Assembly: GCA_017477255.1 (NCBI GenBank)
Contig: JAFUXB010000002.1
Location: 29,996-93,995, forward strand
Direction: 5' to 3'
DNA: 64,000 nt
Source of the DNA: Bacilli bacterium
GTDB lineage: Bacteria > Bacillota_I > Bacilli_A > RFN20 > CAG-826
Shown in pieces: positions 1 through 64,000 of this stretch (position 1 is the first letter of the stretch; every line of letters starts with the position of its first letter). The position numbers and the translations under genes were made by a program. The notes below the pieces were generated by a model, which was not told the DNA's origin, made no database searches, and saw nothing but the letters and a program-made list of their open reading frames with translations.

Positions 1-1079
1 TTATCAATTTCTTGAACATTAACAGGAGTATATTTCAAATAATCAAGAACATCTAATGGCATCTCTTCGGCTTTAGCCATAGCGTTTTGAATAGAAGCAC
101 AACCAACTTTACTTTTTGGAGATAATGCTAAATCACAAACTGTGACTCCTAAAGGAATAATTGCTTCAGGGAATCCAACCTCTTTTGCGCTATCAATCGC
201 AATTTTTGCTCTCATACATGCATTTGGATTTGCTAATCCAATATCTTCATAAGCAGTAACAAGTAATCTTCTTGCAATACTATCTAAATCTCCAGCAATG
301 CATAATCTAGCAAGATAATATAAAGCAGCATTTACATCACTTCCTCTAATTGATTTTTGAAGTGCACTTACGGCATTATAATGATCATCTTCATTTCTAT
401 CTAGTTGGATGTTTCCAACTTTGATAATACTTTTAGCCTTTTCTAAAGTAATTTCTTCGTTTTTAAATGTTAAATTTAAAATTTCTAAATAGTTTAAAGC
501 AAATCTAAAATCACCATTTGATGATTTTGCAATAAATTCGATTGCATCATCACTAATTTGCATTTTACCATCATAGCCATTTGGATTAGTGACTGCTTTT
601 TTAAGACCAAAACTAATTTCTTCTGGACTTAATTTTTTAACTTCAAGTAAATGAGTTCTACTACGAATGGCTTTATTAATTGAAATATAAGGATTAGCAG
701 TAGTAGCTCCAATTAAATATATAGTTCCATCTTCAATATAAGGAAGTAAAATATCTTGTTTATCTTTATTAATTCTATGAATTTCATCAATGATTAAAAT
801 CATTGGTGGATTCATTTTTGCTTCTTTAATAACATCTTCTAAATCTTTTTTATTCGATGTAACCGCATTTAATTTACTAAATGGTAAATTTATACTTCTA
901 GCATAAGCTTCAGCAATTGTTGTTTTTCCACAACCAGGATTGCCAAAAAGAATAAAAGAAATTGGTGTAGATTCTTTTACAGAATTAGTTAAAATTCCAT
1001 TTTCACCAATGATGTGTTCTTGTCCAATAATGTCTTTTAAATAGTAAGGACGTATTCTAAATGCTAGTGGTTTTAACAT
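1..1079 (-). CDS. rarA: Replication-associated recombination protein A (RarA/MgsA, AAA+ ATPase); C-terminus runs off the window start
   Basis: Own minus-strand translation from ATG (complement of 1077-1079): MLKPLAFRIRPYYLKDIIGQEHIIGENGIL... Walker A is LFGNPGCGKTT. Walker B/sensor region is ILIIDEIHRINKDKQDILLPYIEDGTIYLIGATTANP, followed by an MgsA-type helical C-terminal region. It is missing from the ORF track only because it is open at the window edge. Confidence 0.85.
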   Translation of the reverse strand, partial: MLKPLAFRIRPYYLKDIIGQEHIIGENGILTNSVKESTPISFILFGNPGCGKTTIAEAYARSINLPFSKLNAVTSNKKDLEDVIKEAKMNPPMILIIDEIHRINKDKQDILLPYIEDGTIYLIGATTANPYISINKAIRSRTHLLEVKKLSPEEISFGLKKAVTNPNGYDGKMQISDDAIEFIAKSSNGDFRFALNYLEILNLTFKNEEITLEKAKSIIKVGNIQLDRNEDDHYNAVSALQKSIRGSDVNAALYYLARLCIAGDLDSIARRLLVTAYEDIGLANPNACMRAKIAIDSAKEVGFPEAIIPLGVTVCDLALSPKSKVGCASIQNAMAKAEEMPLDVLDYLKYTPVNVQEID

Positions 1080-1080
1080 A

Positions 1081-1102
1081 TAAATTATTATATAATAATT
1101 TA
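1081..1102. promoter_or_regulatory. Perfect 22-bp palindrome TAAATTATTATATAATAATTTA between divergent start codons, carrying face-to-face overlapping -10 hexamers
   Basis: Read directly. TATAAT on + lies at 1091-1096, 7 nt before the dtd ATG at 1104. TATAAT on - is the complement of 1087-1092, 7 nt before the rarA ATG at 1079. There is no SD in the 24-nt gap. Confidence 0.4.
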
Positions 1103-1103
1103 C

Positions 1104-1556
1104 ATGAAAATTATATTACAAAATGTTATTGATGCTTCTTGCAATATAGAAGGCAAAATATATTCTAAAATTGATAAGGGATATCTTCTCTTAGTTAGTT
1201 TTACTAATGGCGATAATTTTGAAAAATGTGTGGGTTTAGCAAGGAAAATTGCTAAATTAAGGGTTTTTCAAGATGAAAATGGTAAGACAAATTTATCAAT
1301 TTTTGATGTAGATGGAGAAATTTTATCAATCTCTCAATTTACAATTTATGGTGATTTAAAAGGTGGAAATAGACCATCTTTTACTAATTGTTTAAATTAC
1401 AATGAAGCTAAAGATTTATATTTAAAATTTAATGAATGCCTTAGACAAGAAGGACTTAATGTTTATGAAGGAATTTTTGGAGCAGACATGAAGATCACAT
1501 TCACAAATGATGGTCCTTTTACATTAATTTTAGATAGTGAGGAGCTTTTAAAATGA
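1104..1556 (+). CDS. dtd: D-aminoacyl-tRNA deacylase
   Basis: 150 aa of Dtd-like size. Characteristic SQFTIYGD...GNRPSFT motif (SQFTL / GxRPxF of D-Tyr-tRNA deacylase). Confidence 0.9.
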   Translation: MKIILQNVIDASCNIEGKIYSKIDKGYLLLVSFTNGDNFEKCVGLARKIAKLRVFQDENGKTNLSIFDVDGEILSISQFTIYGDLKGGNRPSFTNCLNYNEAKDLYLKFNECLRQEGLNVYEGIFGADMKITFTNDGPFTLILDSEELLK

Positions 1557-2683
1557 AAGTAATGCTTGGATTAAGTGGTGGCGTAGATAGTGCAGTTGCA
1601 GCATATCTTTTAAAAAAACAAGGATATGACGTTATTTGCTGTTTTATGCGTAACTGGGACAGCGTTACCAATAACGATATTTTAGGAAACCCAACATTAA
1701 ATGGTGATAAATGTTCTCAAGAAAAAGATTATGATGATGCAGTTAAAGTCGCAGAAAAATTAAATCTTCCAATGATGAGAATCGATTTTATTCAAGAATA
1801 TTGGGATAACGTTTTTACTTATTTTTTAGAAGAATACAAAAAAGGAAGAACTCCAAATCCAGACGTTTTTTGTAATAAATACATCAAATTTGATGCTTTT
1901 TTAAAGTTTGCTAAAGAAAATGGTTGCGATATGATTGCAATGGGACATTATGCAAAAAGAGTAGACAAAGACGGCAAAACTTATTTATTAAAAGCTTCTG
2001 ATTTAAATAAAGATCAAACATATTTTTTATGTCAAATTAGTAATGAACAATTAAAATCATGTTTATTCCCTTTAGGTGATATTTCAAAACCTGAAGTTAG
2101 AAAAATTGCTCATGAATTAGGCTTAGATTCCGTTCAAGATAAAAAAGATTCAACAGGAATTTGCTTTATCGGAGAAAGAAATTTCAAAGAATTTTTGAAG
2201 AATTATATTCCAGCTCAAAAAGGAAATATTGTTGATATTGAAACTGGTAGAGTTTTAGGAAAACATGATGGAGTCATGTATTACACTTTAGGTCAAAGAA
2301 AAGGACTTGGAATTGGCGGAATTCATGGAGAAGCAGCTAAAGGATGGTTTGTTTGTAAAAAAGACGTCAAATCTAACACTTTATATGTAGCAAGTGGTAG
2401 TGAAGATGAACATTTATTTAGTGATTCATGTATTGTTAAAAATTTAAATTTATTTAATGGAAAAATCGAAGACGGCACAATGCTAAGTGCTAAATTTAGA
2501 TATAGACAAGTTGATAATAAGGTTTATTTATATAACATTGGTGAAAACGAAATTAAACTTGTTTTTGATGAACCTTATAAAGCTGTCACACCTGGACAAA
2601 TATGCGCTTTATACGATGGTGACGTATGTTTAGGTGGCGGAATTATTGAAGAAACTTATTATAAAAACAAAAAAATGAATTAA
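1553..2683 (+). CDS. mnmA: tRNA-specific 2-thiouridylase MnmA
   Basis: PP-loop GLSGGVDSAVAA and the catalytic Cys region DSTGICFIGERNF. 376 aa. GAGGAG SD sits 8 nt upstream and there is an ATGA overlap with the dtd stop. Confidence 0.93.
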   Translation: MKVMLGLSGGVDSAVAAYLLKKQGYDVICCFMRNWDSVTNNDILGNPTLNGDKCSQEKDYDDAVKVAEKLNLPMMRIDFIQEYWDNVFTYFLEEYKKGRTPNPDVFCNKYIKFDAFLKFAKENGCDMIAMGHYAKRVDKDGKTYLLKASDLNKDQTYFLCQISNEQLKSCLFPLGDISKPEVRKIAHELGLDSVQDKKDSTGICFIGERNFKEFLKNYIPAQKGNIVDIETGRVLGKHDGVMYYTLGQRKGLGIGGIHGEAAKGWFVCKKDVKSNTLYVASGSEDEHLFSDSCIVKNLNLFNGKIEDGTMLSAKFRYRQVDNKVYLYNIGENEIKLVFDEPYKAVTPGQICALYDGDVCLGGGIIEETYYKNKKMN

Positions 2684-2740
2684 TATATAATTCAATTTTA
2701 TTCTTCTAAAATTGAAATTTGATTATTTTTTTCTATACAA

Positions 2741-5700
2741 ATGATAATGTTTTATTCTAAAATAAAACATATGAATAAAAGGTTTGGATCACCAGCCTCC
2801 ATATTGAGAACATTTTCACTCGTTGGATATCTTTTTATGTCGTCCATGATCTGTGTCGAAGGTTCTTTTGATGGCAATAGAACAGTCGATCAAACAGATG
2901 TTATCGTAGAAGAACTTACTCCTGATCAAGAACACGAAATCATTGAAATCGAAAGTTTTAATGTTAGTTTAAAAAGTGATCAAACAGTTTTTAATGTTGG
3001 GGATACGATTTATTACAAAATTTCTTTTAATCCTGCCGATACTTATTATAAAACTTTAACATATAGTGTAAATAATCCAGAATTAGTCGAAGTTAATACA
3101 ATGACTAACTACATTAGATGTTTAAAAAATGGTTATGTAGAAATTACTTTTTTAAATGATCATAACCCATCTTTAACATCAACAGTTTCTTTTACAATTC
3201 AAACTTTACAGATTACATCGATTAAATTAAGTGAATCTCATTCAGATATTTTCTTAGGAAAAGGTGATACTTATAAATTATCAGAACCTACAATTCTTCC
3301 AGAAGAAGCAAAAGATTTTAAATATCATTATAAAAGTGATGATAATACAGTTGCTAATGTTAATGAAAACGGACTTGTCACTGGAATGAATGATGGAACT
3401 TGTAAAATTTATGTCGAAGCAGATGAAGGTGGAGCTTATGACTTTGTTTATGTAACGGTTAATGGTTTAAATTCATTTACTTTTGAACAAAGTGAATTTT
3501 CAATGTATCCAGATGGAGAAGAAACTCTTATAGTTAACTTATTACCAAATGATTTTTATAAATTTAACTTAAATTATGTAAAATTTACTTCAAACGACCC
3601 ATCACTTCGAGTAAATTTCGTTGAAGCTAATAATACAGACTTCACTTTAACTTATAAAATCACATATTCAAATACAACTTATATTGGAGAAAAAGACGTT
3701 AATGTAACAATGTCTTACGTTTATCCTGGTGGAACAAATAAAGTTTCAAACAACTTTATTGTTCATATTTTGAAATATGATTCAATTACTGTTGCTGATG
3801 TTGATACTACAAAAACAAAATTAAACCCATCTTTTACAGTTTATACAAAGGGTGGAAGATACATTAAAAAGACTTATTATCACACGATTTATTACATATC
3901 TTCAGTACAATCAAATATTAGAAAATATAACACTAAAAATTTCAAATTCGCTGCAGATTCCAACTTAAATTTAACAAATTCAACATATTCAAGGATTCAA
4001 ATATCAATTAAAAACTATGATATTTTAAAGCCTTCATACGATATTAAATTCTATCCAAATAAAGACTTAGATGAATTTATAACATTCACAGTTAATTTTA
4101 ATGTAGTAGAAGATACAACTGGAATCACAAACATTACTTTCACTAATTTATATACTGTTGATGAAAATAAAGAAAATAAAATTTGGTATTCAAAAATTAA
4201 TAATACGTTATTTTCTGGAGTAACTTTTAATAATAGTTCATCAAGTTTATATGCAAATAGTGGAATAGTAGTTGAACTTGATAATGATTCAAAAGATTTA
4301 GTTGATCTTGTTGTTAATGCAAACGGAAATGTCACTAAATTTAATTTACTAAAATTTAAGAATGATACGGATGTAGCAGAAGAATGCACGATTAAGATGA
4401 ATATTTATTCTAAATTTGATTATGAAACTAGTTCTAATCCACTTAAAAAACAAATAATTATTAAAGTTGTAAGTTCAGTTACAGGCTTTACAATGTCTCT
4501 TAATAATGGCGAATATAACGATGTAATGGACCAAACTTTAGATATTGATAATAAAGATATTACTTATTCAATTTATGCTAGATACACTTATGATTTATCT
4601 TCAAAATCCTCATCATTTGGATCAGGAAATTATAATAAAGGACTTTTAATTACATCAACTGATGAAACAATTTGTAGACCTTTATTAAATAACAACGGTT
4701 TTACAAGTTATTTAGTTGGAAATTGCGACATTATCGTTAGCTTAATGCCTGGCTATCAAGATGAATTATTTAGTAGAGTAATTCATTGTAATGTTCAATA
4801 TGAAAGTGTTTCTTCTGATGATTTATCAATTTCTTATGATGTAGTTTCTTTCCCTGAAGGATTTAATCCTGCAGAAGATTTATCTTATTTTGCTGTTGGT
4901 ACAATTTTAAAATTTACAATTGATGGAACAGAAGAAGCAAAAGGAAGAGGACTCCAAATTGTTTCGAATAACTCTAAGCTTTTATCAATTAATCAAGAAA
5001 CTTTAGAAGGCAAATGCTTAAAAGAAGGTGAAGCAACCGTCACAGTTAGACTTAAAGATAATTACTCAATTAGAAAAGAAGTTACTTTTAAAATTTATAA
5101 CACTACATCGAAACTTGCAGTTTATAAAGGAGAATTTTTAAAACGTGTTGTTGAACCAGATTATTATGCTTTAACTACATTAATTAATAAGAGTTATCAA
5201 TTATCGTATGCTAAAGAAAAAGCATGTACTGAACAAAAAATTAGTGTAGTAAAAGTAGTAAATCCTGCTGATAAAGCCGCTTTTGATTTATTCCAAGTTG
5301 ATGAAAATGGAAATATTGAAACAGGTGAAAAAGAATGTACTGGATTAATTATGCTTAATGTTGGAGGTGAAGAAAATCCATATAGACAAGAAACTAAAGT
5401 TTATATTATTATCAAGGCTAAATTCCATTTGGATTACACTAATTTTAGTTATTTAATTAGAAAATTAGTTGGTCATTATGGCTTATTCTTTGGAACATCA
5501 CTTCTTTGTATGACGTTTATTTTCTTAACATTTAATTCAATTGTAGCTTCTAGTATCGGAACAGCATTAAATATTGGTGCTGGATTTGGACTAGCTTATT
5601 TTAGTGAATATTTACAAGGATTTTCAGCAAGTAGAACTTTTGCTTGGTCCGATATTATGCTAGACTTCTATGGATACTTGACTGCAGCAGCGTTAGTATT

Positions 5701-5770
5701 TATTATAATTCTTGTATTTTTCTTTATTAGAAAATATAAGGAAAAACATCCAAAAACCCTGCAGAACTAA
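2741..5770 (+). CDS. Large surface protein: N-terminal membrane anchor/signal, multiple bacterial Ig-like (Big_2-type) domains, C-terminal VanZ-like 4-TM domain
   Basis: N-terminal hydrophobic segment ILRTFSLVGYLFMSSMICV. Big_2-like segments include DDNTVANVNENGLVTGMNDGTCKIYVEA, NNPELVEVNTMTNYIRCLKNGYVEITF and NSKLLSINQETLEGKCLKEGEATVTVRL. The C-terminal ~130 aa has about 4 TM helices and the VanZ-like motif FSEYLQGFSASRTFAWSDIMLDFYGYL. The exact start is uncertain: ATGs at 2741, 2747 and 2771 all lack an SD. Confidence 0.6.
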   Translation: MIMFYSKIKHMNKRFGSPASILRTFSLVGYLFMSSMICVEGSFDGNRTVDQTDVIVEELTPDQEHEIIEIESFNVSLKSDQTVFNVGDTIYYKISFNPADTYYKTLTYSVNNPELVEVNTMTNYIRCLKNGYVEITFLNDHNPSLTSTVSFTIQTLQITSIKLSESHSDIFLGKGDTYKLSEPTILPEEAKDFKYHYKSDDNTVANVNENGLVTGMNDGTCKIYVEADEGGAYDFVYVTVNGLNSFTFEQSEFSMYPDGEETLIVNLLPNDFYKFNLNYVKFTSNDPSLRVNFVEANNTDFTLTYKITYSNTTYIGEKDVNVTMSYVYPGGTNKVSNNFIVHILKYDSITVADVDTTKTKLNPSFTVYTKGGRYIKKTYYHTIYYISSVQSNIRKYNTKNFKFAADSNLNLTNSTYSRIQISIKNYDILKPSYDIKFYPNKDLDEFITFTVNFNVVEDTTGITNITFTNLYTVDENKENKIWYSKINNTLFSGVTFNNSSSSLYANSGIVVELDNDSKDLVDLVVNANGNVTKFNLLKFKNDTDVAEECTIKMNIYSKFDYETSSNPLKKQIIIKVVSSVTGFTMSLNNGEYNDVMDQTLDIDNKDITYSIYARYTYDLSSKSSSFGSGNYNKGLLITSTDETICRPLLNNNGFTSYLVGNCDIIVSLMPGYQDELFSRVIHCNVQYESVSSDDLSISYDVVSFPEGFNPAEDLSYFAVGTILKFTIDGTEEAKGRGLQIVSNNSKLLSINQETLEGKCLKEGEATVTVRLKDNYSIRKEVTFKIYNTTSKLAVYKGEFLKRVVEPDYYALTTLINKSYQLSYAKEKACTEQKISVVKVVNPADKAAFDLFQVDENGNIETGEKECTGLIMLNVGGEENPYRQETKVYIIIKAKFHLDYTNFSYLIRKLVGHYGLFFGTSLLCMTFIFLTFNSIVASSIGTALNIGAGFGLAYFSEYLQGFSASRTFAWSDIMLDFYGYLTAAALVFIIILVFFFIRKYKEKHPKTLQN

Positions 5771-5779
5771 GGTATTTTT

Positions 5780-7537
5780 ATGAAAATCATTAATAAATTA
5801 CGTTTACCAGAAGACATTAAAAAGCTGAATTTAAATGAACTTGAAGATTTAGCTAGTGATACCTCCAAATTAATTCTTGAAAGAATTTCTAAAATTGGAG
5901 GTCATTTAGCAAGCAATCTAGGAATTATAGAAATTACTTTAGCCTTGCATTATGTTTTTAATTTTCCTAAGGATAAAGTTGTTTTTGATGTTTCTCATCA
6001 ATGCTATTCTCATAAAATTTTTAGTGGTAGAGTAAACGAATTTTCTAACCATGAAGAATATAAAAATGCTAGTGGATTTTCTGCGCCTTATGAATCAGAT
6101 TATGACTCATTTTGCATTGGTCACACATCAACTTCAATTAGTTTAGGCTTAGGACTTGCTAGAGGAAGAGATGCTCAAAATGAAAATTATAATGTCATAA
6201 GCATAATTGGCGATGGCTCATTAAGTGGTGGAATTTCTTTTGAAGCTTTAAGTAATGCAGGAATTTATAACAAGAATTTTATAATCATCGTAAATGATAA
6301 TGAAATGAGTATTGCTGAAAATCATGGATCAATTTATAAAAATTTAGAATTACTTAGAAAAACTAAAGGTGAAGCAAAAGAAAATTACTTCAAACTTTTA
6401 GGGCTTGATTATAAATATATTGAAGAAGGTAACAATATTGAAGTTTTAATCAGAGAGTTTAAAAAACTTAAAAATATTGATCATCCAATCGTTGTTCATA
6501 TTCATACAGAAAAAGGCCATTCATATAAATATGCAGTAGAGCAAAAAGAAAAATGGCACTATTCTCCTGGATTTAATATTGAAACAGGCGAATTTTTAGC
6601 ATCTAAAGGGAATTATTTTGGTGGAGTTACTAGAGATTTCTTAATTAAAAAACTTAATGAAAATAAAAATATGAGAATCATAACTGCAGGAACACCTTTA
6701 GTTATTGGATTTAATCATGAATTAAGAGAAAAATATAATGATCAATTTATTGATGTTGGAATTGCTGAATCTCATGCACTTGCTTTTGCAACAGGTTTAA
6801 CTAAAGCAGGAGCAAAAACTTATATAGGATTAAATGCTTCTTTTATGCAAAGAGGTTTTGATCAATTTGCTCATGAAATTGCAATTAATAAACTCCCTTT
6901 AAAAATTTTAGTTTATGGAAGTGGAATAATTAAAAATAATAAAACTCATCAAGGAATTTTTGATGTTGCGATGTTATCGAATATTCCTAATCTAGTTTAT
7001 TATGCACCAACAACTGAAGAAGAACTTTTAAATGCATTAGAACTTCAATTTGAAGATGATAAAAATCCAATCGCTGTTCGCATTCCTAAGGGACTAGAAG
7101 TGCATGCTAAAAATTATGTATATAAAAATACATTTTTCGAGTTTAATAAATACGATGTTTTAGGTTCCGATAAAGAAATTGTCTTAATCGGAGTTGGTGA
7201 CACCTATTTTGAAGTAGAAAAAGCTAAAGAATTGATAAATCAAAAGCTTAAGCGCGATTATGTTATTGTAAATCCAAAAAATATAACTGAACTTGATAAA
7301 GAATTTTTAGATTCTTTAAACAATAAAACTAAATTTGTTATTACAGTAGAAGATGGAATTATTAATGGTGGATATGGTCAAAAAGTAGCATCATATCTAT
7401 CAAAATATAAGATTCCAACTCTTATTTTAGGTGTTGATAATGAATTTGTTGATATGGATCAAGTTCAAAATATATATAAAAAATATAATCTTTCTGCAGA
7501 CGAACTACTCAAAATAGTTGAGTCACTCATTAAATAA
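5780..7537 (+). CDS. dxs: 1-deoxy-D-xylulose-5-phosphate synthase-like thiamine-diphosphate enzyme (divergent, short)
   Basis: GGHLASNLGIIEITLALHYVF..DVSHQCYSHKI corresponds to GGHLGSSLG..DVGHQAYPHKI in DXS. ThDP motif IIGDGSLSGGISFEALSNAG...IIIVNDNEMSI. Also DVGIAESHALAFATGL and KTHQGIFDVAMLSNIPN. At 585 aa it is shorter than typical DXS and several conserved positions differ. Confidence 0.7.
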   Translation: MKIINKLRLPEDIKKLNLNELEDLASDTSKLILERISKIGGHLASNLGIIEITLALHYVFNFPKDKVVFDVSHQCYSHKIFSGRVNEFSNHEEYKNASGFSAPYESDYDSFCIGHTSTSISLGLGLARGRDAQNENYNVISIIGDGSLSGGISFEALSNAGIYNKNFIIIVNDNEMSIAENHGSIYKNLELLRKTKGEAKENYFKLLGLDYKYIEEGNNIEVLIREFKKLKNIDHPIVVHIHTEKGHSYKYAVEQKEKWHYSPGFNIETGEFLASKGNYFGGVTRDFLIKKLNENKNMRIITAGTPLVIGFNHELREKYNDQFIDVGIAESHALAFATGLTKAGAKTYIGLNASFMQRGFDQFAHEIAINKLPLKILVYGSGIIKNNKTHQGIFDVAMLSNIPNLVYYAPTTEEELLNALELQFEDDKNPIAVRIPKGLEVHAKNYVYKNTFFEFNKYDVLGSDKEIVLIGVGDTYFEVEKAKELINQKLKRDYVIVNPKNITELDKEFLDSLNNKTKFVITVEDGIINGGYGQKVASYLSKYKIPTLILGVDNEFVDMDQVQNIYKKYNLSADELLKIVESLIK

Positions 7538-7559
7538 AATTTAAAAATTAATGTATAAA

Positions 7560-7835
7560 TTAACTTCTAGAAACCCAATAATCATGAAGTGCATCCATGA
7601 TATCTTTTTTACGTGCATCAGTGACTTTTCTATTAAATAAACATTTTTGCATATCAAAAAGTTCATAAATTGGTGTTTTTAAGATACAAGATAATTCAAT
7701 TGCTGATGAAATTGTAGGATCAGTTACTCCATTTTCCCAGTTCCAAACAGTTACCGTACTTACTTTCATGGCTTTTGCTAATTCTTCATGTGTTAATTTT
7801 CTAGCCTTTCTAGCTGCTCTAATAGTATTTTTCAT
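7560..7835 (-). CDS. XRE-family helix-turn-helix transcriptional regulator
   Basis: 91 aa. HTH_3 pattern ARKARKLTHEELAKAMKVSTVTVWNWENG. AAGGAG SD lies 7 nt upstream on the minus strand. Confidence 0.8.
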   Translation of the reverse strand: MKNTIRAARKARKLTHEELAKAMKVSTVTVWNWENGVTDPTISSAIELSCILKTPIYELFDMQKCLFNRKVTDARKKDIMDALHDYWVSRS

Positions 7836-7918
7836 ATAAATTCTCCTTAAAAATAAGATAACCGCGTATTGAGAAACGATTATATTTTTTTTAAAATATT
7901 TAATGTTTTAAGGAAAAA

Positions 7919-8332
7919 ATGTGTATGGAAAAAATAAGTGAAGCAATACTTGCTAATATGTGTATGGTATATGATGGAAATAAAGTACTAGTCATGGAAA
8001 GAACCAAAAATGATCGGCCTGGTCTTATTTTTCCAGGAGGACATGTTGAAGAAAATGAATCTTTAATTGATTCAGTAATTCGTGAAGTAAAAGAAGAAAC
8101 TGGTCTTGACATTGAAGACGTGGAACTTTGTGGGATTAAAGAATGGCGTCTTTATGGTGGAAAAAGATATTTAGGTTTCTTATATCGTACAAATAAATTT
8201 AGTGGTGAACTTAAATCTAGCATAGAGGGAAAGGTCTTCTGGATTAATTATAACGAGATGAAAAATTACAAATTAAGTCTTGATTTTCCTGAAATGTGTG
8301 AAGAATATTTTTTCAAAGGTATTTATAAATAA
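7919..8332 (+). CDS. NUDIX hydrolase (MutT-like)
   Basis: Nudix box [24 protein letters not shown]. 137 aa. Divergent from the XRE gene. Confidence 0.85.
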
Positions 8333-8354
8333 ATTATTTTTAATTATTTATTTA

Positions 8355-8363
8355 TGCTATAAT
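8355..8363 (+). promoter_or_regulatory. Extended -10 promoter (TGcTATAAT) for the pheST leader
   Basis: TG at 8355-8356, TATAAT at 8358-8363. The -35 region is weak (TATTTT). Confidence 0.55.
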
Positions 8364-8370
8364 GATTTTG

Positions 8371-8572
8371 CGTTGATAAGAAGTAGTAACTAATCTAACT
8401 TTTGTTTAGGGAGAGGCGAATAAGTGAAAACGCCTTCAAAAGATTTTAGTGAATTCAGCTTGGAGCATGTAGGAATACCGTAGTTATGCGTTAAATAATA
8501 TAAATTAAGTGCGTAAGAATTAGGATGGTACCGCGGAGAAATTCGTTCCTAAACTAATTCTTTTTTTATTTT
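8371..8572 (+). promoter_or_regulatory. T-box riboswitch leader, Phe specifier (UUC)
   Basis: Conserved T-box sequence AATTAGGATGGTACCGCGGAG at 8518-8538. Stem I elements are AGTAG, GGGAGAGG and GTGAAAAC. Candidate specifier GAA-TTC-A has TTC at 8454-8456. Terminator arms AGAATTAGGA (8516-8525) and TCCTAaaCTAATTCT (8548-8562) are followed by a T-run, immediately upstream of pheS. Confidence 0.85.
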
Positions 8573-8584
8573 TTGGAGATTGTT

Positions 8585-9622
8585 ATGAAAGAAATCGATG
8601 AAATCTTATTAGAGGTTAAAGAGAAACTTAAAGCTTCACTTCCTTTAGAAGAATTAATTCAATTAAGAAATGCATATTTACTCAAAAAAGGTAAATTACA
8701 ACTTTTAATGGGTAAAATGAAAGATTTATCAATTGAAGAAAGAAAATCATTTGGTAAAGAAATTAACGATGCAAAGGCAGCTTTAGAAGCTTTATTTGAA
8801 GAAAAAATTAAAGAAAAAGAAGCTCAAAAATTAAATGAAATGCTTGAAAATGAAAAAGTTGATATTACTTTACCTGGTGTATCACATTTTTCGGGTTATC
8901 AAAATCCATTCTTTAAAGTTCAAAGAGAAATTGAAGAAATTTTTATTGGAATGGGTTATGAAGTTGCAAATGGTCCAGAAGTTGATAAAGACCACTATGT
9001 TTTTGAACTTTTAAATATTCCAAAAAATCATCCAGCACGTGATATGCAAGATACTTTATATATCGATGAAGAAACTTTACTTAGAAGTCACACTTCAGCA
9101 GTTCAAGCACATGTAATGCAAAATTCAAATGGTAAGCCTATTAAAATTATATGTCCTGGAAAAACTTATAGAAGAGATGACGATGATATGACTCATTCAC
9201 ATCAATTTGCTCAAGTTGAAGGACTTGTTATTGATAAAAATATTAACTTAGGAAATTTAAAATCTACACTTGAATTATTTGCTCAAAAAATGTTCTCAAA
9301 AGATGCAAAAGTTCGCTTTAGATCTAGCTTTTTCCCATTTACTGAACCAAGTGTTGAAGTAGATGTTAGTTGCTTCAATTGTCATGGTAGAGGATGTCCT
9401 ATTTGTAAAGGAAGTGGCTGGATTGAAATTTTAGGTGCAGGTATGGTAAATCCTAATGTTTTAAGAATGAATGGTTATGATCCTGATGTTTATAGCGGAT
9501 TTGCCTTTGGTATAGGAATTGAACGTGTTGCAATGCTTAGATATGGAATTAATGATATTCGTAAATTCTATCAAAACGATATTAGATTCTTATCTGATTT
9601 TAATAAGAAAGTGGAGGATTAA
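8585..9622 (+). CDS. pheS: Phenylalanine--tRNA ligase alpha subunit
   Basis: Class II motifs FRSSFFPFTEPSVEVD, GAGMVNPNVL and FAFGIGIERVAML. I moved the start to ATG 8585 (GGAG at 8575-8578, 6-nt spacing). The track TTG at 8573 lies inside the terminator T-run. Confidence 0.93.
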   Translation: MKEIDEILLEVKEKLKASLPLEELIQLRNAYLLKKGKLQLLMGKMKDLSIEERKSFGKEINDAKAALEALFEEKIKEKEAQKLNEMLENEKVDITLPGVSHFSGYQNPFFKVQREIEEIFIGMGYEVANGPEVDKDHYVFELLNIPKNHPARDMQDTLYIDEETLLRSHTSAVQAHVMQNSNGKPIKIICPGKTYRRDDDDMTHSHQFAQVEGLVIDKNINLGNLKSTLELFAQKMFSKDAKVRFRSSFFPFTEPSVEVDVSCFNCHGRGCPICKGSGWIEILGAGMVNPNVLRMNGYDPDVYSGFAFGIGIERVAMLRYGINDIRKFYQNDIRFLSDFNKKVED

Positions 9623-9625
9623 TTT

Positions 9626-12007
9626 ATGTTAGTATCACTTAATGAAATTAAAAAAGTAGTAGATATTTCTGATTTAACAGCTGAACAAATTGCTGAAAGA
9701 TTAACTGATGCTGGTGTAGAAGTTGAAGACATAAAAGTCGAATCCACCGCAACAAATTTAGTTATTGGACAAGTTCTTTCATGTGAAAATCATCCAGAAA
9801 GCGATCACTTACATATTTGTAAAGTTGATATTGGAACTGATGTTTTAGATATAGTTTGTGGAGCTCCTAATGTTAGAAAAGGCTTAAAAGTAATTGTTGC
9901 TTTAGTTGGAGCAAAATTACCTGGTGGAGAAATTAAAAAGAGCGTAATTCGTGGTCAAGAAAGTAATGGAATGTTATGTTCATTACTTGAACTTGGAGTT
10001 AGTGAATCTTTTTTAACTGAAGCTCAAATTAATGGCATTGAAGAATTAAAAGATGATGCAAAAGTTGGTGATAAAGAAGTACTTAAGTACTTAAATTTAG
10101 ACGATAAAATCTTAAATTTAAAGGTTTTAGCAAATAGAAGCGATTGTATGTCTTTACATAATGTTGCTCGTGAAATTGCTGGTTTATTTAAAAAAGAAAT
10201 TAAATTACCAGAATTTAAAGATAATGCTAATTTTAAAGCTGATTTTGTAACTGGAAGTGAAAGTGAAAATTCAAAATGTTTTAAAGCTAGAGTTTTCAAA
10301 AATATCAAAGTTAAAGAATCACCAGAGTGGTTAAAAATTGCTTTAAGAAGAGAAGGTATTAGATCAATTAACAATATTGTTGATATCGGAAACTATGCAA
10401 TGCTTTTAACTGGTCAACCAGTTCACATGTATGATTTAGATAAATTAGAAAAGAATGAACTCATTGTAAAAGATGATTTTGAATGTGAAGTTGTTGCTTT
10501 AGATGGAAAAACATATAAAGTAGAAAAAGGCGATTTAGTCGTTACTTCTAATAATAAACCTGCTTGTTTAGCTGGTGTTATGGGCTTAGAATGTGTTGAA
10601 GTTAATGAAGAAAGTAAAAATATTGTTTTAGAAGTTGCTTCATTTAATGGAACACGTGTAAGAAAAACTTCATTAAGACTTGGATTAAGTAGTGACTCAT
10701 CTTCAAGATTTATTAAAGGTATAAATATTGAAAATCAAGATTATACAATGCTTTTAATTTCTAATTTAATGGCTGAACTTGCTGACGCTAAAGAAATTAG
10801 TGAAACAATTAATTATGACGTTCAAAATCATGAACAAAAAGTAATTAGTTGCAATGTTGATTTTATTAATAATTTATTAGGAACTGATTTCAGTTTTGAA
10901 GAAATTAAAGATACTTTAGAAGCTTTATCATTCAAAGTAAATGGAGATAAAGATGAATTTAAAGTAACTGTTCCAAGTTACAGAATTGATGTTGAAGGAA
11001 AAGCTGATTTAGCTGAAGAAGTAATTAGATATAATGGATTTGATCGAATTATTCCTTCACTTCCAGTTATGGAAACTACAACTGGTGGAAGAAGCGCAAC
11101 TGATACAAAAATTAAAGCAATTGAAGATTATTTATTAAATAATGGATTAAATGAAATTATTTCTTATACATTATTAAATGAAAAAGATAGTAATTCATGG
11201 AATTATTTAAATAAATTTGAACCATATGTAATTCTTAATCCACTTACAGAAGATCATAAATATGTAAGAAGAAATCTTTTAAAGAGCATGCTTAATACAG
11301 TTGAATATAATTTAGCTCATTTAAATAGAAACTTTGGTTTATTTGAAATTGGAAACTGCGAAACTAAAGAGAAAAATGAAATTCATTTAGCTGTTGGTTT
11401 AAGTGGAGTTAAAGAAGGACAAGAATTATATAAATCAATTAAATACGATGTATTCGATGCTAAAGGTATTTTAGAAAACATTTTACATATGTTTAATATT
11501 GCTGATAGTAGAGTAAAATACGATAGAATTGAAGGTAATGAATTCCATCCTTATAGAAGCATGAATGCTTATCTTGATAACAAGTTATTTGCTGTTTTAG
11601 GAGAAGTTCATCCAAGTGTTAAAGAAGAATTTAATTTTAATAAAGATGCTTGTGTATTAATGGAAATTAATTTAAGCAGATTATTTGAAGCAAAAACTAG
11701 AAATAATAAGAGTAATGAAATCTCAATTTACCCACGTATTTCACGTGATTACGCATTTGTTATTTCTAAAGATGTAAATTACTCAAATATAGTAAAAGAA
11801 ATCAAAAAAGCATCCTCATTAATTAAAGGAATTAAGCTCTTTGATTTATATGAAGGAGAGCATATTATGAAAGGATTTATTTCTATTGCTCTTACTGTTG
11901 AATGTGAGAAACAAGAAGGCACATTTACTAATGATGAAATCACTGTAATTGATAACAAAATTCGTGAAATCATTTCGACTAAATTAGGTGCTAAAATAAG
12001 AGGCTAA
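9626..12007 (+). CDS. pheT: Phenylalanine--tRNA ligase beta subunit
   Basis: 793 aa. N-terminal tRNA-binding domain (GQVLSCENHPESDHLHICKVDIG), then B3/4, B5 and FDX-ACB-like C-terminal regions. GGAGG SD. Immediately follows pheS. Confidence 0.93.
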   Translation: MLVSLNEIKKVVDISDLTAEQIAERLTDAGVEVEDIKVESTATNLVIGQVLSCENHPESDHLHICKVDIGTDVLDIVCGAPNVRKGLKVIVALVGAKLPGGEIKKSVIRGQESNGMLCSLLELGVSESFLTEAQINGIEELKDDAKVGDKEVLKYLNLDDKILNLKVLANRSDCMSLHNVAREIAGLFKKEIKLPEFKDNANFKADFVTGSESENSKCFKARVFKNIKVKESPEWLKIALRREGIRSINNIVDIGNYAMLLTGQPVHMYDLDKLEKNELIVKDDFECEVVALDGKTYKVEKGDLVVTSNNKPACLAGVMGLECVEVNEESKNIVLEVASFNGTRVRKTSLRLGLSSDSSSRFIKGINIENQDYTMLLISNLMAELADAKEISETINYDVQNHEQKVISCNVDFINNLLGTDFSFEEIKDTLEALSFKVNGDKDEFKVTVPSYRIDVEGKADLAEEVIRYNGFDRIIPSLPVMETTTGGRSATDTKIKAIEDYLLNNGLNEIISYTLLNEKDSNSWNYLNKFEPYVILNPLTEDHKYVRRNLLKSMLNTVEYNLAHLNRNFGLFEIGNCETKEKNEIHLAVGLSGVKEGQELYKSIKYDVFDAKGILENILHMFNIADSRVKYDRIEGNEFHPYRSMNAYLDNKLFAVLGEVHPSVKEEFNFNKDACVLMEINLSRLFEAKTRNNKSNEISIYPRISRDYAFVISKDVNYSNIVKEIKKASSLIKGIKLFDLYEGEHIMKGFISIALTVECEKQEGTFTNDEITVIDNKIREIISTKLGAKIRG

Positions 12008-12008
12008 T

Positions 12009-12488
12009 ATGAAGATTTATTTTAAAGAAATAAACGGAACAAAAGATTTTGATATAGCTATTGATCTTAAAAAATTAAATGAAGAATATGAATCTTCAAC
12101 AATTAAAAAGATTAATTCTCTTTCAGGTACAATTAAAGCAAATAAAGTCGATGACATCTTAATTTTAGACTTTCAAATTGACTCAAATTTGACTTTAATT
12201 AGCTCATATTCACTTAAGGATTTTGATAAAGATTTTAGTGTCGATGATACTCTTTATTTTACTGATGAAGAAGAATGTGCAAGTGAAGATACTTTATTAG
12301 TTAAAAACGAAATTGATATTGATAATATTGTCTATTCTTTACTTGTTACATCACTTCCAATTAAGCTTTATGCAGACGATGAAAAAGTAATAAAAGGTAA
12401 TGGTTATAGAGTCTTAAAAGAGGGTGAAGAAGATGAAGAAAATGATGAAAGTTCACCCTTCGATGTACTTAAAGATATTGAATTATAA
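12009..12488 (+). CDS. DUF177/YceD-like protein (Cys-less variant)
   Basis: 159 aa, acidic. The layout resembles YceD/YlbN: L.G.I......ILDFQIDSNLTLISSYSLKDF in place of the C.RCL segment, then IDIDNIVYSLLVTSLPIKL, and a C-terminal SSPFDVLKDIEL like PFAxLkxL. The Zn-binding cysteines are absent. Confidence 0.5.
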   Translation: MKIYFKEINGTKDFDIAIDLKKLNEEYESSTIKKINSLSGTIKANKVDDILILDFQIDSNLTLISSYSLKDFDKDFSVDDTLYFTDEEECASEDTLLVKNEIDIDNIVYSLLVTSLPIKLYADDEKVIKGNGYRVLKEGEEDEENDESSPFDVLKDIEL

Positions 12489-12536
12489 CTACTAAAAAAC
12501 TACTACTAAAAATCGTTCTACTAAATAACTACTAAT
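12486..12536. repeat. Array of four to five direct CTACTAA heptamers (left arm of an inverted repeat-array pair)
   Basis: CTACTAA at 12489-12495, 12503-12509 (preceded by an overlapping CTACTA from 12500), 12518-12524 and 12529-12535. Each is embedded in A-rich context (AACTACTAAA). The array lies between the DUF177 stop and the terminator hairpin. Confidence 0.8.
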
Positions 12537-12569
12537 TGCCATAATTTCATGGCAATTTTTATTTTTTTT
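12535..12569 (+). terminator. Rho-independent terminator of the pheST-DUF177 unit
   Basis: 8-bp stem ATTGCCAT (12535-12542) / ATGGCAAT (12549-12556), 6-nt loop, long T-run to 12569. Confidence 0.8.
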
Positions 12570-12597
12570 CAAAAAAACTCTTTTTTTATTTTATAGT
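12568..12597 (+). promoter_or_regulatory. Candidate promoter of the small two-gene cassette (TTCAAA-N18-TATAGT)
   Basis: TTCAAA at 12568-12573 and TATAGT at 12592-12597. The predicted TSS near 12604 is downstream of the track ATG at 12599 and upstream of the strong SD at 12617. Confidence 0.35.
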
Positions 12598-12631
12598 TAT
12601 GTTACACAAAATTAACGAGGAGGAAAAAGAG

Positions 12632-12907
12632 ATGGTTGTTAATGTTTTAAACGGTAATTTAAATGAAAAAGAAAAAGCTGCCTATTGGGCATATGCTTTA
12701 AAAAATACAGATGGAAGAAAATTAGTTTCACTTGATGTTGATTTAGGTGAAGATGATGCTGAATTAACTTATCACTTTGATACTATACCATTTGAAAGAA
12801 TCAGAAGAATCACTGGTTACCTTGTTGGTACATTAGACAGATTCAATGATGGTAAGAGAGCTGAAGAACACGACAGAGTAAAACACATGACTGAAATGGA
12901 TCTTTAA
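12632..12907 (+). CDS. Small stand-alone protein with NrdD-type C-terminal glycyl-radical loop (about 91 aa)
   Basis: C-terminus FERIRRITGYLVGTLDRFNDGKRAEEHDRVKHM matches the class III RNR C-terminal signature (RxxGYLG...FNxGKxxExxxRxxH). There is no catalytic barrel and no CxxC zinc ribbon. Start moved to ATG 12632 because GAGGAGG (12617-12623) lies 8 nt upstream. The track start at 12599 has no SD. Confidence 0.6.
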   Translation: MVVNVLNGNLNEKEKAAYWAYALKNTDGRKLVSLDVDLGEDDAELTYHFDTIPFERIRRITGYLVGTLDRFNDGKRAEEHDRVKHMTEMDL

Positions 12908-12908
12908 T

Positions 12909-13148
12909 ATGGAACTTAGCGTAAACACAAAATCTTTTTTATCAGAATTTGTATTTCCACATTTCGTAAATTCAGATCTTAATTCAAAAAACATCGATGA
13001 AATCATTGATTACATCGTTGAGAATTATGAAAAACCACTTTCTTTATCTATTGCTGATGGAGAATTTGTTGATTTGGAAAATTTTGAAAATATAGGAAAT
13101 GTTATTTTAGATTTGTCTTCTTACGCAAGATCTTTAAAGAGCATTTAA
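12909..13148 (+). CDS. Hypothetical small acidic protein (79 aa), coupled to the glycyl-radical mini-protein gene
   Basis: ORF starts 1 nt after the upstream stop (TAATATG). No recognisable motif. Strongly acidic (D/E-rich). Confidence 0.45.
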   Translation: MELSVNTKSFLSEFVFPHFVNSDLNSKNIDEIIDYIVENYEKPLSLSIADGEFVDLENFENIGNVILDLSSYARSLKSI

Positions 13149-13151
13149 TTG

Positions 13152-13179
13152 TTAGTAGATTTCTAGTAGTTTTCTAGTA
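13152..13179. repeat. Array of three TAGTAG/TAGTAT units at 11-bp spacing, the reverse complement of the CTACTA(A) array (right arm)
   Basis: TTAGTAG at 13152-13158, CTAGTAG at 13163-13169, CTAGTAT at 13174-13180. Units read TTTCTAGTAG, and TTAGTAG is the exact reverse complement of CTACTAA. The array lies between the cassette stop and its terminator. Confidence 0.75.
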
Positions 13180-13195
13180 TATAAATTGTAATTTG

Positions 13196-13228
13196 AAAAA
13201 GGAGATGATAAATTCATCTCTTTTTTTG
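13196..13228 (+). terminator. Rho-independent terminator of the cassette
   Basis: Stem GAGATGA (13202-13208) / TCATCTC (13214-13220), 5-nt loop, T7 run. An A-run upstream means it could act bidirectionally. Confidence 0.8.
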
Positions 13229-13304
13229 TTGCTTAAAATATTTTTTTAAAAAAGTGTATTTTCTGTCTTGTAAATATTTATAAATAAATATAAACTATTA
13301 GTAC

Positions 13305-13334
13305 AAGTGGAGTGAAATGGAGTAAAGTGGAATG
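13305..13334 (+). promoter_or_regulatory. MraZ-type operator: three 10-bp-phased direct repeats
   Basis: AAGTGGAGTG / AAATGGAGTA / AAGTGGAATG at 13305-13314, 13315-13324 and 13325-13334. The last repeat overlaps the mraZ ATG. A candidate promoter TTGTAA (13268-13273)-N17-TAAACT (13291-13296) lies just upstream. Confidence 0.6.
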
Positions 13335-13763
13335 TTATTCGGAAATTTTGAATATCAACTTGATGACAAAGGAAGATTTTCAGTTCCAAGTAAACTTAGA
13401 GGTGAATTAGGAACTAACGTTTTTCTTTTGAAAGGGTTTGATGGTTGCTTATCAATTTATACCGAAGCTGACTTCATTCAATACACTCAAAAGCTTAAAG
13501 ATTTACCTTTTGAAAAAGAAAAAGCAAGACTACATCAACGTATTCTCCTTGGATCAGTTGAAATGCTTTCAATTGATAAACAAGGAAGATTACAAATTCC
13601 AGCTAAAACAATTAAAAAGTATCAAATTTCTAAAAATATAGTCATTTTAGGACTAATGGATCATATCGAAATATGGTCAAAAGAAGCTTATGAAGATTAT
13701 ATAGTTAAAAATGAAAAGGAATTTGAGACTAACGCTGAAGATTTATTAAAAAATGAAATCTGA
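13332..13763 (+). CDS. mraZ: Transcriptional regulator MraZ
   Basis: 143 aa with two SpoVT/AbrB-like repeats carrying DDKGRFSVPSKLR and DKQGRLQIPAKTI. First gene of an mraZ-rsmH cluster. Confidence 0.93.
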   Translation: MLFGNFEYQLDDKGRFSVPSKLRGELGTNVFLLKGFDGCLSIYTEADFIQYTQKLKDLPFEKEKARLHQRILLGSVEMLSIDKQGRLQIPAKTIKKYQISKNIVILGLMDHIEIWSKEAYEDYIVKNEKEFETNAEDLLKNEI

Positions 13764-14694
13764 TTTCCATGAATCAGTCCTTAAAAAAGAAGCTATAGAA
13801 GGACTAAACATTAAAGAAAATGGAATTTATGTAGATGCAACATTAGGTAGAGCAGGTCATAGCAAAGAAATATTATCAAGATTAACATCAGGCAGATTAA
13901 TATGTATTGATCAAGATGATGAAGCAATTGAATATTCAATTACAGTCTTAGGCAATATTTCAAATCATTTCAAAATTGTAAGAAACAATTTTAGAAACTT
14001 AGAACTTATTTTAAATCTTGAAGATGCAAAAAAGATCGATGGAATCTTATTTGATTTAGGAGTAAGTTCACCTCAATTTGATGAAGACTATAGAGGATTT
14101 TCTTATAGAAGTGATGCTCCATTAGATATGAGAATGGATCGAAATAATCCATTAACTGCTAAATATATTGTTAATAACTATTCATTAAATGAATTAAACA
14201 ACATATTTAGAAATTATGGTGAAGAAAAATACTCATATAGTATTGCAAAAAATATATGTAAGCATCGTGAGAAAAAAGAAATAGAAACAACTTTAGAGTT
14301 AGTAGAAATCATTAAAGAAGCTAAACCTAAAAGTGAATTAAAGAAAAAAGGTCATCCAGCAAAGCAAATATTCCAAGCATTAAGAATTGAAGTTAATGAT
14401 GAATTAAATGCTTTAGAAGAAGGACTTGATGCAGCAATTAGATCTTTAAAAGTAGGTGGTAGAGTTGTAGTAATAACTTTCCATTCTCTAGAAGATAAAA
14501 TTGTTAAAAATTTATTTAAAAAGTATGCAGTAATCGAAGGAAATAGACATAACGATTACTTGAAAGTAAGCGAAATAGAAACTCCAGACTATGAAATTAT
14601 TAATAAAAAAGTAATAGTTGCAAGCGAAGAAGAAATAGAACAAAACAGAAGAAGCAAAAGTGCAAAATTAAGAATTTTGGAAAGGAAAAAGTAA
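13753..14694 (+). CDS. rsmH: 16S rRNA (cytosine1402-N4)-methyltransferase RsmH (MraW)
   Basis: HESVLKKEAIEGL..YVDATLGRAGHS and FDLGVSSPQFDEDYRGFSY motifs. 313 aa. Confidence 0.93.
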   Translation: MKSDFHESVLKKEAIEGLNIKENGIYVDATLGRAGHSKEILSRLTSGRLICIDQDDEAIEYSITVLGNISNHFKIVRNNFRNLELILNLEDAKKIDGILFDLGVSSPQFDEDYRGFSYRSDAPLDMRMDRNNPLTAKYIVNNYSLNELNNIFRNYGEEKYSYSIAKNICKHREKKEIETTLELVEIIKEAKPKSELKKKGHPAKQIFQALRIEVNDELNALEEGLDAAIRSLKVGGRVVVITFHSLEDKIVKNLFKKYAVIEGNRHNDYLKVSEIETPDYEIINKKVIVASEEEIEQNRRSKSAKLRILERKK

Positions 14695-14695
14695 T

Positions 14696-14926
14696 ATGAA
14701 AAACAAGTTATATAAATTAAACCGTAACAAAAAGACTGTTGCTTTAAAAGCAGTTGGTTTTACTTTCCTCGGAATTATGTTTGCTTTTGTTTTAGTTGCT
14801 ATTCCTTTAAGTATTAATTTAGCTTACTCAAATAATTTAAAACAAGAGAACGTTAAAAAACAAAGCGTTCCTGTTGAAGAACCAAAAGAAGAAGAAATTG
14901 AAACTTTGGATATAAAGCTTGATTGA
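14696..14926 (+). CDS. Small single-pass membrane protein at the ftsL position of the dcw cluster
   Basis: 76 aa. Basic N-terminus, one TM (VGFTFLGIMFAFVLVAIPLSI), acidic tail. Only the position suggests an FtsL-like role, and no coiled-coil/leucine-zipper region is evident. Confidence 0.4.
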   Translation: MKNKLYKLNRNKKTVALKAVGFTFLGIMFAFVLVAIPLSINLAYSNNLKQENVKKQSVPVEEPKEEEIETLDIKLD

Positions 14927-14955
14927 CCCCTCCTTGCAAGCTTGTCGTTCTAGAA

Positions 14956-14979
14956 GGCCCTTTGATAAGGGTCTTTTTT
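14956..14979 (+). terminator. Rho-independent terminator ending the mraZ cluster
   Basis: Stem GGCCCTT (14956-14962) / AAGGGTC (14967-14973) with one G-U pair, loop TGAT, T6 run at 14974-14979. Confidence 0.7.
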
Positions 14980-15002
14980 CTTTGCTTGATTTATGAAAGT
15001 AA

Positions 15003-15036
15003 TGAAAATATTTTCAAAATTATGAAAATATTGTTG
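15003..15036. promoter_or_regulatory. Candidate operator upstream of glgB: perfect 14-bp palindrome TGAAAATATTTTCA plus a second half-conserved copy 20 bp downstream
   Basis: The palindrome is at 15003-15016. ATGAAAATATT repeats at 15002-15012 and 15022-15032, and the second copy overlaps the -35. It has the cre/LacI-family outline (TGAAA....TTTCA) but lacks the central CG. Confidence 0.3.
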
Positions 15037-15062
15037 AAAAACTAGTTCTTAAATTATATAAA
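15034..15062 (+). promoter_or_regulatory. Candidate glgB promoter TTGAAA-N17-TATAAA
   Basis: TTGAAA at 15034-15039, TATAAA at 15057-15062. Confidence 0.45.
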
Positions 15063-15111
15063 TATATAACTTATTAAATTATTTAATTATAATTTAATTA
15101 AGAGGTGAATT

Positions 15112-17004
15112 ATGGCATTTGGATTATTATATGACTTTTTAGTTGGTCAATGCACTAATGCGTTTACATATTTTGGTGCTCATTTTGAAACAAAAGAGAT
15201 CGTAGAAGAAGTAATTAATGAAAAAACTAAAAGAAAAAATCATATTAAAACAAAAGTTAGTGGTGTAACTTTTAGACTTTATGCTCCACTTGCAAGTGAT
15301 GTTTCAGTTATTGGTGATTTTAATAACTGGGATGTAACTGTAAATAAAATGCAAAAAATCGATGATAGCGGAGTTTTTGAAACTTTCATTCCTAATTTAC
15401 ATAACTATAGTTTTTATAAATATCATTTTAAAAATGCAAAAGGCGAATATGTAGATAAAGCAGATCCTTTCGCATTTTTTAGTGAATATAGACCAGGAAC
15501 ATGTAGTAGATTATTTAATATTGAAGGATTTATTTGGCATGACCGTCCATATTTAAATAATAGAAGCAGAAATTTTGATGCTCCTATGTCAATTTATGAA
15601 CTTCATTTAGGAAGTTGGAAAGGTAAAGTTGATGGAAGAAATTTAAGCTATGAGGAAATAGCTGATTATTTAATTCCTTATGTAAAAGAAATGGGATTTA
15701 CTCATATTGAAATAATGCCAATTGTCCAATATCCATTTGATGGAAGTTGGGGCTATCAAGCAACTGGTTTTTATAGCGTAGATAGTAGATATGGTAATCC
15801 AATGCAATTAATGTCATTTGTAGATAGAATGCACCAAGCAGGAATCGGTGTTATTTTAGATTTTGCACCAGTTCATTTTGCTGTAGATTCTCACGCTTTA
15901 GCTGAATTTGATGGTTCATGTTTATTTGAATATAACAATGAACATCGTTATTCTCCATGGGGAAGTTTACAATTTGATTTAGGCAAAGATCCTGTAAGAA
16001 GCTTTTTAATGAGTGCTATGAATTATTTCATTGAATATTTCCATTTTGATGGAATAAGAGTCGATGCAGTCAGTAATATTGTTTATTGGGAAGGCAATAA
16101 AAATAATGGTGAAAACTATGGAGCAACTGAATTTATTAGAAGACTTAATGGTAAAATTCACTATGTACATCCAGATGTTATGATGATTGCTGAAGATAGT
16201 ACAGATTTTACAGGTGTAACTAAACCTTTAGAATATGGTGGACTTGGATTTGATTATAAATGGGATTTAGGATGGATGAATGATACATTAAAATACTACG
16301 CATTAGATCCAATTTATAAAAAATATGATCATAATAAAATCACATTCTCAATGGCATATTTCTTTAGTGAAAATTTCTTACTTCCTTTATCTCATGATGA
16401 AGTAGTTCATGGAAAAGGAACAATAATTAATAAAATGTTTGGTGATTATGAAACTAAATTTGCATTAGTAAGAAATTTATATACTTATTTATATGGTCAT
16501 CCAGGTAAAAAATTAATGTTTATGGGTAATGAACTTGCTAGTTGGGATGAGTGGAATGAACATAAATCACTCCCTTGGGAATTAAAACGTTTCCCAAAAC
16601 ATGATTCAATTTCACGTTTAGTAAGAGATTTAAATTTAATTTATATACATGAACCAGCAATGCATTATGAAGAATATAATAGTGCTCATTATAATTGGTT
16701 AATGGTTGATAATAGTAACGATTCAGTCTTTGCTTTTGAAAGAAGAGTCGGTGATTCTCATCTAGTATTTATTTATAATATGACTCCAAATTATTATGAA
16801 TTTTATGATGTAGGACTTACTCGAGATGGAGTATATAAAGAAATATTTAATAGTGATAAAGACGTATATGGAGGAAGTAATGCTTATAATGGATTAGAGC
16901 TTACTTCAAGTGAATTTGGTCCAGAAGGTAGACCATTTAAGTTAACTGTCAAAATGGCTCCATATGCAGCAATGATATTTAAATACGTAAATAGGAAGGG
17001 TTAA
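15112..17004 (+). CDS. glgB: 1,4-alpha-glucan (glycogen) branching enzyme
   Basis: GH13 regions DFAPVHF, GIRVDAVSNI, MIAEDST and LPLSHDEVVHGK. N-terminal CBM48-like FRLYAPLASDVSVIGDFNNWD. AGAGGTG SD. Confidence 0.93.
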   Translation: MAFGLLYDFLVGQCTNAFTYFGAHFETKEIVEEVINEKTKRKNHIKTKVSGVTFRLYAPLASDVSVIGDFNNWDVTVNKMQKIDDSGVFETFIPNLHNYSFYKYHFKNAKGEYVDKADPFAFFSEYRPGTCSRLFNIEGFIWHDRPYLNNRSRNFDAPMSIYELHLGSWKGKVDGRNLSYEEIADYLIPYVKEMGFTHIEIMPIVQYPFDGSWGYQATGFYSVDSRYGNPMQLMSFVDRMHQAGIGVILDFAPVHFAVDSHALAEFDGSCLFEYNNEHRYSPWGSLQFDLGKDPVRSFLMSAMNYFIEYFHFDGIRVDAVSNIVYWEGNKNNGENYGATEFIRRLNGKIHYVHPDVMMIAEDSTDFTGVTKPLEYGGLGFDYKWDLGWMNDTLKYYALDPIYKKYDHNKITFSMAYFFSENFLLPLSHDEVVHGKGTIINKMFGDYETKFALVRNLYTYLYGHPGKKLMFMGNELASWDEWNEHKSLPWELKRFPKHDSISRLVRDLNLIYIHEPAMHYEEYNSAHYNWLMVDNSNDSVFAFERRVGDSHLVFIYNMTPNYYEFYDVGLTRDGVYKEIFNSDKDVYGGSNAYNGLELTSSEFGPEGRPFKLTVKMAPYAAMIFKYVNRKG

Positions 17005-17007
17005 TTT

Positions 17008-19422
17008 ATGTTTAAAGATAAAAAAGAATTTGCACAAATGTTTAAAGAAAAACTTATTGCTAAGTATGGAAAATCTCCAAACGAAGCTCATATTTTAGAA
17101 AAATACGATATTCTTGGTGAACTTGTTAGAGATTATGCAGGAGTTGAGTGGAGAAATACTAGGGAATATGTTTTAGAAAACCATGAAAAACAATTATTTT
17201 ATTTCTCAATGGAATTTTTAATTGGAAGACTTTTAACAAGCAATATGATGAATCTTGGAATTTATGATATTTGTAGAGATGGTCTTGCTGATTTAGGAAT
17301 TGATATTGGTGAATTAGAAGATGTTGAAGTAGATGCAGGACTTGGTAATGGAGGTCTTGGTAGACTTGCAGCTTGTTTCCTTGATTCAATCGCATCTTTA
17401 AATTATCCAGGACATGGAAACTGTATTAGATATGAATATGGATTCTTTAAACAAAAATTAGTTGATAATAAACAAATTGAACTTCCTGATCAATGGTTAA
17501 CTAATGGTTATGTTTGGGAAATTAGAAAACCAAAACATGCTGTAAATGTTTCATTTTATGGAAACGCAGAAACTTATTTAAAACCAGATGGAACTTATGG
17601 ATTAAGAACTGTTAATGATATTAAAGTTTTAGCTATGCCTTATGATGTTTATGTCCCAGGATATAAAAATAAACTTGCAAATAGTTTAAGACTTTGGAGT
17701 GCTCAACCTTGTGAACAAGAACTTCCTCAAGGAGTAAGTTTTGAAGATTATTTAACAACTTTAAAAGAATTATCACATGGTTTATATCCAGATGATTCAA
17801 CTGAACATGGACGTATTTTAAGACTTAGACAACAATATTTCTTTATTAGTGCAGGGTTACAAAGTGCTATGAGAGGACATATTAGAAGATATGGTAACCT
17901 CGATAAATTCTATGAAAAACATGTTTTCCAATTAAATGATACTCATCCAATTTTAGCAATTCCTGAAATGATGAGACTTTTAATTGATGTTTATGAATAT
18001 GGTTGGGATGAAGCTTGGGATCAAGTTACAAAATGTATTGCTTATACTAACCACACAATCATGCCAGAAGCATTAGAAAAATGGCCAGTTAGATATATTC
18101 AAGAATTAATTCCTCGTTGTTATATGATTATTGAAGAAATTAATAGAAGAATGTATATCTGGATGAATCAAAATCATATTAAAGAAAGTGAACAACAAGA
18201 TATGATTATTATTAAAGATGGCATGGTCAGAATGACTAATTTGGCTTTATGGACTTGCTATAGCATTAATGGAGTAGCAGCAATTCATACAGATATTTTA
18301 AAAAGAGAAACATTTAAGACTTTCTATAAATATTTCCCTGAAAAATTTAATAATAAAACAAATGGAATTACTCATAGAAGATGGCTTTTATATTCAAATC
18401 AAAAACTTGCAAGTTTTATTAAAGAACTAATTGGTGATGGATTTGAAAAAAATCCAGAAAACGAATTACCAAAACTCTTAGCTTATAAAGATGACAAAGA
18501 AGTTTTGGCTCGTTTAATGGAAATTAAGAAAGAAAACAAAGTTGATTTTGCTAAATATGTTAAAGAAAAAACTGGTATTATTATTGATCCAAATTCAATC
18601 TTTGACACTCAAATTAAGCGATTACATGCTTATAAACGTCAATTACTTAACATCTTTAGAATAATTCATTATTACTTTGAACTTAAAACAAATCCAGAAT
18701 TTAAAATGGAACCACATACATTTATTTTTGGAGCAAAAGCAGCACCTTCATATTATTTTGCAAAGCAAATTATTGAACTTATTTTAAATGTTGCTGATGT
18801 AATTAATAATGATCCAGAAGTAAATGAATATATGAAAGTAGTATTTATGGAAAATTATGGTGTTACAATTGCAGAACACATTATTCCAGCTACTGATATT
18901 AGTGAACAAATTTCAACTGCAGGAAAAGAAGCAAGTGGAACAAGTAATATGAAATTTATGATGAATGGTGCTTTAACACTTGGAACTTTAGATGGCGCAA
19001 ATGTTGAAATTGCAGATAGAGTTAAAGATGAAAACATCTTTATATTTGGCTTAAAAGTTGAAGATATCGATAAAATTAAGAAAACAAATGGTTATAATGC
19101 TTGGGATGAATATAACTCAAATACAAAAGTAAGAAGAGTATTAGATAGTTTATTTAATGGTCCATGGTGTAAAATGCCAAATAATTTTAGAGGTATTTTT
19201 GATGAAATTATGAATCACAACGATGAATATTTCATTTTAAAAGATTTTGATTCATATTTAGAAGCTTCAAAAGCAATTGAACAATATTATTTAGATAAAG
19301 AAGCATGGGCAAGAAGTTGCTTAATTAATATTGCTGAAAGTGGTTATTTCTCAAGTGATAGAACAATTGAAGAATATAACCGTGATATTTGGCATTTAAA
19401 TAAGATCCCATCAGAGAAATAA
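17008..19422 (+). CDS. glgP: Glycogen/maltodextrin phosphorylase
   Basis: 804 aa GT35. PLP-lysine motif EASGTSNMKFMMNGALTLGTLDGANVE. Also LGNGGLGRLAACFLDS. Confidence 0.95.
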   Translation: MFKDKKEFAQMFKEKLIAKYGKSPNEAHILEKYDILGELVRDYAGVEWRNTREYVLENHEKQLFYFSMEFLIGRLLTSNMMNLGIYDICRDGLADLGIDIGELEDVEVDAGLGNGGLGRLAACFLDSIASLNYPGHGNCIRYEYGFFKQKLVDNKQIELPDQWLTNGYVWEIRKPKHAVNVSFYGNAETYLKPDGTYGLRTVNDIKVLAMPYDVYVPGYKNKLANSLRLWSAQPCEQELPQGVSFEDYLTTLKELSHGLYPDDSTEHGRILRLRQQYFFISAGLQSAMRGHIRRYGNLDKFYEKHVFQLNDTHPILAIPEMMRLLIDVYEYGWDEAWDQVTKCIAYTNHTIMPEALEKWPVRYIQELIPRCYMIIEEINRRMYIWMNQNHIKESEQQDMIIIKDGMVRMTNLALWTCYSINGVAAIHTDILKRETFKTFYKYFPEKFNNKTNGITHRRWLLYSNQKLASFIKELIGDGFEKNPENELPKLLAYKDDKEVLARLMEIKKENKVDFAKYVKEKTGIIIDPNSIFDTQIKRLHAYKRQLLNIFRIIHYYFELKTNPEFKMEPHTFIFGAKAAPSYYFAKQIIELILNVADVINNDPEVNEYMKVVFMENYGVTIAEHIIPATDISEQISTAGKEASGTSNMKFMMNGALTLGTLDGANVEIADRVKDENIFIFGLKVEDIDKIKKTNGYNAWDEYNSNTKVRRVLDSLFNGPWCKMPNNFRGIFDEIMNHNDEYFILKDFDSYLEASKAIEQYYLDKEAWARSCLINIAESGYFSSDRTIEEYNRDIWHLNKIPSEK

Positions 19423-19423
19423 T

Positions 19424-20518
19424 ATGTATAAACAAGAATTTAATTTACTAAAAAAGTTAACTGAAGCTCATGGAGTTTCAGGTTTTGAAGAAGAAGTTAC
19501 AAATCTTATTGAAAAAGAGTTGAATGATACTAGATTTGTTATTGAAAAAGATGCTTTAGGTTCATTAATTGTTCATTATCAAACAGATTTAACAAAACCT
19601 TTAATTTCTTTTTCAGCTCACGTTGATGAAGTAGGTTTTGTTGTAAGCGAAATAACAAATAAAGGTTTTTTAAAGCTTAAAACTATTGGTGGATGGCAAA
19701 ATTACATAATTCCTTCATCAAAAGTAATAATTAAAGCTTCTAATGGGGATAAATTTATAGGAATTATTGGAAATGAAGCCCCACATTATGCAAATAGTGA
19801 CGATTACGCAACGATTTTTGATTTAAATAACATTTATATCGATATTGGTGCTTTTTCTAAAAAAGAGGTGCTAGAAAAAGGAATTAATGTAGGTAATCCA
19901 ATTGTTCCTTATAGCGAATTAGAAGTGTTAAATGATAACATCGTTGTTGGAAAAGCTCTTGATGATAGAATTTGTGCAACAAGTCTTGTTCTAGCACTTA
20001 AAAAACTCGCTAAAAATGATGTAAAATGCAATTTTGTTGCTATATTTACTACTCAAGAAGAAGTTGGAACACGTGGTGCAAAGACTTCGATAGCTAAAGT
20101 TAATAGTGATATTGGCTTTGCAATTGATGTTACTGATAGTTTTGATACTGAAACATCTATTCAATTTCCTTGTGGATTAGGAAGCGGAGTAGCATTAAGT
20201 TTTAAAGATGGTGGAACAATTGCACATCATGGGTTATTTAACTATGTATTAAATTTATTTAATAAAAATAAAATAAAAAATACCTATGATCCTATGGATG
20301 TTGGAGGCACTGATTCTTCAAGAATTCATAAGAATGATATAGGTATTGTTAATATGACAATTTCTCTTCCAGTTCGCTATATGCATAGCCCTTATACTGT
20401 TGGTAGTTTGGAAGATTTAGTAACATTAACAAATGCAATAATCTTACTTGCTAAACGACTAACAAAAGAAGAAGTAAACAATATTAAAGAAGCAAAATAC
20501 AAAAGAATTATAAAGTAA
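19424..20518 (+). CDS. M42 family metallopeptidase (glutamyl aminopeptidase / CelM-like)
   Basis: SAHVDEVGFVV, GKALDDRICA, TTQEEVGTRGA and a C-terminal RYMHSP motif typical of M42. 364 aa. Confidence 0.85.
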   Translation: MYKQEFNLLKKLTEAHGVSGFEEEVTNLIEKELNDTRFVIEKDALGSLIVHYQTDLTKPLISFSAHVDEVGFVVSEITNKGFLKLKTIGGWQNYIIPSSKVIIKASNGDKFIGIIGNEAPHYANSDDYATIFDLNNIYIDIGAFSKKEVLEKGINVGNPIVPYSELEVLNDNIVVGKALDDRICATSLVLALKKLAKNDVKCNFVAIFTTQEEVGTRGAKTSIAKVNSDIGFAIDVTDSFDTETSIQFPCGLGSGVALSFKDGGTIAHHGLFNYVLNLFNKNKIKNTYDPMDVGGTDSSRIHKNDIGIVNMTISLPVRYMHSPYTVGSLEDLVTLTNAIILLAKRLTKEEVNNIKEAKYKRIIK

Positions 20519-20549
20519 AAAAATAATGCCAACCGGCATTATTTTTTAT
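20519..20549. terminator. Bidirectional rho-independent terminator between convergent genes
   Basis: Stem AATAATGCC (20522-20530) / GGCATTATT (20535-20543), loop AACC, A-run upstream and T-run downstream. The right arm overlaps the stop of the minus-strand gene. Confidence 0.8.
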
Positions 20550-20982
20550 TTGGGATTAAATCTTTGATGTTTTCTTCGGTGAAGCATTCAACACCAGCTT
20601 TTATAAGCAATTCACTAGTAAACCCCTGAAAATCTACTAATTTATTACTAAAAGTACCATCATAAATATGTTTAACTCCACATGATGGACTATTTTCTTT
20701 TAGCAAAGCCTTTTTAATATGTAAGAATTTTACGATATTTAAAACTTGATCAGCACCCTTTACAAAGTACTTTGTGACGTCTTGTCCTTTTTCATTTATT
20801 GCTCGATTTCCTTTTCTTTCACTTTTAAGACGAGGAATAGAAAGACCACCCATTGTTTCAGGGCAGATAGGAATAATTTCGTAATATTGTTTAATTTCCT
20901 CTATTTCCTTAGTGTAATTATTTTTGCCATTATATTTACAATTATCACCAAGTAAACATGCACTAACTAATATTTTTTCCAT
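20539..20982 (-). CDS. DUF523 / TudS-family (2-thiouracil desulfurase-like) Fe-S protein
   Basis: ILVSACLLGDNCKYNGKNNY, PICPETMGGLSIPR and ENSPSCG motifs of DUF523. AAGAGG SD. Confidence 0.8.
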   Translation of the reverse strand: MEKILVSACLLGDNCKYNGKNNYTKEIEEIKQYYEIIPICPETMGGLSIPRLKSERKGNRAINEKGQDVTKYFVKGADQVLNIVKFLHIKKALLKENSPSCGVKHIYDGTFSNKLVDFQGFTSELLIKAGVECFTEENIKDLIPNKK

Positions 20983-21073
20983 AACGAACCTCTTTAGTAA
21001 TTATAGTTAAAAAGGAACGTAATTTCTATATTATATATTACTAATTAGACCTTATTTTTAGTATAATATTGAC

Positions 21074-21994
21074 ATGTGGATTGCAATTATTATTGTTAGT
21101 AGTCTAATCGTTTTAATTTTTACATTATTATTCTTATTTGGTGCAATTGCAGCAAATTTAGCTATGAAAAGAGCTCCAAAAGAGCCTGATTTTTTTACTT
21201 TAGTGAAGGAAAGTGGTAGACCTGCTGTTTGCGAAGACTTTACTTTCTATACTCCTAAAGAAAAAGTAACAATAAAAAGTGATGATGGATTAACTTTAGC
21301 TGGTTATTTCATGAACAATAATTCTCATAATTATGTATTCTGTGTTCATGGATATAGAACTAGATGGTATAAACATACGTTTTTTACTGATTATTATTAT
21401 AATAAAGGATTCAATATTTTGTTTAATTGTCAAAGAGGACATACCGATTCTGAAGGCGATTATATAACAATGGGATATAAAGAAAAGTACGATGTAATCA
21501 AATGGATTAATTGGATTATTGAAAGAGATAAGGATGCGAAAATAATTTTATTTGGCTATTCAATGGGTGCAGCAACAGTACTAGGTGCTTCAGGTCATGA
21601 TTTACCAAGTAATGTTAAATGTATTATTGCTGATTCTGGATATACTTCAATCTATGATGAATGTAAAAGTGTATTTAAAGAAAGATATAAGAAATTACCT
21701 GTTGGATTTTGTATTTATGGAGCATATTTATATGCAAAATTGTTCTTAAAAGTTGATATGAAAAAAGATTCAATGATTGAAAATGTATCAAAAACACATA
21801 TTCCAATGCTATTTTTCCATGGAACTGATGATAAAATGGTTAATTATAAGTTTATTTATAAACTATATGATGCATATAAATATGACACAAAAGAAATGTA
21901 TGTTTATGAAGGATCTAAACATTGTAAAGAAATAGAAGATCATCGTGATGACTATATTGAAAAAGTAGAAAATTTTGTTACTAAATATTTTTAA
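21074..21994 (+). CDS. Membrane-anchored alpha/beta hydrolase
   Basis: N-terminal TM (WIAIIIVSSLIVLIFTLLFLFGAIAA), HGY oxyanion region, nucleophile elbow GYSMGAA, and FFHGTDDKMV..GSKHC. TATAAT (21062-21067) lies 6 nt before the ATG and there is no SD. Confidence 0.8.
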   Translation: MWIAIIIVSSLIVLIFTLLFLFGAIAANLAMKRAPKEPDFFTLVKESGRPAVCEDFTFYTPKEKVTIKSDDGLTLAGYFMNNNSHNYVFCVHGYRTRWYKHTFFTDYYYNKGFNILFNCQRGHTDSEGDYITMGYKEKYDVIKWINWIIERDKDAKIILFGYSMGAATVLGASGHDLPSNVKCIIADSGYTSIYDECKSVFKERYKKLPVGFCIYGAYLYAKLFLKVDMKKDSMIENVSKTHIPMLFFHGTDDKMVNYKFIYKLYDAYKYDTKEMYVYEGSKHCKEIEDHRDDYIEKVENFVTKYF

Positions 21995-21996
21995 TT

Positions 21997-22647
21997 ATGA
22001 AAAAAGAAGGCCGATTTGCTTATAAAAACGAAGAATTTCCTGTTTTAATTGAATATAAAAGAATAAGAAATATTCATTATAGAATTAAAGATGGGATTAT
22101 TAAAATTTCATCTCCATATGCAGTAAGTGAACGTTATTTATATAAAGAACTAGAAAAATATTTTCCTGAACTTTATGAAAGATATACAAAGTATAAAGAT
22201 AGTTTTGATATAGGTTTTAAAGCAGAAGGAGTTTATATTTACGGAGAATTAGTTCCTTTTAGCGATGGTTTTATAAAGGTTGATAATCATTATATTTTAT
22301 TTAATGATAAAGATGATTTTTATAAAAAGATAAAGAAATATGTTCGTCCATATTTTGAAAGTTTATTAAGAAAACATGAGCAAATAATGGGTATTAAAAA
22401 TCCTTATAAACTTACTCTTAGATATACTAAAACTAGATATGGTTCAAATAGTAAAAACACCCATAACATCACACTTAGTTTGTTTTTAGTACACTTTAGT
22501 GAAGAGATTATTGAAAGTGTAATTATTCATGAATTAACCCATGATAAATATAGAAATCATCAAAAAGAATTTTATGATAGATTGTATTTATTTTGCCCAA
22601 ACTATGATATATTAACAAAGAAGTTGAAGAAAGGAATTTTAAAGTGA
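21997..22647 (+). CDS. YgjP-like (DUF45/M48-related) zinc metallohydrolase
   Basis: HExxH in VIIHELTHDKYRNHQKEFY, typical of the DUF45 family. 216 aa. Confidence 0.7.
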   Translation: MKKEGRFAYKNEEFPVLIEYKRIRNIHYRIKDGIIKISSPYAVSERYLYKELEKYFPELYERYTKYKDSFDIGFKAEGVYIYGELVPFSDGFIKVDNHYILFNDKDDFYKKIKKYVRPYFESLLRKHEQIMGIKNPYKLTLRYTKTRYGSNSKNTHNITLSLFLVHFSEEIIESVIIHELTHDKYRNHQKEFYDRLYLFCPNYDILTKKLKKGILK

Positions 22648-23372
22648 TTAAGACCATACAATCTTTAAATAATGAATTTATTAAATATTTAAATTCTTTG
22701 AAAAATACTTCTGAAATTAAAAAAGAAGATAGATTTTTAATTGAAGGAGAACATTTAATTAAAGAAGCAGGAGAATTTTTAGATTGTGTTTTAACTTTAA
22801 AAGAAATTCCTGACTTAAAAGTTGATCAATTTATAGTAAATGAAAGTATTTTAAAAAAGTTAAGTAATGGCAAATCGCCAGCTAGAATTATTGGTGTTGT
22901 AAATATACCAAAAAATGAAAAAGAGGTGGGAAAACATATAGTTTTCTTAAATAATATTCAAGATCCAGGCAATGTTGGAACTATTTTTAGAACCTCATTG
23001 GCTTTTGATTTTTTTGATGTTTATTGTGATAAAGGATGTGCATATAAATATAGTCCAAAAGTTGTGCAAAGTTCACAAGGATCAATATTTAAATTAAACA
23101 TCAAAGATAGTTCGCTTGAAGAACTTAAAAAATTAAAAGAGGCTGGATTTGCTATAGTTTCTACAACTTTATCAGAGAAATCTATCAAGTTAAATGACTT
23201 AACAGAGCTTCCAGAAAAATATGTTTTAGTATTTGGAAATGAAGGACAAGGAGTAGATAAAGAAATCTTAGATTTATCTAATATTCATCTTAAAATTGAG
23301 ATGGGCAATATAGATTCATTAAATGTTGCGATTAGTGCAGGAATTATTTTGCACGCATTTAAAAATAAGTAA
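22644..23372 (+). CDS. TrmH/SpoU-family RNA 2'-O-methyltransferase (RlmB/YsgA-like)
   Basis: IQDPGNVGTIFRTS, LVFGNEGQGV and SLNVAISAGIILH motifs. GTG start overlaps the upstream stop. Confidence 0.85.
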   Translation: MIKTIQSLNNEFIKYLNSLKNTSEIKKEDRFLIEGEHLIKEAGEFLDCVLTLKEIPDLKVDQFIVNESILKKLSNGKSPARIIGVVNIPKNEKEVGKHIVFLNNIQDPGNVGTIFRTSLAFDFFDVYCDKGCAYKYSPKVVQSSQGSIFKLNIKDSSLEELKKLKEAGFAIVSTTLSEKSIKLNDLTELPEKYVLVFGNEGQGVDKEILDLSNIHLKIEMGNIDSLNVAISAGIILHAFKNK

Positions 23373-23480
23373 TTGACAAGATATTAAATATTTTATTTAA
23401 TATAGATACTTTATGCATTGTTTTAGGACATCCCAACCTTAAACAAAGTTTAAAGCGTATTTAATTGAAAGGGGAAAACT

Positions 23481-23750
23481 ATGGCTTTAGCAAAAACTGA
23501 AAAAGAAGCAATTATCAAGAAATTTGGTAAAAATGAGAAAGATACTGGTTCTATCGAAGTTCAAGTTGCATTATTAACAGCTAGAATTAAAGAATTAACT
23601 GCTCATTTAAAAGCAAATAACAAAGATAATAGCGCAAGAAGAAGTTTACTTGTCATGGTCGGTCAAAGAAAATCTTTATTAGGTTATCTTGAAAAAACTA
23701 ACAGAGATGCTTATTTAAAACTTATCGCCGATCTTGGATTAAGAAAATAA
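23481..23750 (+). CDS. rpsO: 30S ribosomal protein S15
   Basis: 89 aa, [22 protein letters not shown]...[23 protein letters not shown] at 23373-23378 starts a ~100-nt leader. Confidence 0.95.
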
Positions 23751-23768
23751 TTAAAGCAAACTTATTGA

Positions 23769-23800
23769 AAAGACTCTATAATTAAATAGAGTCTTTTTTT
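23769..23800 (+). terminator. Rho-independent terminator after rpsO
   Basis: 11-bp stem AAAGACTCTAT (23769-23779) / ATAGAGTCTTT (23786-23796), T-run to 23800. The next ATG (23801) abuts the T-run. Confidence 0.8.
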
Positions 23801-25528
23801 ATGGAAAAAGTAAGTAAAACGTTTAAAAAGTTTAAAAAAGAGTTAATTCTTGGTCCTTTATTCAAAAGTGTGGAAGTTGTTGGTGAACTTCTAATCCCTT
23901 TTGTAATGAAATATATTTTAAACGAAGGACTAGATAATTTTAAAAATAGTAGTGATATAGGCTATATTTTATATCCTGGCTTAATAATTTTAGGAATTTG
24001 CATTGTTTCTTTCTTTTCTACATTAGTTGCTCAATATATGGCTTCAGTAGCTGGACCAGGAATTGGAAATGATTTAAGAAATAGAATTTATGAAAAAATA
24101 ATGAAAATTTCTCATGAAGATAAAAATAAATTTAGAAAAGGATATTTAGTAAACTTAATTTCAAGTGATTCATTTAATATTCAACAAGCAAGTGCAATGT
24201 TTATAAGACTTGTATTTAGAGCACCAGTTTTAGTGATTGGATCTTTAGTTTGTGCATTTATTATTAATGTAAAATATGGATTAATTTGTTTAATTATTTT
24301 ACCTATTGCAGTAGCGATTTTAGCTTTGTTTTTAGTAGTTCATGGTAAACAATACATTAAAATTCAAAATTCTTTAGATAATTTATCTGTTTCAACAAGT
24401 GATTTTATTAAAGGTCAAAGAACAATTAGAGCATTTAATAAACAATCTGATGCAGAAGAAAAATTCTCGATTAAATCTAATGATTATTATTCAAATGTAA
24501 GAAGATCTAACTTTATTTCTGCTTTAATTTCACCTTTAACTTTTTTAATTATTAATGTTGGAATTTCAATTATTGTTTATTTTTCAAAAGATGCAGCAAT
24601 AAATAATGAAATAACTAGTGGTGATATAGCTGCAATTATTTCTTATTTAACTCAAATTTTAATGGCTTTAATCGTAATTTCTGATTTAACTGTTATTTAT
24701 TCAAAAGCATTTGTTTCAAATAAAAGAATAAATAATTTCTTAACTTCAGAAGTTGGAGTTAGTTCAAATGGAAATTTAAAAAACGTAGAAATAAATGATA
24801 ATGAAAATCTTTTATTCTTTAACAATGTAAGTTTTAAATTTAAAGATAATTCAAAAAATACGCTTGAAAATATAGAGTTTTCTATTAAAAAAGGTGAAAA
24901 AGTTGGAATTATAGGAAGTACTGGAAGTGGAAAAAGTACATTTTTAAAACTTATTTTAAGATTTGTTGAACCAACTGATGGAGAAATTATATATAAAGGA
25001 AATAAAATTGAAGATTACGATCTTAAATATTTAAGAGAAAACATATCAACATGTAGTCAAAATGTTTCCTTATTAAATGGATCAATTAAAGATAATTTAT
25101 TATTAGGAAATAAAAATCATACAGAAGTAGAAATTGTTAAAGCTTTAAAAGAAGCAAAATGTGATTTTGTATTTGATTATGATGATTTTATTGATCATAA
25201 AATTTTAGATAATGGCAATAATTTAAGTGGAGGTCAAAAGCAAAGATTATCGATCGCAAGGGCATTACTTAAAGATAGTGACTTATTTATTTTAGATGAT
25301 TCCACAAGTGCTTTAGATTATTTAACTGAAAAAGAAATAAGAGAAAATTTAAATAAAAGAGGAGTATCTTTAATTTATATTTCCCAAAGAACAAGTTGTT
25401 TAAAAGATTGTGATAAAATTTATGTTTTTGATAATGGAAAAATTGAATCTGTTGGGAAACATGATGAATTATTAAAAATTTCTAATATTTATAAAGAAAT
25501 TACTGAATTACAAGCGAGGGTTGAATAA
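23801..25528 (+). CDS. ABC exporter permease/ATPase subunit with degenerate catalytic site (heterodimer partner 1)
   Basis: 6-TM domain plus NBD. Walker A GSTGSGKST and signature LSGGQKQR are canonical. Walker B is LFILDDSTSALD (Asp replaces the catalytic Glu) and the switch region is IYISQRTS (Gln replaces His). Confidence 0.88.
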   Translation: MEKVSKTFKKFKKELILGPLFKSVEVVGELLIPFVMKYILNEGLDNFKNSSDIGYILYPGLIILGICIVSFFSTLVAQYMASVAGPGIGNDLRNRIYEKIMKISHEDKNKFRKGYLVNLISSDSFNIQQASAMFIRLVFRAPVLVIGSLVCAFIINVKYGLICLIILPIAVAILALFLVVHGKQYIKIQNSLDNLSVSTSDFIKGQRTIRAFNKQSDAEEKFSIKSNDYYSNVRRSNFISALISPLTFLIINVGISIIVYFSKDAAINNEITSGDIAAIISYLTQILMALIVISDLTVIYSKAFVSNKRINNFLTSEVGVSSNGNLKNVEINDNENLLFFNNVSFKFKDNSKNTLENIEFSIKKGEKVGIIGSTGSGKSTFLKLILRFVEPTDGEIIYKGNKIEDYDLKYLRENISTCSQNVSLLNGSIKDNLLLGNKNHTEVEIVKALKEAKCDFVFDYDDFIDHKILDNGNNLSGGQKQRLSIARALLKDSDLFILDDSTSALDYLTEKEIRENLNKRGVSLIYISQRTSCLKDCDKIYVFDNGKIESVGKHDELLKISNIYKEITELQARVE

Positions 25529-27276
25529 TGAAAGAAAATATTAAATACCTTGCTAAATTCTTAAAAAATCACAAATTAATAACGATATGTTCGTTAATTT
25601 TTGCAATTATTGAAATAATTTGTTCAACACTTATTCCTTATTTTATAGGTGAATCAATCGATGTTTTATTTGATTCAAGTTTGTATTCAAATTCTGATTT
25701 ATTTTTAAAATCTATTTTAATCAGAGTTGGAATTCTTCTTGGAATTATAGTTTTAGCTGTAGTTTCTCAATATTTATTTGTGCTTTTATTTAATAACGCA
25801 GTAAATCGAGTTATAAAAGATATAAGATTAGAAATTTTTGAAAAAATTAATTCTTCAAAATTAAAACAAATAGATAAAATGTCTCAAGGAGATATTTTAG
25901 CTAGATGTATTAATGATACAGATAATATTTATATTGGATTAATCAATGGATTTAAACAACTTTATGAAGGTGTTTTGACTTTAATTTTATTAGTTATTTT
26001 AATGCTTTATCAAAGTTGGATTTTAAGTTTAATAGTAGTTGTTTTAACTCCTATTAGTTTATTTATTTCTTATAAAATTGCTAAAGGCAATGATAAATAT
26101 TTTAAAAAACAAGCAAAAGAAAACGGAAATATTTCAAGTTTAGCTTTACAAGATATAAATAATTTAGAATTAATTCAATCAAGTAATGCAGAAGAAGAAA
26201 GAATAAAAGTTTTTAAAGAAAATAATGAAAATCAAAGAAAAGTAGCGTTTAAAGCGATGTTTTTTGCTAGTATTATTAACCCAACAACTAGACTTACTAA
26301 TTATATTGTTTATACACTTGTAGGAACAGTTGGAGTTATTTTAGTAGTAAAAGGAGAAAGTTTAAATTTAAATAGTGCATTAAGTATTGGTACAGTTATT
26401 GCATTTTTACAATATGCTTCAAAATTTGCTAAACCATTAAATGAAATTTCAAGTTGTGTAGGAGAACTTCAAACTGCAAATTCTTCATTAAATAGAGTAA
26501 GAGAATTTATAGCACTTGAAAACGAAGAAAATGGTGATAAAGACATTAATAATTTAATTGATAATATCGAAATAAATAATCTTAAATTTGGTTATAATGA
26601 TAGTCATTATATTTATGAAAATTTATCATTAAATATTAAAAAAGGATCAATGTATGCAATAATTGGACCTACTGGATGCGGGAAAACTACTTTAATTAGT
26701 TTGCTTTTGAAATTTTATTCTTATCAAGATGGTGAAATTAAAATTAATAATGAAAAACTTACTTCTTTGAAAAATGAATCATATAGAAATAATTTTGGAA
26801 TTGTTTTGCAAGAAAGTTGGATATTTGAAGGAAGTGTTTATGATAATTTAACTTATTTAAATAAAGATGTTACAAAAGAAGAAGTTATTGAGGTATGCAA
26901 AAAATGTAATTGTTTGGATTTTATCGAACAAATGCCAAATAAATTTGACACAATCATAAGTAATAATTATGGCTTAAGTGTAGGTCAACAACAATTACTT
27001 TCAATAGCAAGAGTAATGTTAGCTAATAAAGAATTTATTATTTTAGATGAAGCAACAAGTAATGTTGATATACGTACTGAATTTAAAATTGTTCAAGCTT
27101 TAGATGAATTAATGAAAAATAGAACTTCAATAGTCATTGCACATAGACTATCAACAATAAAAAAAGCTGATAAAATCTTTGTTTTAAATGATGGAAAAAT
27201 AGTTGAAGAAGGTAATCATAACGAATTAATAGCAAAAAATAATTTATATTCAAAAATTTATAATTCACAGTTTTAA
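25528..27276 (+). CDS. ABC exporter permease/ATPase subunit (heterodimer partner 2, canonical catalytic residues, degenerate signature)
   Basis: Walker A GPTGCGKTT, Walker B FIILDEATSNVD and H-loop IVIAHRLST are canonical. The signature is LSVGQQQ instead of LSGGQ. ATG overlaps the upstream stop. Confidence 0.88.
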   Translation: MKENIKYLAKFLKNHKLITICSLIFAIIEIICSTLIPYFIGESIDVLFDSSLYSNSDLFLKSILIRVGILLGIIVLAVVSQYLFVLLFNNAVNRVIKDIRLEIFEKINSSKLKQIDKMSQGDILARCINDTDNIYIGLINGFKQLYEGVLTLILLVILMLYQSWILSLIVVVLTPISLFISYKIAKGNDKYFKKQAKENGNISSLALQDINNLELIQSSNAEEERIKVFKENNENQRKVAFKAMFFASIINPTTRLTNYIVYTLVGTVGVILVVKGESLNLNSALSIGTVIAFLQYASKFAKPLNEISSCVGELQTANSSLNRVREFIALENEENGDKDINNLIDNIEINNLKFGYNDSHYIYENLSLNIKKGSMYAIIGPTGCGKTTLISLLLKFYSYQDGEIKINNEKLTSLKNESYRNNFGIVLQESWIFEGSVYDNLTYLNKDVTKEEVIEVCKKCNCLDFIEQMPNKFDTIISNNYGLSVGQQQLLSIARVMLANKEFIILDEATSNVDIRTEFKIVQALDELMKNRTSIVIAHRLSTIKKADKIFVLNDGKIVEEGNHNELIAKNNLYSKIYNSQF

Positions 27277-27450
27277 AATAAATTATGAAGTGTAAAAAAA
27301 AGATTAATTTAGAATTGTTTGAATTAGCCAATTTTGCATATTTGCATTTATCAATTTTCTAAGTTGTTATTTATTAATAAATAAAAGTAGAAATTGCCGT
27401 CTTTAAATGGTATATTTTTATTGTTGTAAAAAGAGGAAAATGAAAAAGAA

Positions 27451-29676
27451 ATGAAAAAAGTATTTGAATTAGAGTTTTATGGAAAAAAACTCGTTGTAGA
27501 AACTGGCGAAATCGCCAAACAAGCCGATGGTGCTGTATTTGTAAGATTTAATGAAACTGTTGTTTTATCTACTGCATGTTGTAGTGATGAACCAAAAGAA
27601 GGAGATTTCTTCCCATTAACTGTCACTTATGAAGAAAAACAATATGCTATTGGTAGAATTCCAGGTGGATTTTTAAGAAGAGAAGGTAGACCAGGAGAAC
27701 ATGCAACTTTAACTGCAAGATTAATTGATCGTCCTATTAGACCAATGTTTAGTGATGGATTTAGAAATGAAGTCCAAATCATTAATACAGTTATGTCAGT
27801 TGATTTAGATGCTACTCCAGAAATGACTGCAATGTTTGGTAGCTCACTTGCATTAGGAATTAGTGATATTCCTTTTGATGGTCCAATTGCAGGAGTTTAT
27901 GTTGGTAGAGTAAATGGAAATCTCGTTATTAATCCAACTGTAGAAGAAAAAGAAAAAAGTGATCTTAATTTAGCAGTTGCTGGTACAAAAGAAGCTATCA
28001 ACATGGTTGAAGCAGGTGCTGCAGAATTAAGTGAAGATGAAATGCTTGATGCAATTATGTTTGGTCATGAAGCAATCAAAAAACTTTGTGGATTCCAAGA
28101 AACTATTATTAAAGAAATTGGAAAACCAAAAAGAGTTGTTGATTTATATGAACCAGATCCAGCTATTAAAGAAGATATTTATTCAAGAATCTACGATAGA
28201 ATGGTTAAAGCAATCTCAATCTTTGATAAACTTGAAAGACAAGCTGCAACTGATGCATTAAGAAAAGAAATTACTGATGATTATGACAATCGTGAATATA
28301 AAAAAGAATCAGATCATAAGAAAACAATGCTTATGGTTAATGATATCTTAGAAGGCATGATTGCAAATGAAGTCAGACGTCTTATTACAGAAGAAAAAAT
28401 TAGACCAGATGGAAGAAAAATTGATGAAATTCGTCCATTAAACGCTCAAGTAGATTTACTCCCAAGAGTTCATGGTTCAGCTATGTTTACTCGTGGACAA
28501 ACTCAAGTTATTTCAACTTGTACACTTGGAACAAAAAATGACGAACAAATCTTAGAAAATTTAACTCCTGAAGATAATAAGAGATGGATGCATCACTATA
28601 ATTTTCCACCATTCTCAGTTGGTGAAATTGGAAGAACTGGCACTCCAGGAAGAAGAGAAATCGGACATGGTGCACTTGGTGAAAGAGCATTATCTTATGT
28701 AATTCCTAGTGAAGAAGAATTCCCATATACTATTAGATGCGTTGCTGAAGTTGTTGAAAGTAACGGATCAAGTTCACAAGCTTCAATTTGTGCTTCATGT
28801 ATGGCACTTATGGCAGCAGGTGTTCCAATTAAAGCTATGGTAAGTGGTATTGCTATGGGTTTAATTACTAGTGGACCACTTGATGGAAAACATCCTTATA
28901 CAATCTTAACTGATATTCAAGGTTTAGAAGATCACTTCGGTGATATGGACTTCAAAGTTGCTGGAACTGAAGCAGGAATTACTGCTTTACAAATGGATAT
29001 TAAGATTAAAGGTGTTACTCGTGAAATCTTACATGATGCATTAGTTCAAGCAAATAAAGCAAGAGCACAAATTAGAGAAGTTATGAAAGGTGCAATTAGT
29101 GAACCAAGAAAAGAACTTTCTAAATATGCTCCAAAATTTGAATCATTCTATATTGATAAAGATAAAATTAAAGATGTTATCGGAAGTGGCGGCAAAGTCA
29201 TTAATGAAATCATTGAAAAATGTAATGAAGTTAAGATTGATATCGATGATGATGGTAAAGTAACAATTTATCATACAGATAAAGAAGCAATTGAAAAAGC
29301 TTCAAAAATGATTGAAAACATCGTTAGAGTCGCAGAAGTTGGTGAAATTTTTGTTGGAACTGTAACTCGTGTTGAAGACTATGGTGCATTTGTTTCATTA
29401 TTTGGAGATAAAGAAGGTTTATGCCATGTATCAAAACTTTCTAACGGATATGTTGCTAGTGCAAAAGATGTCGTTAGAGTTGGTGAAAAATTAAAAGTTA
29501 AAGTCATCGATGTTGATGATCATGGAAAAATCAAAGTTTCACATAAAGAATTTGCTGAAAAAGTAGAAAAACAACCTAAAGAAGTTAAAAAAGAAGAAAA
29601 GGTTGAAGAAGTTAAAGAAGAACCAAAGGTTGAAGAAAAACCTAAAAAAAGAGGACTCTTTGGTAGAAAAAAATAA
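27451..29676 (+). CDS. pnp: Polyribonucleotide nucleotidyltransferase (PNPase) with Lys/Glu-rich C-terminal tail
   Basis: Two RNase PH domains (FPLTVTYEEKQYAIGRIPGGFLRREGRP; FGDMDFKVAGT), a KH domain (IKDVIGSGGKVINEI) and an S1 domain (GEIFVGTVTRVEDYGAFVSL). Confidence 0.95.
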   Translation: MKKVFELEFYGKKLVVETGEIAKQADGAVFVRFNETVVLSTACCSDEPKEGDFFPLTVTYEEKQYAIGRIPGGFLRREGRPGEHATLTARLIDRPIRPMFSDGFRNEVQIINTVMSVDLDATPEMTAMFGSSLALGISDIPFDGPIAGVYVGRVNGNLVINPTVEEKEKSDLNLAVAGTKEAINMVEAGAAELSEDEMLDAIMFGHEAIKKLCGFQETIIKEIGKPKRVVDLYEPDPAIKEDIYSRIYDRMVKAISIFDKLERQAATDALRKEITDDYDNREYKKESDHKKTMLMVNDILEGMIANEVRRLITEEKIRPDGRKIDEIRPLNAQVDLLPRVHGSAMFTRGQTQVISTCTLGTKNDEQILENLTPEDNKRWMHHYNFPPFSVGEIGRTGTPGRREIGHGALGERALSYVIPSEEEFPYTIRCVAEVVESNGSSSQASICASCMALMAAGVPIKAMVSGIAMGLITSGPLDGKHPYTILTDIQGLEDHFGDMDFKVAGTEAGITALQMDIKIKGVTREILHDALVQANKARAQIREVMKGAISEPRKELSKYAPKFESFYIDKDKIKDVIGSGGKVINEIIEKCNEVKIDIDDDGKVTIYHTDKEAIEKASKMIENIVRVAEVGEIFVGTVTRVEDYGAFVSLFGDKEGLCHVSKLSNGYVASAKDVVRVGEKLKVKVIDVDDHGKIKVSHKEFAEKVEKQPKEVKKEEKVEEVKEEPKVEEKPKKRGLFGRKK

Positions 29677-29687
29677 AAATTAATAAG

Positions 29688-29710
29688 AAGCAATCGTAAG
29701 ATTGCTTTTT
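29688..29710 (+). terminator. Rho-independent terminator after pnp
   Basis: Stem AAGCAATC (29688-29695) / GATTGCTT (29700-29707), loop GTAA, followed by a T-run. Confidence 0.75.
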
Positions 29711-29771
29711 AATAGTTTTAAAAAGATTTAATTTAAGTTATAATTTATAAAAATTATATATAGGGAAAATT

Positions 29772-31466
29772 ATGGACAAAATTAAAGTATTTGCGCTTGG
29801 CGGTCTTGATGAAGAAGGAAAAGACCTTTATTGTATAGAAATTAATGAAAAAATCTTTGTAATTAATGCTGGATATAAACATCCAACAAAATTTACTCCA
29901 GGAATCGATTTTATTATCGCTGATTTTACATATTTAAAAGAGAATAAAGAAAGAATTGCAGCTTATATTGTTCCAAAAAATAAAGCTAAGCATTTTGGCG
30001 CCCTTCCTTATATATATAGAGAATGTCCAGCTCCAATATATTGCACTGAAATAACAAAAACATTTTTTGAAATATTTGCTAAAGAATATGAACAAATGCA
30101 AGATTTTGATTTTAGAATTGTTAATTTACCTTCTAAAATTGAAATCGCTGGTTATGAATTTACAATATTTGCAACATGTAGTAGTGCACCATCATCATTT
30201 GGATTTTCTATTTCAACTGATTTAGGTAATATTGTATTTTCTGGCGATTACATCATTGAATATAACAATTCAAAAGAATTTTATTTTGATTTAAATACTG
30301 TTGGTAAAATTGCTGAAAAACCTACACTTTTATTAATGTGTGATTCAACAAATGCTAATAAAAAAGGATATTGTTCACCACACAATAAATTAACTCCATA
30401 TCTTGAACAATTCTTTAAAAAAGCTAATGGTAGAATATTTATTGCTTTTGCAAATGACAATTTTTATCATATGGAAGAAATTTTTAGATTGTGTAATGAA
30501 TACAATAAGAAAATTTGCTTTTATGACGATGTAGTCTATAATTTATATCTTTTAAGTTGTAATTTAAGAGGTACAATGGAGACATTCTCAAAGCAATCAA
30601 TTATTAATAGAGAAGATGTTTTAAGAGTAAAAGAAAAAGATTTAGTTATTTTAATGTCTGATGAAAAAGAAGAACTTTATGAAAAAGTTTCTTTATTTGT
30701 TAATAATGAACATGAATTTAAACTTTTACATATAAATCATAACGATACATTTATCATGGCTTGCCCACCAAGTGATTCAAATGAAGTTATTTTTACTTCA
30801 ACAATTGATGAACTTTATAAAGCAGGTTGTGCAGTTAAATATTTAACAAGTAAAGATCTTGATAAAATGCATGGCTATGAAGAAGATATTAGAATGCTTT
30901 TAAGTTTATTAAAACCAAAATATTATTTCCCAGTTGAAGGATATTATGTAAATTTATTATCAAACGCAAAAATTGCATTTGATATGAATATTAATTTATC
31001 TCACAATAATATCTTTTTATTAGATAGTGGACATGCAATTTGTATCGATGAAAACGGAGCTAAATTAGATTTTAATAATGAAAATAAAATTGCAATTGGT
31101 GATGTTATGATCGATGGAATTGGTGTTGGTGATGTTGTTAATGAAATCATTAATGATAGAAATAGACTTGGCACTGATGGAGTAATAGTTTTAGGTTGTG
31201 GAGTTAGTAAAAAAGAAAGAAAAATTGCTTATGGACCAGATGTTCAAATGAGGGGATTTTTATTCTTAAAAGATAAAGATGCTGATGCATTATTAAAAGA
31301 AATTTCTGAATTATTTGTTAGTGCAGTTGAACAATGGCTTCAAACAACAGAAGATTTCAATGATGAAATCGTTTCAAATATTGTTAAAGATGCAGCAAAC
31401 AAATATATTTATAAACAATTAAATAGAAATCCAGCTATAAAACCTTGTGTTGTAATAGTTGATTAA
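29772..31466 (+). CDS. rnj: RNase J-family protein with degenerate active site (RNase J2-like pseudoenzyme candidate)
   Basis: RNase J fold markers: KVFALGGLDEEGKDLYCIEI, LLLMCDSTNANKKGY, and KPKYYFPVEGYY in place of PVHGE. The HxHxDH motif position reads IVPKNKAKHFGALPY instead of ITHGHEDHIGALPY, and other His ligands are also substituted. Confidence 0.75.
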   Translation: MDKIKVFALGGLDEEGKDLYCIEINEKIFVINAGYKHPTKFTPGIDFIIADFTYLKENKERIAAYIVPKNKAKHFGALPYIYRECPAPIYCTEITKTFFEIFAKEYEQMQDFDFRIVNLPSKIEIAGYEFTIFATCSSAPSSFGFSISTDLGNIVFSGDYIIEYNNSKEFYFDLNTVGKIAEKPTLLLMCDSTNANKKGYCSPHNKLTPYLEQFFKKANGRIFIAFANDNFYHMEEIFRLCNEYNKKICFYDDVVYNLYLLSCNLRGTMETFSKQSIINREDVLRVKEKDLVILMSDEKEELYEKVSLFVNNEHEFKLLHINHNDTFIMACPPSDSNEVIFTSTIDELYKAGCAVKYLTSKDLDKMHGYEEDIRMLLSLLKPKYYFPVEGYYVNLLSNAKIAFDMNINLSHNNIFLLDSGHAICIDENGAKLDFNNENKIAIGDVMIDGIGVGDVVNEIINDRNRLGTDGVIVLGCGVSKKERKIAYGPDVQMRGFLFLKDKDADALLKEISELFVSAVEQWLQTTEDFNDEIVSNIVKDAANKYIYKQLNRNPAIKPCVVIVD

Positions 31467-31483
31467 TGTTTATCCAAATTAAT

Positions 31484-31512
31484 TTGATATTTATATCAAA
31501 TTTAAGTAAAAT
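31484..31512 (+). promoter_or_regulatory. Promoter of the ileS leader: TTGATA-N17-TAAAAT
   Basis: TTGATA at 31484-31489, TAAAAT at 31507-31512. Confidence 0.6.
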
Positions 31513-31518
31513 AGAGTT

Positions 31519-31702
31519 CGAAGACAAGTTTAATTAATAAATTTATCTACAGAGAAAGTAATATTAGCTGAGAATTACTAATAAAAATTAATTAAATATC
31601 ACTTCCTAGATCAAATTTTTAAAATAAGTGATAGTAGAAATTCTACTATAACTAAGGTGGTACCACGTTAATAGCGTCCTTAGAATTTCTAAGGACTTTT
31701 TT
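31519..31702 (+). promoter_or_regulatory. T-box riboswitch leader, Ile specifier (AUC)
   Basis: T-box sequence AACTAAGGTGGTACCACG is at 31650-31667. Stem I elements are AGAGAAAG and GCTGAGA. The candidate specifier ATC at 31608-31610 is followed by A. Terminator stem is GTCCTTAGA (31676-31684) / TCTAAGGAC (31688-31696) plus T6. The antiterminator alternative pairs CTAAGG with CCTTAG. Confidence 0.85.
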
Positions 31703-31721
31703 ATATAAGTAGGAGTTAAAT

Positions 31722-34475
31722 ATGGAAATCAAACAAAGTTTATTAATGCCTAAGACAAATTTCGAAATGAGAGGTAATTTAGCTCAAAAAGAGCCAAAAC
31801 TCATTGAAAAATGGGAAAAACAAGACATTTATAACAAAATGAATGCAAATAGAAGTAATGTAAATGAATTCGTTTTACATGATGGTCCTCCATATGCAAA
31901 TGGAAATATGCATTGCGGACATATGTTTAATAGAATCTTAAAAGATTTCATTTTACGTTATAAAAATATGTCAGGTTATAAGACACCATTTATTTTTGGT
32001 TGGGATACTCATGGACTTCCAATTGAAAACATGGTCACTAAAAGTGGTGTTAATAGAAAAACAACTCCAATAGCAGAATTTAGAGAAAAATGTAGAGAAT
32101 ATGCCTTAAAACAAGTTGAAAACCAAAAAGCTCAAATTAAAAGACTTGGTGTTTTAGGCGATTATGAACATCCATATTTAACACTTTTAAAAGAATTTGA
32201 AGCAGATGAAATTCATGCCTTCCGTGAAATGGCTTTAAAAGGATTAATTTATAAAGGGCTTAAACCAGTTTATTGGTCTCCATCTAGTGAATCAGCTTTA
32301 GCTGAAGCAGAAATTGAATATGCTGATGTTACAGCTTATACAATTTATGTTACACTCGATGTAATCGATGGAAAAGGAGTTGTTGATAATGATGCAAAAT
32401 TCGTTATTTGGACAACAACACCTTGGACTTTACCTGCAAACCTTGGAATTTGTGCTCACCCAGATTTTACTTATGGTGAATTTAGTACAAATAGAGGAAA
32501 ATTAATCTTTTTAACTGATTTAAAAGAATTATTAGTTGAAAAACTTGAACTTACTAAATGTGAATTAATTAAAGAATTTAAAGGAAAAGAGCTTGAATAT
32601 TGTAAAGCTAAACATCCTTTCTATGATAGAGAATCACTTGTAATGGTTGATGAATATGTCACAGCTGATAGTGGTACTGGACTTGTTCATATTGCTCCAG
32701 GACATGGTGAAGATGACTTTAAAGTTTCATTAAGATATGGAATTAAACCATATTGTCCAGTTGATTCACATGGTAAATTAACTGAAGATGCTGGTGAAAG
32801 ACTTGCTGGACTTTTCTATGAAGATGCAAATGCTGAAGTTTTAAAGATTTTAGAAGAAAATAAAGCATTACTTAAAGAAGAAGATATCGTCCATAGCTAT
32901 CCACATGACTGGAGAACACATAAACCAGTTATTTTTAGAGCAACTCCACAATGGTTCTGCTCAATTTCGCCAATTAGAGACAAAATTATTGAACAAATTC
33001 ATAAAACTACTTGGTCACCAAAATGGGGTGAAACAAGAATGGTTAATATGATTAAAGATAGAAATGACTGGTGTATTTCACGTCAAAGAGCTTGGGGTGT
33101 ACCAATTCCAATTATTTATTGTGAAGATGAAACTCCAATCATTGATGAAAAAGTATTCGATCATATCGAACAAATTATTAGAGAAAAAGGCAGTAATGCT
33201 TGGTATGAATTAACAGAAAAAGAATTACTTCCAGAAGGTTATAAAAACGAACATTCACCACATGGTGTATTTAAAAAAGAAAAAGATATTATGGATGTTT
33301 GGTTTGATAGTGGAAGCTCTTGGAATGGAGTTTTATGCGAAAGAGGAATTAAATACCCAGCAGATTTATATCTTGAAGGTAGCGACCAATATAGAGGTTG
33401 GTTTAACTCAAGTTTAATTATTAGTGTTGCTATGAATGATGTGGCACCATATAAATCAGTTGTAAGCCATGGCTTTGTTATGGATGAAAACTGGGAAAAG
33501 ATGTCAAAATCTAAAGGAAATGGTATTGACCCATTAAAAATCGCCAATGTTTATGGTAGTGATATCTTAAGACTTTGGGCAAGTATGGTTGATTATCAAC
33601 AAGATGTTAGAATTAGCGAAGATTTAGTTGGTAAAATAGCTGAAATTTACCGTAAAATTCGTAATACATTTAAATTTATCTTAGGCAACTTATCTAATGG
33701 TTCACTTGAAGATACATTTAAAGAAGAAGATAAACAAGAAGAATTAGAAGTAATTGATGAATATGTTTTAGCTAAATTAGAAAAAACTAAAAACGCATTT
33801 ATTAAATTCATGAATGAATATAATTTCATTGGTGCAATCGGAGAAATTACTAGATTTATTAGTGATGATTTAAATAGTTTCTATCTTGAAATTGCTAAAG
33901 ATATCTTATATTGCACAGAAAAAGAAGGAAAACGTAGATTACAAGTCCAAACTGTATTAAATGAAGTTTGCTATACTTTAATGCTTTTATTAAACCCAAT
34001 TATTCCATTCACAATGGATGAAGTTAATGAAAATTACCCATTAAAGAGTAAAGAAAACGTTCAATTATACGATTTCCCAGTCGTTACAAATAAATATTCT
34101 GATAAATTAATTGAAGACTACAACTTATTAAAAGCTTTAAGAGCTGATGTTTTAAAAGCTTTAGAAGATGCAAGACAAGAAAAGGTTATTGGTTCAAGCC
34201 AAGAAGCAATGGTTTATATAGATATTAATGACACTAGAATTATCGATTTAATCGATGATATCGATGAAGAAGAACTTGAAAGAATCTTCGTTGTATCTAA
34301 AGTAGTTTTACAAGAAGGTTTAAAAGGACAAGAATTAAGTGTTTCAACTGTTTTAGTTAAGAAACATGATGGAATAAAATGTGATCGTTGTTGGAATTAT
34401 AAAAACAATGATGAAATCACTGAAATTGAAGGAGCTCATTTATGTCCACGTTGCCAGAAAGCAATGAAACTTTAG
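31722..34475 (+). CDS. ileS: Isoleucine--tRNA ligase
   Basis: HIGH-type motif PYANGNMHCGH, KMSKS (EKMSKSKGNGI), and a C-terminal Zn-finger CDRCWNY...CPRC. 917 aa. Confidence 0.96.
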   Translation: MEIKQSLLMPKTNFEMRGNLAQKEPKLIEKWEKQDIYNKMNANRSNVNEFVLHDGPPYANGNMHCGHMFNRILKDFILRYKNMSGYKTPFIFGWDTHGLPIENMVTKSGVNRKTTPIAEFREKCREYALKQVENQKAQIKRLGVLGDYEHPYLTLLKEFEADEIHAFREMALKGLIYKGLKPVYWSPSSESALAEAEIEYADVTAYTIYVTLDVIDGKGVVDNDAKFVIWTTTPWTLPANLGICAHPDFTYGEFSTNRGKLIFLTDLKELLVEKLELTKCELIKEFKGKELEYCKAKHPFYDRESLVMVDEYVTADSGTGLVHIAPGHGEDDFKVSLRYGIKPYCPVDSHGKLTEDAGERLAGLFYEDANAEVLKILEENKALLKEEDIVHSYPHDWRTHKPVIFRATPQWFCSISPIRDKIIEQIHKTTWSPKWGETRMVNMIKDRNDWCISRQRAWGVPIPIIYCEDETPIIDEKVFDHIEQIIREKGSNAWYELTEKELLPEGYKNEHSPHGVFKKEKDIMDVWFDSGSSWNGVLCERGIKYPADLYLEGSDQYRGWFNSSLIISVAMNDVAPYKSVVSHGFVMDENWEKMSKSKGNGIDPLKIANVYGSDILRLWASMVDYQQDVRISEDLVGKIAEIYRKIRNTFKFILGNLSNGSLEDTFKEEDKQEELEVIDEYVLAKLEKTKNAFIKFMNEYNFIGAIGEITRFISDDLNSFYLEIAKDILYCTEKEGKRRLQVQTVLNEVCYTLMLLLNPIIPFTMDEVNENYPLKSKENVQLYDFPVVTNKYSDKLIEDYNLLKALRADVLKALEDARQEKVIGSSQEAMVYIDINDTRIIDLIDDIDEEELERIFVVSKVVLQEGLKGQELSVSTVLVKKHDGIKCDRCWNYKNNDEITEIEGAHLCPRCQKAMKL

Positions 34476-35032
34476 TTGAAAATAAAGAATTAAGTACTAA
34501 AGAAAAGATTTTTAACTATCTTAAATGGTTTTTTAAATCATTTATTTGGGTTGCTATTCTTTGTGTTGTGATTGACGTAATAAGTAAGGTTTTATGCATG
34601 AAATACCTCCCAGAAGGCGATTCTGTGCAATTTATTCCAGGATTACTTAAATTTACTTTAGTTTTTAATAAAGGAGCCGCCTGGAGCATTGGAGGAGGAG
34701 CTGATTGGAGTAGAATCTTACTCTGTGTTATATCTTGGGCAGCAGCTGTAGGTATTATTGTTTACTTTATTTTAAAATACAAAACTCTCAATCTCTTATC
34801 TAAATTTACATTAATGCTAGTTTTAGGAGGAGATGTTGGAAATTTAATTGATAGAACATTTTTCTATAATAGAGGAGTGTGTGATTTCTTTGATATTACT
34901 GAGTTTATTCCAGGCTTTGGAATATTCAATGTTGCCGATAGTTTCCTTGTCGTTGGAGTAATTTTGTTCATCGTTATCATTTTTATAGATATGATTAAAG
35001 AAAACCTTAAAGGAAAGAATAGTGGAAAATAA
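34442..35032 (+). CDS. lspA: Lipoprotein signal peptidase (signal peptidase II)
   Basis: VFNKGAAWSIG, GGDVGNLIDR and IFNVADSFLVVG motifs with 4 TM segments. The only in-frame ATG overlaps the ileS 3' end by 34 nt. Confidence 0.85.
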   Translation: MSTLPESNETLVENKELSTKEKIFNYLKWFFKSFIWVAILCVVIDVISKVLCMKYLPEGDSVQFIPGLLKFTLVFNKGAAWSIGGGADWSRILLCVISWAAAVGIIVYFILKYKTLNLLSKFTLMLVLGGDVGNLIDRTFFYNRGVCDFFDITEFIPGFGIFNVADSFLVVGVILFIVIIFIDMIKENLKGKNSGK

Positions 35033-35930
35033 GTATATAATTAGTAGTAAATTAGTAGATTTGAGATTAGACAAGGCTTTAACATTACTTATTAAAAATT
35101 ATAGCCGAGTTTATTTTTCTAATGCTATTAAAAACGAAGAAATACTTGTTAATGGTAATGTTGTTTCCCCATCTTATAAAGTAAAAGAAAATGATGTAAT
35201 CACAATTGATTTTAAAGAAAAAGAACTAGATGATTCTATAAAAGGTTATGCTTTAGAACTAGATATTGTTTATGAAGATGATGATGTTTTAATTATTAAT
35301 AAGCCTCAAGGTCTTGTTGTTCATCCTGGAGACGGACATCACGATGACACTTTAGTTAATGCTTTAGTTTACAACAACAAAGAATTATCTACAGTAAATG
35401 GACTAAATAGAGTTGGTATTGTCCATAGAATCGATAAAGATACAAGTGGATTGCTTTTAGTTTGCAAAAACGATTATGCTCATAATTTTATTGCAGAACA
35501 ATTAAAAGATCATACAATGCATCGTGAATATATTGCTTTAGTAACAGGTGTAATTCCTAACGAAAGAGGAAAAATCATCGCTCCAATCGGAAGAGATAAG
35601 AACAACAGAATGAAAATGGCTGTAGATGTAGTTAATGGGAAAGAAGCTGTTACTCATTTTGAAGTTATTAAAAGATATGAAAAATATACTTTAATTAAAT
35701 GTAGATTAGAAACAGGAAGAACTCACCAAATTAGAGTTCATATGGAATATTTTAATCACCCAGTAGTTGGTGATCCTTTATATGGTAAAAATAATTGCTC
35801 TTTATATAATAATGGACAATTATTACATGCTTATAAATTAACTTTTATTCACCCAAGTACAAAAAAAGAGATGTCATTTGAAGCACCTCTTCCTAAATAT
35901 TTTGAAGAAATAATTGAGAAATTAAAATAA
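35022..35930 (+). CDS. rluD: RluA/RluD-family 23S rRNA pseudouridine synthase
   Basis: N-terminal S4-like domain, catalytic HRIDKDTSGLLLV, and GRTHQIRVH. GTG start overlaps the lspA stop. Confidence 0.9.
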   Translation: MENKYIISSKLVDLRLDKALTLLIKNYSRVYFSNAIKNEEILVNGNVVSPSYKVKENDVITIDFKEKELDDSIKGYALELDIVYEDDDVLIINKPQGLVVHPGDGHHDDTLVNALVYNNKELSTVNGLNRVGIVHRIDKDTSGLLLVCKNDYAHNFIAEQLKDHTMHREYIALVTGVIPNERGKIIAPIGRDKNNRMKMAVDVVNGKEAVTHFEVIKRYEKYTLIKCRLETGRTHQIRVHMEYFNHPVVGDPLYGKNNCSLYNNGQLLHAYKLTFIHPSTKKEMSFEAPLPKYFEEIIEKLK

Positions 35931-36842
35931 TTTTATTTCGATTAAATCTTTATAATTTCTAAAATTGGCTTTGCAGAAGTTCTTAAAGTTTTCTAAACCA
36001 AATTTTTCAACATACTTTTTAGCAAACTCATCAGCCTCTTTACCAGCACCTAAAGGAATTTTCATTCCGATTTTCTTTCCAATAAAGTCAACTTCTGATA
36101 ATAAATAATATCTTGCAATACAACTAGCTAAAGCAACACTTGGGAAATAAGTTTCACCTTTTTCTTTGAAAATAATGCCTTTTTCAACAGTATTTATGCC
36201 TTCTAAGGCTTTATAATAGTTTTCTTCAGGTGTAAATTGGTCAACATAAACATTTTTAACATAAGGACATCTCTTATGAAGTTCTAATAAGACGTGATTA
36301 TGCAAAATACATTTAATTTTGTTTATATTAAAGCCTTTTTCGTAGGCATTGTTATATCTTTCATTAGATAAAACTTTATATTCATAATGAACTTTTTTAA
36401 GAAGTTGAGGAACAATTTCTAATATTTTTTCATCTGTAAGCTTTTTACTATCTTTAATATCAAGTTCTTCAAGAATTTTCATTGCATCATGATCAACAAA
36501 AGCAGCACAAACTACGATTGGAGCTAAAAAATCTCCAGTTCCAACTTCATCGCTACCAATCTGAGCATCGACATCAATAAAATACAACGATTCTTTATTT
36601 TCTTTTTTCTTTTTTGGGAAAAGAAGAGGATCATCACAATATTTTTTAGCTATTTCGATATGGTTTTCACCTTGAATTGTAACTTTAAAACTAACTCCCT
36701 TTTTGTTTTCATATGCAGTAATGATATTTGTTTCAGTTCTTGCAACAAAAAGAATATAACCAATGTTTCTATCGGTTATAAAAGCGCCATAATCATTTTC
36801 AATCTGGCTAAGGGTTTCTTTATCAACCTTTATAGTAATCAT
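35922..36842 (-). CDS. rnhC: Ribonuclease HIII
   Basis: 306 aa. N-terminal RNase HIII-specific domain, then catalytic GSDEVGTGDFLAPIVVCAAFV. It is near mutS2, as in Bacillus. Confidence 0.9.
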   Translation of the reverse strand: MITIKVDKETLSQIENDYGAFITDRNIGYILFVARTETNIITAYENKKGVSFKVTIQGENHIEIAKKYCDDPLLFPKKKKENKESLYFIDVDAQIGSDEVGTGDFLAPIVVCAAFVDHDAMKILEELDIKDSKKLTDEKILEIVPQLLKKVHYEYKVLSNERYNNAYEKGFNINKIKCILHNHVLLELHKRCPYVKNVYVDQFTPEENYYKALEGINTVEKGIIFKEKGETYFPSVALASCIARYYLLSEVDFIGKKIGMKIPLGAGKEADEFAKKYVEKFGLENFKNFCKANFRNYKDLIEIKLF

Positions 36843-36849
36843 TGTTAAT

Positions 36850-36882
36850 ATAATAACATAAAATCGGTTTTTGTGCTATCAT
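36850..36882. promoter_or_regulatory. Back-to-back -10 elements, each 7 nt from a start codon (leaderless-type promoters for rnhC and mutS2)
   Basis: Minus strand: TATTAT (complement of 36850-36855), 7 nt, then the rnhC ATG (36842). Plus strand: extended -10 TGcTATCAT (36874-36882), 7 nt, then the mutS2 ATG (36890). Neither gene has an SD. Confidence 0.45.
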
Positions 36883-36889
36883 AGAACAT

Positions 36890-39196
36890 ATGGAAAATAC
36901 TTTTTATACATTACAAATAGATAAAATTATAGAAAATTTATCTAAATATTTAAAAACTGGTTCAGGTAAAAAGTTAGTTAGTAATTTAGAATGCTTTAAT
37001 TCTTTTGATCAAATCGAACTAGGTTATAAAAGATTAGACGATGCAATGCGTATTGTTTCAATTTACGGAGATTTTCCATTTAGTAATAATATAGAAATTA
37101 AGCCTTTATTAGATAATGCTAAAAAAGGAACATATTTTGATGAAGTTACTATTAATTTAATTAAAAACGAAATATTAAATGTTAAAGAAATTATTAAATA
37201 TTTTAAAAATGTTGATGTAGAATTTAATTTTTTAAAAAAGATTATTGAAAAGTTTGAATACATTGACCCTTTATATCAAAAAATAATTAATGTAATTAGC
37301 CCTGATAATATCGTTATGGACAGTGCTAGTGAAAAATTAAAAGAAGCACGTTCAAAAATAAGAAAACTTGAAAAAGAGATTAGAAAAACGATATCTTCGT
37401 TAGTTTCTTCATATAAAGACTATTTAGCAGGAGAAAACTATGTTTTACGTGATGGCAGATTCGTTTTACCTATTAATACAAGCTATAAATCGTTTGTTCC
37501 TGGAGTAATTCACGATATTAGTGATAGTGGCCAAACAACTTTTATTGAACCTACAAACATTGTAAATTTTGAAAATGAGAAACATTTAAACGAATTAATA
37601 GAAAAAGATGAGGTAGAACGCATTTTAAAGGACCTTACAGCAACAATTTTGCGTTATAGTGAGCAATTACTAACAAACAATAAAACAGTCGGCATACTCG
37701 ATTTATTAAACGCTAAAGTTAAATATGCTAAAGAAATTAAGGGAATTGTTCCTGAATTAACTAAAGAACGCATGTTTAATTTAAAAAATGCACGCCATCC
37801 TTTATTAGATCAACAAGTTGTAGTAGGCAATGACTTTGCTTTAAATAATGAAAAAACATTAATGCTTATTAGTGGACCAAATGCCGGTGGTAAGACAATT
37901 GCTTTAAAAACAGTAGGGGTTATAGCTTATTTAACAAAGCTTATTTTTCCTTTACCAATAGACGAAGGAAGCAATGTTTGTGTGTTCTCAAAAATACATA
38001 CAATTATTGGTGATAATCAATCTTTAGAAAATAATCTGTCAACATTTAGTTCTCATATAAATGATATTTCAGTAGTTTTAAAGTCGATTTCTAGTAGAGA
38101 TTTAGTAGTTATTGATGAATTAGGAACTGGAACAGATCCTAAAGAAGGCGACGCATTATCTGTTTCAATTGTTGAGTATTTATTAGAAAAAGGATGCTTG
38201 TCTTTAGTATCATCTCACTTTCCATTATTGAAGAATTTTGGAATCAGTAATTCAAAAATAATGAATGCTTCATTTGTTTTTGATGAAGAAAAAATAGAAC
38301 CAACTTTCAAAATGGTTTCAGGAATAAGTGGAAAATCATATGGTTTTCTAATTGCTCAAAAGTTTGGATTGGATAAAAGCATAATTAATGAAGCTAAAAG
38401 AATCTATAACAAGAATTATAAGACCAAAATTGATATTAAAATTGAAGATCTAGATGAAAAAGAGAAGGATTTAGTTAAGAAAATAGCTGAAGTTGATGAA
38501 AAATTAAAGATTCAAAATCAAAAATTAAAAGAAATAGAAGCGAAAGAAAAACAACTTTCAGAAAAAGAAGAAAAGCTCAAAAACAAGAAAATAGATGATT
38601 TAGATGAGTTAATTGATTCAAAAATAGCTGAAATTGATGAAATTGTTAATGATTTTAAAGAAGAAAAGAATTTAAAAGTAGCTGAAGAAAAGCAAAAAGA
38701 AATAGCAAATAAGTCACTAAAAGAACAAAATAACGAGTTTTTAGCTGTAAATGACTCAATCATCGTAAAATCTTTAGGAATTAGCGGAAAAATCGTTGAA
38801 ATTAAGAAAAATAAAGTGTCTGTAATTACTGAAGAAGGCTTAAAAATAACAGTTAATAAAGAACTCTGTGAGAAAAATTATGATGAAAAGCCTGCAAAAA
38901 AGAAAATTTCAAGCATAAATGTTGATAAACAAATTAGCCAAGATAAAATAGTAACTATGAGCTTAAACCTAATTGGTTTAAGAGTTGATGAAGCTATTCC
39001 AATTTTAGAAAAATATCTTGATAATTGTATTATTAAAAAGTACAAAGAAGTAACAATTATTCATGGTTATGGTACTGGTCAATTAAGAAATGCTGTACAT
39101 CAATGCTTAAAAAAGAACAAATTTGTGCATTCTTTTGAACTTGGTGGCGGATATGACGGAAATAGTGGCTCTACAGTAGTTAAATTTTATGAATGA
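36890..39196 (+). CDS. mutS2: Endonuclease MutS2 (Smr domain-containing)
   Basis: Walker A GPNAGGKT, DELGTGTDP, a long K/E-rich coiled-coil, and a C-terminal Smr domain (LNLIGLRVDEA...IIHGYGTGQLR). Confidence 0.93.
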   Translation: MENTFYTLQIDKIIENLSKYLKTGSGKKLVSNLECFNSFDQIELGYKRLDDAMRIVSIYGDFPFSNNIEIKPLLDNAKKGTYFDEVTINLIKNEILNVKEIIKYFKNVDVEFNFLKKIIEKFEYIDPLYQKIINVISPDNIVMDSASEKLKEARSKIRKLEKEIRKTISSLVSSYKDYLAGENYVLRDGRFVLPINTSYKSFVPGVIHDISDSGQTTFIEPTNIVNFENEKHLNELIEKDEVERILKDLTATILRYSEQLLTNNKTVGILDLLNAKVKYAKEIKGIVPELTKERMFNLKNARHPLLDQQVVVGNDFALNNEKTLMLISGPNAGGKTIALKTVGVIAYLTKLIFPLPIDEGSNVCVFSKIHTIIGDNQSLENNLSTFSSHINDISVVLKSISSRDLVVIDELGTGTDPKEGDALSVSIVEYLLEKGCLSLVSSHFPLLKNFGISNSKIMNASFVFDEEKIEPTFKMVSGISGKSYGFLIAQKFGLDKSIINEAKRIYNKNYKTKIDIKIEDLDEKEKDLVKKIAEVDEKLKIQNQKLKEIEAKEKQLSEKEEKLKNKKIDDLDELIDSKIAEIDEIVNDFKEEKNLKVAEEKQKEIANKSLKEQNNEFLAVNDSIIVKSLGISGKIVEIKKNKVSVITEEGLKITVNKELCEKNYDEKPAKKKISSINVDKQISQDKIVTMSLNLIGLRVDEAIPILEKYLDNCIIKKYKEVTIIHGYGTGQLRNAVHQCLKKNKFVHSFELGGGYDGNSGSTVVKFYE

Positions 39197-40949
39197 AAGA
39201 ATTAAAAACGATATAAATCTTTTACCTGATAAGCCAGGTGTTTATCAAATGTTTGATAAAGATGGAACTATTATTTATGTTGGAAAAGCAAAAAACTTAA
39301 AAAATAGGGTTTCACAATACTTTTTGAATGCACAAGTGGGTAAAACTTTTGCGATGGTATCGCATGTTGATCATTTCCAAATAATAATTACTAATAATGA
39401 AAAAGAGGCGTTTTTGCTTGAAATGAATCTCATTCAAAAATATATGCCTAGATACAATATTTTATTAAAAGATGATAAACATTACCCATATATTGCAATT
39501 CATAATGTTAAACATCCATATATTTCAATTGCTAGAAAAATAAATGATAAAAGATGCGAATATTTCGGACCATATCCACGTAGTAGCAGTGCTTTTGATG
39601 TAATAGATTTACTTAATAAATTATATCCTTTAAGAAAATGCAACACTGTTCCTAAAACTGCATGTCTTTATTATCATTTAGGTCAATGCCTAGGTCCTTG
39701 TATTAGAGAAGTAACTAAAGAAGAATATGATGAAATTCTCGATTCAATCAGAAGATTTTTAAAAGGTGATAACAAAGAAGTACTTTCTAAATTAAAAGCT
39801 CAAATTAAAGAATTAAGCAATAATTTAGAGTTTGAAAGAGCCAATGAATTAAAGAAATATTATGAAGCAATCTTGCATATTAATGATCAACAGCATATTG
39901 AACTTCAAGATAAAGTTGATCGTGATATTTTTGCCTTCTATACACAAGAAAATTACTGTTCTTTATCGCTTTTTATTTATAGAAAAGGTGAATTAATCGG
40001 AAAACGTAATTTTACTTATGAAATCATTGGTGATTTAAATGAATTTATTGTGAATCTTATTTCTCAATATTATGAATATAATCTTTTACCTAAAGAAATT
40101 GTTGTAGGAACTGAAGAAATTAAAGAAAGATTAGAAAGCTTACTTGATGCAAAGATTGTTACAACAACAAGAGGTAAATTGTTCGATTTAATCGGAGTAG
40201 TTCAAGAAAATGCTAAAGATGATCTTAAAGAACATTTCGTTTCAGCTAGATTAGATGATGATAAACTAGAAGTATTAGAAAGACTTGGAGAAATTTTACA
40301 TATTCCAACTCCATATAATATTGAATTATTTGATAATTCACATTTACAAGGTACAAACGCTATAGGAGCAATGGTAAATTTTATCAATGGTGAACCAAAT
40401 AAAAGGGGTTATAGAACATATAATATAATGTCTGAAAATAAAAAAGACGACCTTTCTAGCATGGAAGAAGTATTGACTAGACGCTATTCAAGACTTCGTG
40501 ATGAAGGACAAAAATTCCCAGATCTTGTAATTCTTGATGGTGGCGAAAATCAATTGAATATTGGTAAAAAAGTATTTAATCAGTTGAATATTAGTATAAA
40601 TTTAGTAGGTTTAGTTAAAAGTGATAAACATAAAACTAATGGATTATTAGATGTAAATGGCAATGAATTTTACTTCGAAGATGATAAGCCATTATTCTAC
40701 ATGCTTACTCGAATGCAAGATGAAGTTCATAGATTTGCTATCAAAACTCACATAAAAAAACGTAGTAAATCTGTATTTGTAAGCATTTTTGATGGTATTG
40801 AAGGATTGGGTCCTAAAAAAAGAGAGCTTTTATTAAAGCGTTTTAACACTATTGAAGAACTTAGTAATGCATCATTGGAAGAATTTGAGCAAATTTTACC
40901 TAAAAATATTGCATTACAACTGTATAATAAATTACGAGGTATCGAATGA
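39189..40949 (+). CDS. uvrC: Excinuclease ABC subunit C
   Basis: GIY-YIG (PGVYQMFDKDGTIIYVGKAKNLKNRV), UVR domain (FERANELKKYYEAI), endonuclease domain (IELFDNSHLQG), and a C-terminal HhH. Confidence 0.95.
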   Translation: MNERIKNDINLLPDKPGVYQMFDKDGTIIYVGKAKNLKNRVSQYFLNAQVGKTFAMVSHVDHFQIIITNNEKEAFLLEMNLIQKYMPRYNILLKDDKHYPYIAIHNVKHPYISIARKINDKRCEYFGPYPRSSSAFDVIDLLNKLYPLRKCNTVPKTACLYYHLGQCLGPCIREVTKEEYDEILDSIRRFLKGDNKEVLSKLKAQIKELSNNLEFERANELKKYYEAILHINDQQHIELQDKVDRDIFAFYTQENYCSLSLFIYRKGELIGKRNFTYEIIGDLNEFIVNLISQYYEYNLLPKEIVVGTEEIKERLESLLDAKIVTTTRGKLFDLIGVVQENAKDDLKEHFVSARLDDDKLEVLERLGEILHIPTPYNIELFDNSHLQGTNAIGAMVNFINGEPNKRGYRTYNIMSENKKDDLSSMEEVLTRRYSRLRDEGQKFPDLVILDGGENQLNIGKKVFNQLNISINLVGLVKSDKHKTNGLLDVNGNEFYFEDDKPLFYMLTRMQDEVHRFAIKTHIKKRSKSVFVSIFDGIEGLGPKKRELLLKRFNTIEELSNASLEEFEQILPKNIALQLYNKLRGIE

Positions 40950-41917
40950 AAAAAGAAATAGAAGTTACAATAGAAAAAGACAATAGAGATATTGAAGCTA
41001 TTAAAAAAGATATATTTGAAACTGAAGATTCTAAAGAATTAATTGGCTTATTGTATGCATTAATGGAAGAAAAAGAATTCGATTTAATCGATGAATGTTG
41101 CAAAAAAAGAGCTGAATTATTAGAAGGCGAATCTTTAGCCGATTATATTGTTTTTTCACTTGTTTATTTAAATTTTAGACAAGTTCCTGAAGAAAAAATT
41201 GCTGAAACTATTGAACATTTTAGAAGTATGCCTTATAAATCACAAGAAATTGAAGAAATTTTAAATAATTTATATCAAATTAACGAAAATATTAAATCTT
41301 CAATCTTGGTTAATCCAAAAGATGAGAATAACATCAAAGAAGTTATGAATAATTTAACTTATGGATCAAATGATGTCGTATTTGAAAATGTCTTAACACT
41401 TATTAATTTATATGAAGCTGAAGGTGTTGATTTTAGTAAGAAAATTGTAAAAATTTTACATGATAGAGATGATTATGATGAAGGCTATTTCTATATGTTA
41501 ATTTATTTATTCTGTACAAAAAACAACGATGAAATCGTATTTTATAAAGATGGTATCGAACAAAGAGTTGTTCCTTCAAAATATAGTGAAGTCTATGAGA
41601 ACTATTTGGCAAGAATCCTAAATTGTAATCAAACAATAATTGATAATACTAAAAATGTCTCCGTTACATCTGGAATTATGGTTTATGCAATTATGCTTTT
41701 AAGTGAACTTTTCCCTGATAGATTTGATAATATCGATATCGAATCAATGTGTGCATCGATATTTAAGTTTATGTGTGAGCAATTTGCATATGATTATGAA
41801 TCAGATCCAGCTTATATAAAACTTGAGAAAAATGAAGATGAAATCTCTAAATTTGATAATATGATTGCATGTTTATTTAAAGAAGACGAGACAATAGATC
41901 CATCTAGACTTGCTTAA
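40946..41917 (+). CDS. Hypothetical acidic, probably all-helical cytoplasmic protein (323 aa)
   Basis: ATGA overlap with the uvrC stop suggests translational coupling. No motif I recognise, no TM segments. Confidence 0.5.
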   Translation: MKKEIEVTIEKDNRDIEAIKKDIFETEDSKELIGLLYALMEEKEFDLIDECCKKRAELLEGESLADYIVFSLVYLNFRQVPEEKIAETIEHFRSMPYKSQEIEEILNNLYQINENIKSSILVNPKDENNIKEVMNNLTYGSNDVVFENVLTLINLYEAEGVDFSKKIVKILHDRDDYDEGYFYMLIYLFCTKNNDEIVFYKDGIEQRVVPSKYSEVYENYLARILNCNQTIIDNTKNVSVTSGIMVYAIMLLSELFPDRFDNIDIESMCASIFKFMCEQFAYDYESDPAYIKLEKNEDEISKFDNMIACLFKEDETIDPSRLA

Positions 41918-41930
41918 TTTAAATGCAGAA

Positions 41931-41966
41931 AATAGTTCAATTTAATTGGACTATTTTTTATTTTTG
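41931..41966 (+). terminator. Rho-independent terminator after the uvrC operon
   Basis: 10-bp stem AATAGTTCAA (41932-41941) / TTGGACTATT (41947-41956) with one G-U pair, 5-nt loop, then a T-run. Confidence 0.75.
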
Positions 41967-42008
41967 TAAACTTTATTTAAATCTCTATTAAATTACAATG
42001 TAATTTAT

Positions 42009-42037
42009 TTGAAAATAATGCGAGTTTTCTATATAAT
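42009..42037 (+). promoter_or_regulatory. Near-consensus promoter for tig: TTGAAA-N17-TATAAT
   Basis: TTGAAA at 42009-42014, TATAAT at 42032-42037. Confidence 0.7.
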
Positions 42038-42068
42038 CTACCTTGTACGCATATAAGGAGAATTATAT

Positions 42069-43487
42069 ATGGAAACAAAATTAGTAGAAAAAGGCAACAG
42101 TATTGTTGAGGTTACTGTTGCAATTGAAAAGGACCCATGGAAGGCTAATCAAGAAAAAGCATTAAGAAAATTAGCTGAAAAAGTTGAATTAAAAGGTTTT
42201 AGAAAAGGAAAAGTACCATTTGAAATGGCAAAAGATCATGTTTCACCAGTAGATGCAATGAATGAAGCAATCAATCTTTCATTAAATGATCTTTATAAAA
42301 CAGCATTAGTTGAAAATAAACTTCAACCTTATGGTGATCCAGCAGTTAATGTTACAAAAGTTAGTAACGAAGAATTAGAAGTCGTCTTTACTATCACATT
42401 AATGCCAACTGTTGAACTTGGTCAATATAAAGACTTAAACATCGAAGAACCTGCAATTAAAGTCTCAACTGAAGAAGTTGATGCAAGCTTAAAAGTAGTC
42501 TTAGATGAAAACAGCGAATTAGTCATTAAAGAAGGTCCAGCAGCTTTAGGTGACACTGTTGTTATGGATTTCGTTGGCTATACTGATGGAAAAGAATTTG
42601 ATGGCGGAAGCGCTAAAAACTACGAATTAGTCTTAGGAAGTAACCAATTTATCCCAGGATTTGAAGATCAATTAGTTGGTGCAACTGCTGAATCAGTAGT
42701 CAAAGTTAATGTTAAATTCCCAGAACAATATGTTAAAGAATTAGCTGGAAAAGATGCATTATTTGTTTGTACAATTCACGAAATTAAAGAAAAGAAATTA
42801 CCTGAATTAAACGATGAATTCGTTGCAAGTTTAGGTCTTGAAAATGTTAAAACTGTTGATGATTTAAGAAATCAAGAAAGAGCAAAACTTGTTTCACAAA
42901 AACATCATGATGCTCATGAACAAGTATTCTTAACAGTTTTAGATAAAGTTATTGAAGGATCAAAATTCAATATCGCTGATTCAGTCCTAGCAAATGAAGC
43001 TGAAGCAGTTAAAAAAGAAATGACTCAACAAATTGAACAAAACGGTATTACTTTAGAACAATATAAAGAAATTACTGGTCAAACTGATGAAACTTTAGCA
43101 GAACAATTCAAAACTCAAGGTTTAAGAAGACTTCAAGAATTCTTAGTTTTATTCAAAGTTGGTGAAGTTGAAAAAATCGGTTTAACTCAAAAAGAAGTTG
43201 ATGATTATTATCAAAACGTTGCTAACCAATATGGAATGGAACTTGCTCAAGTTAAAGAAATTCTTGGTAAAAACGAAGATAGAATCAGACAAAATCTCGT
43301 TCAAGGAAAGATTGAACAATTTATCTTAAATAGTAATTTAAAACACAAAGAAGCTCCAAAAGCTGAAGCAAAAGAAGAAAAAAAGGCTGAAAAGAAAGAA
43401 GAAAAACCAGCAGCCGCTAAAAAAGCCCCAGCTAAAAAAGCTACAACAACCAAAAAAACAACAACTAAAAAGGAGGAGAGTAAATAG
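42069..43487 (+). CDS. tig: Trigger factor with Lys/Ala/Thr-rich basic C-terminal extension
   Basis: N-terminal ribosome-binding motif GFRKGKVP, FKBP PPIase core (GDTVVMDFVGYTDGKEFDGG...FIPGFEDQLVG). AAGGAG SD. Confidence 0.95.
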   Translation: METKLVEKGNSIVEVTVAIEKDPWKANQEKALRKLAEKVELKGFRKGKVPFEMAKDHVSPVDAMNEAINLSLNDLYKTALVENKLQPYGDPAVNVTKVSNEELEVVFTITLMPTVELGQYKDLNIEEPAIKVSTEEVDASLKVVLDENSELVIKEGPAALGDTVVMDFVGYTDGKEFDGGSAKNYELVLGSNQFIPGFEDQLVGATAESVVKVNVKFPEQYVKELAGKDALFVCTIHEIKEKKLPELNDEFVASLGLENVKTVDDLRNQERAKLVSQKHHDAHEQVFLTVLDKVIEGSKFNIADSVLANEAEAVKKEMTQQIEQNGITLEQYKEITGQTDETLAEQFKTQGLRRLQEFLVLFKVGEVEKIGLTQKEVDDYYQNVANQYGMELAQVKEILGKNEDRIRQNLVQGKIEQFILNSNLKHKEAPKAEAKEEKKAEKKEEKPAAAKKAPAKKATTTKKTTTKKEESK

Positions 43488-43492
43488 TAATT

Positions 43493-45823
43493 ATGCAATT
43501 TAACCCAGGAGAAAGATTTAATTTACCTATTTTAATTTGTAAGGAGTTTGTTTTATTTCCTGATTGCACAAACACTATTTTTGCTCAACGCTCATTTAGT
43601 AAAAAAGCCATCGAACTCGCTTTAAAAGAACGCGAGAACTACGTTGTAGTTGTTACTCAACTTAATAACAACAAAGATACTGACTTAGACATTCAAGATC
43701 TTAATAAAGTTGCAACTTTATGTAGAGTTGCAAGTTCGATTGGAACTGATACATTAAAACTTCGTTGTATTGGATTAGAAAGAGTTAGTATTGAAGAATT
43801 AATCTATGATGAAAGTTTAGATTGTTACTTTGCTAATTTTGTTTTAGATCCTGATACATTAGGTGATGAAAAAGAAGAAGTTGCGATTGTATCTAAATTA
43901 ATTGAATATATTCAAAACAGCAATAAATTGAGACTTGATGCTCAAACTGCTGGATTAATCAAAAACAATTTATCAGTTGGAACTAATGCTTTAAAACTTT
44001 CTTATGTTTTAGCAAGTAATCTTCCATTTAGAACATCTGAAAAATTAGATTTATTAAATTTATCAAATGTTAACGATAGATTATTACAAATCTATGCCAA
44101 ACTTGATGGAATAGTCGAAGATGTAAAAATTGAAGAAAAAATTCAAAACGCTGTAAGAGAAAACGCTGAAAAGAATCAAAAAGAATATTTCTTACGTGAA
44201 AAATTACGTGCTATTCATCAAGAATTAGGTGATGATGACGATGAAAATGATTTTGATGAATTAAAAGATAAAATTGAAAAAGGACCATATCCTGATTACA
44301 TTAAAACAAAAGTAAAAGATGAATTAAAACGCTATAGAATGATGCCACAAGCATCACTTGAAGCAAGTTTAATTAAAAACTATATTGATGTTTTGATGTC
44401 GATACCATGGTTTGAAAAAACTACTGATAATGATGATTTAGACAATGTACAAAAAGTACTTGATGAAGATCATTATGGTATTGAAAAACCAAAAGAAAGA
44501 ATTATCGAATATATCGCTGTAAAAAGCCACACTAATAGCTTAAAAGCACCTATTTTATGCTTATATGGCCCACCAGGTGTTGGTAAAACGAGTTTAGCTA
44601 AATCTGTAGCTCGTGCCTTAGGAAGAAAATTCGTTAAAAGTAGTTTAGGTGGCGTTAATGATGAAAGTGAAATTAGAGGCCACAGACGTACTTATGTTGG
44701 TAGTATGCCAGGTAGAATTATTCAAGGCATGAGAAGAGCAAAAACTGTTAACCCAGTATTTTTACTCGATGAAATCGATAAAGTTGGTTCATCATATAAA
44801 GGTGATCCAGCAAGTGCTTTACTTGAAGTTTTAGATCCAGAACAAAACTTTGCATTTAACGATAATTACGTTGAAGAACCATATGATTTAAGTAATGTTT
44901 TATTTATTTGTACCGCAAACTATTTAGGAAATATTCCTGCACCATTACGTGATAGATTAGAACTTATTGAAATGAATTCATACACTCAAGTTGAAAAATT
45001 ACACATTGCTAAAGAACATTTAATTAAAAAACAATGTTTAGAAAATGGTTTAGATCCTGAGAAAGTTGAATTTAATGACGATGCAATCGATTATATTATT
45101 GAACACTATACTGCTGAAGCTGGTGTTCGTAGCTTAGAAAGATGCATTGGTAAAATTTGCCGTAAAATCGTTGTTGCAATGGTTAAAAATAAATCAAAAC
45201 GTAAAGTTAAAATCACTATTGCAAAAGTTAAAGAATATTTAGGTACTGAAATTTTTGAAGTAACTAAAAAAGAAAGTGAACCACAAGTTGGTGTTGTTAC
45301 AGGACTTGCATATACTGAAGTCGGTGGAACAATTATGAATATTGAAGTTAATAATTTCCCAGGTAAAGGAAACTTAGTCTTAACTGGAAAATTAGGCGAT
45401 GTAATGAAGGAAAGTTGCTCAATTGCATTCGATTATTTAAAAGCACACGCTGATAAATATAAGATTCCTCATGAAGCATTTACTAATAATGATATCCATA
45501 TTCATTTCCCTGAAGGTGCTGTTCCAAAAGATGGACCAAGCGCAGGTTGTGCAATTACTGTTGCAATTGCAAGTTGTTTAACTAATCGTCCAGTTAGAGA
45601 CGATGTTGCAATGACAGGTGAAGTTACTTTAAGAGGAAAAGCCTTACCTATTGGTGGACTTAGAGAAAAATCATTAGCAGCTTTAAAGAGTGGTATTAAA
45701 AATATATTAATTCCACGTGAAAATGAGCGTAATTTCAATGATTTACCATCAGAAGTTAAAGATCAAATGAAGGTAACTTACTTAGATAACGTTGATCAAG
45801 CAATTGAAATTTGCTTAAGATAA
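43493..45823 (+). CDS. lon: ATP-dependent Lon protease (LonA)
   Basis: LON N-domain, Walker A GPPGVGKTS, Walker B FLLDEIDK, catalytic PKDGPSAGCAITVAI with downstream Lys (TGEVTLRGKALPIGG). Confidence 0.95.
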   Translation: MQFNPGERFNLPILICKEFVLFPDCTNTIFAQRSFSKKAIELALKERENYVVVVTQLNNNKDTDLDIQDLNKVATLCRVASSIGTDTLKLRCIGLERVSIEELIYDESLDCYFANFVLDPDTLGDEKEEVAIVSKLIEYIQNSNKLRLDAQTAGLIKNNLSVGTNALKLSYVLASNLPFRTSEKLDLLNLSNVNDRLLQIYAKLDGIVEDVKIEEKIQNAVRENAEKNQKEYFLREKLRAIHQELGDDDDENDFDELKDKIEKGPYPDYIKTKVKDELKRYRMMPQASLEASLIKNYIDVLMSIPWFEKTTDNDDLDNVQKVLDEDHYGIEKPKERIIEYIAVKSHTNSLKAPILCLYGPPGVGKTSLAKSVARALGRKFVKSSLGGVNDESEIRGHRRTYVGSMPGRIIQGMRRAKTVNPVFLLDEIDKVGSSYKGDPASALLEVLDPEQNFAFNDNYVEEPYDLSNVLFICTANYLGNIPAPLRDRLELIEMNSYTQVEKLHIAKEHLIKKQCLENGLDPEKVEFNDDAIDYIIEHYTAEAGVRSLERCIGKICRKIVVAMVKNKSKRKVKITIAKVKEYLGTEIFEVTKKESEPQVGVVTGLAYTEVGGTIMNIEVNNFPGKGNLVLTGKLGDVMKESCSIAFDYLKAHADKYKIPHEAFTNNDIHIHFPEGAVPKDGPSAGCAITVAIASCLTNRPVRDDVAMTGEVTLRGKALPIGGLREKSLAALKSGIKNILIPRENERNFNDLPSEVKDQMKVTYLDNVDQAIEICLR

Positions 45824-45824
45824 T

Positions 45825-46415
45825 ATGGAATTTTATAAAAAATCTACATTTGTAACTAGTGTTGTCGATATTAAAAATAAACCAGACACTAATTTAAAAG
45901 AAGTAATGATTGTTGGTAAGAGCAATGTTGGTAAATCCAGCTTAATTAATGCTCTTACCAATAATTCCAAATTAGCATATACAAGTTCAAAACCAGGTCA
46001 TACAAGATTTTTGAATTATTATTTAATTAATGATTCATTTTATTTTGTTGATTGTCCAGGTTATGGATATAGTGCTAAAAAAGACTTTGACTATAAATTA
46101 TATGGAAAATTAGTTGAAAGTTATTTAAATAATAATAAAAACTTAAAATTAATTGTATTTTTATTAGATAGTCGACATGAACCTACATCTGACGATGTAG
46201 ATTTTTATAATTTCTTAAAAGAATACGATTACAATTTCATTCTTGTTATGACTAAATCAGACAAATTAAATATGTCAATGAGATCAAAAATTAAAGCTAA
46301 TTTAGCTAATAAATTAGGCGATATTAATGATAAAAGAGTGTTATTAACAAGTATTGAAAACAAAAAATCAATTTCAAATTTAATTGATGTAATCGAAGAA
46401 TATTTGGAGGTTTAA
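45825..46415 (+). CDS. engB: Ribosome biogenesis GTPase EngB (YsxC/YihA)
   Basis: G1 GKSNVGKSSLINALT, G3 DCPGYG, G4 TKSDK. Follows lon, as in Bacillus. Confidence 0.92.
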   Translation: MEFYKKSTFVTSVVDIKNKPDTNLKEVMIVGKSNVGKSSLINALTNNSKLAYTSSKPGHTRFLNYYLINDSFYFVDCPGYGYSAKKDFDYKLYGKLVESYLNNNKNLKLIVFLLDSRHEPTSDDVDFYNFLKEYDYNFILVMTKSDKLNMSMRSKIKANLANKLGDINDKRVLLTSIENKKSISNLIDVIEEYLEV

Positions 46416-46417
46416 TT

Positions 46418-49006
46418 ATGGCTTTAGAGAAAAGATATAACCATAAAGAAGTTGAAGCTGGAAAATACCTTAATTGGAAAAATAAAGGTTATTTTACTGC
46501 TGGCGATAAAACTAAAGAAAAATTTTCAATCGTAATTCCACCTCCAAATGTTACTGGAAAATTACATATTGGACACGCAATTGATACTACAATTCAAGAT
46601 ATTACTTGTAGATATAAAAAAGCAAAAGGCTTTGATGTTTTATATTTACCTGGTTGTGACCATGCAGGAATTGCAACTCAAGCTAAAATTGATGCAAAAT
46701 TAAAAGCAGAAGGCACAAATAGATATGAATTAGGACGTGAAAAGTTCTTAAAAGTAGCTTTTGAGTGGAAAAAAGAATATAGCGAAATAATCCACCAACA
46801 ATGGGAAAAAATGGGATTAATGCTTGATTATACTAGAGAAAGATTTACTTTAGATGAAGGCTTTAATCACGCAGTTTACACTGTTTTTAAGACTTTATAT
46901 GATAAAGGATTAATTTATAGAGGCGAAAGAATCGTAAATTATGATCCTGAAATGAAAACAGCATTAAGTAATGTTGAAATTGTTTATAAAGAAGATAAAG
47001 GTAATTTCTTCTATTTTAAATATCGTTTAAAAGAAGAACCTGAAAAATACTTGGAAATTGCTACAACTAGACCAGAAACTATGTTTGGGGATACATGTGT
47101 CGTAGTTAATCCAAACGACGAAAGATATCAAAAATATATCGGAAAAACAGTAATAAACCCAGCAAATAACCAAGAAATACCTATTATTGCTGATGAATAC
47201 GTTGATATTGAATTTGGTACAGGTGCAATGAAATGTACCCCAGCTCACGATCCAAATGATTTTATAATTGGTAAGAAAAACAATATGAAAATGCCAATTA
47301 TTATGAACGTTGATGGAACAATGGCTGATGGACTTGGAAAATATTCAAAATTAGATAGATTTGAATGTAGAAAGATTCTTGTTAATGATATAAAAGAAGC
47401 AGGAAATCTCATTAAAATTGAAGAAATTAAGCATCAAGTAGGTCACAGTGAAAGAAGTGACGCTGTAGTTGAACCATTATTATCAAAACAATGGTTTGTT
47501 AAAATGAAACCAATTGCTGAAGAAGTATTAAGACATCAAGCAACTGATGATAAAGTTAACTTCGTTCCAAAACGTTTTGAAAAAGTTTTAATTAGATGGA
47601 TGGAAGATTGTGAAGACTGGTGTATCTCTAGGCAATTATGGTGGGGACACAGAATACCAGTTTACTACTCAAAAACTACTGAAAAACTACTAATAAGCGA
47701 TAAAGCACCTGAAGATATTGAAAATTGGTATCAAGATGAAGACGTTTTTGATACATGGTTTTCAAGTGCTTTATGGCCATTTGCTACACTTGGTTGGCCA
47801 TTAAAAACTGAAGATTATGATCGTTATTTCCCAACAAATTTACTTGTTACTGGATACGATATTATTTTCTTCTGGGTTGCAAGAATGTATTTCCAAAGCC
47901 TTAATTTTACAAATAAAGCACCATTTAAAGATGTTTTAATTCATGGCTTAGTTAGAGATTCAAAAGGAAGAAAAATGTCAAAATCATTAGGAAATGGCGT
48001 TGATCCAATTGATGTTATTGAAAAATATGGTGTTGATAGCCTTAGATATTTCTTAGCTACAGCAGCATCTCCAGGTATGGATATTAAATATAATGAAGAA
48101 AAAGTAGCTGTTGCATCAAATTATTTAAATAAAATATGGAATAGTGCACGTTTTATCTTAATGAATTTACCTGAAGGATATAAAGAAGGAAAGATTAATG
48201 TTAAAACTTTAAATGAATTAGATAAATTTATTCTTACAAAACTTGAAAAAACAATTAATAAAGTAACAAAAGCAATGGATAAGTATGATTATGGCATTGC
48301 AAGTAAGATTTTATATGATTTTGTTTATGATGATTTCTGCTCATTCTATCTTGAAATGAGCAAAGTTACATTAAATGATGAAAATGCTGATAAAAAGAAC
48401 ACATATGCTGTCTTATTAAAGGTTTTAAAGGCTGTTTTAATGATGATTTATCCATTCTCACCATTTATAACTGAAGAAATTTATTTACAATTACCAGAAC
48501 ATTTAGAAAGTATTATGCTTGAATCATATCCTGAATATGAAAAAGCTTTTATTTTCAATGATTCTTTAGAAAAAGCAGAAGTTTTACGTGCAATAATCGA
48601 AACAATTAGAAACTATAAAGCTTCAAACGACTTAGCTCCAAATGCTGAAGTTTCAATTATTTTAAATTCAAAATTAAATCTTAAAACTTTAGAAGCTTAT
48701 ATTAGAAGATTTGCATTTGCTAAAGATGTTAAATTTGATGAAGAAAATGTTGATGGTTGCATTAGTTTTGAATTAAATAAAACAACTTTATTTATTAAAA
48801 ATGATATAGATAAAACTGAATTATTAAATAAACTTAATGATCAAAAATCAAAACTTGAAAACGAATTAACTAGAAGTGAAAGAATGTTAGGAAATCCTAA
48901 CTTTGTTAATAAAGCTAGTAAAGAAAAAGTTGAACAAGAAAAAGAAAAATATGCCAATTATAAGGCTCAATACGAAGAAATTTTGAAAAAAATTAACAAT
49001 TTATAA
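46418..49006 (+). CDS. valS: Valine--tRNA ligase
   Basis: HIGH (PPPNVTGKLHIGH), KMSKS (GRKMSKSLGNG), and a C-terminal coiled coil. 862 aa. Confidence 0.96.
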   Translation: MALEKRYNHKEVEAGKYLNWKNKGYFTAGDKTKEKFSIVIPPPNVTGKLHIGHAIDTTIQDITCRYKKAKGFDVLYLPGCDHAGIATQAKIDAKLKAEGTNRYELGREKFLKVAFEWKKEYSEIIHQQWEKMGLMLDYTRERFTLDEGFNHAVYTVFKTLYDKGLIYRGERIVNYDPEMKTALSNVEIVYKEDKGNFFYFKYRLKEEPEKYLEIATTRPETMFGDTCVVVNPNDERYQKYIGKTVINPANNQEIPIIADEYVDIEFGTGAMKCTPAHDPNDFIIGKKNNMKMPIIMNVDGTMADGLGKYSKLDRFECRKILVNDIKEAGNLIKIEEIKHQVGHSERSDAVVEPLLSKQWFVKMKPIAEEVLRHQATDDKVNFVPKRFEKVLIRWMEDCEDWCISRQLWWGHRIPVYYSKTTEKLLISDKAPEDIENWYQDEDVFDTWFSSALWPFATLGWPLKTEDYDRYFPTNLLVTGYDIIFFWVARMYFQSLNFTNKAPFKDVLIHGLVRDSKGRKMSKSLGNGVDPIDVIEKYGVDSLRYFLATAASPGMDIKYNEEKVAVASNYLNKIWNSARFILMNLPEGYKEGKINVKTLNELDKFILTKLEKTINKVTKAMDKYDYGIASKILYDFVYDDFCSFYLEMSKVTLNDENADKKNTYAVLLKVLKAVLMMIYPFSPFITEEIYLQLPEHLESIMLESYPEYEKAFIFNDSLEKAEVLRAIIETIRNYKASNDLAPNAEVSIILNSKLNLKTLEAYIRRFAFAKDVKFDEENVDGCISFELNKTTLFIKNDIDKTELLNKLNDQKSKLENELTRSERMLGNPNFVNKASKEKVEQEKEKYANYKAQYEEILKKINNL

Positions 49007-49063
49007 AATTTTACCCCCTTTTTGCTTTGAAAACCTCCTACTTGTATAGTGAGGGGGTATAAA

Positions 49064-49246
49064 ATGACAAGGGTTCAATTAACAGAAAAAGAGCTAGATG
49101 AATTCAAAGTCGGAGATCCTTTTACCCTAACAACTGTATTAGCTGTTTTAGCTGTAGCAGTAATGACTGTTATAGTTTATAAGCTATTTACAAGTAATGA
49201 AGGTAAAACAGTGGTCCCAGGCGGATGGACTTTTCAATGGAAATGA
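49064..49246 (+). CDS. Small single-pass membrane protein (60 aa), unknown function
   Basis: ATG 49064 lies 6 nt after the GAGGGGG SD (49051-49057), whereas the track GTG at 49049 lies inside the SD region. One TM (FTLTTVLAVLAVAVMTVIVY), with a Trp-rich C-terminus PGGWTFQWK. Confidence 0.5.
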   Translation: MTRVQLTEKELDEFKVGDPFTLTTVLAVLAVAVMTVIVYKLFTSNEGKTVVPGGWTFQWK

Positions 49247-49294
49247 CCGATTAAAACATAGGTATTTTTAATTCTAAAAAACTCAAATCATTAA

Positions 49295-49324
49295 TTGACA
49301 TAATTATATTAATTATGGTAATAT
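49295..49324 (+). promoter_or_regulatory. Strong promoter for the rplU operon: TTGACA-N18-(TGg)TAATAT
   Basis: TTGACA at 49295-49300, extended -10 TGGTAATAT at 49316-49324. Confidence 0.7.
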
Positions 49325-49329
49325 CTTTT

Positions 49330-49431
49330 TGTTGTAACTCTTACTAGCTACAACCGCATTAAAAAGGTCACTAAGAAATTGCTAAAATTCACCTTAAAAG
49401 CGAGTAATTATTTATTAAGAGGAGGAAAGAT
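49330..49431 (+). ncRNA. Candidate ribosomal-protein L21 leader (5' UTR of rplU-prp-rpmA)
   Basis: About 100 nt of untranslated leader between the promoter and rplU, with hairpin GTTGTA (49331-49336) / TACAAC (49349-49354). Firmicutes carry an L21 leader at this position. I cannot verify the covariance model by eye. Confidence 0.35.
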
Positions 49432-49740
49432 ATGTACGCTATAATTTTAACTGGCGGTAAACAACTCAAAGTTGAAGTTGGACAAAAGATTTTTGTTGAA
49501 AAATTAGATGCAGAAGTCGGATCAACTTATACATTTGAGAACGTTTTATTAATTGGTGATAAAACAATTAAAGCTGGCAATCCATATGTTGAAGGCGCAA
49601 CTGTCACTGCAAAAGTTGAAAAACAAGGTTTAGGTAAAAAACTTGTAGTCTTCAAATACAAATCAAAAGCTAACTACCGTAGAACATATGGTCATCGTCA
49701 ACCATACACATGCTTAACTATTGAAAGCATTAATGGATAA
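49432..49740 (+). CDS. rplU: 50S ribosomal protein L21
   Basis: [25 protein letters not shown]... 102 aa. AGGAGG SD. Confidence 0.96.
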
Positions 49741-50039
49741 TGATTGAAATTAAATTTAATTTATCAAACAAAAGAATTGAATTTTCTTCAGTTGGACACG
49801 CTGATTTTGCAGATTATGGCAAAGATGTAGTCTGTGCAGCAGTTAGTTCAATAATAATTGGTGCCTTAAATGCATTAAAAAGTGAAGAATTAGATATAAA
49901 GATTAAAAAAGGAGATGTAAAAGTCTCTGGAAATCTAAATTCTCACGATGAAATCGTATTTGAAACGATGTTAATGCAACTTAAGACAATTGAAGATCAA
50001 TATCCTAACAATTTGAAAATTAATGAAGGGAGTAATTAA
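49740..50039 (+). CDS. prp: Ribosomal-processing cysteine protease Prp (YsxB)
   Basis: 99 aa located between rplU and rpmA. His/Cys dyad context [21 protein letters not shown]. Confidence 0.88.
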
Positions 50040-50040
50040 A

Positions 50041-50334
50041 ATGGAATTAAGATTTAAACTTGATATACAACTCTTCGCATCCCACAAAGGTGTTGGTAGT
50101 ACTAAAAACGGACGTGATAGTGCCGGACGTAGATTAGGTGCTAAAAGAACTGATGGCCAATATTGCAAAGCAGGTGCAATTATTTACCGTCAACGTGGAA
50201 CCAGAATTTATCCTGGTGTCAACACAATGAGAGGTGGAGATGATACTATTTTTGCTACTAAAGCTGGAATCGTAAGATTTGAAAGAGTTGGCAAAAACAG
50301 AAAAAGAGTCTCTGTATACGAAATCGAAGCATAA
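50041..50334 (+). CDS. rpmA: 50S ribosomal protein L27 with cleavable N-terminal propeptide
   Basis: [13 protein letters not shown] followed by [20 protein letters not shown]. Start placed at ATG 50041 (AAGGGAG SD at 50025-50031). The track start 50023 is inside the prp 3' end. Confidence 0.95.
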
Positions 50335-50338
50335 CTTG

Positions 50339-50372
50339 AAAAAACCACCTGCTAAAAAGGTGGTTTTCTTTT
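50339..50372 (+). terminator. Rho-independent terminator after rpmA
   Basis: 10-bp stem AAAACCACCT (50341-50350) / AGGTGGTTTT (50358-50367), followed by TCTTTT. Confidence 0.8.
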
Positions 50373-50382
50373 AAAAATATCT

Positions 50383-51651
50383 ATGTTTATTGATCGTGTT
50401 GTAATTGAAGTAAGAAGTGGAAAAGGCGGCGATGGTCGTATTGCTTTTGTTCACGAAAAATATCGTCCTTTAGGCGGTCCTAGCGGTGGAAATGGTGGCC
50501 GTGGAGGATCAGTTTATTTAAGATGTTCAACAAAGGTTGGAACACTTGTAAACTTCCGACATAGTCGTGCATTTATTGCTAACGATGGAGAAAAAGGTGA
50601 TATTAAAAATATGTATGGAAGAGGAGCTGAAGACGTATATGTTGATGTTCCTGTTGGTACAGTAGTATTTTTAGAAGAAAACCATAAATTTTTATGTGAT
50701 TTAGATGAACCAGGAAAAACAATTTTAGTTGCAAAAGGTGGAAGAGGAGGTCGTGGAAACGCAGCTTTCAAATCAAACCGTAACAAATGCCCTAAAATTG
50801 CTGAAAATGGACTTCCAGGTGAAAAGAAAAAACTTATTTTGGAATTAAAACTTGTTGCTGATGTTGGAATTATTGGCTTTCCAAGTGTTGGTAAATCAAC
50901 TTTTATCAATTTAGTTAGCAATGTAAAGGCAGAAATTGGCGATTATGACTTTACAACTATAGTTCCAAATTTAGGTGTAACTTATTTACCTGACAAATCA
51001 AGCTTCGTTTTAGCTGATATGCCTGGATTAATTCAAGGAGCACATCTTGGAAAAGGACTTGGTTTATTATTCTTAAGACATATTGAAAGAACAAAAGTAT
51101 TAATTCATATGGTTGATATGAGTGGAACTCGTGATCCATATGAAGCTTATTTAGCAATTAGAAAAGAGCTTGAAGAATATGGAATGCATTTAGTTGATCG
51201 TCCAGAAGTAATTGTTGCAAGTAAAATGGATGAAGAAGGTGCAGAGGAAAGATTTGAAAAATTTAAGAAGCAAGTTAATAAAGTAGTTATACCAATTAGT
51301 TGCTTAGAAGACAAAAACATTAACTTAGTTTTATATAGATGTAAAGATCTTTTAAAAGATGCTAAAACTTATCCAGTTTATAGTGAAGAAGATGAAGAAA
51401 TTGTTATTGATGCAACTAAAGAAAATGCAGAAGTATTCGATATTATTCGTACTGGTGAGCACTCATTTGAAATTGTTGGAGAAAGAGTTTTAAGAACTTA
51501 TAATTTAATCAATATTTCAACTGATGAAGGTATGATGAGACTTATCACTTATTTAAATAAAATAGGTGTAGACAACAAATTAAAAGAATTACACGCCGAA
51601 GATGGCGATATAGTTAAATTATCTGATTTTGAATTAGAGTATTTTGAATAA
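50383..51651 (+). CDS. obg: GTPase Obg/CgtA
   Basis: Gly-rich Obg fold (GGDGRIAFVHEKYRPLGGPSGGNGGRGGSV), G1 GFPSVGKST, G3 DMPGLI, C-terminal OCT domain. Confidence 0.95.
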   Translation: MFIDRVVIEVRSGKGGDGRIAFVHEKYRPLGGPSGGNGGRGGSVYLRCSTKVGTLVNFRHSRAFIANDGEKGDIKNMYGRGAEDVYVDVPVGTVVFLEENHKFLCDLDEPGKTILVAKGGRGGRGNAAFKSNRNKCPKIAENGLPGEKKKLILELKLVADVGIIGFPSVGKSTFINLVSNVKAEIGDYDFTTIVPNLGVTYLPDKSSFVLADMPGLIQGAHLGKGLGLLFLRHIERTKVLIHMVDMSGTRDPYEAYLAIRKELEEYGMHLVDRPEVIVASKMDEEGAEERFEKFKKQVNKVVIPISCLEDKNINLVLYRCKDLLKDAKTYPVYSEEDEEIVIDATKENAEVFDIIRTGEHSFEIVGERVLRTYNLINISTDEGMMRLITYLNKIGVDNKLKELHAEDGDIVKLSDFELEYFE

Positions 51652-51667
51652 TTGTCAAAAAATTTAA

Positions 51668-52222
51668 ATGCTTAATTATATTATAGGAAAGGTAGTTGAG
51701 GTAAAATCTTCAAGAATTATTTTAGAATGCCAAAATTGTGGTTATGAAGTATATGTTTTAGGAAGAGATATTTATAATCAAAATTCGATTCAAAAAGTAT
51801 ATATTTACGATTATTTAAATACTGAAAATATTTCAACTTTAGTGGGTTTTAATAATTTATTAGATTTAGAAATTTTTAAGAAATTAATCAAGATTCCAAC
51901 AATTGGAACAAAAACTGCAATTCAAGTGTTAAATTTGATAGATTCTCAAGAATTAATCGCACTTATTAATAACGATGATCTATTTACTTTAAAAGAAATT
52001 TTAGGTAATAAAGCAAATAATGTTTATATTGGACTTAAAAAAGGAGTAGAGAAATTAGACTATGACATTTTTAAATATGAAAACGTCTATTTAGCTCTTA
52101 AAAAATTAGGATATAGGCAAGATATAATTAAAAAAGCCTTATCTAAACTAGATTCAAATACTACATATACTGATGAGCAAGCTTTAAAAGAAGCTTTAAA
52201 GGTAATTAGCTATGCAAAATAA
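51668..52222 (+). CDS. ruvA: Holliday junction branch migration complex subunit RuvA (divergent)
   Basis: 184 aa. N-terminal OB pattern IIGKVVEVKSSRIILECQNCGYEVYV, HhH region IKIPTIGTKTAIQVL. Precedes and overlaps ruvB. Confidence 0.8.
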   Translation: MLNYIIGKVVEVKSSRIILECQNCGYEVYVLGRDIYNQNSIQKVYIYDYLNTENISTLVGFNNLLDLEIFKKLIKIPTIGTKTAIQVLNLIDSQELIALINNDDLFTLKEILGNKANNVYIGLKKGVEKLDYDIFKYENVYLALKKLGYRQDIIKKALSKLDSNTTYTDEQALKEALKVISYAK

Positions 52223-53183
52223 TATTTTTAGACCGAATTCATTCGATGAATTCATCGGAAATACAAATATTATTGATGTATTAAAAGTATATTTATTTTC
52301 AGCTAAAAAGAAAAAGATAAATCTTGATCATATTTTACTTTATGGACCTCCAGGAGTAGGAAAAACTAGCTTAGCACATATTATTGCTAAAGAAATGAAT
52401 ACACGAATTTTGACGATTACAGCGTCAAATTTAGAGAAAAATACTGATTTAATTAATGTTTTATCTTCTGTAGAAAAAGGTTCTGTTCTTTTTATTGATG
52501 AAATTCATCGATTACCTAAAGAAATTGAAGAAGTTTTATATAGTGTTTTAGAAGATTTTAAAATTTCAATTAACTTTAAAAATCAAGAAAATACTAAAGT
52601 TTTAGAATTGGATGTTGAACCGTTTACTTTAATTGGTGCAACGACTCTATTAGGTAATATTTCTCAACCTTTAAGGGAAAGATTTGGAATTACTTTAAAA
52701 CTTGATTCTTATAACATTGATGAGATCAAAATGATATTAAGAATTAATGCAAATAAGCTTGACTTAGTTATTGAAGATAATGCTTTACTTGAGATTGCGA
52801 AAAGAAGCAGAAATATTCCTAGAGTTGGAATTCAACTTTTAAAAAGAGTCGATGATTTCTATGTTTTTCATAAAAAGAAAAAGGTAGATATTAAGTTTGT
52901 AAAAATGGTTTTTGATAAAATTGAGATTGATGAAATAGGGCTTACTGCAGACGATTATAACTTTATAAAAGTGCTTTATGAAAAATATGAAAATAAGCCG
53001 GTTTCATTAAAATCTATAGCTATTTTTATGAATGAAAATATCAAAAATTTAGAAGAAATAGTTGAACCTTATTTAGTTTCAATTGGGTTTGTAGAAAGAA
53101 CAAAACAAGGTCGAAGATTAACTTTCAATGGAAGGCAATTTTATCGTGATTTTATAGAAAAGAAGCCCAAAATTAATAATTAA
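52212..53183 (+). CDS. ruvB: Holliday junction branch migration DNA helicase RuvB
   Basis: RPNSFDEFIGN, Walker A GPPGVGKTS, Walker B LFIDEIHRL, sensor GATT..PLRERFG. Confidence 0.95.
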   Translation: MQNNIFRPNSFDEFIGNTNIIDVLKVYLFSAKKKKINLDHILLYGPPGVGKTSLAHIIAKEMNTRILTITASNLEKNTDLINVLSSVEKGSVLFIDEIHRLPKEIEEVLYSVLEDFKISINFKNQENTKVLELDVEPFTLIGATTLLGNISQPLRERFGITLKLDSYNIDEIKMILRINANKLDLVIEDNALLEIAKRSRNIPRVGIQLLKRVDDFYVFHKKKKVDIKFVKMVFDKIEIDEIGLTADDYNFIKVLYEKYENKPVSLKSIAIFMNENIKNLEEIVEPYLVSIGFVERTKQGRRLTFNGRQFYRDFIEKKPKINN

Positions 53184-53307
53184 TTTTGAAATATCTAAAT
53201 TTATTCCCTATTTTTGCTTAAAAATATTGTTTAAGACTGTCTTTTGTAGTATTATATTTAAGATTGTTTAAAACGATTTATAAATGTAATTTATAAAAGG
53301 TGAGATT

Positions 53308-56184
53308 ATGAAAAGATTTATTGCATATTTATTGTTAGGATTAAGTATATTAGTTTCAGTATTTGTTGGATTCGTTCCTACATTTTATAATGTAAACGCA
53401 AGTGCTGATTATTCAGGTGGTAGAGAATTTATTTATTCTATTGCTTTAAAAGAATATGATGAAAAAGGCGATGCCATCAACTATATTAATGGAACTCAAT
53501 CTTATAAAGATGAAAGCCAACTTGCTAGTAGTGTTGATGATGTAATTGATGAATTCAAAAGCAGATTAAGTAAAGCTAATGTTACTAATGTTAAAGTTGA
53601 AAGAATCGATAATGCTAAAGACGATGCTCAAACTGACAAAATCTACAGCATTAGAGTTGCTTATAAAGCTCAATATGAACAACTTTACAATGTTATCAAT
53701 AATTATTTAACTTTTGACTGGAATTTAAGTATTGCAATTACTAAAGATCCATTCAATTTCTCACAATATGTCGATTCAGATGTTAACAATGAACAATTAT
53801 TTGTTAAAAATAGTGCTGAATTAATCGCAACAACTGGTGAATTACCAGTCATTAAGTATGAATTAAAAGATCCACAAAAATTCCATGATGACATCTTTGC
53901 TAAAGTTACTGGTGAAGAAAGTTCAAGTGATTCACACGCTAATTCATTTAATAAAAATGTATTAAGAGCTGACGAAGAAGAAAGTGGACCATCAAATGAT
54001 GACTATATCTATATTGTTAATAACTGGAGCGATAAATATGATTTAACAAAAGCTTTAACAGCTGGTGGAAATTCATATTATACAGACGCAATTAATAACG
54101 TTATTTATAGACTTGATACAACTAACCCATCAAGCATGTTCTATGACTATGATGAAGCTAGTGAAACTAAAGTCTTCCAATATTTAAAACTTGATTATTC
54201 AAAATTCTGCCCAGATTTAAGTTCATTAACTGATCAAGCAGCAGTTCAAAGAATTGTATTTATGTGTGCAAATATCGAAGTTGCCAAATTAAATTCAACT
54301 CCTTATAAATTCAATATCAAATTATTAAATGAATCATATCCAACATTATCATCAACTGAAAATGGTAATAATACAATCAACGCATTCGTTGAAACATTAA
54401 AGAGCAAAGGTACATTAACTTTCTCAACATTCATTATTTCAACTATATTTGCATTCTGCTTAGTATCATTATTTATGGCTTTAAATTATGGTATTGCAGC
54501 AGTTGCAGGTGTTTCAACTGGTACTGGAATTACTTTATTAAGTGCAGCACTAATTTCATTGTTTGGCGTTGAATTTAACGTTGGATCAATTGTTACATTA
54601 ATTATTGTTGCGATTGCATCGATATTCTCAAGTACATTGTTCTTTAAGAAAGTAAAAGAAAATGTTTACATGGGTAAACAACTTAAGAAAGCTTATATAG
54701 ATGCTAGTAAGAAAATGATTGGTTTCCATATTGATGTTCCTGTCGTTTTACTCGCATTTGGTTTAGTTTCTTATTTAATTCCAAACCCAATTACAATGTC
54801 AATTGGTGCCATCTTAATTTTAGGTGCTATCTTCAATGTACTTACTAATTTCTTAGTTATTAGACCACTTTATTGGTTACTTGCTAACTCATCATTTATA
54901 AGTGAACATGTTGGTTTATTAAATATTTCAAAGAAATTAATTCCTGATTTATCAAAAGATGAAAAACCAACATACTTTGATTCATTTAAAACTACTGAAA
55001 AACCAACGAGAAATAGTTTAATTAAAGGTATTGTTGCTTTAGTTTTATTGGTTGGTAGTGTCTTAGCAATTTCATTATCACATGCATTTACTGGAAGTAT
55101 TTATAGAGCAAACGTTTCTTCGAGTGAAAATTCACAAGTTTATATTACTTATAAAGTTTTATCATCAGATGAAACAAAAAAAGGTATGGCTCCAAATACA
55201 ACTTTAGAATCATATGTTTTAGATAATATTTATACTTATGATAACAACACTAAAGGTGCAAAGATTAAATATGAATCCGTAAAAGGAATGTATAGCCAAA
55301 AAACTATTGATGATCTTGGAAACATTCAATTATCATTTACTTATATTGTTAATTTAAAGAGTCAAATTTCATCGAATAATTCATTCATTTTCGAATATGA
55401 ATCAATTAGTAAAGTTGGAACTTTAAATCAAGTTATTGATGAAGCAATTCATTCATCACCTGATTTCAAAATTGAAGCTGCTGATGAATTTACAGTCTAT
55501 TTAGTAGATGTAGTTAATGAGTCAGTTGATACATTAAATAAAGATTTATTGATCCTTTCATTAATTGGTGTTGGAATTTGTACAGTTTATGTACTCTTCA
55601 GATTTGGATTAAGTAAGGCTTTAGTTTCATTATTACTTGTCGGTGGAAGTGCAACAATTTCAGTTGGATTATTCGCAGCAATTGGTAGCGGAGCTTCAAG
55701 CGTTCATACTTTAGGTGTATTAATTATATTTGTTATTGCTTATGGCGTTTTAATGTATCACTTTGGATCACAAAGAGAAATATTAAAAGACAATAAAAAT
55801 ATCTTATTTGGTGCAGATGCAGCAGAAAAGAAGAAAGAATTATTGCTCCAAAGCAATCAATTAAGCATTTCAAGCACACTTGTATCATTAGCAATTTCAT
55901 TAATTTTATTAGTAAGCTTCATTATTTCTAGCTCATTTAAAAATCAAGTTATTATCTTAGCAATTATTGGTTCAGCCTTAATTCTCTTACTTGCTGCAAC
56001 ATTCATATTACCTTTACAAAATCTTAATTCATTCATTTGGACTAAAATTAAAGGTTTATTCAAAAATATGAGTGAAAAGAGAAGTAACAAGAAAGATAAA
56101 GGCAATAAAGACAACAAAAAACAAACAAATAGACCAAAAGATGATGGACCTCAAGAAGCCATCTTCATTGGTATCAATGATTAA
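53308..56184 (+). CDS. secDF: Protein translocase subunit SecDF (fused), divergent
   Basis: 958 aa. One N-terminal TM, a large extracytoplasmic domain, a 5-TM block, another TM with a second extracytoplasmic domain, and a second 5-TM block. This is the 12-TM SecD+SecF layout. The position between ruvAB and recJ matches Bacillus secDF. The call rests on topology and synteny. Confidence 0.65.
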   Translation: MKRFIAYLLLGLSILVSVFVGFVPTFYNVNASADYSGGREFIYSIALKEYDEKGDAINYINGTQSYKDESQLASSVDDVIDEFKSRLSKANVTNVKVERIDNAKDDAQTDKIYSIRVAYKAQYEQLYNVINNYLTFDWNLSIAITKDPFNFSQYVDSDVNNEQLFVKNSAELIATTGELPVIKYELKDPQKFHDDIFAKVTGEESSSDSHANSFNKNVLRADEEESGPSNDDYIYIVNNWSDKYDLTKALTAGGNSYYTDAINNVIYRLDTTNPSSMFYDYDEASETKVFQYLKLDYSKFCPDLSSLTDQAAVQRIVFMCANIEVAKLNSTPYKFNIKLLNESYPTLSSTENGNNTINAFVETLKSKGTLTFSTFIISTIFAFCLVSLFMALNYGIAAVAGVSTGTGITLLSAALISLFGVEFNVGSIVTLIIVAIASIFSSTLFFKKVKENVYMGKQLKKAYIDASKKMIGFHIDVPVVLLAFGLVSYLIPNPITMSIGAILILGAIFNVLTNFLVIRPLYWLLANSSFISEHVGLLNISKKLIPDLSKDEKPTYFDSFKTTEKPTRNSLIKGIVALVLLVGSVLAISLSHAFTGSIYRANVSSSENSQVYITYKVLSSDETKKGMAPNTTLESYVLDNIYTYDNNTKGAKIKYESVKGMYSQKTIDDLGNIQLSFTYIVNLKSQISSNNSFIFEYESISKVGTLNQVIDEAIHSSPDFKIEAADEFTVYLVDVVNESVDTLNKDLLILSLIGVGICTVYVLFRFGLSKALVSLLLVGGSATISVGLFAAIGSGASSVHTLGVLIIFVIAYGVLMYHFGSQREILKDNKNILFGADAAEKKKELLLQSNQLSISSTLVSLAISLILLVSFIISSSFKNQVIILAIIGSALILLLAATFILPLQNLNSFIWTKIKGLFKNMSEKRSNKKDKGNKDNKKQTNRPKDDGPQEAIFIGIND

Positions 56185-56185
56185 T

Positions 56186-56210
56186 AAAAAGGCGAAATGC
56201 CTTTTTATTT
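56186..56210 (+). terminator. Rho-independent terminator after secDF
   Basis: Stem AAAAGGC (56187-56193) / GCCTTTT (56199-56205), loop GAAAT, followed by a T-run. Confidence 0.75.
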
Positions 56211-56219
56211 TAAGGATGT

Positions 56220-57782
56220 ATGAAAACTTTTTTAGATAAATTATTAGAATATTATTCTCTAACTAAAGAGGATTATTTTGAGCTATCAAAAGAAGTTACT
56301 TTAGGCGATGTTCCTGAATATACAAACTTTAAAAACATCGATGAATGCGCTAATTATTTAAAAAAGAAAGCTGAAGCCAATACTAAAATTTTAATATATG
56401 GTGACTATGATTGTGATGGAATTATGTCCACATCAATTATGGTAAATACGTTTTCAAAATTAGGTTATAAAGTTGGTTTTTATATTCCTTTTAGAGAAAC
56501 TGATGGATATGGACTTAATGTAGAAAGAGTTGAATATTTTGCCTCTTTAGGCTATAAACTTTTTGTTTGCGTAGATAATGGAATTGTTCAATATGAAGCA
56601 ATAGATAAAGTTAATGAATTAGGATGTGAATGCGTTGTAATCGATCATCATACTCCTGGTGAAACTTTACCAAATGCAAAATATATTATTCATCCTCAAG
56701 TTAGTGAATTTGGTGATATTAATATGAGTGCAGGATGTGTTTGTAGCTTTGTTTCTAGAGCAATGCTTGGCTATTTTGATAAATATTTATTTACTTTAGG
56801 AGCTGTATCATTAATTTCAGATTTAATGGAATTAAAAGGATATAATCGAACAATTGTTAAAGTTGGATTAGAGTATTTAAATGAAAATATGTTTTCTAAT
56901 CTTGTTTCGCTTCTAGACTCACCAAAAGCAAAGATAGATGAATTTGACTTATCTATGAATATTTGTCCAAAAATTAACGCTGTAGCCCGTTTAATTAACG
57001 ATAATAAGCTTTTTAATATTGTTAGATTATTTATTACTGATGATCCAACATTAATTTCTTCATATAGTAAATGGGTTAAAGCAGTTAATGAAGAAAGAAA
57101 GAGATTAATTACAGAAGTTAGTGAATCAATTAATTTTGTTGATGATTCAAAACATGTTATTTTCCCTATTTTAAAGATGAAAGAAGGTCTAACAGGGCTT
57201 GTTGCAAATAAAATAATGGAAAAATACAATAAACCTGTATTTGTTTGTGTAAAAGAAGCTAATAATCCTAATATATATAAAGGAAGCGCAAGATCAAAAG
57301 ATAATTTCTCGGTTGTAGAGTTTTTAAACGATAATTCTGATTTATTTTTAACTTTTGGTGGACATAAAAATGCTGGTGGATTTAGTTTTAATAAAGAAAA
57401 CTATGATGAAGTTGTAAAAAGAGCAGATGAATACGCTATTAATCATCCATTTGTTGAAAATAAATTAGATAAATATGTAGAAGTTAATTTAAATGAAATT
57501 AACAATGAAAATTATGATATTTTAATGACTTTTGGACCATTTGGACAAGGTAATCCATATCCAGCTTTTATGATTAAAGGGTTCATGGTTGATTCATTTA
57601 ATTATAGTGCTGATAAAAGACATATTATAACAAAAATATCGATGAATTCTTCAATTTGTTATTTTAATTACAACTCTGAAATACTTGATTATACTAAAGT
57701 TAATTTAATTGGAAAGTTTAATTTAAATATATTTAATGGAAGAAAATCTGTTCAATTTATTGTTTTTGATTACGAAAATTAA
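56220..57782 (+). CDS. recJ: Single-stranded-DNA-specific exonuclease RecJ (short form)
   Basis: DHH motifs GDYDCDGIMS, VDNG and VIDHH. DHHA1 motif GGHKNAGGF. 520 aa. Confidence 0.9.
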   Translation: MKTFLDKLLEYYSLTKEDYFELSKEVTLGDVPEYTNFKNIDECANYLKKKAEANTKILIYGDYDCDGIMSTSIMVNTFSKLGYKVGFYIPFRETDGYGLNVERVEYFASLGYKLFVCVDNGIVQYEAIDKVNELGCECVVIDHHTPGETLPNAKYIIHPQVSEFGDINMSAGCVCSFVSRAMLGYFDKYLFTLGAVSLISDLMELKGYNRTIVKVGLEYLNENMFSNLVSLLDSPKAKIDEFDLSMNICPKINAVARLINDNKLFNIVRLFITDDPTLISSYSKWVKAVNEERKRLITEVSESINFVDDSKHVIFPILKMKEGLTGLVANKIMEKYNKPVFVCVKEANNPNIYKGSARSKDNFSVVEFLNDNSDLFLTFGGHKNAGGFSFNKENYDEVVKRADEYAINHPFVENKLDKYVEVNLNEINNENYDILMTFGPFGQGNPYPAFMIKGFMVDSFNYSADKRHIITKISMNSSICYFNYNSEILDYTKVNLIGKFNLNIFNGRKSVQFIVFDYEN

Positions 57783-57806
57783 AAACTAGAGTAAAATAAT
57801 AATATT

Positions 57807-60032
57807 ATGGAAGAAAAAAGCGAACAAAAGTTTTTAGTTAATGGTGGATATCCTCTTCATACTTTTGAAGAAGTTAAGGAAAGTTATTCAACTTATATCC
57901 ACAATGAAGAAAGTAGGGCTTTAATTGAAAAAGCCTATGATTTTGTTTGCAAAAAACACGCTGGAATATATAGAAAAAGTGGCGAACCATATATTCATCA
58001 TTTAATTGAAGTTGCTTATATTATTGCCAGTTTACAAGCAGGCCCAGTTACTATTGCAAGTGGACTTTTACACGATGTAGTCGAAGATACTGACACCACA
58101 ATTGAAGACATTGAAAAAATGTTTGGTAGTGAATGCGCTAAAATTGTTGATGCTTTAACTAAGATTCAACGCTTAAAACTTTCACATAGAACTCAAGAAG
58201 AATTTGAAGCTGAAGATAGACGTAAAATCTTCCTTGGAATGGCTAAGGATGTACGTGTTATTTTAATTAAACTTGCTGATAGACTTCATAATATGCGTAC
58301 AATCGCATCTTTAAAAGAAGATAGACAACATGCTTTAGCTCAAGAAACATTAGAAGTTTTCGCTCCAATTGCACATAGATTAGGAATTTATAGAATTGAG
58401 AGCGAATTAGAAGATCTTAGCTTAAAGATTATTGAGCCTGAAAAATACAATGAAATAATGAATGCCTTAAATAAAAAGGTTACAAACAGAAAAAAAGCAT
58501 TAGATAAGCTTAAAATTAAGATTGCAAATGCTATTTTAGAGAAAAATATTACATTTGAAATTGAAAGTAGAGTTAAGTCAATTTATTCAATTTACAAGAA
58601 AATGTACATCAAAAACTATAGTTTTGATGAAATTTATGATGTTTTAGCCTTAAGAATCATTACAGAGACTGAAATTAACTGTTATGAGATTTTAGGTATT
58701 ATTCATGCTGAATTTAAACCAATTCCAGGCAGATTTAAAGATTACATCGCAGTTCCTAAACCAAATATGTATCAATCATTACATACATCAATTATTGCTG
58801 GCGATGGAAATGTCTTTGAAGTTCAAATAAGAACAAAAGAAATGGATGAAATCGCAGAAACTGGTGTTGCTGCACACTGGAGATATAAAGAAGGCGTCAA
58901 ATATAACGCTAAAAAAGAGCAAGAAGAGATAGAAGAACGTTTACACTGGTTTAGAGACTTTGTTTCAATGTCTGATAATAACGATGAATCTGCTAAAGAT
59001 TACATGGAAAACTTAACAAAAGACGTTTTTGAAGCAAATGTTTATGTTTTTACACCAAAAGGAAAGGTTATTGATTTACCAAATGGATCAACTCCATTAG
59101 ATTTTGCATATCGTATTCATACAAAAGTTGGAGAACAAGCAGTTGGAGCACTTGTAAATGGCGCTTTAGTTCCATTAAGTTATGTCTTAAAAACAGGAGA
59201 TGTTGTTGATATTAAAACATCAAAATCATCAGCTGGACCTAATGAAGGATGGCTAAATTTTGTTCGTACAAACAATGCAAAAAACAATATTAAAAAGTTT
59301 TTAACAAAGAAAAATAATGAACTTTTAAAAGAAGATAAAATCAAGAAAGCAAGACAAATTATTGCTGATTTTTGTAAAGATTATGAGCTAAATGAAGAAG
59401 ATTTTATCAGCCAAATAAATACTGAAAATGTACTAAATAACTACCAATGTAAAACTTTTGAAGATTTACTGATTGCAATTTGTAATAAAAACGTAACTCT
59501 TTCAAGTATTTGTGACTTATTAAAAATTAAACGTCAAAATGTTCACAAATTAAACCTTTCTAACAAGGCTGGAATTGAAAATGATGAGTACCCAGTTTAT
59601 GCTGAAGGTGCAAGTGGAGATTTACAAATTACACTTGGTGCTTGTTGCTCACCAATTCCAGGTGATGAGATCATTGGATACGTCACAAAGGGTAAAGGAA
59701 TCACTGTTCATAGATGTGATTGTAACAATGTTAAGAATTTAAAGAACCGTTTAATCAATGTTTATTGGAAAGAAAACATCGATCATCATGTTTATCCTGT
59801 AAATATTATATGCGAATGCTATGATAGAGCTAATTTATTAATCGATATAATCAACACTTTAAGTGCAAATAAGGTTAAAGTAACAGAAGTTAGTGCAAAA
59901 ATGCATCCTGAGACTTTAACATCATCAATTTTCTGCCAAATTTACGTTTCAAATTTCGGAGAATTACAAAAAATCTTTAATTCTTTGAAAAATGTACGTG
60001 GTGTTTACAATATTAAGCGACAAAATCACTAA
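57807..60032 (+). CDS. relA: Bifunctional (p)ppGpp synthetase/hydrolase Rel
   Basis: HD hydrolase domain (HHLIEVA...LLHDVVEDT), synthetase domain (RVKSIYSIYKKM, YQSLHTS), TGS (VYVFTPKG) and ACT-like C-terminus. 741 aa. Confidence 0.95.
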   Translation: MEEKSEQKFLVNGGYPLHTFEEVKESYSTYIHNEESRALIEKAYDFVCKKHAGIYRKSGEPYIHHLIEVAYIIASLQAGPVTIASGLLHDVVEDTDTTIEDIEKMFGSECAKIVDALTKIQRLKLSHRTQEEFEAEDRRKIFLGMAKDVRVILIKLADRLHNMRTIASLKEDRQHALAQETLEVFAPIAHRLGIYRIESELEDLSLKIIEPEKYNEIMNALNKKVTNRKKALDKLKIKIANAILEKNITFEIESRVKSIYSIYKKMYIKNYSFDEIYDVLALRIITETEINCYEILGIIHAEFKPIPGRFKDYIAVPKPNMYQSLHTSIIAGDGNVFEVQIRTKEMDEIAETGVAAHWRYKEGVKYNAKKEQEEIEERLHWFRDFVSMSDNNDESAKDYMENLTKDVFEANVYVFTPKGKVIDLPNGSTPLDFAYRIHTKVGEQAVGALVNGALVPLSYVLKTGDVVDIKTSKSSAGPNEGWLNFVRTNNAKNNIKKFLTKKNNELLKEDKIKKARQIIADFCKDYELNEEDFISQINTENVLNNYQCKTFEDLLIAICNKNVTLSSICDLLKIKRQNVHKLNLSNKAGIENDEYPVYAEGASGDLQITLGACCSPIPGDEIIGYVTKGKGITVHRCDCNNVKNLKNRLINVYWKENIDHHVYPVNIICECYDRANLLIDIINTLSANKVKVTEVSAKMHPETLTSSIFCQIYVSNFGELQKIFNSLKNVRGVYNIKRQNH

Positions 60033-60118
60033 TTTTTTCGTTTATTTTGCTCATTAATTCTTTATTTACTTAAAATAATTATTTATAATTATTTAGTAAA
60101 GAAAGGATTTTTTTATTT

Positions 60119-61414
60119 ATGTACGCAGTTTTAAAAGGAACACACGATATTATACTTGATGAAGCTGATTACTATTCGTATATAGAAGAGGTTTTAACGA
60201 GAGTTTGTATTTCTCACAATTATAGAGAATTTAGAACTCCAATTATCGAAAGTAGCGATTTATTCTTACGTTCTGTAGGTGATTCTACTGATATCGTTAG
60301 AAAAGAAATGTATACTTTTTTAGATAAAGGCGAAAGATCAATTACATTAAGACCAGAAATTACTGCAGGATGTGTAAGAAGTATGGTAAATGCAAAATTA
60401 TTTGCAAATATGGATTATCCTGTAAAAGCTTATTATTTAGGTCCTAATTTTAGATATGAAAGACCTCAAAAAGGTAGATATAGACAATTTTTACAATTTG
60501 GTGTCGAATGTGTTGGAAGTACAAGTCCATATAGAGACGCTGAAGTTATTATAATGTTCAATAACGCCCTTAAAATGCTTGGTTTTAATAATTTAAAACT
60601 AAAAATTAATTCATTAGGTGATGAAGAAACAAGAATTAATTATAAAAAAGCATTAAATGAATATTTTGGTCAATACATCGATTCGATGTGTGAAGACTGC
60701 AAAGAAAGATATAAAACTAATATTTTAAGAATATTAGATTGTAAAGTTGAAGCAGATAGAGAAATCATTGGAAAAGCTCCTAAGTTATCAGATTTTTATT
60801 CTGATGAATCTAAAAAATATTTCGATTCAGTCTTATCTTTACTTGATAAAGTTGGTGTTGAATATGAAATCGATAATACTTTAGTGAGAGGCTTAGATTA
60901 TTATACTGGTGTTGTATTTGAATATCACTATACATCAAAAAGTGGTCAAAATTATGGCGCTTTAGGTGGAGGCGGACACTATGGAAAACTTGTTAAAGAA
61001 CTTGGTGGACCAGATCTTGAAGGTGTTGGCTGCGCATTTGGTATTGAAAGACTTGCAAGCGTAATGAAAGATGATAATTTACTCGAAGGAATCGAACAAG
61101 GTTTAGACTTATACATTATGCCTTTAGGTGAAGAAGCTCGTGAATCTTGCTTTATATTATCTAATTTCTTAAGTTTAAACGGATATTCTAATGATGTTTG
61201 CTTAGAAAGTAAAAACTTCTCACAAATGTTTAAAAAAGCAGAACGTAGAAGAGCAAAATATGCAATCATTGTTGGAGAAAACGAAATTAAAAATGATGAA
61301 GTTGTTATTAAAAATTTAGCAACTCAAGAACAAACAAATGTTAAAAACTCAGATTTAATCGAATATCTTGATGAAGAATTTGGTGAACATGATCATGAGC
61401 ACGAAGAGGAATAG
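60119..61414 (+). CDS. hisS: Histidine--tRNA ligase
   Basis: Class II HisRS motifs YYLGPNFRYERPQKGRYRQFLQFG, GGGGHYGKL and GCAFGIERL, plus a C-terminal anticodon-binding domain. Confidence 0.95.
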   Translation: MYAVLKGTHDIILDEADYYSYIEEVLTRVCISHNYREFRTPIIESSDLFLRSVGDSTDIVRKEMYTFLDKGERSITLRPEITAGCVRSMVNAKLFANMDYPVKAYYLGPNFRYERPQKGRYRQFLQFGVECVGSTSPYRDAEVIIMFNNALKMLGFNNLKLKINSLGDEETRINYKKALNEYFGQYIDSMCEDCKERYKTNILRILDCKVEADREIIGKAPKLSDFYSDESKKYFDSVLSLLDKVGVEYEIDNTLVRGLDYYTGVVFEYHYTSKSGQNYGALGGGGHYGKLVKELGGPDLEGVGCAFGIERLASVMKDDNLLEGIEQGLDLYIMPLGEEARESCFILSNFLSLNGYSNDVCLESKNFSQMFKKAERRRAKYAIIVGENEIKNDEVVIKNLATQEQTNVKNSDLIEYLDEEFGEHDHEHEEE

Positions 61415-61416
61415 TT

Positions 61417-63162
61417 ATGGAAAATTTAGTTAGAACACATCATTGTGGAGAATTAAGATTAGCTAATTTAAATGAAAAAGTTACAGTTATTGGATGGGTT
61501 GCAAAAAGACGTAACCTTGGTAGCTTATTATTTTTAGATTTAAGAGATAGATATGGTATCGTTCAAATCTTAATTAAAACCGATGAAATCGAAGTACCTG
61601 AAATTAGAAACGAATATTTACTTCAAGTTGAAGGTGTTGTTAATAAAAAAGATGTTCCTAATAAACAATTAGAAACTGGTGATATTGAAATCGTTGCTAG
61701 TAAGATTAATGTAATTAATACTAGTGAAAATCCACCAATTGTTATAGCTGATGAGACTGATGCTTCAGAAGATATTAGACTTAAATATAGATATCTTGAT
61801 TTAAGAAGACCTATAATGCAAAAAAGATTCATTACAAGGGCAAAAATTGTAAAAGCAGCTCATGAATATCTTGATGCTCACGATTTTATTGAAGTTGAAA
61901 CTCCAATTTTAACTTTATCTACACCAGAAGGTGCCAGAGACTATCTTGTTCCTAGCCGTGTTCATAAAGGTTCATTCTATGCTTTACCACAATCTCCTCA
62001 ACTTTTTAAGCAATTACTCATGGTATCTGGATTTGAAAGATACTATCAAATTGCAAAATGTTTTAGAGATGAAGATTTAAGAGCTGATAGACAACCAGAT
62101 TTTACTCAAATTGATATTGAAACAAGTTTCTTAAGTGAAGATGAAATCTTAACTTTAACTGAAGGAATGATTCAAAAAATTTATAAAGACGTCATTAATT
62201 ATGATGTTAAGTTACCACTTAGAAGAATCCCTTATGATGTAGCAGTTGATGAATATGGAAGTGATAAACCAGATACTCGTTTTGATATGAAATTAAAATC
62301 TTTAAAAGAAGTTTTAAAGAATAATGAAGCTGATTTATTTAAATTAAATAAATATATTAAAGCAATTAAAGCCGAAAACATCGCAGATGTTACATCAAGA
62401 AAAGTTCAAGATGAATATAATTTAACTGCAAATAAATTCAATATGAGATCATTTATTTTCGTAAAATACGTTAATAATGAACTTGAAGGAAGTGTTGTTA
62501 AATTATTAAGTGAAGAAGAAAAGAAAGGTTTAATCGATACTTTAGAACTCAAAAACAACGATTTAGCAATTATTGCTGTTTCAAATATTAAAAAGAATGT
62601 TGATTTTGGTTTAGGTGCTATGAGAAGCCTTTTAGCAAAGAAATTTAATTTAATTAAACCTGATACATATGACATTTTATGGGTTGTTAACTTCCCATTA
62701 TTTGAAAAAAGTGAAGAAACTGGTGAAATTACACCATGCCATCACCCATTTACTAGACCAGTTGATGAAGATTTAGATAAGCTTGAAACTGAACCATATA
62801 AAGTTTATAGCTATAGTTATGATATCGTAATGAATGGCTATGAAGCTGGTGGTGGAAGTTTAAGAATCTACGATCAAGACGTCCAAAAACGTATTTTCAA
62901 AGTTTTAGGATTTACTGAAGAAGATATTAGAAGAAAATTTGGTTTCTTTGTTGATGCTTTAAAATATGGAACACCTCCACATGGTGGTTTAGCTTTTGGT
63001 CTTGATAGACTTACTATGATTTTAAGTGGAACAGATAATATTAGAGATGTTATCGCATTCCCTAAGAATTTGAGTGCAGTTTGTCCAATGTCACAAGCAC
63101 CAAAACCAGTTGATGAAGCACAACTTAAAGATTTAGGTATAGCTGTTATTGAAAAGGAGTAA
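61417..63162 (+). CDS. aspS: Aspartate--tRNA ligase
   Basis: FYALPQSPQLFKQLLM, QIAKCFRDEDLRADRQPDFTQID, GGGSLRIYD and GLAFGLDRL. 581 aa. Confidence 0.96.
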   Translation: MENLVRTHHCGELRLANLNEKVTVIGWVAKRRNLGSLLFLDLRDRYGIVQILIKTDEIEVPEIRNEYLLQVEGVVNKKDVPNKQLETGDIEIVASKINVINTSENPPIVIADETDASEDIRLKYRYLDLRRPIMQKRFITRAKIVKAAHEYLDAHDFIEVETPILTLSTPEGARDYLVPSRVHKGSFYALPQSPQLFKQLLMVSGFERYYQIAKCFRDEDLRADRQPDFTQIDIETSFLSEDEILTLTEGMIQKIYKDVINYDVKLPLRRIPYDVAVDEYGSDKPDTRFDMKLKSLKEVLKNNEADLFKLNKYIKAIKAENIADVTSRKVQDEYNLTANKFNMRSFIFVKYVNNELEGSVVKLLSEEEKKGLIDTLELKNNDLAIIAVSNIKKNVDFGLGAMRSLLAKKFNLIKPDTYDILWVVNFPLFEKSEETGEITPCHHPFTRPVDEDLDKLETEPYKVYSYSYDIVMNGYEAGGGSLRIYDQDVQKRIFKVLGFTEEDIRRKFGFFVDALKYGTPPHGGLAFGLDRLTMILSGTDNIRDVIAFPKNLSAVCPMSQAPKPVDEAQLKDLGIAVIEKE

Positions 63163-63165
63163 TTT

Positions 63166-64000
63166 ATGGCAAAGCAAAAAGTTTTAAGAAATATTGATGA
63201 ATTATCAGTTGCTGCTATTAGAGCAACTTGTATTGATGGTATTAATAAATCAAAAAGTGGCCATCCAGGCGTATGTTTAGGCATTGCACCAGCTGCTTAT
63301 ATTTTATATAAAGACTTTGTTAATGCTAATCCATTCCATCCAGATTGGATAAATAGAGATAGAGTTGTTTGGAGCTGCGGACATGCTTCAATGCTTATTT
63401 ATACTCTTTTACATTTATGCAGTTTTGATGTTTCAATGGAAGATCTTAAAAACTTTAGACAACTTGGAAGTAGAACTCCAGGACATCCAGAAGTTGGTGT
63501 TACTCAAGGAGTTGATGCTGGAAGTGGTCCATTAGGTCAAGGAATTGCTCAATCAGTTGGTATGGCTATGGCTGAAGCTATGCTTAATGCTAAATATGGA
63601 AGTAAAGTTTATAGTCATTACACATATTGTTTTTGTGGTGATGGTTGCTTAGAAGAAGGTATTTCTCAAGAGGCAATCACATTTGCTGGATTACAAAAAT
63701 TAAATAAATTAATTCTTATTTATGATAGTAATAACGTCACTTTAGATGGAAAATTAGAAGATTCTAACGTTGAAAACGTTGCTTTAAGATTTGAAGCAGC
63801 TAACTGGAATGTTATTACTGTAAAAGATGGAAATAATTTAAGAAGAATTAAAAAAGCTATTGCTAATGCTAGATTATCACTTGAAAAACCAACTTTAATT
63901 ATTGTTAAAACAATTATTGGTTTTGGTAGTAAAAATGAAGGAACTAATAAAGTCCATGGCGCTCCACTTGGTGAAGAAGATGGAAATAATGCGAAAGCAA
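63166..64000 (+). CDS. tkt: Transketolase (N-terminal part; continues past window end)
   Basis: Own reading from ATG 63166 (AAGGAG SD): MAKQKVLRNIDELSVAAIRATCIDGINKSKSGHPGVCLG...GHASMLIYTLLHL...GPLGQG...GDGCLEEGIS...GAPLG. Confidence 0.92.
   Translation, partial: MAKQKVLRNIDELSVAAIRATCIDGINKSKSGHPGVCLGIAPAAYILYKDFVNANPFHPDWINRDRVVWSCGHASMLIYTLLHLCSFDVSMEDLKNFRQLGSRTPGHPEVGVTQGVDAGSGPLGQGIAQSVGMAMAEAMLNAKYGSKVYSHYTYCFCGDGCLEEGISQEAITFAGLQKLNKLILIYDSNNVTLDGKLEDSNVENVALRFEAANWNVITVKDGNNLRRIKKAIANARLSLEKPTLIIVKTIIGFGSKNEGTNKVHGAPLGEEDGNNAKA

Follow-up and report, generated by a model that had tools for sequence, protein, structure and literature searches.

What is a 91-residue protein that carries the radical loop of the class III (anaerobic) ribonucleotide reductase (RNR) NrdD doing among housekeeping genes? 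Many strict anaerobes rely on class III RNR for their DNA precursors, although contact with O2 irreversibly destroys the glycyl radical of the enzyme. In the window, the whole 64-kb stretch of DNA analyzed here, the gene that raises this question, which we call mini-NrdD, is flanked by pheST-yceD upstream and mraZ-rsmH downstream (Table 1). The window genes are housekeeping genes, and neither nrdD nor nrdG was found within the 64 kb. GenBank lists the product as 'hypothetical protein IJ656_00910 [Bacilli bacterium]'. The initial annotation had described a product of about 91 aa with a Shine-Dalgarno (SD)-supported ATG at 12632 and a strong GAGGAGG SD, and both are present in the sequence. The longest open reading frame (ORF) over the gene begins at 12599, the ATG at 12632 being internal to it; since homologs open with M-x-VNV and gene callers give 91 aa on identical contigs, we place the start at 12632. 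The motif AACGAGGAGG also precedes the ortholog in a related locus (L001). The protein ends in ...PFERIRRITGYLVGTLDRFNDGKRAEEHDRVKHMTEMDL, and the codon of Gly62 occupies positions 12815-12817.

Table 1. Features of the mini-NrdD cassette and its borders (positions in the window)
Feature	Position	Strand	Basis or remark
Upstream CTACTA(A) motif array, inverted relative to 13152-13179	12487..12535	.	19-nt arms
Terminator-like hairpin and T-run	12534..12567	+	Hairpin 12534-12557; 9-10 bp stem AATTGCCAT...ATGGCAATT, then TTTATTTTTT
Candidate sigma-70-type promoter TTCAAA-18-TATAGT, weak	12568..12597	+	9/12 match
Shine-Dalgarno GAGGAGG	12618..12624	+	7 nt 5' of ATG 12632; read from sequence
mini-NrdD gene, 91-aa stand-alone glycyl-radical protein	12632..12907	+	GenBank MBR1581568.1
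N-terminal domain, aa 1-52, beta-alpha-beta-beta, family-specific, Cys-free	12632..12787	+	AF2; alignment
NrdD-type glycyl-radical tail, aa 53-85, PFERIRRITGYLVGTLDRFNDGKRAEEHDRVKH	12788..12886	+	Profile and PDB matches; Gly62 codon inside
79-aa acidic ORF, pI 4.2, lineage-specific companion	12909..13148	+	Starts 1 nt past the mini-NrdD stop
Downstream array TTAGTAGATTTCTAGTAGTTTTCTAGTA, inverted partner of 12487-12535	13152..13179	.	Inverted-repeat search
Hairpin and T-run closing the two-gene unit, ahead of the mraZ promoter region	13196..13230	+	Stem 13202-13220, then TTTTTTTG

Mini-NrdD resembles NrdD solely in residues 53 to 87, which correspond by homology to the extreme C terminus of NrdD, the final ~35 residues of its glycyl-radical domain (e.g., PDB 8p23; T4 1h79). 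The NrdD class was tested with Pfam PF13597 and NCBIfam TIGR02487 and PRK07111. The Pfam NRDD profile matches with an E value of 1.4e-7 and 31 bits (score cut-off, 26.2 bits), aligning residues 54 to 85 with profile positions 533 to 562 of 562. The NCBIfam NrdD equivalogs match at 6.9e-12 and 1.3e-11 over their last 33 to 35 positions only, scoring 44.5 bits where the equivalog cut-off is 764. Residues 706 to 739 of the NrdD in PDB 8p23 match at 1e-7, or at 1.1e-10 when the family profile is used. The GrcA/YfiD class, defined by homology to the RVxGY loop, was tested with Pfam Gly_radical (PF01228; InterPro IPR011140); mini-NrdD has no such homology, PF01228 gave no match at E ≤ 1, and the GrcA-type NCBIfam entries gave none either. 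We therefore reject membership in the GrcA/pyruvate formate-lyase (PFL) family, and the profile search proposed in the initial annotation confirms its reading of the loop as NrdD type rather than PFL/GrcA type.

A full-length NrdD is an enzyme of about 550 to 850 aa with a ten-stranded α/β barrel and a finger-loop cysteine, a CxxC...CxxC Zn ribbon before the glycine loop, and a C-terminal RxxGY loop followed by a conserved segment. Mini-NrdD has only the last of these, sharing the radical glycine and the ...DRFNxxKxxExxDRVxH segment. Its length and the few profile positions that it covers agree with the earlier remark that it has no catalytic barrel; it also lacks the ATP-cone. The protein contains no cysteine and so, as had also been remarked, has no Zn ribbon. 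In its place stands an unrelated β-α-β-β domain of 50 aa. The label 'anaerobic ribonucleoside-triphosphate reductase', which some relatives of 88 to 95 aa bear while others are annotated 'hypothetical', is misleading.

Mini-NrdD belongs to a large, unnamed family of ~90-aa proteins of the Bacillota, in gut and rumen Firmicutes. A family profile search returned 2,716 matches at E ≤ 1e-3 among 50%-identity representatives, and the best 150 of these, 56 to 236 aa long, nearly all align over most of the profile. The best 120 database matches to mini-NrdD itself are 52 to 92% identical to it, with a query coverage of 88 to 100% except for one 58-aa fragment (64%). More than 80 species-level genomes hold the gene, including those of the cultured strains Ruminococcus flavefaciens FD-1 and ATCC 19208. 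The window protein shows the family pattern over its full length, that is, an N-domain of the form M-x-VNV..G..L...E..AY... LD..LDGD.VDLTY.F plus the tail. The survey of homologs that had been called for covered 70 family members and the 80 genome loci whose ORF could be read, and every one of them has Gly62; 17 further positions are invariant across the family alignment. Mean pairwise identity is 0.90 in the tail versus 0.44 in the N-domain. The tail, RIRRITGYLVG...KH, is nearly invariant, and positions 10 to 25 after the glycine are as strongly conserved as the glycine loop itself.

The AlphaFold2 (AF2) model of mini-NrdD has pLDDT values of 81 to 87 at residues 1 to 50 and of about 47 to 57 in the tail. 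The low values are consistent with a tail that is flexible when alone, and a folded N-domain followed by a flexible tail is what would be expected if the tail took up its fold only within a partner protein. The N-domain, in which E14 and Y18 are invariant in the family, sits where NrdD carries its Zn ribbon. Its derivation from a ribbon that lost its cysteines, or from the pre-tail region of NrdD, is unsupported: hhalign against the pre-tail region gave a probability of 0.5%, and a fold search gave no match reaching E ≤ 0.001, the best Foldseek match in the PDB having an E value of 0.087.

Two bacterial loci, L010 and L021, have the gene order nrdD-mini-nrdG-nrdR. NrdD is intact in both, with CGYTG...CPHCG ahead of FERIRRITGY, and the tail of mini-NrdD is identical to that of its neighbor at 31 of 32 positions in L010 and at all 32 in L021. 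The tail codons differ by 11 synonymous changes and 1 nonsynonymous change in L010 and by 8 and 0 in L021 (19:1 in total). With many synonymous and almost no nonsynonymous changes, it is selection, not recent duplication, that keeps the tails alike. These are thus cases in which the tail is nearly identical to that of an intact enzyme of the same genome, as would be expected of a spare part.

The same ratio bears on the idea that mini-NrdD is a nonfunctional remnant of a decayed nrdD, for which it may be said that only the last ~35 residues are NrdD-like. However, a tblastn search of the window with NrdD had the 34-aa tail of mini-NrdD as its sole match, so that no NrdD-like sequence lies nearby in any frame, an intact ORF with a conserved N-domain has been kept in more than 80 species, and the gene is preceded by a strong SD and bracketed by terminator-like hairpins. 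We reject a decayed nrdD as having next to no chance of being correct, given the wide conservation of the family and the selection on its tail; the initial annotation, too, saw no frame-shifted NrdD-homologous sequence beside the gene.

It is also conceivable that mini-NrdD acts on the activase NrdG, competing with NrdD for it or storing a radical, and so tunes NrdD activation without ever docking. A nearly invariant tail that is the NrdG recognition loop, its predicted flexibility and accessibility (AF2), and the adjacency to nrdG in L010 and L021 would suit such a decoy or regulator. It would, however, leave unexplained the conservation 10 to 25 positions past the glycine, where the residues pack in the NrdD barrel, as well as the phage operons described below, whose tail-less NrdD would have mini-NrdD as its only radical source. 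We consider this explanation improbable.

Six phage-type contigs (L108, L115, L120, L127, L144, and L160) carry an nrdD gene without the Gly motif. A mini-NrdD gene lies directly 3' of it in all six, and nrdG comes next in five (not in L120). L115 is a phage region with genes for a DNA polymerase, a helicase, MazG, and an exonuclease. In four of the six, nrdD ends in ...E-x-[VI]-RR-[IL]-K-stop, exactly at the position of the glycine. The position of this stop resembles the end of O2-cleaved NrdD. Mini-NrdD is the one radical source open to the tail-less NrdD of these contigs and would act in trans there; we read these recurrent pairs as putative natural split RNRs that would provide natural, if indirect, evidence for such action. 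Together with the gene order in L010 and L021, the six contigs tie the stand-alone carrier of an NrdD-type loop to class III RNR, as had been suggested from the window alone.

A tail-less nrdD also occurs with a smaller partner. In the bacterial contigs L177 and L179, it is directly followed by a tail-only ORF, with nrdG next in L179, and in the phage-like L180, the tail-only ORF lies 1.4 kb downstream, with four small ORFs between. These micro ORFs of 49 to 54 aa, of which we found no description in the literature, bear the same tail (GFERIRRITGYLVGT.DRFNNAK..EE.DRVKH) as a small polypeptide of its own, but they have no conserved N-domain.

Since bacteria, too, can encode a tail-less NrdD and its tail as two ORFs (L177 and L179), a different role for the window gene is a live alternative: the NrdD of this genome may itself be tail-less, and mini-NrdD would then be an obligate subunit, the only radical carrier of a class III RNR in two pieces, required for all anaerobic dNTP synthesis and not for repair. 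The six phage contigs, which pair a tail-less nrdD with a ~90-aa mini-NrdD, speak for it, as does a very strong SD among housekeeping operons, such as an essential gene might have. Among NrdD C-terminal fragments from the protein database, 55 of the best 120 lack the Gly motif, a figure that is no prevalence estimate, as the sample is biased to short fragments and some come from frameshift-prone long-read assemblies (L177 and L178 are frameshifted). On the other hand, all of the split cases keep the small ORF in the nrd operon, directly abutting nrdD except in L180, whereas the window gene has yceD and mraZ as neighbors and no Gly-less nrdD before it, and both of the bacterial loci that combine nrdD with a ~90-aa mini-NrdD have an intact NrdD. 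Overall, we regard an obligate subunit in this genome as possible but rather doubtful.

Separation from nrd genes is the common state in the family, since 79 of 80 species genomes, all but that of L021, have no nrd gene within 10 kb of mini-NrdD; L010 does not count among the 80. Most of the evidence from linkage is therefore indirect. A phage origin of the window gene was considered and rejected: tblastn against INPHARED matched only short unannotated fecal contigs, and the window is all housekeeping. The lack of linkage, an N-domain unrelated to anything known by fold search and hhalign, and a lineage-specific partner ORF in the window would also fit a tail borrowed from NrdD that now acts, as radical donor or as subunit, in some other, unrecognized enzyme, perhaps together with the 79-aa ORF. 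Yet the informative functional neighbors are always nrdD or nrdG, purifying selection keeps the tail identical to that of NrdD, and the 149 flanking genes include no recurrent barrel-type partner of another kind; we give this idea very little credence.

Because the window gene forms an independent transcription unit that is unlinked to nrd genes, a spare part is its most likely role in this genome. That mini-NrdD is a free-standing NrdD glycyl-radical module for class III RNR, which supplies the tail in trans and serves here as a spare part, is a proposal to which we give about an even chance. We infer the following sequence of events. NrdG, with SAM and its reduced [4Fe-4S] cluster, would abstract the Cα hydrogen of Gly62, whose loop, RIRRITGYLVG, matches the one that NrdG recognizes in the NrdDs examined. 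The flexible tail (residues 53 to 87) would then insert into the NrdD barrel of a core that has no tail of its own and pass the radical to the active-site cysteine, restoring nucleotide reduction. The folded N-domain (residues 1 to 50) may replace the Zn ribbon of NrdD as a handle, keeping the tail soluble and helping it to dock. In E. coli NrdD, the residue at which O2 cuts the chain is Gly681. In this genome, mini-NrdD might accordingly rescue NrdD that O2 has cut at the radical glycine, as GrcA/YfiD does for PFL. A point against the spare part is that O2-cleaved NrdD keeps its Zn ribbon, which would need to move aside.

The gene neighborhoods of relatives bear on the link with oxygen. An exact palindrome, GTTGCANNTGCAAC, occurs once per locus in 14 loci, always 70 to 140 nt upstream of mini-NrdD, and a manual count on the L026 sequence places its center near -41.5 relative to a TAcAAT -10 element. 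A gene for a Crp/Fnr-type regulator with conserved cysteines adjoins mini-NrdD at the loci with this palindrome. In about 12 species, mini-NrdD follows a Crp/Fnr-type box and lies beside a gene for reverse rubrerythrin or a flavodiiron protein. Reverse rubrerythrin is 3' of it in the R. flavefaciens group, rubrerythrin is 5' in L096, and the flavodiiron protein is 3' in L007-9. The probable cotranscription with reverse rubrerythrin or flavodiiron protein genes in these species points to a stress regulon, which also counts against an obligate subunit. The expression of yfiD is FNR-dependent. E. coli nrdDG is FNR-activated as well, and a Crp/Fnr box is therefore compatible with the obligate subunit too. 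Upstream of the window gene we found no Crp/Fnr box, and among the genes flanking it we saw none related to oxygen. The GrcA-like analogy with oxygen damage, drawn in the initial annotation, thus gains indirect support from the linkage in relatives, while the window itself contributes no such element or neighbor.

GrcA rescues O2-cleaved PFL (PMC8683613). Like GrcA/YfiD of E. coli and Y06I of phage T4, mini-NrdD is a small stand-alone copy of the C-terminal glycyl-radical segment of a large enzyme. Its relatives can likewise be encoded near the enzyme and its activase and linked to O2- or redox-responsive regulation, and the expected logic is the same, with a radical installed by the activase and subsequent docking into a tail-less enzyme. 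The sequences are nevertheless unrelated, the loop of mini-NrdD being RIRRITGY (NrdD) and not RVSGY (PFL). The N-terminal half of mini-NrdD is folded and its tail flexible in the AF2 model, whereas YfiD has a disordered N-terminal half and a structured C-terminal half (PMC8683613). The predicted target also differs, being class III RNR rather than PFL, and relatives of mini-NrdD may in addition serve as the sole radical carrier in naturally split enzymes.

RNRs in more than one piece have precedents. Phage 'genes-in-pieces' nrdA is reportedly a split RNR. The class II NrdJa/NrdJb of Pseudomonas aeruginosa is a split RNR as well (PMC4520616), made as two polypeptides cut near the C terminus, to which the phage pairs of tail-less nrdD and mini-NrdD are similar. 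The latter differ in RNR class and in the piece that is detached, here the very tail that bears the radical. The window gene, moreover, adjoins no RNR gene.

Taken more broadly, we find it somewhat probable that across much of the Bacillota, and in their phages, class III RNR has its radical on a detachable small protein, which would be a spare part beside an intact NrdD and the sole carrier beside a tail-less one. We found no paper describing an NrdD-type spare part, in line with the earlier statement that no characterized equivalent is known, and a literature search on Ruminococcus nrdD found nothing. To our knowledge, a repair route, that of GrcA/YfiD, is known only for PFL among the glycyl radical enzymes. 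A review of June 2026 has spare parts only for formate lyases (PMC13450708), and whether they exist for other glycyl radical enzymes is a question posed in the field (PMC8683613). If this broader reading is true, a glycyl radical enzyme besides PFL would for the first time have a system of repair or exchange, and RNR would have a new quaternary architecture, in which the radical-bearing tail is an exchangeable, separately regulated, cofactor-like subunit. It would then matter for the survival of obligate anaerobes under transient oxygen and for the exchange of radical cofactors between polypeptides. Gut and rumen Firmicutes, cultured R. flavefaciens among them, have the family in abundance, so that the spare-part question is directly testable, and for reconstitution, a two-piece enzyme is available ready-made in the phage operons. 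There is also an annotation problem, as tail-less nrdD genes may pass as pseudogenes.

The 79-aa acidic ORF that follows mini-NrdD is possibly translationally coupled to it. In a database of 5.8 billion proteins, its only match is itself (P0121), and it has no Pfam, NCBIfam, or PHROG family. A 73-aa ortholog lies 3' of mini-NrdD in L001 to L004 (41% identity, ungapped, E of 2e-15); beyond this narrow lineage we found no homolog, and the ORF is absent from all of the other mini-NrdD contexts examined. A single-sequence AF2 model reached a pLDDT of 51 and is unusable. The ORF is thus rejected as a general partner, and its suggested role as a chaperone or adaptor is not borne out.

Terminator-like hairpins bracket the two genes, four such sites being found around the cassette where 0.2 are expected, in agreement with the terminator assigned to it at the outset. 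The upstream hairpin, terminator-like, would end yceD and insulate the cassette, and the arms of the downstream one (13196-13208 and 13214-13226) are 92% complementary. The promoter ascribed to mini-NrdD did not hold up, as matches of the 9/12 type are no more frequent in the region than by chance (5 found versus 6.8 expected in shuffled sequences). The inverted CTACTA(A) arrays on either side of the cassette have arms that are 89% complementary and lie 647 nt apart, and their core, AAATCTACTA, is present on both sides in L001 as well.

The window encodes a stand-alone protein of 91 aa, hereafter the mini, whose C-terminal end, PFERIRRITGYLVGTLDRFNDGKRAEEHDRVKHMTEMDL, carries an NrdD-type glycyl-radical loop, as the initial annotation had proposed. 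Residues 54-85 align with positions 533-562 of the 562-position Pfam NRDD profile (E 1.4e-7; 31 bits, with the cut-off at 26.2 bits), the NCBIfam NrdD equivalogs match in their last 33-35 positions only (E 6.9e-12 and 1.3e-11, with scores far under the full-length cut-offs), and the sole PDB relative is NrdD entry 8p23, residues 706-739 (E 1e-7; E 1.1e-10 with the family profile). The loop had been set apart from that of pyruvate formate-lyase (PFL) and GrcA, and a Pfam search indeed gives no match to their domain PF01228; the reported lack of zinc ribbon cysteines also stands, the protein being cysteine free. The longest open reading frame would begin at 12599. We retain the Shine-Dalgarno-supported ATG chosen earlier, because homologs open with M-x-VNV and gene callers give 91 aa on identical contigs. 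In GenBank, the product is MBR1581568.1, "hypothetical protein [Bacilli bacterium]."

The mini is a member of a large family without a name. Its best 120 database matches are mostly 83-100 aa long (range, 58-144), cover 88-100% of the query in all but one case at 52-92% identity, and are for the most part annotated "hypothetical." A profile search of 1.84 billion representatives at 50% identity yielded 2716 matches at E <= 1e-3, the top 150 of which (56-236 aa) nearly all span most of the profile; no model in Pfam, NCBIfam, or PHROG is dedicated to the family. When one genome per species was scanned, 596 of the 600 pattern matches listed proved to encode a relative, and the best 80 of those listed are all full-length minis, from Ruminococcus, Oscillospiraceae, Christensenellales, Lachnospiraceae, Erysipelotrichaceae, Anaerovoracaceae, Eubacteriaceae, and others. 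Cultured carriers include R. flavefaciens FD-1 and ATCC 19208. RefSeq and UniRef name the 88-aa R. flavefaciens minis (WP_028516600.1, WP_028515631.1, WP_019678631.1, and others) "anaerobic ribonucleoside-triphosphate reductase," which is misleading, as these proteins match only its final ~35 residues.

Across a 70-sequence alignment, E14, Y18, R56, R58-L64 (RRITGYL, with the radical glycine), G66, N72, K75, E78, and R82-H85 are invariant, and the tail (aa 53-85) averages 0.90 in pairwise identity, versus 0.44 for the N-domain; that the gene is a dead remnant is, in our view, scarcely conceivable. AlphaFold2 models the N-domain with confidence as beta-alpha-beta-beta (pLDDT 81-87), whereas confidence in the tail is low (pLDDT 47-57). 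The N-domain resembles neither any solved fold in a structure search nor the NrdD region preceding the tail. Many minis bear short Cys-rich extensions after ...RVKH (GVSCSCC, MSYSCCN, SDCAC, CDCD, SCGCEACH, LACDCA), from which the window copy is free, and one metagenome-assembled genome (MAG), Oscillospiraceae bacterium RGIG3163, encodes two distinct paralogs on separate contigs (L057 and L070).

The genes found beside nrdD are of two kinds. In a Clostridia MAG (L010) and a Bacillota MAG (L021), the order is nrdD-mini-nrdG-nrdR, and NrdD possesses both its zinc ribbon and its own tail, with which the mini tail is identical at 31/32 (L010) and 32/32 (L021) positions. Since the corresponding codons differ at 11 and 8 synonymous versus 1 and 0 nonsynonymous sites, respectively, the two tails are kept alike by selection rather than by recent duplication. 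That the mini serves a different partner enzyme is accordingly placed among the least probable readings, above the dead remnant only. In L021, Cys-rich ends occur on both NrdD (..ECNCD, 4669) and the mini (..ECSCAEF, 4983).

The second kind is a natural split enzyme. Among 80 IMG/VR loci, nrdD lies directly 5' of the mini in 7, and in all 6 with readable ends (L108, L115, L120, L127, L144, and L160) it stops just past the zinc ribbon. Four of these six end in ...E-x-[VI]-RR-[IL]-K-stop at the position of the would-be glycine, a vestige of ERIRRIT. The nrdD stop overlaps the mini ATG in five and lies 9 nt upstream in L120; nrdG comes next after the mini in all but L120, and L115 is a phage region with DNA polymerase, helicase, MazG, and exonuclease genes. 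Judging from these sequences, the mini would be the only possible radical carrier in such operons, which therefore represent a natural complementation experiment. Tail-less ends recur elsewhere: with an NrdD pre-tail profile, 120 C-terminal fragments were retrieved, 65 with and 55 without the tail, a sample that is biased to fragments, in part from frameshifted long-read assemblies, and so indicates recurrence, not frequency. In L177 and L179, tail-less NrdD (...VEKLRELRKKYPNMP...stop) is followed by a Shine-Dalgarno sequence and an open reading frame of 54 or 49 aa, essentially the tail alone, with nrdG next in L179; in phage-like L180, a 52-aa tail frame lies 1.4 kb downstream of nrdD. The separate radical-motif frame is thus either a ~90-aa mini or a 49- to 54-aa tail-only peptide, and several distinct types of tail-less NrdD end recur, such as ...RRIK-stop and ...VEKLRELRKKYP...C.C-stop (IMG/VR loci; L177, L179, and L180; database proteins P0305-P0424). 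Such nrdD genes risk being taken for pseudogenes.

We propose that NrdG would put the radical on Gly62 of the mini and that the flexible tail may then enter the barrel of an NrdD without its own tail, where the catalytic cysteine would receive the radical. The N-domain possibly serves as a handle that stands in for the zinc ribbon. A mini acting instead as a decoy for NrdG seems improbable, if slightly less so than a different partner. In its presumed way of working, the mini is analogous to GrcA/YfiD, which rescues oxygen-cleaved PFL; however, it lacks PF01228 homology and so lies outside that family, its folded and flexible halves come in reversed order, and its predicted target enzyme differs. 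By every criterion other than the homologous last ~35 residues, it is not an NrdD. As of 2021, only YfiD and Y06I were validated as glycyl-radical spare parts, and others were speculated to exist for other glycyl radical enzymes (PMC8683613). Our literature search turned up neither a spare part for NrdD nor a split NrdD.

The window mini may be a spare part or, as in the split operons, an obligate subunit of a tail-less NrdD. No nrdD or nrdG was found within the 64-kb window, and nrd genes are likewise absent within 10 kb of the mini in about 78 of 80 species genomes. Among 149 open reading frames immediately flanking minis, rubrerythrin and cNMP_binding, the latter comprising Crp/Fnr-type regulators, are the most frequent families, with 11 members each. 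The R. flavefaciens group has the arrangement crp(-), mini(+), reverse rubrerythrin(+); rubrerythrin lies directly 5' of the mini in L096, and a flavodiiron protein gene lies 3' in Ornithoclostridium (L007-9). Fourteen loci (L007-9, L026, L027, L034, L037, L038, L039, L044, L049, L051, L056, and L089) each contain a single exact copy of the palindrome GTTGCANNTGCAAC, always 70-140 nt 5' of the mini ATG; it occurs nowhere else in 96 loci. By hand count in L026, ~29 nt separate its center from a downstream TAcAAT -10 element, which puts it at the class II position, -41.5. The adjoining regulators have four cysteines in common (positions 17, 23, 114, and 118; L007 and L026), a spacing that we take to resemble that of E. 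coli FNR. Palindrome and regulator together make up a candidate redox regulon, which may also cover reverse rubrerythrin or the flavodiiron protein. We moderately favor the spare part, because the gene in the window forms a unit of its own with no nrd linkage, because the only bacterial loci that pair a ~90-aa mini with nrdD (L010 and L021) have an intact NrdD, and because other species wire the mini to peroxide and oxygen defense; the obligate subunit is a possible but less probable alternative. The interpretation given in the initial annotation is partly supported, and the split contexts extend it. The window locus itself shows no oxygen-related neighbor or Crp/Fnr box. In 3 of the 80 genome loci, metK (S-adenosylmethionine synthetase) immediately adjoins the mini; SAM is a cosubstrate of NrdG, and this adjacency could be meaningful or due to chance.

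The claim that the cassette is its own expression unit is supported by terminator-like hairpins bracketing both genes (4 sites versus 0.2 expected) and not by its promoter-like element, a match no better than chance. The partner frame of 79 aa, acidic (pI 4.2), begins 1 nt past the mini stop. The order pheST-yceD-mini-small frame-mraZ is kept in close relatives (L001-L004; 74% identity), which encode a 73-aa ortholog of the partner (41% identity, gap-free, E 2e-15). The partner has no further homolog among 5.8 billion proteins and no Pfam, NCBIfam, or PHROG family, and its predicted model is unusable. It is a real gene and a lineage-specific companion outside the general system, and a chaperone or adaptor role, once suggested for it, is not upheld.

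Coordinates of features in the window
Feature	Position	Strand	Remark
1009-aa frame	2741-5770		Big_2 domain only
T-box leader	8364-8553		5' of pheS; 102 bits
CTACTA(A) array	12487-12535		flanks cassette
Shine-Dalgarno GAGGAGG	12618-12624	+	7 nt 5' of ATG 12632
mini-NrdD gene	12632-12907	+	91 aa
Gly62 codon	12815-12817	+	radical glycine, in NrdD-type tail
CTACTA(A) array	13152-13179		flanks cassette, inverted
GTGGA-type direct repeats	13305-13334		three, 10 nt apart
mraZ	13332-13763		
323-aa frame	40946-41917		no Pfam at E <= 1e-5
L21 leader	49342-49415		5' of rplU region; 40 bits
958-aa frame	53308-56184		no Pfam at E <= 1e-5

The GC content of the window is 28%. Beyond the cassette, its genes are housekeeping ones (mnmA, dxs, T-box-pheST, yceD, mraZ-rsmH, glgBP, pnp, rnj, ileS, mutS2, uvrC, tig, lon, valS, obg, ruvAB, recJ, relA, hisS, and aspS), amid which lie the two large frames without a Pfam match. 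The CTACTA(A) arrays have 19-nt arms, 89% complementary, with 647 nt between them; ACTACTAA occurs 9 times in the window versus 2.8 expected, 3 of the 9 at these arrays. Their core, AAATCTACTA, is conserved on both sides in L001 (~9900-9925 and ~10520-10535) with diverged spacers, and they could be operators or insertion scars. Just 5' of mraZ, the GTGGA-type repeats, AAGTGGAGTGAAATGGAGTAAAGTGGAATG, conserved in L001 as AAGTGGAAGAAAGTGGAGTAAAGTGGAATG, look like a candidate MraZ operator.
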